Positions 1 to 26,930 of a stretch of 26,930 bases of DNA are shown one piece after another. A model generated the notes under the pieces. That model worked only from the letters and a program-made list of their open reading frames with translations, had not been told where the DNA came from and did not search any database. The DNA lies in NCBI GenBank assembly GCA_965648905.1, contig CBFGIT010000033.1:1-26930 (forward strand). Direction: 5' to 3'. How positions within the stretch are numbered: the first letter of the stretch is position 1; each line of letters opens with the position of its first letter. The DNA comes from a candidate division WOR-3 bacterium. Its GTDB lineage: Bacteria > Hydrothermota > Tepidihabitantia > Tepidihabitantales > Tepidihabitantaceae. The translations under genes and the position numbers were made by a program.

Positions 1-903
1 GGCGGGACCGAGCAGGCCCTGACCGACTACTCTGACGCCGACTGCGAGTCACCGAGCTTCCTCGATGATGAACACGTCCTCTTCGTCTACTCCAAGGACG
101 GCGACTATGATAGAGTGGCAAAGCTCAGCATCAACACCGGCACGCGTACGGTGCTGACCGACGGCGAGTACGATGCCGAGACACCGGACCCGGCCCAGGA
201 TGGGCAGAGCGTTTGCTTTGCCACTCAGGACAACGACGGCACGTGTCAGGTAGGGCTGGTCAGAAGCGATGGGACCAACGAGCAACTGGTCACAAGCTCC
301 AGCCTCGACCTTGAGGAACCGGACTGGTCTGGTGACGGGGTCTCGATTGCTGCGGTCCGGTGGTATGGCCTGACCAGCCAGATTGGCATGGTGGACACGG
401 CCTCGGGCGACTACACCAGCCTGACCGACTCAAACTGCATCCGGGACAACCCGGACGTGCACTATGCCCAGTCCACGGGCGTGAACTTCGTCGTGTACGA
501 GCGCGATGACCTGAACCTGACCGACCGGGTGCGGCCCAAGCCCAGACCAAGGCCGGGAAACGGCATCTTCCTGGTCCAGCACCGGAGGCAGCAGGACGGC
601 GCGATGGGTGCGGTTCTCGCCACCGACTTGCGCCGGGCCAGCCCCAATCCGGCCCGAGGCCAGGTCTCAGTGTTCTGGCAGGTGGCAGCAGCCGGGACCG
701 ACGCAACGGTGAAAGTCTACGATGCCGCGGGCAGGCAGGTCAACGTCTTGTTCTCGGGCAGGGCTCCGGGTGGTCTGAACGAGGCGGTCTGGACCGGCCT
801 GGACCAGAAAGGCAGGTCGGTTCCGGTGGGTGTGTATTTCTGCACGCTCGAGACGCCTGACGACCGCATAAGCAGGAAGGTGATTCTGACCGAGAACGAC
901 TGA
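1..903 (+). CDS. C-terminal part of a large secreted protein: TolB/PD40-like repeats plus FlgD-Ig/T9SS-like C-terminal domain (5'-truncated by window edge)
   Basis: Frame is open from base 1 (GGTEQALTDYSDADCESPSF...). Contains repeats of the 'LT...P.WS.DG..I' type and ends in 'SPNPARG...KVYDAAGRQV...WTGLDQKGRSVPVGVYFCTL...RKVIL'. Confidence 0.8.
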   Translation, partial: GGTEQALTDYSDADCESPSFLDDEHVLFVYSKDGDYDRVAKLSINTGTRTVLTDGEYDAETPDPAQDGQSVCFATQDNDGTCQVGLVRSDGTNEQLVTSSSLDLEEPDWSGDGVSIAAVRWYGLTSQIGMVDTASGDYTSLTDSNCIRDNPDVHYAQSTGVNFVVYERDDLNLTDRVRPKPRPRPGNGIFLVQHRRQQDGAMGAVLATDLRRASPNPARGQVSVFWQVAAAGTDATVKVYDAAGRQVNVLFSGRAPGGLNEAVWTGLDQKGRSVPVGVYFCTLETPDDRISRKVILTEND

Positions 904-925
904 AGTCCACAGGCTCAGTCAGGCA

Positions 926-949
926 GCGGCCCGCGTTCGCGCGGGCCGC
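926..949 (+). terminator. GC-rich stem-loop after the first gene (terminator or 3' stabiliser)
   Basis: GCGGCCCGCG-TTCG-CGCGGGCCGC: perfect 10-bp stem with a UUCG loop, 22 nt after the stop codon. No U-tract. Confidence 0.5.
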
Positions 950-1499
950 GGTGGTGGGTGCTGCCGAAGCCGTGGTCTGGTCCGCCGGCGTGTTGCGTCC
1001 GAGGCCGGAGGTGAGTCCAACACGGATGGTGGTGAGTGTTCGTTGGAGCCAGGCATGAGCAGGCAGCGGAGCAGACGTCTAGGAGAGCGGTTCGGAGGAT
1101 ATTCAGGAGAATGCATCGGTGAATGCTCCGATGGTCAGCATGGATGGCGTTCTGCTCAGCTACTTGGTTGACTGCCGAGCATGGCACCGACTCGCCGGAG
1201 TGGGCGGCAGAGGTGGAGCGGGCTGCACCGAAGCTGCACGACCCTGACCTTGCCCGCGAGTGTGCACGCCTGGCAGCCGAGGCGTTCAACGTGTGGAAGG
1301 TGAAGTTACCGCCCAGGCCCGACATTATCGCCTGAGTATTGCCGGCCCGAGCTCAACACGCTGTTCTCCTGCGGGATGTGACCTGACCAGGCCAGCTACA
1401 ACTAGCCGCCTGGGGCCGCTTTGCAGGACAAGGCAGACCTGGGTGTCATGTTCCAGGGTTGGCCAGGGATGTGGTGAGACGCAACATCAGTGCCGGTAA

Positions 1500-2573
1500 C
1501 TATCCTGACGTTCGTTGCCTGCTGCCCGGACCTTTGCCCGGCTTGCGGCCGAGTGCGGCCAGGGTGGCGAGCAGGTTCTCGTGAAACTGCTCCGCGGTGT
1601 CGGTGACCTCGGCCTTGCCCGGGTAGATTTCGTACAGCCTCCGGTACTTGAGTGGGGTCAGGTTCGGCATCCAGACGTTGGCGCCGCGCTCGAGGCCCAG
1701 CTCGCGGCCGTGCGTCCTGTTGACCGTGGCCAGGGCCGTGGTTGAGGGTATGTTGGCATCCGGGCAGACCAGCCGCGTCAGAGCGACCACCTTGGTTGTC
1801 ATCAGGTCAGTGGCCGGCACCTGATTCGGTATTCGGAATTCGTCATTCGATATTCTCCCCAATGGTGTGTCCGGATGCGGGATGAACGGCCCGCAGCCGA
1901 CCATTTCGAGGTCAAGGTCGTGGAATAGCATGATGTCGTCAGCAAGGGATTCGAAGGTCTGGCCGGGAATTCCGACCATGACGCCGGAACCGATTTCGTA
2001 GCCGATGACACGCGCCTGCTTGAGCAGTCCGATACGGTGTCTGGACTGACTCGCCGGGTGTATGCGTGCGAACAGCGCCGGGTCTGATGTCTCGTGTTTG
2101 AGCAGGTACCGGTCAGCGCCGGCTTCGCGCCAGGCAGCCAGTTCCGCCACCGTGCGTTCGCCGAGTGACAGCGTGACCGCGAGCGGGGTCTCGGTCTTGA
2201 TACGGCGAACCAGCCGCACAATGAACTCGCATGATAGACCCGGGTCTTCGCCGGACTGGAGCACGACCGTGCCGTATTCGAGTTTCACGGCCAGTCGGGC
2301 GCAGTCCATGACTTCTTCTTCGTTCATCCGGTAGCGTTCGATTCTGCGGCTGCCCCGGATGCCGCAGTAGAGACACTCACGCGAGCAGTAGTTTGACAGT
2401 TCAACAAGACCGCGCAGATGGACCTCGTCACCAACGTGCTCCCTGCGTACCCGGTCCGCCTCAGCCCAAAGCAGTTCAAGCCTGGTTTCTTCGGTTTCCC
2501 GAAGCCAGGCCAGAACGGTCGAGCGGTTCTCCAAGTGCAGGCCGGCAGGCGCTACAGCCTGGGAGCTAGGCAT
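1500..2573 (-). CDS. hydE: [FeFe]-hydrogenase H-cluster radical SAM maturase HydE
   Basis: CSRECLYC radical SAM motif, LQSGED, GADRYLLKHET, GPFIPHPDTP, GANVWMPNLTP..YRRLYEIYPGK. Start moved to ATG at 2573, which overlaps the hydF stop and has a purine-rich SD. Confidence 0.93.
   Translation of the reverse strand: MPSSQAVAPAGLHLENRSTVLAWLRETEETRLELLWAEADRVRREHVGDEVHLRGLVELSNYCSRECLYCGIRGSRRIERYRMNEEEVMDCARLAVKLEYGTVVLQSGEDPGLSCEFIVRLVRRIKTETPLAVTLSLGERTVAELAAWREAGADRYLLKHETSDPALFARIHPASQSRHRIGLLKQARVIGYEIGSGVMVGIPGQTFESLADDIMLFHDLDLEMVGCGPFIPHPDTPLGRISNDEFRIPNQVPATDLMTTKVVALTRLVCPDANIPSTTALATVNRTHGRELGLERGANVWMPNLTPLKYRRLYEIYPGKAEVTDTAEQFHENLLATLAALGRKPGKGPGSRQRTSG
1821..1855. repeat. Five degenerate heptamers (NNNATTC) inside hydE
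   Basis: CTGATTC GGTATTC GGAATTC GTCATTC GATATTC; encodes RISNDEFRIPNQ. Confidence 0.75.
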
Positions 2574-3831
2574 TTTCCCTCTGTCTGGTAATTGGAGTCT
2601 GGGTCTTGGCCATTTCCTCGTGGTAGATGGCCAGCGCGGCCGGGAACGGTTCGAGCGCCCGCTCAAAGATGCCGAGCGAGTACGCGATGGTCAGACCGTA
2701 GTTGGTGATGGGTACGCCTTGTTCCCGGCACCGGGCCACGCGGTTCAGAACTGCCCGGCGATTGGTCATGCACGCGCCGCAATGAATCACCAGCTTGTAC
2801 GGGGACAGGTCTTCGGGGAAGTCGTGGCCCTGGTACGTCACGAATTCAATCCTGCCGCCGACGTACTGGGTCAGCCAGCGCGGTATCTTGACCCGGCCGA
2901 TGTCGTCACCGATAGGATGGTGGGAACAGCTCTCGGCCACGAGCACCTTGTCTTTGGGCCGGAGCCGCTCGATTGCCATTGCACCACGGACCATTTCCGT
3001 CAGGTCGCCCTTGAATCGCGCAAAGAGAATCGAGAATGACGTCAGCTTCACGTCGCGCGGCGTGTCACCGGCAACCTTCAGGAACGCCTGCGAATCGGTC
3101 ACGACGATGTCCGGCTTGCGGTTCAGGCGCAGCAGCGCGTCCCGCAGTTCCCGTTCCTTCGCGACCATGCAGTAGGCGTCGCGGTCAAGGATGTCACGGA
3201 TGGTCTGCACCTGCGGCTGGATAAGCCGGCCCTTGGGCGCTTCCTTATCAATGGGCACAACCAGCACCGCCAGGCCACCCGCGGGCAGGAGGTCGCCGAT
3301 GATGGTCGGCGGGTTGACGAAGTCCTCAGGTGCGGCCGCAATCAGGGCCTCGCGCAGGGCCAGGATGCCTTCGGCCCGGGCCGCTGCGGTTTCGACCGTG
3401 CGCACGCCTGAGTCGCGCAGACTCCGTGTCAGCTCCGCGGTTGGCGCGCCGAGGTCGTTCTTGTTGAACACCACCACAATCGGGACCTTGCGCCGCCGCA
3501 GCTCTTCAAGCATCGCCTGTTCGAAATCGCCCCACTGGCCGGCTTCGGCCACAATCACGCCCATGTCGGTCCGCTCGACGACTCGGCGCGTCTTCTCGAC
3601 CCGCATCCCGCCGAGAGCGCCGATGTCGTCGATCCCGGCGGTATCGATGAAAAGCACCGGCCCGAGAGGCAGCAATTCCATCGGCTTCTCGACCGGGTCG
3701 GTGGTCGTGCCGGGTGTGTCCGAGACAATCGACACCTGCTGCCGCGTCAACGCGTTGAGAAGCGACGACTTGCCGACATTGCGCCGGCCGAAGATGCCGA
3801 TGTGCAGGCGCAGGCCCTTGGGCGTCTTCAT
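2566..3831 (-). CDS. hydF: [FeFe]-hydrogenase maturation GTPase HydF
   Basis: GRRNVGKSS P-loop, GTTTDPV, DTAG, NKND, APKGRLIQPQVQ, TDSQ, and the Fe-S ligand motif CSHH...HCGAC. Confidence 0.96.
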   Translation of the reverse strand: MKTPKGLRLHIGIFGRRNVGKSSLLNALTRQQVSIVSDTPGTTTDPVEKPMELLPLGPVLFIDTAGIDDIGALGGMRVEKTRRVVERTDMGVIVAEAGQWGDFEQAMLEELRRRKVPIVVVFNKNDLGAPTAELTRSLRDSGVRTVETAAARAEGILALREALIAAAPEDFVNPPTIIGDLLPAGGLAVLVVPIDKEAPKGRLIQPQVQTIRDILDRDAYCMVAKERELRDALLRLNRKPDIVVTDSQAFLKVAGDTPRDVKLTSFSILFARFKGDLTEMVRGAMAIERLRPKDKVLVAESCSHHPIGDDIGRVKIPRWLTQYVGGRIEFVTYQGHDFPEDLSPYKLVIHCGACMTNRRAVLNRVARCREQGVPITNYGLTIAYSLGIFERALEPFPAALAIYHEEMAKTQTPITRQRENA

Positions 3832-5516
3832 TCTTGCCCCTCACTCGAAGCCTCAGTCCCTCGACTTCTTGATTCCTCTCTGCTTCCCAGTCGGTTCACC
3901 GCCTCGGGCGACACCAGCTCGTCAAACCGCTCAACCGGCACGCCGTACTTCTCGGCCGCCAGTTCGCGCAGCGGTCGGCCGGTTGCCTGAAACTCCTTGA
4001 CCAGTTCCTCGGCTCGTTCGTACCCAATCTCGCCCACGAGTGCAGTGACCGTGGCCGTGGTCGATTCGACGAACCGGCGGCAGCGGTCTACGTTCGCCCG
4101 GATTCCTGTCACGCAATGCAGGCGCAGGATGCGACAGGCATTGTGCATCAATTCCAGCTCCTCGAGCAGGGCATAGGCGATGAGCGGCATGAACTGGTTT
4201 AGCTCGAGGTTGCCACCAGCTGCGGCCATGGCGATGACCGCGTCGTACCCGAAGACCATCATTGCCGCCTGTGCCACAGCCTCGGGGATAACTGGGTTCA
4301 CCTTGCCCGGCATGATAGTCGAGCCTGCCTGACGCTCAGGCAGGTAGATTTCGTTCAGTCCTGCCTCCGGGCCGGACGACAGCAGCCGCAGGTCGTTCGT
4401 CACCTTGATGAGGTTGGCAGCACAGGCCTTCATCGTTCCCGACACCTCGACAAGGGCGTCGGCATTCTGCGTCGCTTCCACGAGGTTCTCGGCCCGGCCG
4501 AGCCCGATGCCGGTGATGTCACGCAGATGGTCAACGACGGCGAAGATGTAGCTGCGCGGCGCGCCTACGCCGGTGCCGATGGCGGTGCCGCCGAGGTTGA
4601 CGGTGCGCAGCCGCTCCTCGCACTTGAATACCCGCCACCGATCGCGGCCGAACGCCTCGGCATACGCACCCATCTCGCGGCCGAGTGTGGTAAGGACTGC
4701 GTCCTGCATCTCAGTCCGGCCGACTTTGACCACACCGGCGAATTCCCGTTCCTTGAGCTGGAACGCCTCCTGCAGGGCGACCAGCTCCTCTTCGAGCTCG
4801 CGCAACGATTTGACCGCGGCGATGCGGAGCGCGGTCGGGTAGGTATCGTTCGTTGACTGGTGCCGGTTCAGGTCATCGTGGGGTGAGACCCGCGCATAAT
4901 GCCCGAGCGGTTCTCCCAGTATCTGGAGTGCCCGGTTGGCGAGTACTTCGTTGACGTTCATGTTCGTCGAGGTTCCGGCTCCGCCCTGCAGGGCGTCGAC
5001 CAGCACCTGGCCGTCAAACCGGCCTTCCATCATCTCCCGGCACGCCTGCTCGATAGCGTCCGCCCGCTCCGGGTCATTGTGCCAGATGCCGAGCTCGCGG
5101 TTGGCCCGGGCACAGGCCAGTTTGACTGCGCCGAACGCGTGAACCAGGAGGATGTGCATGGGCCGGTTCGCGAGCGGGAAGTTCTCGATTGCCCGCACCG
5201 TGTGGATGCCGTAGAGCGCGCCGGCCGGCACTTCGCGTTCACCCAGGAGGTCCTTCTCGGTGCGCGTCTTGGCGCCGGCGCGGAAACGGGCGAACTCCTC
5301 GCGCACAAGCCCGGCCAGATGCGGCCCGACGTTCTCGCCGAAGACCGCGTACTCGTTGTCTGAGACGACCTGCTCGGCCGGTTCGAGCCGTTCCTCCCCG
5401 ACCGACCAGAGGAAGTCCCAGCGCCGACCGCTGGCACGGCAGAGCCAGAGTTTGGCCGGCTGCCCGTGCACCAGCCGCGATAGCGCTTCCCTAAGAGCAG
5501 AGGTCTCGTTCATCAC
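3828..5516 (-). CDS. aspA: Aspartate ammonia-lyase (fumarase/aspartase superfamily) with ~83-aa N-terminal extension
   Basis: RTEKDLLGE..VP...YGIHTVRA.ENF, QGGAGTSTNMNVNEV, QSTNDTYPTA, GGTAIGTG, GSTIMPGKVNP. Stop overlaps the hydF start (ATGA). Confidence 0.9.
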   Translation of the reverse strand: MMNETSALREALSRLVHGQPAKLWLCRASGRRWDFLWSVGEERLEPAEQVVSDNEYAVFGENVGPHLAGLVREEFARFRAGAKTRTEKDLLGEREVPAGALYGIHTVRAIENFPLANRPMHILLVHAFGAVKLACARANRELGIWHNDPERADAIEQACREMMEGRFDGQVLVDALQGGAGTSTNMNVNEVLANRALQILGEPLGHYARVSPHDDLNRHQSTNDTYPTALRIAAVKSLRELEEELVALQEAFQLKEREFAGVVKVGRTEMQDAVLTTLGREMGAYAEAFGRDRWRVFKCEERLRTVNLGGTAIGTGVGAPRSYIFAVVDHLRDITGIGLGRAENLVEATQNADALVEVSGTMKACAANLIKVTNDLRLLSSGPEAGLNEIYLPERQAGSTIMPGKVNPVIPEAVAQAAMMVFGYDAVIAMAAAGGNLELNQFMPLIAYALLEELELMHNACRILRLHCVTGIRANVDRCRRFVESTTATVTALVGEIGYERAEELVKEFQATGRPLRELAAEKYGVPVERFDELVSPEAVNRLGSREESRSRGTEASSEGQE

Positions 5517-6909
5517 TCGTCCTTATCTTTTCGACACGCTCTCGAACTTGATTCCGTGTCTTCTCGTTCTCGATCCTCTCAAGCTCGCGGTCGATGAGTC
5601 CGAATCCCGCTGCCTGCGTCTCCGGGCTGGCGTAGTCGGTGAGGTACTCGGCTAGGGTGGTGAGGGCATTGGGCGTACAGTAGCGTTTGATGAACCCGGG
5701 AATCGAGAACTCCATGAAGTGCTCGCCGGTCCGACCCAGCCGGTAGCAGGAAGTGCACCAGCTCGGGACGTAGCCGTCCTCGATGAGCTCGCGCACGACC
5801 ACATCCAGGGGCCGGGTATCGTGCAGCTCGAACTGCTCGCGGGTCAGTTCCTGGCACGCGCCGTTTCTGCACTCCTGGTACGCGCCCAGCTCGATGCGCG
5901 AGCCGGCGTCAATCTGCGATACGCCGAGGCGTAACGCCTCACGCCGCAGTTCCGGTGTTTCTCGGGCCGTGAGAATCAGGCCGGTATAGGGCACGGCCAG
6001 GCGCAGTACCGCGATGACCTTCTTGAAGTCCTCGTCCGAGACAAAGTGCGAGCGGTCGAGTTCAACGTTTGATGCCACATTGACACGCGGAAAACTGATG
6101 GTGTGAGGCCCCACGCCCCAGCGTTCTTCGAGATGGATGGTGTGCGCCACAAGACCCATCACCTCGAACCGCCAGTCAGCCAGACCGAACAGAGCGCCGA
6201 TGCCGACGTCATCCACTCCGCCCTGTATGGCGCGGTCGTGGCTGGTGAGGCGCCAGAGGTAGTCGCCCTTGCGCGTGTTCTCGGGATGCACCCGGCGATA
6301 GGTGTCGTGATGGTAAGTCTCCTGGAACACCTGATAGGTACCGATGCCGGCTTGCCTCATGGTGCGATAGCCTTCGACATCGAGCGGGGCCGCGTTGATG
6401 TTCACGCGTCGGATTTCACCTCGGCCGACCTTGATTGAGTAGACCAGCCGAACCACGCGGGCCATCTCCTCGGCCGAGTAGTCCGGGTGCTCGCCCCAGA
6501 CAAGTATCAGTCGCTTGTGCCCCTGGTTCTCAAGTGCGACCAGCTCGTCGTGCAGCTCCTGGTCGGACAGGGTCTTGCGCACGGCGTCGCGGTTGGTGCA
6601 CCGAAACCCGCAATAGGCGCAGTTGTTCACACATCGGTTGCCGACATAGAGCGGGGCAAAGAGCACGATGCGGTTGCCGTAGACGTTCTGCTTGAGGGTG
6701 TGTGCTGCCTCGAACACCTCAGACCACTGCTCTTTGTCCGTGACTGCCAGCAGACTTGCGACCTCGTCCGGTTCAAGCCGCCGCTTGGCGAGCGACTTGG
6801 CCAGCACCTCGCGCACGCGCGATGAGTCGGGCTTGGCCGCAGCCAGCGTTTCCTCGATGCGCCGGTCGTCGATGAAGTCCACTGCCTTTGGCTCAGCCGC
6901 GATGCTCAT
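5491..6909 (-). CDS. hydG: [FeFe]-hydrogenase H-cluster radical SAM maturase HydG
   Basis: FAPLY..N.CVNNCAYC, EIRRVNIN, FQETYH, GPHTISFPR, and the C-terminal CX2CX22C motif (CTSC...C). Confidence 0.96.
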   Translation of the reverse strand: MSIAAEPKAVDFIDDRRIEETLAAAKPDSSRVREVLAKSLAKRRLEPDEVASLLAVTDKEQWSEVFEAAHTLKQNVYGNRIVLFAPLYVGNRCVNNCAYCGFRCTNRDAVRKTLSDQELHDELVALENQGHKRLILVWGEHPDYSAEEMARVVRLVYSIKVGRGEIRRVNINAAPLDVEGYRTMRQAGIGTYQVFQETYHHDTYRRVHPENTRKGDYLWRLTSHDRAIQGGVDDVGIGALFGLADWRFEVMGLVAHTIHLEERWGVGPHTISFPRVNVASNVELDRSHFVSDEDFKKVIAVLRLAVPYTGLILTARETPELRREALRLGVSQIDAGSRIELGAYQECRNGACQELTREQFELHDTRPLDVVVRELIEDGYVPSWCTSCYRLGRTGEHFMEFSIPGFIKRYCTPNALTTLAEYLTDYASPETQAAGFGLIDRELERIENEKTRNQVRERVEKIRTSDERDLCS

Positions 6910-7232
6910 GCTATCTCCTCGCGGTCTGCACTGCTGCCTTCTGCATTCTGCCTTCTGATTTCTGACTTCATCCCGTTCGCCTCTTTCTTCCTCAGCGCCG
7001 CCTTCACGCTGACGCCGGGTATCGCGCCCAGCTTCCCGGTCAGCGCGCCAATTTCGTCGTTCGTGCCGTCGACGATGACGGCGACGACCGACAGGTGCTT
7101 CTCGCGGTAGGGGATGCCCATGCGGCCGACGACGATGGCTGCGTACTCACTCAACACGGCGTTCACTCTGGGCGCGGCTTCGAGCCGGTTCTCCACGAAA
7201 ACAGCCACGACACCTAATCTCTGCTTTAGCAT
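6906..7232 (-). CDS. TM1266-family putative iron-only hydrogenase system regulator (ACT-like fold)
   Basis: RLGVVAVFVE...VNAVLSEY...IVVGRMGIPY...IGALTGKLGAIPGVSVK; first gene of the hyd operon; repeat-derived C-terminal tail. Confidence 0.9.
   Translation of the reverse strand: MLKQRLGVVAVFVENRLEAAPRVNAVLSEYAAIVVGRMGIPYREKHLSVVAVIVDGTNDEIGALTGKLGAIPGVSVKAALRKKEANGMKSEIRRQNAEGSSADREEIA
6934..6968. repeat. Five heptamers (CTGNNTT) forming the C-terminal tail of the TM1266-family gene
   Basis: CTGCCTT CTGCATT CTGCCTT CTGATTT CTGACTT. Confidence 0.75.
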
Positions 7233-7535
7233 GTCTTCTCCGATACTTCACCACAAGAGATACCGCGTTCCGGGCGAATTCAGAGGCGAGAAGCTAGAGT
7301 GCAGAATGCAGAATCCCGGGACCTCCGACTTCCGGCCCCTGCAATCTGGCTTCTGACCTCGTCTGTTGCCACACGCGGTCTCCGTGTCCTACTGGTAGGG
7401 TTCTGTGCTTCGGAAGCTAAGGGCGAAACCGCCCCTTCGAGTTGGGCCTTTTCAGCCCTCTTCGTCGGAACAAGGCTTCCGGCTTGGTTCCTTCAGGCCC
7501 GGACGGACAGTAGCCATCCGAGTCCTGTCAGACGA
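7233..7535 (-). ncRNA. Candidate structured cis-regulatory leader RNA of the hyd maturation operon (family not recognised)
   Basis: ~300 nt between promoter and first ATG. Manual pairing gives 4-5 consecutive hairpins, a 7-bp closing helix, a 6-bp loop pseudoknot and a competing downstream helix. Confidence 0.6.
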
Positions 7536-7538
7536 TGG

Positions 7539-7567
7539 ATGATAGTATGGAAAGCGCTATGTGTCAA
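7539..7567 (-). promoter_or_regulatory. sigma70-type promoter of the hyd operon
   Basis: TTGACA (7567-7562), 17-nt spacer, TATCAT (7544-7539). Confidence 0.8.
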
Positions 7568-7656
7568 CCGGTGCGGGACGGGATTTGCCCCGAGGTGCGA
7601 CCGGCGCACGGCGCGGGCTTGCGGCCTGAAGCCGCGGCTGTGCCTGCAGGCGCCGT

Positions 7657-7956
7657 CTAGGCCTGAGCCTTGCGGTCGCGGGCTACGGCCGCTTCGGGCT
7701 GCTCGACCCGAGACCGGTCTCCGATGCCGATGAGCAGCGCCGATACCATGATGTCCTCGTCGAGGTCGTCCCAGTGGAGTCCGGTGCCGCCGCCGCTGAT
7801 GACACAGCGCTGCCGCTGGCCCGGAGTCGCTCTCAGCAGACGTGGGAAGTAGGCCAATGGGACGCCCAACCGCCTCCCGTCCGCCAAGTCTACCCACATC
7901 GTGTCGACGTCAAAGGTGACGCGGATGGCCAGTGGTTCAACTGCCGAAGTGCTCAT
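7657..7956 (-). CDS. DUF2442 domain protein (putative antitoxin)
   Basis: V.LADGR.LGVPLAYFPRLLRATP.QR....I..GG.GLHWDDLDEDI. Start at ATG 7956 overlaps the upstream DUF4160 gene. Confidence 0.88.
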   Translation of the reverse strand: MSTSAVEPLAIRVTFDVDTMWVDLADGRRLGVPLAYFPRLLRATPGQRQRCVISGGGTGLHWDDLDEDIMVSALLIGIGDRSRVEQPEAAVARDRKAQA

Positions 7957-8182
7957 TCCAGAACCTCTCAATCTCTGCCTTACGTTCAGCCGCGACATCC
8001 AGCAGTTCGCGGAGCTCATGAGCCGCGAGTCCGTACGAGCTTGCGACCTCAGGCACCGGTTCGAGCCAGAACTTCGCTACCGCGTTCTCCCGTCGCACGT
8101 GCACGTGCAGGGGCTCGCGTGGCACTCCTTCGTTGGAATAGAAGAAGAACCGGTAGCCCTTGTACCTGAAGATGACGGGCAC
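7937..8182 (-). CDS. DUF4160 domain protein (putative toxin of a DUF4160/DUF2442 pair)
   Basis: MPVIFRYKGYRFFFYSNEG..EPLHVHV....AKFWL...W.EHFG. Confidence 0.9.
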   Translation of the reverse strand: MPVIFRYKGYRFFFYSNEGVPREPLHVHVRRENAVAKFWLEPVPEVASSYGLAAHELRELLDVAAERKAEIERFWNEHFGS

Positions 8183-8188
8183 GCTGGG

Positions 8189-8217
8189 ATTCTAGAACTG
8201 GCAAGGGCCGATGTCAA
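8189..8217 (-). promoter_or_regulatory. sigma70-type promoter, leaderless geometry, for the DUF4160 gene
   Basis: TTGACA, 17 nt, TAGAAT, 6 nt, GTG start; no SD. Confidence 0.75.
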
Positions 8218-8326
8218 GTGACCTGAGCTTGCGCTTGGGCTAGCATGAGGCTTGCGGCCGCGTCGACAGGCGCGTACGCTCGGTTGAATTCACAGTGCCC
8301 GAGCACGGCAGATTCGCTGATCTTCG

Positions 8327-8695
8327 CTAGCCCAACGAAGTCGGGATTAGGATGACATCGATGTCCTCCAATTCACCGGATTCCGTAAGGACCTTGGATC
8401 CGTACTCCGGCATCACGGCAGAGTAGATTTCCTCTATGTCGTAACTCTCCTCAGAGTCGAGGAAGTACAGAACTCCTTTGGTGTACCCGCAGGAGGAATC
8501 GTACTTCAAGATCGCATCCTCTGAATACGCATATTCGTAGCAGTACCGTGTCTGCACATACAGACTAGTGCCATCCACCTGATACAGGCCATCCGCGTTG
8601 AGAGTGACGGTGACTCTGTAGACTTCAGCGGGAGCAGGTGTCGCCAGGACCGCAATCGCTGCTGCTAGGGCAAGTTCGCGTGGGCGCGTGTTCAT
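8327..8695 (-). CDS. Small secreted acidic, Tyr-rich hypothetical protein
   Basis: AAAGGAGG SD before ATG 8695; signal peptide ending APA|E; YVQTRYCYEYAYSEDAIL. Confidence 0.7.
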   Translation of the reverse strand: MNTRPRELALAAAIAVLATPAPAEVYRVTVTLNADGLYQVDGTSLYVQTRYCYEYAYSEDAILKYDSSCGYTKGVLYFLDSEESYDIEEIYSAVMPEYGSKVLTESGELEDIDVILIPTSLG

Positions 8696-8843
8696 GCTGC
8701 CTCCTTTCGTCCTTCTTTGTGGTACCGGCGCGGCTCCAGACCACACACCTGTCTAGCACAGTAGCCTCCCCAGACCAAGGCGGGCTAAGGGCGCGGCGAT
8801 CGCTACACGGGGTCGTCTGTGCCAATGTCACCTGTTCACAGGG

Positions 8844-9419
8844 CTACCTTGTTTTCCCAAGACGTAGGTCCCTGAGCAGCGAGGCCCTAGTGGCTGGTCC
8901 AGCGATGCCATCAACTGCTAGCCCATTGCGCGACTGGTAGAGCATCACGGCCAGCTTGGTCATGGGGCCGTAGAGCCCATCCACAGGCCCAGGGCCACAT
9001 CCCAACTGCCGGAGTGCAATCTGCAGGGCGGCAGTGCGGTTGCTGCGGTATCTCCTTGGGCCACGCGGTGCCGCGGTGCGCGTCCCATCCACGTCAGGCG
9101 AGGTCGTCCGTACGGTCGCCTCGTACCCGCTGGCCGAACCATACGACGAGCCGCTCCTAGCGTAGTATCGACGTACGTAGGTATCCGGGTTGCCGGTCGC
9201 GACTCTTCCTGTATTGGGGTTGTAGTTTCCTGGAAAGCTGTAGTTGTTGTACGGGTTGCCGTCGGGCGCAGTTCTGCAGTGCGGCCGGACGTAAGTCCCG
9301 TCCCGGCGATAGTAGCCGCGTACGTGCACCGTGCCGCCCTCGGCGAACAGGTAAGTTGCGGCAAGAGTTAGCACGGCAAAGCACACGACAAACCTCCTTG
9401 CGGCGCTACGTCTTGTCAT
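8844..9419 (-). CDS. Secreted protein with 'VRGYYRRDGTYV' motif and C-terminal peptidoglycan-binding domain
   Basis: AAGGAG SD before ATG 9419; signal peptide; LQIALRQLG..PGPVDGLYGP.T..AV..YQ..NGL.VDGIAGPAT (PG_binding_1 pattern). Confidence 0.8.
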   Translation of the reverse strand: MTRRSAARRFVVCFAVLTLAATYLFAEGGTVHVRGYYRRDGTYVRPHCRTAPDGNPYNNYSFPGNYNPNTGRVATGNPDTYVRRYYARSGSSYGSASGYEATVRTTSPDVDGTRTAAPRGPRRYRSNRTAALQIALRQLGCGPGPVDGLYGPMTKLAVMLYQSRNGLAVDGIAGPATRASLLRDLRLGKTR

Positions 9420-10068
9420 CGGAAAACTCCTTCTTCCAGGAGTCCCGAATGAATCCAGAGGACTAGGCGCGGAACTGCTTATACTAGCCCGCGCTGCTAA
9501 GCTCGGCGTTGCCAATTGTCGGCCATGTGTTTCGGCCATCGCAGCATCATAGATGTCCGGGCCGGTCATGTCAAAGGCGGCAGACGATGGGACGGCCGTT
9601 GGCTGGCTGACGCAGAGCGGAATCCGAAACACAGCCACAATGACGGTAGACATGGAATCAATCAGAGTCTTGGTCAGGGTCGAAGTTATTAGGCGCTTGC
9701 CCTAAGTAGCCTAGTCCCAAGGCTTAAGGTTTGGGGTCGCGTCTGGCGTCCAGTTCTAGTTCTGGTCTTGGGAGTGACTGGGGGAATGGTTCCCTATGCC
9801 AAACCCGAAGTCAGGCGGGAAGCCGGCTGTGTCAGCAGTTGCCAGGTCGGAGTTGGAGTCGCGCGTGTTGCCGGTTCAGGCTGCAGTTCGAAAGGCTATT
9901 GCGCGGGCAGGTCGGTCGCCACGCGAGTGGCCGGATGCGAAGCCGGTTCTGACGCAATTCGTGCTGCCGGTTGCACAGACGGGCCGAACAGCAGATGCTG
10001 TTCGACTTACGACTGGGCACGGTTTGACATTGGTGCGGAAAGCAGGACAATAGACTAAAGGAGCCTTG

Positions 10069-11334
10069 ATGAGAAAGCTGTCAGTCATGTTTCTGCTCTC
10101 TGTGCTTGCAGCCGCGCTGTTAGCCGAAGCGATTAGCTGGTCTGAGGCTACGAGTCTGCCGCGGCCGTCGTGGCGCCATGCCTGTGCCGCAGCAGGCAAT
10201 CATGTCTACTTCCTGGGCGGAGGTGAGGGGCCGCAGTCGAATTGCGACTACGCGACCGTGAATCCGGACGGAACCCTTGGTTCGTGGACTGCCACGACTG
10301 CCATGCCGGTCAGTATCGGCTGGTTCTCAGCCGACGCAACCCGAGGTCATATCTACGTCTGCGGGGGCTGGAATCTAGGCGGTCTGACAAGTGCGGTCTG
10401 GTATGCCGAGCTCGACTCGTCAGGCAGCGTCGGGACCTGGCGTCAAGGCACCAGTCTGCCGACTGCGCTCTACACCCAGGGCGCTGTCCTAGTCGATTCG
10501 AACCTGTACATGCTCGGTGGAGCAACGGGGGTCGGCACACCGACCGTTGCGAACGTCAGGTACGCACGGGTCAGGCCCGACGGTTCAATCGGCGCCTGGG
10601 CCGAGACAAGCATGTTGCCCGAGCCGCTGCGCATCATGGGTGTGGCGGTCAAGGATACCTGGCTCTATTCGGTCGGCGGCCGGAATGAACCGGGTAGCGC
10701 GGTCAGCTCGGTCTACTTCGCCCGCATCAACCCGGACGGGTCGCTGTCGCCCTGGACTTCGACAACTTCGTTACCTCAGCCGAGCGATGGTCTGACCTGT
10801 GCTGTAGTTGGCGACCGGGTCTATGCAGTCGGCGGCTGGGGTGCTGGCCCGTTGAGCAGCGTGTATTCAGCCCAGGTGAATCCAGACGGCAGCTTGGGAA
10901 ACTGGGTTACCGAGACCTCGTTGCCAGTGCAGCGCTGGGCTTCTGATGGTCTGGCGGTGAATGGTCGCCTGTACGTACCCGGTGGGTATCTTTCCAGTCC
11001 TCAGGCCGAGGTTTACTATTCGTCGGCGCTGACCAGCATTGCCGAGCAGCGGTCTGTTTCTCGTTCCTCACCTTTTGCTGTCTTCCCGAACCCGGCCCGG
11101 CGTGGCAAGGTCACGTTGAGAGTTCATGGTGAAGCGGCGCGATATCCAAGCCGTCAGGTGTCGGTCAGTGTCCGCGATGCTGCCGGCCGGGCGGTCTTGA
11201 GCCAGACTCTGGGTGTTGAGCATGGCGGTTGTCCTGCGTCGCTTGACATCCGCGGTCTTTCAGCCGGGGTCTATCTTGTCCGCATGTCAGCAGGCAGGGC
11301 TGTCGTGACGCAGCAGGTCGTGGTGATGGAGTGA
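10069..11334 (+). CDS. Secreted Kelch-repeat beta-propeller with T9SS-like C-terminal domain
   Basis: AAAGGAG SD, signal peptide, six 'Y..GG...V.YA..NPDGSLG.W..TTSLP' repeats, then FPNPA...DAAGRAV...LSAGVYLV. Confidence 0.85.
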   Translation: MRKLSVMFLLSVLAAALLAEAISWSEATSLPRPSWRHACAAAGNHVYFLGGGEGPQSNCDYATVNPDGTLGSWTATTAMPVSIGWFSADATRGHIYVCGGWNLGGLTSAVWYAELDSSGSVGTWRQGTSLPTALYTQGAVLVDSNLYMLGGATGVGTPTVANVRYARVRPDGSIGAWAETSMLPEPLRIMGVAVKDTWLYSVGGRNEPGSAVSSVYFARINPDGSLSPWTSTTSLPQPSDGLTCAVVGDRVYAVGGWGAGPLSSVYSAQVNPDGSLGNWVTETSLPVQRWASDGLAVNGRLYVPGGYLSSPQAEVYYSSALTSIAEQRSVSRSSPFAVFPNPARRGKVTLRVHGEAARYPSRQVSVSVRDAAGRAVLSQTLGVEHGGCPASLDIRGLSAGVYLVRMSAGRAVVTQQVVVME

Positions 11335-11367
11335 GGTGCGGCCACAGACAAGGTACTTAGAATTGTC

Positions 11368-12471
11368 CTACATCAGCGTGACCTGGCCGGACTCGATTCG
11401 GAACTCTCTTGGCGGAGAGGGAGAAGTCGGGCTGTCACGCACCGCGTCTGAGCGAGCTGCATTCAGGCTGTTCAGCCTTCGCGCCGCAGCGTAGACCATC
11501 TGTCCTCGTGCGGCAATCAGGTCGAAGACCTGGCCGCTCCGCTCTTCATCGAGTTCTGAGGCGATTTCGTCGAGCAGGAATACTGGGGTTGTCCGGGCTG
11601 AGTTGAGCAGCAGGTCGGCTTCAGCCAGGCGCAGGGCGATTCCGGCCAGGCGTTGCTCGCCGACCGAGCCGAAGCGACGCAGGTCTATTTCGCCGCGGGT
11701 AGCTCGGACATCGTCCCGGTGTGGCCCAACCAGGGTAGTGCCGACCTGCCGTTCCCGCTGAGAGGATTGGGCCAGTCTTTGGCGGAACCGGTCAGGGCTG
11801 GCCGGACCATCGCCGATGTTCGAACGGTACTCGAACCGTGCCGGTGCGTGCGTCAGCTTCTCACAATACTGACCAGCCAGACCAAGTAGTCGTTCTGCCG
11901 CGGTCCAGCGTCGCTCAGCCACCGCTGTGCCGGTGCGCACGAGCTCCTCAGTCCAGGCAGCCAACTGGTCTTCGCCCGCTCCGTTCTCAAGCAGTCGGTT
12001 GCGCTGGAGCAGGACCCGGCGGTACTCGGTTGCGACTCCGATATAGGCCCGGTCGGTCTTGGCAATTGCCATGTCGAGAAAAGCCCGGCGCACGCCCGGG
12101 CTACCGCGTACCAGTTCGATGTCTTCAAGCAGCAGCACCACGACCGGTAGCCAGCCGAAGTAGTCAGAGAGCCGCGTCTGAGGAATGCCGTTGGTGAGCA
12201 GTCGTTTTTCGCGGCGGTCGAATCGAATCTCGGCCTCAGTGCCGGTGTCATCCTGGCCGGACACGACTAGTACGTCCTGACCGAATCCCAGAAGCTCAGT
12301 ATCGGGGCAGCGTCGGAACGACCGGCCGATGGCCAGGTAGTAGATGGCCTCAAGCAGGTTGGTTTTGCCCGCACCGTTGGGACCGAACAGGTAGTTCCGG
12401 TCCGGGGCCAGTTCGATTGTGGCGGGCGCGAGGTTTCTGAAACCGCGCACCGTGATGCTCTTCAGTGCCAC
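11368..12471 (-). CDS. recF: DNA replication and repair protein RecF
   Basis: FRNL, GPNGAGKTNLLEAIY, RRAFLD, QRNRLL, GPHRDD, GSVGEQR, LLDEIASELD. Confidence 0.93.
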   Translation of the reverse strand: MALKSITVRGFRNLAPATIELAPDRNYLFGPNGAGKTNLLEAIYYLAIGRSFRRCPDTELLGFGQDVLVVSGQDDTGTEAEIRFDRREKRLLTNGIPQTRLSDYFGWLPVVVLLLEDIELVRGSPGVRRAFLDMAIAKTDRAYIGVATEYRRVLLQRNRLLENGAGEDQLAAWTEELVRTGTAVAERRWTAAERLLGLAGQYCEKLTHAPARFEYRSNIGDGPASPDRFRQRLAQSSQRERQVGTTLVGPHRDDVRATRGEIDLRRFGSVGEQRLAGIALRLAEADLLLNSARTTPVFLLDEIASELDEERSGQVFDLIAARGQMVYAAARRLNSLNAARSDAVRDSPTSPSPPREFRIESGQVTLM

Positions 12472-12476
12472 GCCAG

Positions 12477-12505
12477 AATCTAGACAAAGACGAGCTTCGG
12501 GTCAA
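12477..12505 (-). promoter_or_regulatory. sigma70-type promoter of recF, leaderless geometry
   Basis: TTGACC, 17 nt, TAGATT, 5 nt, GTG start; no SD. Confidence 0.65.
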
Positions 12506-12533
12506 GCGTACCGGCCCAACGGGGCGTTGAAGA

Positions 12534-12561
12534 TTGACAGCCCGGTGCTGCTGCTTATCCT
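12534..12561 (+). promoter_or_regulatory. Divergent sigma70-type promoter of the flavodoxin-apbE-ECF operon
   Basis: TTGACA, 16 nt, TATCCT; GGAG SD before ATG 12593. Confidence 0.55.
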
Positions 12562-12592
12562 CATACATGAGTTGCTATCTCCGGAGTAGTCG

Positions 12593-13066
12593 ATGAAGAC
12601 GTGCGTGGTCTACTATTCCCGTTTCGGCCACACTGCTGTTGTGGCCAGGACCCTGGCCCGGGAACTGGGCGCTGAGCTAAGATGCATCGAGTCGGTCAGG
12701 CAGCACGGATTCATGGGCATGGGCTTCCGCGCGGTGTTCGACATTCGCATGGCCCTGAAGCCGATGGACCTTGACTTCTCAGGCTTTGACCGGGTTGTCC
12801 TGTGTGCGCCGATTTGGGCGGGTAAGCTCGCCTGCCCGGCGCGGACTTTCCTGCGCGAGGCGAAGCTTGAGGGCAGGAGACTGGCAGTCGTCTTCACCTG
12901 CGCCGGTGGTGAGGTCAGGCGGGCGCTGGAATTGCTCAGGAAGGACATTGCGGGTCGGAACATCGAGCTCGTGGCAGACGAGCGGGTCGTGACCGACAAG
13001 GTAAGTGATGCCGAGCTTGAGCAGGCCGGACTCAGGTTCGCGGCTCGACTGGGCACGACCGCTTGA
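12593..13066 (+). CDS. Flavodoxin-like protein
   Basis: VVYYSRFGHTAVVA FMN phosphate loop, DRVVLCAPIWAG, AVVFTCAG. Confidence 0.85.
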   Translation: MKTCVVYYSRFGHTAVVARTLARELGAELRCIESVRQHGFMGMGFRAVFDIRMALKPMDLDFSGFDRVVLCAPIWAGKLACPARTFLREAKLEGRRLAVVFTCAGGEVRRALELLRKDIAGRNIELVADERVVTDKVSDAELEQAGLRFAARLGTTA

Positions 13067-13434
13067 GATTTCGGGGCGACCGGCTGACGTTCCTTGACGT
13101 CCTGCTCGTCGTTGCGCTGGTGGTACTACCGGTTTGGGTGCTGGTGCGGCGCCATTCCCTGCCTCATGAACATCGTGCAGTTGAAGTCCGCCTGGGCAAC
13201 CGGCTCTATGGCGCGTATCCGCTTGAGCGCGACGCGCTAATCCAGGTCGCCGACAAGATGACAGTCGAGATTCGTTCCGGCCGCGTGCGGGTGAGAGAGT
13301 CCAACTGCCCGAAAGGGATCTGCCGCCATGCCGGCTGGCGCTCAACTCCAGGCAGTACCATCATCTGCCTGCCTAATCGCATCGTCATTACCATTACTGG
13401 TCAGGGTCAGGAGTATGATGCCGAAACCCGGTGA
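13063..13434 (+). CDS. NusG domain II (DUF1312)/EetA-like membrane-anchored protein
   Basis: N-terminal TM helix, then VEI..GRVRVRESNCPKGICRH.GW......IICLPNRIVI; TTG start overlaps the upstream TGA. Confidence 0.88.
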   Translation: MRFRGDRLTFLDVLLVVALVVLPVWVLVRRHSLPHEHRAVEVRLGNRLYGAYPLERDALIQVADKMTVEIRSGRVRVRESNCPKGICRHAGWRSTPGSTIICLPNRIVITITGQGQEYDAETR

Positions 13435-14617
13435 CTTGGGAACGTCGCGGCTGGCGATGCTCGTGGCCGGGGCCAGTGTGCTGCACGTGGCTGAGTCGAT
13501 GCTGCCTCATCCGGTGCCGGGTGTGCGGGTGGGGCTGGCCAATGTCTTTACGCTCGTTGCCCTTGTTGACCTCGGCCCGGCCGCGGCCATGCAGCTTGCG
13601 GTCATGCGTTCACTCGTCAGTTCGATGGTGCTCGGTACCTTCCTCTCTCCGACCTTTCTGCTGAGTTTCTCCGGCGCAGTCACAAGCGCGCTGGTCATGG
13701 TCTCGGGCTGGTATCTTGCGTCGAGCCGCGCTCTGTTGCGGCCCGGGCTTATCGGCATCAGCGTGACCGGCGCAGTTGCCCACATCCTAACCCAGTTGTT
13801 CGTTGCCTGGCTTCTGCTCGTGCGCTCGCCCGGTGTGCTTGCGCTCTGGCCGTGGCTCCTCATTTCCGCAGTGGCAGCCGGGGTCCTGACCGGGCTTGTC
13901 GCGCTTGCGGCGGTGCGGCGACTGGATTCGCCGGACGTTCGAGAAGATGCGCTCCCAACGCCCGAGGCAGAACCGCCTTACGCCCATCGATACGTGGCGG
14001 GCAGTTCGTTTCTGCACCGAATGACGCCCGCGCTCAAGGTCAGCCTTGTGGCACTGGTCGGGCTTGTCGCGGTGCTGACCACTGACCTGAGGGTCTATGC
14101 CGGGCTCGCGGTCTTGCTGGTTGCGGCCTGCCTTGGGGCCCGACTCAATCCGGTCCGAATGCTCGCCGGGTCGCGGGCGGCCATTCTCTTCTGCCTCGGC
14201 GCGCTGGCCCTGCCCGTTCTGTTCACCAACTGGGGCAGGGTGCTGTTTGTTTTTGGGCCGGTGCGCATCACGCTGTCCGGGGTCATGGCCGGGCTGGTCT
14301 TTGCCGCGCGGGTGACACTGCTGTTTGCTGCGACCGGCCTGCTTGCCCTGACTACTGCGCCGGAAGCAGTGGCACAGGGGCTTTCGCAGCTTCTGGTTGT
14401 GCTGCGGCCATTGGGCGTGAAGCCGCAAAGACTGGCCGGGATCGTTGCCCAGTCCTGGCAGGCGTTCCCGGTCTTATCCCGCGAGTTCGGCAACCTGCTG
14501 AGCCGCGGCCGCGCGCGAGGCAGCGGCCTCAGGACCTTGGTGCAACTGCCTGGTGAGGCTGTGGCCGGACTGTACAGGATGGCCGGTCAGGTCCGACCAT
14601 TCGAAGCGGGTCGATGA
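13415..14617 (+). CDS. Fusion of Gx-transporter (EetB-like) domain and EcfT/CbiQ (FmnA-like) transmembrane domain
   Basis: N-half: ES.LP.PVPGVRVGLAN...SFSGAV.S...GISVTGAVAH...Q. Linker. C-half: Y..GSSFLHRMTPALK...ITLSG...G...R......TTAPE....L...P...ARG. One uninterrupted frame; start ATG 13415 or 13418. Confidence 0.85.
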   Translation: MMPKPGDLGTSRLAMLVAGASVLHVAESMLPHPVPGVRVGLANVFTLVALVDLGPAAAMQLAVMRSLVSSMVLGTFLSPTFLLSFSGAVTSALVMVSGWYLASSRALLRPGLIGISVTGAVAHILTQLFVAWLLLVRSPGVLALWPWLLISAVAAGVLTGLVALAAVRRLDSPDVREDALPTPEAEPPYAHRYVAGSSFLHRMTPALKVSLVALVGLVAVLTTDLRVYAGLAVLLVAACLGARLNPVRMLAGSRAAILFCLGALALPVLFTNWGRVLFVFGPVRITLSGVMAGLVFAARVTLLFAATGLLALTTAPEAVAQGLSQLLVVLRPLGVKPQRLAGIVAQSWQAFPVLSREFGNLLSRGRARGSGLRTLVQLPGEAVAGLYRMAGQVRPFEAGR

Positions 14618-15597
14618 AGCGCACACGCGACCTGCTCCTGTGCTGCTTGCTGCTGGCCTGCTGTCAGTCGACCGTGTCCGAGCGCCGGACCATGCTGCTC
14701 ATGGACACCTATGTTACAATCCATGCCCTCGGCCCACGCTCAGTCACGCACCGAGCGGTCGAACTTGGCTTCAAGCGGCTGGCAGAAATCGACCGCAGAT
14801 TCAACCATCTCGACTCAACCAGTCCGGTCTTTGCGTTCAATACCAGGAACGTGCCGCTGGAAGACCCCGAAGTCATCAGCGTGCTTGAGGTCGCTCGCGA
14901 CCTGAGCATCGCTTCGGGCGGGGTGTTCGATGTCACGGTCGAGCCGCTGGTGCGGCTGTGGGGGTTCTACGACCACAAGATGGCAGTGCCGCCGCAGCGG
15001 GCGATTGACTCCTGCCTGAAGCTCGTCGGGTATCAGTATCTTGTGTTCGAACCGGGTCGGGTCACCAAGGTCAACCCTAACACGACCATTGACCTCGGCG
15101 GTATCGCCAAGGGCTATGCTCTGAAGCAGGCTGCCCGGGTGCTCAGAGAGGCCGGCATCGACTCGGCGGTGATTGATGCTGGTGGTGACATCTTCGCCAT
15201 CGGCAGGAACCGCGAGAGGAACTGGAAAGTGGGCATCTGTAACCCGCGCGGCGAGGGCATCATCGACATCGTGTCGGTGTCGAACATGGCGGTCGTGACC
15301 TCGGGTGACTATGAGCGGTTCTTCTTCGGCCCACCGGACAGCACGCGCTACTGTCATATCATCGACCCGCGCACCGGCTGGCCTGGTGCGGGCATTGCCA
15401 GCGCCACTGTCGTGACGTGCGACCCTCTCGGGGCCCAGGGTTGGTCCAAGGTGCTGTTGCTGCTGGGACCTGAGGCGATTCCGCTTGCGGTGGTGAATGG
15501 CTGCGAGGCGCTGCTTCTGACCGACTCGCTTCAGCGGTTCACCAGCCCGGGACTTGACCGGCTGCTCCAGCCCAGAGACCAGACCCCCAATAACTGA
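14614..15597 (+). CDS. apbE: FAD:protein FMN transferase (ApbE/FmnB family) lipoprotein
   Basis: Lipobox LLAC, MDT, SGGVFDVTV, DLGGIAKG, AGGD, TSGDYER, HIIDPRTG. Confidence 0.95.
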   Translation: MKRTRDLLLCCLLLACCQSTVSERRTMLLMDTYVTIHALGPRSVTHRAVELGFKRLAEIDRRFNHLDSTSPVFAFNTRNVPLEDPEVISVLEVARDLSIASGGVFDVTVEPLVRLWGFYDHKMAVPPQRAIDSCLKLVGYQYLVFEPGRVTKVNPNTTIDLGGIAKGYALKQAARVLREAGIDSAVIDAGGDIFAIGRNRERNWKVGICNPRGEGIIDIVSVSNMAVVTSGDYERFFFGPPDSTRYCHIIDPRTGWPGAGIASATVVTCDPLGAQGWSKVLLLLGPEAIPLAVVNGCEALLLTDSLQRFTSPGLDRLLQPRDQTPNN

Positions 15598-15598
15598 C

Positions 15599-16153
15599 AT
15601 GACTTCTGAAGTCAGTGACCTGGACCTGGTCAGCCGGGCGCGGGCCGGTGAGCTTGAGGCGTTTGAGGAACTGGTCAGACGGCACCAGCAGCCACTGTTC
15701 GGGTTCCTGTATCGAATGTGCGGCGATGCGAATACAGCCGAGGAACTGGCCCAGGCAGCCCTGGTGCGCTCATGGGAGAAGCTCAATACCTTTCGCGGTG
15801 ATTCGAGCTTCAAGACCTGGCTTTATCGCATCGGAGCCAACCTGCTGTTCAACCGCCGGAGAGGAGCGAGACCGGAGTTCGAGCTGTCTGAGTTCCTGCC
15901 TGCCAGCGAGCACGACCAGCCTGATGAGAGCTACCATCAGAAGCGGCGCGAGGAGCTGGTTCAGGCTGCCCTGAATCAACTGCCGGCTGACCAACGGACC
16001 GCGCTGGTGCTTTCCGTCTACGACCAGATGAGCTACAGGGAAATCGGGCAGGCGATGGGCAAGAGCGTGCGGGCAGTGGATTCCCTGCTGTTCCGCGCCA
16101 AGGCCAACGTGCGCAGGCTCCTGACCGGGGCACGGGCCAAGGGCATTATCTGA
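15599..16153 (+). CDS. ECF RNA polymerase sigma factor
   Basis: AFEELVRRHQ...AEELAQ...FRGDSSFKTWLYRI, LP.DQR..L.....MSYREI. ATG 15599 lies 1 nt after the apbE stop. Confidence 0.92.
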   Translation: MTSEVSDLDLVSRARAGELEAFEELVRRHQQPLFGFLYRMCGDANTAEELAQAALVRSWEKLNTFRGDSSFKTWLYRIGANLLFNRRRGARPEFELSEFLPASEHDQPDESYHQKRREELVQAALNQLPADQRTALVLSVYDQMSYREIGQAMGKSVRAVDSLLFRAKANVRRLLTGARAKGII

Positions 16154-16179
16154 AAGGCCGCAGTGAAACGGAGGACTAC

Positions 16180-16638
16180 GTGTCTAAACAATTGAACACG
16201 ATGGACTGCAAAGAAGTACAGAGAAAGCTGCCTCCTTATCTCGACAATCAGATGGCCGGACAGGCCCGGGATGCCGTCGAAAGACACCTTGGAGCCTGTC
16301 CGGCCTGCCGCCGGGAGCTGGAGCAGTTGCAATCAGACATGAGCCTTCTGGCCCGAACCAGTGTCCCGGAGCCTAGCCCATACCTGACCACCCGCGTGAT
16401 GGCCGAAATCCGCAGCCGGCAGGCGGTGCGGGCACGCGTCAGGACCGGCTTGAGGCATGTCTTTGGTTCGGCAGTTGCCGTGCTCGTAGTGTCGGCCTGT
16501 GTCAGCATCGGTGCTTTCTTGGGCTCAGGGCTGGGCCGGAGCCGGCCCGGGGTTACGGCTGCTTCTGAAGAGCTGACGGTCTCGGTCAATGAACCGAACT
16601 TTGCCGATGCCTTCGCATCGGTCGTGGCAGGGGAGTAG
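16180..16638 (+). CDS. Zinc-binding (zf-HC2/ZAS) anti-sigma factor with one TM helix
   Basis: MDC......YLD...HLGACPAC, then a TM segment; GGAGG SD before GTG 16180 (ATG 16201 is an alternative). Confidence 0.88.
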   Translation: MSKQLNTMDCKEVQRKLPPYLDNQMAGQARDAVERHLGACPACRRELEQLQSDMSLLARTSVPEPSPYLTTRVMAEIRSRQAVRARVRTGLRHVFGSAVAVLVVSACVSIGAFLGSGLGRSRPGVTAASEELTVSVNEPNFADAFASVVAGE

Positions 16639-16641
16639 CAG

Positions 16642-17124
16642 ATGTCGGGCAGATGGCTCGCTGTCGCCTTGGTTGGCTCCATCGCCTTGAATCTGGCCGT
16701 GGTGGGATTCTACATCTTTGAGCGTACCCGTCAGCCCCTGCCCCCCCCGCCGCCCGAGTTCGTTCGCGGCCGGCCGGAACTGCACGGTCTGGTCCGGCGG
16801 ATGCGGATGCGGATGGAACCGGCAATGGACACACTGCGCGAGGAGTTGATGGCAACGCGTCGCGGGCTCATGGAGTTGGTGCGTCGGCCGGACCGGGCAG
16901 GAGAGGCCGAGTCTCTGCTCGCGCGCATCGGCTCACTGGAGCAGCAGTTGAACCGGCTGGCGTTTGAGAACGCCCGTCAGCTCATGGAATCATTGCCTCC
17001 AGAGGCACGTGAGCGCTTTCTGGAGCGACTGGAGACACGCTGCGGCCCGGACGGTTGTCCACGACCGCGGCACCAGGGTTCGCGTCGATGGATGCGTGAA
17101 CCCGGGCCGCCAGGAGGAATGTAG
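16642..17124 (+). CDS. Periplasmic heavy-metal sensor (Metal_resist/CpxP-like) protein
   Basis: L..SIALNLAVVG membrane anchor, helical body, LPPEARERF motif. Confidence 0.75.
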   Translation: MSGRWLAVALVGSIALNLAVVGFYIFERTRQPLPPPPPEFVRGRPELHGLVRRMRMRMEPAMDTLREELMATRRGLMELVRRPDRAGEAESLLARIGSLEQQLNRLAFENARQLMESLPPEARERFLERLETRCGPDGCPRPRHQGSRRWMREPGPPGGM

Positions 17125-17151
17125 TAAGTGACAAACAACAGGAGAAACTTC

Positions 17152-17673
17152 GTGAAACGTACCACAATAGCAATCATCGCCCTGGCCGCGATCGGCATCG
17201 CGCTGGCTCAACCCGGCCCAATGGCCGGTCCTGGCAGGCATATGAGAGCAGTCGACAAACCCGAGATGCCCGAGATGACCGCGGAGCAGCTCGACAAGAT
17301 GGACGGCCTGCGCATGAGCAATATCAAAGAGACAGCGCCGATTCGGGCTGACCTGCGCATCAAGGAGATGGAGCTTGCTGCGCTGTGGCGGGCCGACAAG
17401 CTCGACGCCAAGAAAATTGTTGCCAAGGTCAAGGAAATAGGCGACCTCCGTGCCAAACTGGAACTGGCACAGGTCAACCACCAGCTCGACATCTACAACC
17501 TGCTCACGCCTGAGCAGCGCAAAGCCTGGCGGCCGCCGATGATGGGCGGACGCGGGATGATGCGCGGCATGGGCCGGCGGATGATGCGCGGCGCGATGAT
17601 TGACGACGAAGATGTGGACGGCCCGCCGGGCGCTTGTGGTCCGGCGGGCTGCCACGGGTGCGGCATGAACTGA
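17152..17673 (+). CDS. Spy/CpxP/ZraP-family periplasmic chaperone
   Basis: AGGAG SD before GTG 17152; signal peptide ALA|Q; MTAEQ and LTPEQ motifs. Confidence 0.85.
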   Translation: MKRTTIAIIALAAIGIALAQPGPMAGPGRHMRAVDKPEMPEMTAEQLDKMDGLRMSNIKETAPIRADLRIKEMELAALWRADKLDAKKIVAKVKEIGDLRAKLELAQVNHQLDIYNLLTPEQRKAWRPPMMGGRGMMRGMGRRMMRGAMIDDEDVDGPPGACGPAGCHGCGMN

Positions 17674-17698
17674 CCCGCACCCCTGACGGCTCGGTCAG

Positions 17699-17730
17699 GC
17701 CGGAGGCCCGCGCCTCCGGCCTTGTTGTTT
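17699..17730 (+). terminator. Intrinsic terminator closing the 12593-17673 operon
   Basis: GCCGGAGGC-CCGC-GCCTCCGGC followed by CTTGTTGTTT. Confidence 0.7.
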
Positions 17731-17758
17731 GACAACGTGTGCTTCCCGGCCGTACAAT
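17729..17758 (+). promoter_or_regulatory. sigma70-type promoter, leaderless geometry, for the methyltransferase
   Basis: TTGACA, 18 nt, TACAAT, 5 nt, ATG 17764; no SD. Confidence 0.7.
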
Positions 17759-17763
17759 CAGGC

Positions 17764-18678
17764 ATGGACGGGCTGCTTCTTACCCTGCGGCCACTCCTGC
17801 AGGTGGTGTTCTTGGCCGCTGTCCTCTGGCTTGCCGTCCGGGTCCTGCACCGCGCCCTTCTCGGACGCATCGGCGAGATGGGTAGGTTCTTCGTCCTCGT
17901 CGCCTTGGCCGGGGTCTATGCGCTCGGATGTGTGCTCCTCATAGTCGGCGGTCCAACGGCTCTGCCGTTCAACCCTTTGTTCCTCACCCGGCCCGGCCCG
18001 TGGATGGCTGTTGTCGTCGCGGTCCTCCTCGTCTGGCTTATCATGCGTGAGCTGCCGTTCCCCCTGCCTCACTGGGCCGGCTTCATCCTAGACAGCCCGC
18101 TGCGCCGGTTGTTCATGCCTGCTGATGTCGTGCTCTCCCGCATGGCGGTCGGCCCGGGCATGCGCGTGGTCGAGGTTGGCTGCGGCACCGGCTACATGTC
18201 CCTGGAAGTCGCCCGCAGGATTCAGCCCAAAGGCGTGCTCTTCTGCGTTGACATCCAGCCGCAGATGACTGAAAAGACCCGCCGCCGACTCGGGCAAGGG
18301 GACATGACCGAAATGCCCGGCGTTTCGGATCGTGCCCCGGACCCGCCAGAGGTCCACTTCTTCGTCGCCCCTGCGGACAAGCTGCCCTTCGACATCTACG
18401 ACGTGGACCTGGTGTACTTCGTCACGGTGCTCGGTGAGATACCGGACCGGCTCGCGGCCCTGCGCGAGGCTTTGCGGGTCCTGCGGCCGGGCGGCGTGCT
18501 CTCGATATCCGAGTTCCTGCCCGACCCGCACTACCGGTTCCGTAACGACGTGGTGCGCCTGGCGCGGCAGGCTGGATTCGAGCACATCTCGACCGAGGGC
18601 AGCCTGTTCGCCTACACCGCGAACTTCCGCAAGCCGGCGCCGAAAGAGCCCCTCGGCTACGTGCCGCGGTTCACCTAG
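17764..18678 (+). CDS. Class I SAM-dependent methyltransferase with three N-terminal TM helices
   Basis: VVEVGCGTG, VDIQPQM, VTVLGEIPD, RVLRPGGVL...E...DPHY; hydrophobic N-terminal ~95 aa. Confidence 0.85.
   Translation: MDGLLLTLRPLLQVVFLAAVLWLAVRVLHRALLGRIGEMGRFFVLVALAGVYALGCVLLIVGGPTALPFNPLFLTRPGPWMAVVVAVLLVWLIMRELPFPLPHWAGFILDSPLRRLFMPADVVLSRMAVGPGMRVVEVGCGTGYMSLEVARRIQPKGVLFCVDIQPQMTEKTRRRLGQGDMTEMPGVSDRAPDPPEVHFFVAPADKLPFDIYDVDLVYFVTVLGEIPDRLAALREALRVLRPGGVLSISEFLPDPHYRFRNDVVRLARQAGFEHISTEGSLFAYTANFRKPAPKEPLGYVPRFT
18298..18338. repeat. REP-like imperfect palindrome inside the methyltransferase CDS
   Basis: GGGGACATGACCGAAATGCC-C-GGCGTTTCGGATCGTGCCCC. Confidence 0.6.
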
Positions 18679-18691
18679 CTCGTGCAGGGGC

Positions 18692-18720
18692 TTGATATCA
18701 CGCCAAACCTGCCGTAGAAT
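18692..18720 (+). promoter_or_regulatory. sigma70-type promoter of the PKD/PQQ-propeller gene
   Basis: TTGATA, 17 nt, TAGAAT. Confidence 0.7.
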
Positions 18721-18744
18721 GATGCACAGGTAGTAGGAAGGCCT

Positions 18745-18784
18745 GGGACATGATACGAATCACCAGGCGATTCGTTCATGTCCC
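18745..18784. repeat. REP-like palindrome in a 5' UTR
   Basis: GGGACATGA-T-ACGAATC-ACCAGGC-GATTCGT-TCATGTCCC (16 bp paired). Confidence 0.7.
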
Positions 18785-18805
18785 GCGCTGGCCAAAGGAG
18801 TACGA

Positions 18806-20617
18806 GTGAACAGACGCCTTTTCCTCCTTGCCGCCACGCTGGTAGCGGCGGTATTCTGTCTTGGCGACGGCTGCGGCGTACAGGTCACCGCCATCATCGT
18901 TCAAGCTCCTCAGCAGGTCGGCTCGGGTGACACTGCGCTCGTTGCGGTCTGCTCGGATGTCAACGCCACGGCCCCGGTCTGGGTGCGCTACATCCTCAAC
19001 TGGGGTGACGAGTCAGTCGACACCACGCGCGACTACTTCAAGGCAACCGACACGGTTCGGTTCAGCCACGTCTGGCACCGGCCGGGAACATACACCGTCG
19101 TCGTCACGCCCGATGAGTTCGGCCGAGACGCCGATGGGAAGTCAAAGCACATCCACCCGATGGAAAGCCAGTGCCACATCACGGTCGTCTCGACCGGACA
19201 TGAGCCGGTCATCTACTCCTTTACCGGCCCGGACTACACGGCGATTGACGCCGAGACCAGATTCGTGGTTGCTGCCGGTGACCCGGATGGCGACAGCATC
19301 GCGCTGCACGTCGACTGGGGCGACGGCGATTCAACTGATTCCGCGTACTTCCCGACCCCATGCACCGTGGAACTGACCCACGTCTACACCGGTGTCGACA
19401 CATTCTGGGTCAAGGCATTCTGCACCGACGTCTGGGGAATCGAGAGCCATGCCGAATCGCTGGAGCTGGTCGTCGGTCAGGCCGGCGCGGTCATCTGCTG
19501 GTGGCAGGGCTTTGAAAGAGAGCCTTGGTCCCACGTCAATTCGCCCGTGGTCGTCGGTTCCGGAGAGCAAGAACGCATCTACATCGCCACCGAGGAGGGG
19601 TTCGGCTCGCTGAGTCGCTCGTCTCGCCCGCACGGGGACCAGTTCTACCCGGGCTGCTTCATCAGCCACCCATCGTACTCCGGCGCGACCGGTCACATCT
19701 ACGCGGCCTCAGAAGAGGGGCAGTTGTATGCCTTTGACACCGGTCTCGTTCCTGCGTGGCGGTACCCGGATAACATTACCTACGTCGAATGGGGTTCGGC
19801 CGCGGTCAAAGGCAACCGCCTCTACGTCCCGCGCGGCGACAGCATCTTCTGCCTTGTGGACAATGGGTTGTCGGCCACACGGGAGGCCGCCTTCGGCCCC
19901 TCCGGGAAACTGGTCGACGCGCCGGTCATCGACGCGACTGGCAACGTGTACTTCGGCACCGACTCCGGCTACCTGTACAAGCTTGGTCCTGACCTGAGCC
20001 TAGTCTGGCATATCCGCCTGCTGGCCAACGGCAAGGTATCCGGCTTGGCCCTGCGTTCCGATGGCGTGCTCTACTGCACGTCGGATTCGGGGGCGGGACG
20101 GCTGTACGCCGTGAACCCGGACAGCGTGGTCGCATGGTCTGTTCCGACCAACGGTCGGGGCTCGCGCCCGGCAGTGGGACGGGACGACAACGTCTACTTC
20201 GGCACCGAGACCGGCTGGTTCTCCCAATACGACCGGGTCACCGGCACGGTGCTCTGGGAAAGGCATCTTGGCACAAGTGCGTTCGCCACCACGCCGGTCA
20301 TCACGGCCAACCTGTACGTCTACATCCAAGACGAATTCGACGTGCTTTACTGCTTCGAGCAGGGCGACGGCGACCTCGCTTGGGCGTGCGACTGCCCGGC
20401 ATCGCTGCCGCGTCCAGCGCCCCGCGGTCGGCGGATGCAGCCCAACGACTTCCCTCCCAACCCGACCATCCTGTCCGACGGCAACATCGTGGTCGCGGGA
20501 CAGGACGCGGTCTACCTGGTCAAGGGCTACGCCGAAGGCCCGCTCGACCTTCTTGCTCCCTGGCCCAAGTGGCAGCACGACCTGCACAATACCGGCTGCG
20601 TCACCGGAGGCAAGTAG
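18806..20617 (+). CDS. Exported (probable lipo)protein with two PKD-like domains and a PQQ/BamB-like beta-propeller
   Basis: AAAGGAG SD; NWGDES/DWGDGD and H.W..PGTY PKD patterns; repeated GNVYFGTDSG.LY...W blades; terminal WPKWQHDLHNTG. Confidence 0.82.
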   Translation: MNRRLFLLAATLVAAVFCLGDGCGVQVTAIIVQAPQQVGSGDTALVAVCSDVNATAPVWVRYILNWGDESVDTTRDYFKATDTVRFSHVWHRPGTYTVVVTPDEFGRDADGKSKHIHPMESQCHITVVSTGHEPVIYSFTGPDYTAIDAETRFVVAAGDPDGDSIALHVDWGDGDSTDSAYFPTPCTVELTHVYTGVDTFWVKAFCTDVWGIESHAESLELVVGQAGAVICWWQGFEREPWSHVNSPVVVGSGEQERIYIATEEGFGSLSRSSRPHGDQFYPGCFISHPSYSGATGHIYAASEEGQLYAFDTGLVPAWRYPDNITYVEWGSAAVKGNRLYVPRGDSIFCLVDNGLSATREAAFGPSGKLVDAPVIDATGNVYFGTDSGYLYKLGPDLSLVWHIRLLANGKVSGLALRSDGVLYCTSDSGAGRLYAVNPDSVVAWSVPTNGRGSRPAVGRDDNVYFGTETGWFSQYDRVTGTVLWERHLGTSAFATTPVITANLYVYIQDEFDVLYCFEQGDGDLAWACDCPASLPRPAPRGRRMQPNDFPPNPTILSDGNIVVAGQDAVYLVKGYAEGPLDLLAPWPKWQHDLHNTGCVTGGK

Positions 20618-20703
20618 CCAGACGACAATCGCGGCTGCAGACCGCTCCCACAGCGATCTCGCCAGAGTCGGGAGTTCTGGGACATAATACTTAATTATTG
20701 GTT

Positions 20704-20800
20704 GTCAATATATGGCAGGACGGTCAGGGCCTGTCCACGGGCAACGGCGTCTACTTCTGCAGACTGCAGGCTGGTGGTGCAGCGGTAGGGCGGGAAGTGA
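20704..20800 (+). pseudogene. Relic of a FlgD/T9SS-like C-terminal domain
   Basis: Frame from 20704 reads VNIWQDGQGLSTGNGVYFCRLQAGGAAVGREV, matching the W.G.D..G.....GVYFC tails of neighbouring proteins. No upstream body. Confidence 0.5.
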
Positions 20801-20861
20801 GGCAGCGCGCGAGGTTGACGTGGTTCTGCTAAGCGGTAGACTATCTCGTGTAGAGATAACC

Positions 20862-22238
20862 GTGAACGCCCCTGGATTCCGATTGATGCTCCTGGCCTGC
20901 TTCCTGCTGGCCGGCGGGGTGAGCTATGGCCAACCTTATGTCGAGGACTCGATTGATGTGGCAGGTCGGGCCGTGGGCAGCCTCGCGTTGAACTCGCGCG
21001 CCAACGTTGTGTACGGCGGGTCGCAGGAGGCTGGCATCTTCTTCGCAATATCAGCCGACAGCAACAAGCTTGTGGCGCGCTGGCCGTTGGCTCGGCCGCG
21101 AGATCTATGCTACGACTCGACCGACAACAAATGCTACGTTGCGCACTGCGGGGAGTGGGAGGATTACCTTGCGGTCATTGATGGGAACACGCACTCCTAT
21201 CTCCGGGGAATCGAGATGCCGGGAGCGACTATGCCGGTGTGGGACCCAGTCTCGAACCGGGTCTTCGTGACCAGCCAGACGCTCAACCAAGTCTTCGTGG
21301 TCGATTGCAGCACCGATTCCATCGTCGCCCGCATCCCGGTAGGGGACTGTCCGATACGGGCCTACCTTGGCCGACCTGGACGCAAGCTATACGTCATGAA
21401 CTCCGACGAGGGTTCGGTCTCTATCGTTGACATCGCTACGAATGCGGTAATTCGCTCCGTGGAGACGGGCGGCGACTTCGACGCCGGCTGCTACTCGTCC
21501 GTCGCTGACAAGTTCTACTGCGTGGGCGCGACGAGTATCGTAGTTGTCGGCGGTGCGAGCGACTCCGTAATAGGCCGCATCCCGTTTCCTCTCGGTAGTG
21601 GTGTGTCGACCATGACAGATGTGCCGACTAGTGGGTTGATGATGTTTGGCGTCTATGGTGGCGGCTACTCCGCGGTGTACTCGGTAGACACCCAGTGGGA
21701 TTCGGTCGTGAGTGTAGTGACTGTTGGCCGCGTGGCAAGCTCGTTGCTCAGTAGCCCCAGCAGGCGGCTCGTGTACTGCGCCGGCACAGTCACGGACGAC
21801 ATATCTGTGCTTGCAGACGATGGGACGCGTGTCAACGTAGTTCTGAGTGCGGGCGACTGTCCGTTTGTCATGGTCGAGGCACCCTCGGTTCACCGCGTCT
21901 ACGTTGGGCACCTGAACACCAGCAGAGTCTACGTGATACGAGACTCCACTTCTCCCGTGTCTGAGGGAAGGAATATCGCGGCAGGGCCTGGGCCGGCGCT
22001 GGAAGCGCGGCCCGCTCCATTCTCGAGTTCAGTCTTTGTCCGTAGCCTGCCAGGGGTCGGCCACGTCGTGCCGCTGCATGTCTACGCGCCGAGCGGGACG
22101 CTCGTGCGCACGCTGGCGGGCAGGGGCGTTTGGCATTGGGATGGTCGGGATGACCAAGGCCGTCCGGTTCCGGCTGGGGCGTACGTGTTGCGTATCGCCG
22201 GGTCGGCCGGTTCCACCGTGCTGGTCAAAGTGAAATAG
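20862..22238 (+). CDS. Secreted YncE/YVTN-type beta-propeller with FlgD-like C-terminal domain
   Basis: Signal peptide after GTG 20862 (or ATG 20886); TTGACG-16-TAGACT promoter at 20815-20842; V.V.D..T..V...I.VG..P repeats; WHWDGRDDQGRPVPAGAY. Confidence 0.82.
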   Translation: MNAPGFRLMLLACFLLAGGVSYGQPYVEDSIDVAGRAVGSLALNSRANVVYGGSQEAGIFFAISADSNKLVARWPLARPRDLCYDSTDNKCYVAHCGEWEDYLAVIDGNTHSYLRGIEMPGATMPVWDPVSNRVFVTSQTLNQVFVVDCSTDSIVARIPVGDCPIRAYLGRPGRKLYVMNSDEGSVSIVDIATNAVIRSVETGGDFDAGCYSSVADKFYCVGATSIVVVGGASDSVIGRIPFPLGSGVSTMTDVPTSGLMMFGVYGGGYSAVYSVDTQWDSVVSVVTVGRVASSLLSSPSRRLVYCAGTVTDDISVLADDGTRVNVVLSAGDCPFVMVEAPSVHRVYVGHLNTSRVYVIRDSTSPVSEGRNIAAGPGPALEARPAPFSSSVFVRSLPGVGHVVPLHVYAPSGTLVRTLAGRGVWHWDGRDDQGRPVPAGAYVLRIAGSAGSTVLVKVK

Positions 22239-22283
22239 CTTCCCCTCGGCTCAAGGAAGCCGGAAGAGAAGCAGGAGGTCAAG

Positions 22284-22514
22284 ATGAGCAGAAGGACTTT
22301 GCTCGTCGTGTTCGTTTTCACTTTCGCGGCCATGCCGGCGTTTGCCGGATGGCTTGAAGTCGCGGGCGGGCAAGGGCCTGCGCAGGTCGAGGTCGTGCAA
22401 CAGAGCTCGGGGAGTACGACCATTGAAGTCACGACCCGCGAGGGTAACTCACGGGAGTCCGGGCACTTGCCTGACATCTGCTTCGAGCTTGACATGAAGG
22501 CCAGGGTCGTCTAA
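22284..22514 (+). pseudogene. Truncated N-terminus of a C25-propeptide-type secreted protein
   Basis: AGGAGG SD, signal peptide, AFA|GWLEV...AQVEVVQQSSGSTTIEV resembling ALG|GWLPP...VRVEIVSQSASQTVLDL at 23977. Similarity ends near 22435. Confidence 0.55.
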
Positions 22515-22517
22515 GCT
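22489..22517 (+). promoter_or_regulatory. sigma70-type promoter of the second YncE-like gene
   Basis: TTGACA, 17 nt, TAAGCT. Confidence 0.6.
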
Positions 22518-22532
22518 TTGACTGGGACGTAG

Positions 22533-23906
22533 TTGGTGTTCTCCGCCAAGCTCGAGATTGCGCTGCTGCTGGCGGTCGGCCTGACTGCCGGGGTGGGCGT
22601 TAGCCAGGAGGTGATTGATTCCGTGGACGTAGGATGCACTTGGGTCGGCAGCCTGGACTACAACTCGCGTGCGAACGTGCTGTACGGGGTAAGCGAACTG
22701 GGCCGGGTGTTCACTATCGACTGCGCCACTAACCGACTTCTCTCATGGATTGGTGTACGGCGGCCGTTCGCGGTCTGCTACAACTCCCTGGAAAACAAAG
22801 CATACTGCACCTTCTGGGATTCGGTCCTGGTCATCAGCGGTGACAGCCACGTGCGGATCGGCTCGATCCCGGTGCCGATGGCGAGTAACTTGGTCTGGGA
22901 CGCACGGACCAACCGGCTCTACGTCAGCGGTTACGAGGAAGACGTCGTCGGCGTCATAGACTGCCGGACCGACTCGCTCCTGTGTTTGATTCCGGTTCCC
23001 GGCGGTCCACTCGGGCTGGACCTGAACACCCGCCACCCGAAGCTGTATGCCCGGTGCGTGGACGCCCAGAACGTCGCCGTCATTGACCTGACCACGAATC
23101 AGGTCGCCCGGGTGATACCGACCGGTGGTAACCTGCTTTCCTCCTGCTATGCCGGGTCAGTGGACAAGTACTACTGCGATGGGGATGGAGGCACAACCGT
23201 GATTCACGGCGCAGACGACACGGTTGTCGCAATCATACCCTGGCCCGTGGCGATGTCACCATCAGCGATGCTCGCGGTGGATGCGCATTCGCTCGTGACG
23301 GTCGCACTCGACGGGGCCCGGTGTTCGGTGCAGTTCGTATCCGGGCGGGGCGACTCGGTCTTTGCCGTTCTCCCGGTGGGCAGAGACCCGCTCGGGCTCA
23401 CTTGGAGCCCTGCAACGGACCTGGCTTACTGCGCGAATGCCGGTTCTGATAACGTCTCGGTACTCGCTGGCGACGGCTCGCGCTCTATCAAGACCCTGCC
23501 TGTCAGCGACGCACCATCGGTACTTGCCCTAGCATCACGCTGCCGACTCCTGTACGTAGGACACTATAACAGCAGTAAGGTGTATGTCATTGGCGACAGC
23601 ATGGCGGGCGTCGGTGAGCAGCGATGGCATGCCGTCGTAGATTCGAGGCTCCAGGCCGAGCCAAACCCTTTCTCTGGTGCCGTGATGCTGAGACGGGGGG
23701 GCCTCTCTACTACCGGCCAGGAGGTCGCGGTCTTCGCACATAGCGGGCGCAGAATCGCAGCGTTGCGCCAGGCCTCGAGTCCAAACGACGCGGTCGTATA
23801 CCAGTGGGACGGCCGCGACGCAACCGGCCGCAAAGTGCCGCCAGGAATCTACTTTGCCAGGCTTGCTGGGAGTGATGTTTCCATTCGCCTGGTCAAGGTT
23901 CGCTAG
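22533..23906 (+). CDS. Secreted YncE/YVTN-type beta-propeller with FlgD-like C-terminal domain (paralogue of 20862-22238)
   Basis: DSVDVG..WVGSL.YNSRANVLYG versus DSIDVA..AVGSL.LNSRANVVYG; EPNPFS...WDGRDATGRKVPPGIYF. Confidence 0.85.
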   Translation: MVFSAKLEIALLLAVGLTAGVGVSQEVIDSVDVGCTWVGSLDYNSRANVLYGVSELGRVFTIDCATNRLLSWIGVRRPFAVCYNSLENKAYCTFWDSVLVISGDSHVRIGSIPVPMASNLVWDARTNRLYVSGYEEDVVGVIDCRTDSLLCLIPVPGGPLGLDLNTRHPKLYARCVDAQNVAVIDLTTNQVARVIPTGGNLLSSCYAGSVDKYYCDGDGGTTVIHGADDTVVAIIPWPVAMSPSAMLAVDAHSLVTVALDGARCSVQFVSGRGDSVFAVLPVGRDPLGLTWSPATDLAYCANAGSDNVSVLAGDGSRSIKTLPVSDAPSVLALASRCRLLYVGHYNSSKVYVIGDSMAGVGEQRWHAVVDSRLQAEPNPFSGAVMLRRGGLSTTGQEVAVFAHSGRRIAALRQASSPNDAVVYQWDGRDATGRKVPPGIYFARLAGSDVSIRLVKVR

Positions 23907-23976
23907 ACAGAGCCGCCGCGCCTCGACGAGCAGCTCAGGCGCACAGCGGCAGGAATGAGCTCGAAAGGAGGAAGAC

Positions 23977-26930
23977 ACGAGGAATAGAGGACTGCTGCTC
24001 ACATTGCTTTGGGCACTCACTGCCGGAGTCGCACTCGGCGGCTGGCTGCCGCCGGACAGTGCCGGGAAGCAGGTCAGGGTGGAAATCGTCTCGCAGTCTG
24101 CGAGCCAGACCGTGCTCGACCTATTCGTCCCGGCAATCGAGACGACGGTCGTTGAAGTGGATGGTGCGCAGTACACCGTGGTCAATGCCCCGGGCACCGA
24201 CGCCACGGGTTTCGAGGAGGGCAGGCCCCGCGTACCGGTCGTCCCGCTGCTGCTGGCGGTTCCGGATGGGAGCAGCGTCAGTTGCAGCGTGTCGGTTGAG
24301 GAGAGTCAGACGCTCGATATATCGGACGTCTACCCGTTGCAGCCCGACCTGGATGATAGTGAGGAGCCGGGCCCGTTTGTCATCGACAGTGCCTTCTATC
24401 TCTTGGACACGGCATACCCCGGTATCAACGCACAGGCTGACAGCGCGCATCCATGGCGGCGCCTCACGGTCGCCGGGGTTGGTGCCTATCCGGTGCAGGT
24501 CAACCCGGGCGCCGGTTTGGTCAGGGTGGCCTCGCGGATGAGGATTACTCTGTACCACGCGGGCGGTACATACCCAGCATCGGTTGAAGGGTGGATGGCA
24601 CCGCTCTATGCCCGGCTGGTTGACAACTTTGGCGCGCTCAACGTCCAGCTCGACTCTGGTGCGCGCGGCCCGGTGGGGACCGAGTATCTGGTCATATGCC
24701 ACAGCACCCACGCCGGAAGCCACTGGCTCAAGGACTCGCTCCTGGGCTGGATTCGTCAGCGTGGGTATCAGACGAAGGTGATTAGCGGGTCATGGGGACC
24801 GGGCGACACCGCGGCCATCAAGGCACACATCCTGAGCGAGTACAGCGCCAACCCAACCCTGCGTTGGGTGCTGCTGGTCGGTGAGAGCCACCAGATCCCG
24901 ATGGGGCTGTACCTGCTCGGAACTGCACAAAGAGAGAGCTGCTGGAGTGATTTCTACTACGGCGAGGCTGACGGAGACCCGTGGTACACCGAGCTCGGCG
25001 TCGGCCGCCTGTCGGTGACGGACGGGGACGACTTGGAGAGGCAGGTTAGGAAGATACTCAAGTACGAACGGAGTCCGGAGGCGAACGGCGACTGGCTGAC
25101 AAGGGCATCTCTCGTCGTCACGCACGTGGAGCCCGGAGTGTTCGGGGCCAACGCGATGGCGATACTCACCTCGCCGTGCACGACCTTCTTCCGCTATTCG
25201 ATGGACACCATCATGGGGCATAGCTACAGCAACAGCGACGTGGCCAGCGCGGTGAACACGGGCCGCGGGATCGTGATGTACCGGGGGCACGGAGGCGTCA
25301 CGAAGTGGTCCGGCTGGTCGAGGAGCAGCGGCGACTGGGAGGTTGGAGACGTAGACGGCCTGGAGAATGAATCCCTGACGCCGGTAGTGTACAATGGCTG
25401 CTGTCATGTTGGCAACATCGCTATCTCCCGCTGCCTCGCCGAGGCGTGGATGCGCAAGATGCCAGGCGGCGCAGTGGCATCGCTGGGTTGCACAGAGGGC
25501 AGCAATAAGACAGCCAGCTCAGCACAAGCCTTCATGTTCATGGCCGCCCTGTGCGACGCCGGGCCGCTGCCCGGCGGGCTGGGGTACATTGCGCCCATAT
25601 TCCACATCGGCAACCTGTTGCAGTTCATGCAGGCGTACGTGGTGAAGACCTTCTCGGGGTCGCCGCTGAAGTACAAGAACGCCTACCGATACATGTTGCT
25701 CGGTGACCCGTCAATGCCAATCTGGTGCGGTGGGATGCCGGAGTTGGCCGTCGTCTCGGCACCCGATACGCTGTTGCCGGGCACACCGCTGTTGACCGTG
25801 AGCGTGACAATGGCAGGGGACAGCCGGCCGGTCAGAGGGGCCAGGGTGACGGTGATGAGAGATTCGACGGTCTACTCCTGGGCCTTGACCGGGCAGGCAG
25901 GGACTGCCACCTTGATGCTACCTCCGCACCAAGCCGGCTGGCTCAGAATGGCGGTTGGTGAGGGCCATGCCGCTACCAAGCCACACACGCCAATGCTGCT
26001 CTATTGCGACTCGCTCTGGTCCTGGGGCAAGGTCGGCTGGGCTCATTGTGAGACCATGCCGAGGTCTCCCTCTGGCAAGCTGGTCAGGGCCGGAGGATGG
26101 CTAGCCTGCAACCAGGGAGACGGCCGCATCTATGCGGCAAAGGGCAATCGAACCGAGGATTTCTATCGGTATAATCCGATCGCGGATAGTTGGTACTGGC
26201 TCAGCCGCGTCAAAGTCGGGCTCGAGGGCAAGCTGCCCTACAAGGGCTGCTGTGCGACTGCGGACGACGCGGACAACATCTACATGGTCAAGGGCAACAA
26301 CACCGTCGGGTTCTGGCGATACAGCACGACCGAAGACTCCTGGGTGCAGTTGCCGGACGTTCCGCTTGGCTGGCCACGCGCGAAGGTGAAAGGCGGCTCT
26401 GACGTTTCCTTCGTAAGCAAGAACGGCACCGACTACGTCTACCTGCTCCAAGGTAACGCGAACAGGTTCTACCGCTTCAACGTAACCAGCAACTCGTGGG
26501 AGGGCGTGCCAGACCCGCCCATCAGCGGCAGCGCGACGTGGTCAGACGGGTCTTTCCTGGTCTTTGATGGCGAGCGTTACGTCTACGCGCACCGCGCCAA
26601 GCGCAACGAACTCTGGCAGTTCGATACCCAGAACGACGTCTGGACCGGGCAACTGACCGGCATGCCTTTCCTGAACTTCATGGGCAGGAGAAAGAAGTCG
26701 AAGGAGGGCGGCTCGGGTGCCCTGTACGAGGGGAGCATCTACGCCCTGAAGGGTGGCAAGACCCAGGAGTTCTGGCGCTACTTCCCGCAGAGCGATTCCT
26801 GGGCAGAATACGACACCATTCCCACATGCGCACCGTGGAGCAGGAAGCGTACCAGAGTGCAGCACGGTGGGGACCTTACCGCGGTTCCGCAGTTGGGGCT
26901 ATTTGCACTCAAGGGGTCGAGAACCAACGA
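23977..26930 (+). CDS. Gingipain-like C25 cysteine peptidase (propeptide, catalytic domain, Ig-like region, Kelch-like repeats); runs off the window end
   Basis: Manually translated, open for ~984 codons. Propeptide (EEGRPRVP, VYPLQP, YPVQVNP), YLVI, VLLVGE, SDFYY, GVGRL, KILKYER, YRGHG (His at 25288), NGCCHVG (Cys ~25402), LLGDPSM, then KGNNTVGFWRY-type repeats. Confidence 0.9.

Follow-up and report, generated by a model that had tools for sequence, protein, structure and literature searches.

A predicted structured leader RNA, conserved in its 5' part, precedes the TM1266-hydG-aspA-hydF operon of a candidate division WOR-3 bacterium

PyrR attenuates the pyr operon of Bacillus subtilis, and TRAP and HutP are RNA-binding attenuation proteins of the trp leader and the hut operon, respectively. 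SAM-II and preQ1-II are riboswitches whose pseudoknots sequester the Shine-Dalgarno (SD) sequence. Among repeats, cyanobacteria carry the heptanucleotide STRR elements, and REP-type elements are palindromic. For the [FeFe]-hydrogenases, how cells time the building of the H-cluster is, to our knowledge, essentially unknown. The same holds, as far as we know, for the function of the TM1266 "regulator," whose structure is solved and which is annotated only as a "putative regulator."

The window analyzed here is the whole 26,930-nt stretch of contig CBFGIT010000033.1 from a candidate division WOR-3 bacterium. It carries on its minus strand the operon TM1266-hydG-aspA-hydF (2566 to 7232), and comparison of related leaders identifies positions 7533 to 7401 (minus strand) as the predicted conserved, structured 5' leader RNA of this operon. 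As in the pyr system, the gene for a small regulator comes first, a leader with a conserved hairpin lies ahead of it, and in the Bacillota relatives of the motif, formation of a downstream terminator is in competition with an antiterminator sharing sequence with the hairpin flank. However, Rfam, including its PyrR binding site, matches neither the window nor 20 related loci; TM1266 is an ACT/NikR-C-like protein of ~85 amino acids without a DNA-binding domain, and we know of no RNA binding in its family; and the window, which lacks a terminator, would be left with translation as its level of control. The likeness to TRAP and HutP lies in repeated short purine motifs in the leader (YYGAG/RAGG) and in a small oligomeric ligand-sensing protein as candidate reader, since TM1266 matched PDB entry 2nzc, which has 4 chains. 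The leader repeats, however, flank a covarying helix rather than forming evenly spaced single-stranded triplets, and binding by TM1266 is putative. As in SAM-II and preQ1-II, the loop of a hairpin is complementary to a CU-rich 3' tail, which can alternatively pair with the ribosome-binding site, but neither riboswitch model matches, and the tail in the window lies 170 nt from the SD sequence.

A sequence-only reading of the window had assigned the downstream genes to hydrogenase maturation, and profile searches bear this out. The four genes are TM1266 (6906 to 7232; TIGR03959, 106 bits), hydG (5491 to 6909; TIGR03955, 500 bits), the aspartate ammonia-lyase gene aspA (3828 to 5516; NF008909, 623 bits), and hydF (2566 to 3831; TIGR03918, 562 bits), all on the minus strand. 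The promoter of that reading, a sigma-70-like TTGACA-17-TATCAT about 300 nt before the ATG, is present at 7567 to 7539 (minus strand), where it agrees with the consensus at 11/12 positions and lies 307 nt upstream of the ATG at 7232. Two such sites occur in 1.6 kb, compared with 0.3 expected, and the relatives' leaders have a promoter of matching layout at the matching place. From this promoter, transcription is predicted to start near 7536 to 7532. The TM1266 gene has an SD sequence, GGAG, at 7241 to 7238 and its start codon at 7232 to 7230 (together within 7243 to 7230). No terminator-like site was found between 6800 and 8400, and the open reading frames that overlap the leader (7299 to 7733 and 7114 to 7356 on the plus strand, 7493 to 7897 on the minus strand) matched no Pfam family. 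In public sequencing runs, at most 0.07 of the sampled words were found in any run; contigs of one RNA run (X3) cover 6985 to 7134, inside the TM1266 gene and not in the leader.

The conserved segment makes up the first ~130 bases of the leader (about 7533 to 7401). It consists of hairpins P2 and P3, a pairing between the P3 loop and a downstream tail, a P4 domain with a conserved 3x3 internal loop and a tip of variable length, and alternative purine/pyrimidine pairings. P2 (7526 to 7495), P3 (7491 to 7467), P4a/P4b (7464 to 7438), and the loop:tail pairing (7480 to 7475 with 7417 to 7412) are all readable in the window. So are the four local hairpins drawn in the sequence-only reading (a 13-bp hairpin at 7527 to 7494, GGAAC/GUUCC, GGGCU-GAAAA-GGCCC, and GGGCG-GUUU-CGCCC), which are also conserved in relatives. 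The core opens with the element GUCUGAC (7533 to 7527), defined from the aligned leaders; its CTGA is invariant in a 17-sequence MAFFT alignment (A1) and present in 26/26 aligned leaders. P2, which is supported by covariation, varies in sequence and length, and the window copy comprises 12 bp with a single bulged A and a CUACUGU loop. In this helix (helix 1), 91.5% of cells are paired and 3 pairs are changed on both sides; columns 9 and 32, for example, hold GC in 19 sequences and AU in 4. In a lake-water relative, the P2 tip (7500 to 7509) is swapped for 88 letters.

P3 pairs GGAAC (7491 to 7487) with GUUCC (7471 to 7467) and has an inner AAG/CUU helix. Its arms vary by genus while remaining complementary (GGAAC/GUUCC, GGACC/GGUCC, GGAGC/GUUCC, GGAGCCG/CGGUUCC). 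Neither the MAFFT nor the Infernal alignments keep the 3' arm in register across genera (it is off by one column), and P3 was therefore judged by duplexes fitted sequence by sequence and not by column counts; the duplex is favorable in 26/26 leaders. The P4 domain has an outer helix, CGA (7464 to 7462) with UCG (7440 to 7438), and an inner helix (P4b), GGGCU (7458 to 7454) with GGCCC (7448 to 7444), closed by the loop GAAAA. With P4b in this register, the internal loop reads AGA/AAC. In the family register it reads GAG/CAA, which departs from the consensus NAG/UGA; the 3' strand is UGA in 22/26 sequences and CAA in the window. P4 (helix 4) has 10 pairs, 7 of them changed on both sides, and 90.9% of its cells are paired. 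A G.U at columns 74 and 177 is kept in 24/25 sequences and would be C.A on the opposite strand, and the conservation is therefore specific to the sense strand. In genus g10, P4 tip inserts reach about 100 nt.

Hairpin 4 (GGGCG-GUUU-CGCCC, 7435 to 7421), traced in alignments of relatives, occurs in genera g1, g9, and g7 but not in g10. It is followed by the CU-rich tail GCUUCCGA (7417 to 7410), whose pairing is predicted. The conserved long-range pairing of the core is, by comparison of leaders, that of the P3 loop GGAAGC (7480 to 7475) with GCUUCC of the tail (7417 to 7412), 6 bp in length. In this helix (helix 3), 93.5% of cells are paired, and the loop variants GGAGC, GAGGC, and GGAGC:GCUCU still pair with the tail. 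The tail may also serve as an alternative partner of the SD region: UUCCGA (7415 to 7410) is paired with UCGGAG (7243 to 7238) in minimum free energy (MFE) folds of the window, and this tail:SD pairing recurs in three of them. Because the RNA has such alternative pairings, its description as switch-like in the sequence-only reading is fair.

The same reading had called the RNA unrecognised, and this stands: the leader RNA matches no catalogued family. Rfam 15 gave no match at the gathering score anywhere in the window, and the best subthreshold matches had E values of 5 or more (5.5 to 9.9 within 7150 to 7700). On 20 related leaders and loci, tRNA alone matched. No account of this leader was found in the literature on TM1266, hydG riboswitches, and hydrogenase maturation RNA; riboswitches treated in PMC3543383 are unrelated to it.

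Covariance models tie the core to TM1266. A model built from 11 g10 sequences (R1) matched once, over its full length, ahead of TM1266 in 17/17 family loci and in none of 14 loci of families f15 and f16. Relatives were drawn from two collections (80 kept of 439 and 80 kept of about 470), and at least 9 metagenome TM1266 loci among 80 kept were matched by R1. The core co-occurred with TM1266 in 26/26 f1-type loci. A further model (R2) was run on 44 whole genomes of the family: 15 had a match, in each case with the best match at the TM1266 leader, and the 27 genomes without TM1266 had none. An R2 match of 26.9 bits (G001:C11) was rejected as false, being inside an aminotransferase-like open reading frame. 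The window copy scores lowest of all members, with 13.0 bits for R1 (E of 0.036) and 13.1 bits for R2 (E of 0.0073), both being full-length matches at the correct place; a stricter R2 run on whole genomes missed it. Other genera scored 18 to 48 bits and g10 scored 97 to 167 bits.

In a 25-sequence alignment, 91.3% of the cells in helices were paired, compared with 83.8% in shuffles (0/500 as high), and 15 pairs were changed on both sides, compared with 6.7 in shuffles. Slid controls had at most 49.5% of cells paired. One alignment (A5) was fitted to the model, a point against the overall reading; for 6 rows from outside g10, Infernal aligned the tail columns to the hairpin-4 loop, which took the place of GCUUCC farther downstream as partner of the P3 loop. 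G001, of the same genus, matches leader positions 69 to 156 at 81%. The whole window leader folds to -128.6 kcal/mol (z = -2.5), with 2/100 shuffles as good, a modest excess. These data support the structured RNA ahead of TM1266-hydG, with a 5' part that is conserved and covarying.

A related covarying hairpin precedes TM1266 genes in Bacillota and other phyla, and once also hydF. It occurs in Bacillota, Riflebacteria, Lentisphaeria, and the window's own phylum and reads CUGA-helix-A-AGG..CCU-GA-helix-AAAGG. A MAFFT alignment of 23 leaders fitted to no structure (A6) was 87.6% paired against 71.5%, with a covariation score of 0.548 against 0.230 (0/500); its columns 17 and 38 hold UA in 14 sequences, CG in 7, and UG in 2, and are unpaired in none. 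A model of this general hairpin (R3) had its best whole-genome match at the TM1266 leader in 5/5 Bacillota genomes (38 to 48 bits) and also matched the TM1266 leaders of three f15 genomes, from the window's phylum, at 22 to 24 bits. The f15 helix GGAC:GUCC with its AAG/UGA loop is identical to P4 of f1 genomes. With filters off, the best R3 scores on the window leader were 3.4 and 2.2 bits, and on 11 f1 loci R3 gave no match at an E value of 1 or less. Because R3 misses the window and these loci, the case for linking the f1 core with the general hairpin depends on shared architecture and the f15 intermediates. An R3 match of 26.3 bits inside a coding region (G073:C12) was discarded as false, as were the model matches L261 and L262, both inside open reading frames.

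The general hairpin and the f1 form share the site before a TM1266 orthologue, YYGA, an outer helix, a purine/GA internal loop, a G-rich:C-rich inner helix, and a purine-rich 3' flank. The f1 form differs in having P2, P3, the loop:tail pairing, and hairpin 4 in addition and in lacking a terminator. The window sequence at 7468 to 7432 reads CCGA-CGA-AGA-GGGCU..GGCCC-AAC-UCG-AAGGGG and fits the layout YYGA-helix-RA-GGG..CCY-RA-helix-AAGGGG directly 5' of a TM1266-family gene. From this layout, we infer that P4 and its flanks are a local, GC-rich, elaborated form of the general TM1266-leader hairpin.

The relatives also indicate how such leaders may act. In Bacillota, an intrinsic terminator lies downstream of the hairpin, and the 5' arm of this terminator can pair alternatively with the hairpin's 3' purine flank, and the f16 relatives have a terminator/antiterminator design too. 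In f15 and Riflebacteria, the 3' purine flank is itself the SD sequence, and in these leaders a TGTGA..TCACA palindrome is located where transcription is predicted to start. Across 35 loci, the gene after TM1266 was hydG in 17, a gene for an SsuA-like ABC binding protein in 4, aspA in 3, and hydE in 2; at f16 and L145-type loci, the motif lies between hydA and TM1266.

The core is probably a cis-regulator of the operon, and our tentative preference is that it is read by the TM1266 protein, which would thereby shut off its own operon. The sequence-only reading had listed this protein among possible effectors while noting that it has no DNA-binding domain; it is a serious candidate, if a tentative one, and its gene invariably comes immediately after the motif. 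Probably prompted by a small ligand, the protein would attach to the leader, and the leader-bound form would turn expression down. In the window, the CU-rich segments at 7471 to 7467 and 7417 to 7410 would compete for three SD-like purine tracts and the real SD sequence (7243 to 7238), and the competing pairings would act on translation initiation. Control at this level is proposed because the window has no terminator. By MFE, the SD-sequestering partner is heterogeneous among 26 leaders and lies in the tail region in about 7 or 8 of them only, and we therefore claim no family-wide platform.

More speculatively, TM1266-family proteins may represent a novel class of attenuation regulators that sense a ligand and bind RNA, with an oligomer reading a near-symmetric leader hairpin across phyla. 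If so, hydG, hydE, hydF, aspA, and an ABC importer would form a regulon under the TM1266 protein, and the window would be a GC-rich elaboration that sets the hairpin within a larger fold and whose loop:tail pairing works on translation, not termination. A leader RNA that travels with TM1266 across phyla makes both binding and ligand cheaply testable. It could define a new family of RNAs as well as a novel type of RNA-binding regulator in hydrogen metabolism, and engineers of hydrogenase expression could gain a natural control element from it.

A doubtful but substantial competitor is a genuine riboswitch: the RNA core would bind, without a protein, a metabolite or metal linked to assembly of the H-cluster (Fe2+, an amino acid, SAM, or a by-product). 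On this view, TM1266 would, equally doubtfully, be no more than the first gene under control, for example a metal- or ligand-binding helper. The conserved unpaired nucleotides in the internal loop and flanks, the covarying helices, and the length-variable tips would suit a riboswitch, as would the terminator/antiterminator or SD-overlapping platforms of the relatives. TM1266, going by its family description, presumably resembles the metal-binding domain of NikR. In addition, Clostridium neonatale has a second copy of the general motif before hydF, without TM1266, which fits a riboswitch as well as a trans-acting protein. However, the motif is tied to TM1266 whatever gene follows, ABC-transporter operons included. 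It was not found in three genomes that are HydF positive and TM1266 negative (G168, G091, and G264), where R2 had no match in the hyd loci and the best R3 matches, at most 22.6 bits, included no convincing motif. Nothing similar turned up among the Rfam riboswitches. In its minimal forms the motif is very small and almost symmetric, with the flank CUGA-N4-AAGG occurring twice, and a dimeric protein therefore suits it better.

It is improbable that the core is a structured leader without switching, such as a stabilizing 5' structure, a processing site, or a leader-derived small RNA. The absence of terminator-like sites from the window leader, the inconsistent SD-sequestering partner, and the repeat hairpins tolerated between core and SD sequence are consistent with such a leader. 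Yet the core co-occurs exactly with one gene family across phyla, mutually exclusive pairings are conserved in 26/26 leaders, and the terminator/antiterminator designs of the Bacillota relatives are clear. Control at the DNA level, for example by a transcription-factor operator near the start site, is very improbable: the window and g10 share a conserved promoter spacer and a palindrome sits at the predicted start in f15 and Riflebacteria, but compensatory changes preserve helices extending over as much as 130 nt, the G.U kept in 24/25 sequences would be C.A on the other strand, and large inserts fall exactly at hairpin tips.

The remaining 168 nt of the leader (7400 to 7233) are not conserved, as found by comparison and repeat search. 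This 3' half contains a small hairpin (7400 to 7388), an inverted repeat (7382 to 7373 with 7268 to 7259; 10 nt, 90%), and a long hairpin of 7-base repeat units with arms at 7360 to 7339 and 7304 to 7283 (22 nt, 82% complementary). A repeat search over 61 genomes matched 11; apart from the G001 match at 69 to 156, the matches covered leader positions ~195 to 304 throughout. That part has many matches in its own genome (dozens) and in 10 relatives, and heptamer arrays lie on contigs C14, C1, and C9 of the window's genome. In G001, the ATG follows the core by ~14 to 26 nt and the 3' segment is absent; in the closest metagenome relative (L079), the 3' half differs.

The architecture of the sequence-only reading had an enclosing P1, a four-hairpin aptamer, a pseudoknot, and an expression-platform helix, and it is scarcely credible: all its complementarities exist in the window, but its 3' partners are absent in G001, different in L079, and replaced in lake-water contigs, and they lie in a segment that comes from a dispersed 7-base repeat. 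P1 (UCGUCUG, 7535 to 7529, with CAGACGA, 7365 to 7359) can be read, but its 3' partner falls in the nonconserved half. The pseudoknot strands CUACUG (7513 to 7508) and CAGUAG (7394 to 7389) are indeed complementary, but neither the partner segment nor the P2 loop is conserved, the loop differing in every relative. The helix ACCGCGU (7379 to 7373) with ACGCGGU (7268 to 7262) is present in the sequence and in the MFE fold, but it lies in the nonconserved 3' half of the leader.

By the repeat search, then, the 3' half is a lineage-specific hairpin derived from a dispersed 7-base repeat, and it would merely bridge the core and the SD sequence. Comparison thus separates the functional third of a 300-nt leader from repeat-derived filler. 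As in STRR heptanucleotide repeats and REP-type palindromes, the units lie in hairpin-forming inverted arrays and are dispersed in intergenic DNA of the window's genome and its relatives; the units themselves differ, being TGCAGAA-like here and TTAGCAG-like in g10. In the lake-water contigs, 7212 to 7454 is swapped for 156 other letters, and 7455 to 7499 is identical.

The window's TM1266 leader begins behind the promoter-like TTGACA-17-TATCAT (7567-7539, minus strand) that the sequence-only reading had placed ahead of it, and the next start codon downstream is the ATG at 7232. The gene that starts there belongs to the small TM1266 "regulator" family (PF21699, 108.8 bits; TIGR03959, 106 bits) and is followed by hydG (TIGR03955), an aspartate ammonia-lyase gene, and hydF (TIGR03918). 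According to PMC11736057, an aspartase within hyd operons supplies ammonium for the dithiomethylamine bridge. The 17-nt promoter spacer (CATAG.GCTTT.CATA.., 7539-7567) is common to the window and to loci of g10, a genus of the same family (L034, L039, L042, and others), and is not found in G001, a genome of the window's own genus; either an operator or an extension of the promoter may lie there. A DUF2442 gene (7657-8019, minus) immediately precedes the leader and has a strong promoter-like site of its own, TTGACA-17-TAGAAT (8189-8217, minus; 11 of 12 positions).

TM1266 homologues are present in 17 of the 44 genomes of the window's family (f1) and in 41 of the 272 genomes of the phylum. All 17 family genomes carry the same set of elements directly after a promoter of the same layout. 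In the window, on the minus strand, this core consists of GUCUGAC (7533-7527); hairpin P2 (7526-7495), variable in sequence and length; GRAGGA leading into hairpin P3 (7491-7467), with GAAGC or a variant of it in the loop; P4 (7464-7438), in which a 3x3 internal loop (consensus NAG / UGA) separates a short outer helix (P4a) from the G-rich:C-rich inner one (P4b); a further hairpin (7435-7421) found in some genera only; and the tail GCUUC(C/A) (7417-7412). Across the family, the P4 tip can be as short as 3 nt or, through inserted repeats, as long as about 100 nt. A covariance model (R1) based on 11 g10 sequences gave one full-length match in each of the 17 family loci and none in 14 loci of f15 and f16, two further families of the phylum. 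Of 80 metagenome TM1266 loci, R1 matched 9, the nine of highest protein identity. A second model (R2), in which a loop:tail helix replaces P3 in the R1 alignment, was run on the 44 whole family genomes. It matched 15 genomes at an E value of 0.01 or less, the best match in each being the TM1266 leader, and had no match in the 27 family genomes without TM1266; the window and G004 were missed in this run. The window copy is divergent, scoring 13.0 to 13.1 bits (R1/R2), with the longest P2 and with CAA in the P4 internal loop where 22 of 26 leaders carry UGA. One weaker extra R2 match was checked and lies inside a coding region. The match to the G065 homologue (C53:7675-8049; L047/L048) is split between residues 3-45 and 38-103, which could reflect a frameshift or an assembly error. 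In each of the genomes G147-G154 of family f31, TM1266-family matches come as a tandem pair of neighbours, about 150 to 170 nt apart.

The 3' half of the leader differs from this core. When the 335-nt stretch was searched as DNA against 61 related genomes, the 5' part was matched only once, in G001 (leader positions 69-156, 81% identity); the remaining matches all fell at about positions 195-304 and came from 10 more genomes as well as from several places in that of the window. Sensitive blastn within the window's own genome gave dozens of matches, all within positions 168-332, including tandem arrays on contigs C14, C1, and C9 made of TGCAGAA-kind 7-base units. The window itself holds inverted arms of such units (7283-7304 / 7339-7360; 22 nt, 82% complementary), and a 10-nt inverted repeat (7259-7268 / 7373-7382) encloses them. 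In G001, whose TM1266 orthologue is 80% identical over 83 residues, the gene begins about 14 to 26 nt past the conserved part and the entire 3' half is absent. In the closest metagenome relative (L079, 82% protein identity), the 3' half is not the same and uses 7-base units of another kind. A close relative in DNA contigs of two lake-water runs keeps 7455-7499 without any change and keeps 7510-7580 too, with 156 other letters in place of 7212-7454 and 88 letters in place of 7500-7509, the P2 tip. The heptamer arrays are a family-wide satellite, and repeats have clearly been inserted into the window leader. The intergenic arrays of the window's genome (C14:2600-2800 and 3350-3850, C1:113694-114324, and C9:71293-71522) use GCAGAAG, GCAGAAT, GCTAGAA, and GGCGAAA kinds of unit, partly with a 93-nt super-period; related TTAGCAG and TTAGGAG units fill g10 hairpins, including the P4b tip of the leader.

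These data bear on the architecture proposed from the sequence alone. Every complementarity listed there can be read in the sequence, and the 5' core is indeed conserved and has covarying helices. However, the enclosing P1 (3' strand 7365-7359), the pseudoknot CUACUG:CAGUAG (partner 7394-7389), and the second helix (7379-7373 / 7268-7262) all need the nonconserved 3' half, which is missing, different, or replaced in relatives and is built of 7-base repeats. Against shuffled sequences, the fold of the 321-nt leader has only a moderate advantage (z = -2.5).

When 25 nonwindow sequences were aligned to R2, standard pairs filled 91.3% of cells; the figure for shuffles was 83.8%, and none of 500 came as high. 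Fitting the alignment to the model inflates this pairing. Changes on both sides were seen in 15 of 28 pairs (6.7 in shuffles), and pairing fell to 49.5% or less when the partners were slid. Three features are independent of model fitting: a G.U closing P4b in 24 of 25 sequences, which would be C.A on the opposite strand; P4a and P4b positions that flip among GC, CG, AU, and UA; and large inserts exactly at the P2 and P4b tips. These features speak for the conserved core being a sense-strand RNA.

The P3 loop is also complementary to the tail, in the window through GGAAGC (7480-7475) and GCUUCC (7417-7412). Loop variants GGAGC and GAGGC still pair with the unchanged tail via G.U; L084 has changed on both sides (GGAGC with GCUCU), and G033 pairs GAAGCAU with AUGUUUC. 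In g10, UCAGA:UCUGA and UUCCC:GGGAA lengthen this pairing, and the stretch from the P3 loop through the P3 3' arm can zip with the tail around P4, a fold that excludes P3. Since P3 (the 1:2 pairing) and the competing 2:3 pairing are both possible in 26 of 26 leaders, the description of the leader as switch-like holds for the core, in the sense of conserved competing helices. In minimum free energy folds of the window, the ribosome-binding site UCGGAG (7243-7238) is paired to UUCCGA (7415-7410) of the tail, with the repeat hairpin bridging both. Because a Shine-Dalgarno (SD) partner is predicted in the tail region of only about 7 to 8 of 26 leaders, an anti-SD role of the tail would apply to this window and not as a family rule.

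Upstream regions of TM1266 homologues were collected from 80 metagenome and 80 genome loci of Clostridia, Riflebacteria, Lentisphaeria, and others. Many contain a compact element, CUGA-N4-AAGG..(Y)CUGA-N4-AAAGG, and in most cases an intrinsic terminator comes next; by profile search, 45 of 154 upstream regions carry the element. When 23 distinct examples were aligned with plain MAFFT (A6), the two N4 spacers proved to be the strands of a strongly covarying helix: columns 17-38 are UA 14, CG 7, and UG 2, with none unpaired, and columns 18-37 are GC 11, AU 6, GU 2, UA 2, and UG 1. Overall, 87.6% of A6 is paired, versus 71.5% in shuffles, and the covariation score is 0.548 versus 0.230 (0 of 500 as high). 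A model from A6 (R3) gave 39 matches in 98 loci, and its best match was the TM1266 leader in each of five named Bacillota genomes (38 to 48 bits). Behind TM1266, 35 loci had hydG (17), aspA (3), hydE (2), an SsuA-like ABC binding protein (4), or an unassigned gene (9), and in f16 and some Clostridia the element sits between hydA and TM1266. Thus, the element follows TM1266, not one particular downstream gene. In four Bacillota loci (L198, L203, L210, and L241), TM1266 and the leader motif precede an SsuA/NMT1-like ABC substrate-binding protein and no hyd maturase, so the module is not restricted to hydrogenase maturation. Where transcription is predicted to start, immediately 5' of the element, a TTGTGA..TCACAA palindrome is present in f15 (L068, L075, L076, and L078) and in Riflebacteria and others (L117, L119, L120, L215-L217, and L221); it could represent either CRP/FNR-like half-sites or an RNA hairpin.

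R3 matched none of 11 f1 loci and did not recognise the window leader (3.4 and 2.2 bits). Its connection to the window's core is indirect. R3 did match the TM1266 leaders of three f15 genomes at the correct place (22 to 24 bits). Because the f15 helix GGAC:GUCC around AAG..UGA recurs word for word in P4 of G009 and other f1 genomes, and window 7468-7432 is laid out alike (CCGA, a CGA:UCG helix, a purine / AA(C) loop, GGGCU:GGCCC, and AAGGGG), P4 and its flanks are probably homologous to the general hairpin. P2, P3, the fourth hairpin, and the tail would then be additions of the GC-rich f1 family.

In line with the earlier reading of the leader as unrecognised, Rfam 15 gave no match in the whole window at gathering score and only chance-level matches below it in 7150-7700 (E of 5.5 or more); related leaders of other lineages had no Rfam match either. 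The TM1266 leader RNA is uncatalogued in Rfam 15. No published description of an RNA element before TM1266 or hyd maturase genes was found in the openly accessible main texts searched. No terminator-like site was found in the window leader, and the window adds a divergent, elaborated, terminator-less form from an uncultured GC-rich lineage.

A classical antiterminator can form in Bacillota relatives, where the terminator 5' arm has an alternative partner in the hairpin's 3' purine flank; in f15 and Riflebacteria, this flank is the SD itself. Because this flank is the antiterminator strand or the SD, a binder of the hairpin and flanks would turn expression off. The TM1266 protein is our leading, still tentative, candidate for that reader: the element is near-symmetric, has a fixed place before a small ACT/NikR-C-like protein without a DNA-binding domain, is independent of downstream genes, and was not found in three HydF-positive, TM1266-negative genomes of the phylum. 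This would be the arrangement of PyrR, which reads the leader of its own operon. A riboswitch, with a small ligand bound by the leader RNA, is somewhat less likely. A second copy in Clostridium neonatale (G274:C2, L259:1501-1556), directly before hydF with a terminator after it and no adjacent TM1266, is as compatible with a riboswitch as with a trans-acting protein; it scores 27.2 bits, a level also reached inside coding regions of AT-rich genomes, so that such weak matches need support from context. Nonswitching or other roles of the leader take up the remaining probability. For the TM1266 protein, the only structure match was PDB 2nzc. The window protein (gene 6906-7232, minus; 108 amino acids) has a charged C-terminal tail of about 25 amino acids that is missing in the 86-amino-acid 2nzc homologue and in the G001 protein (92 amino acids).
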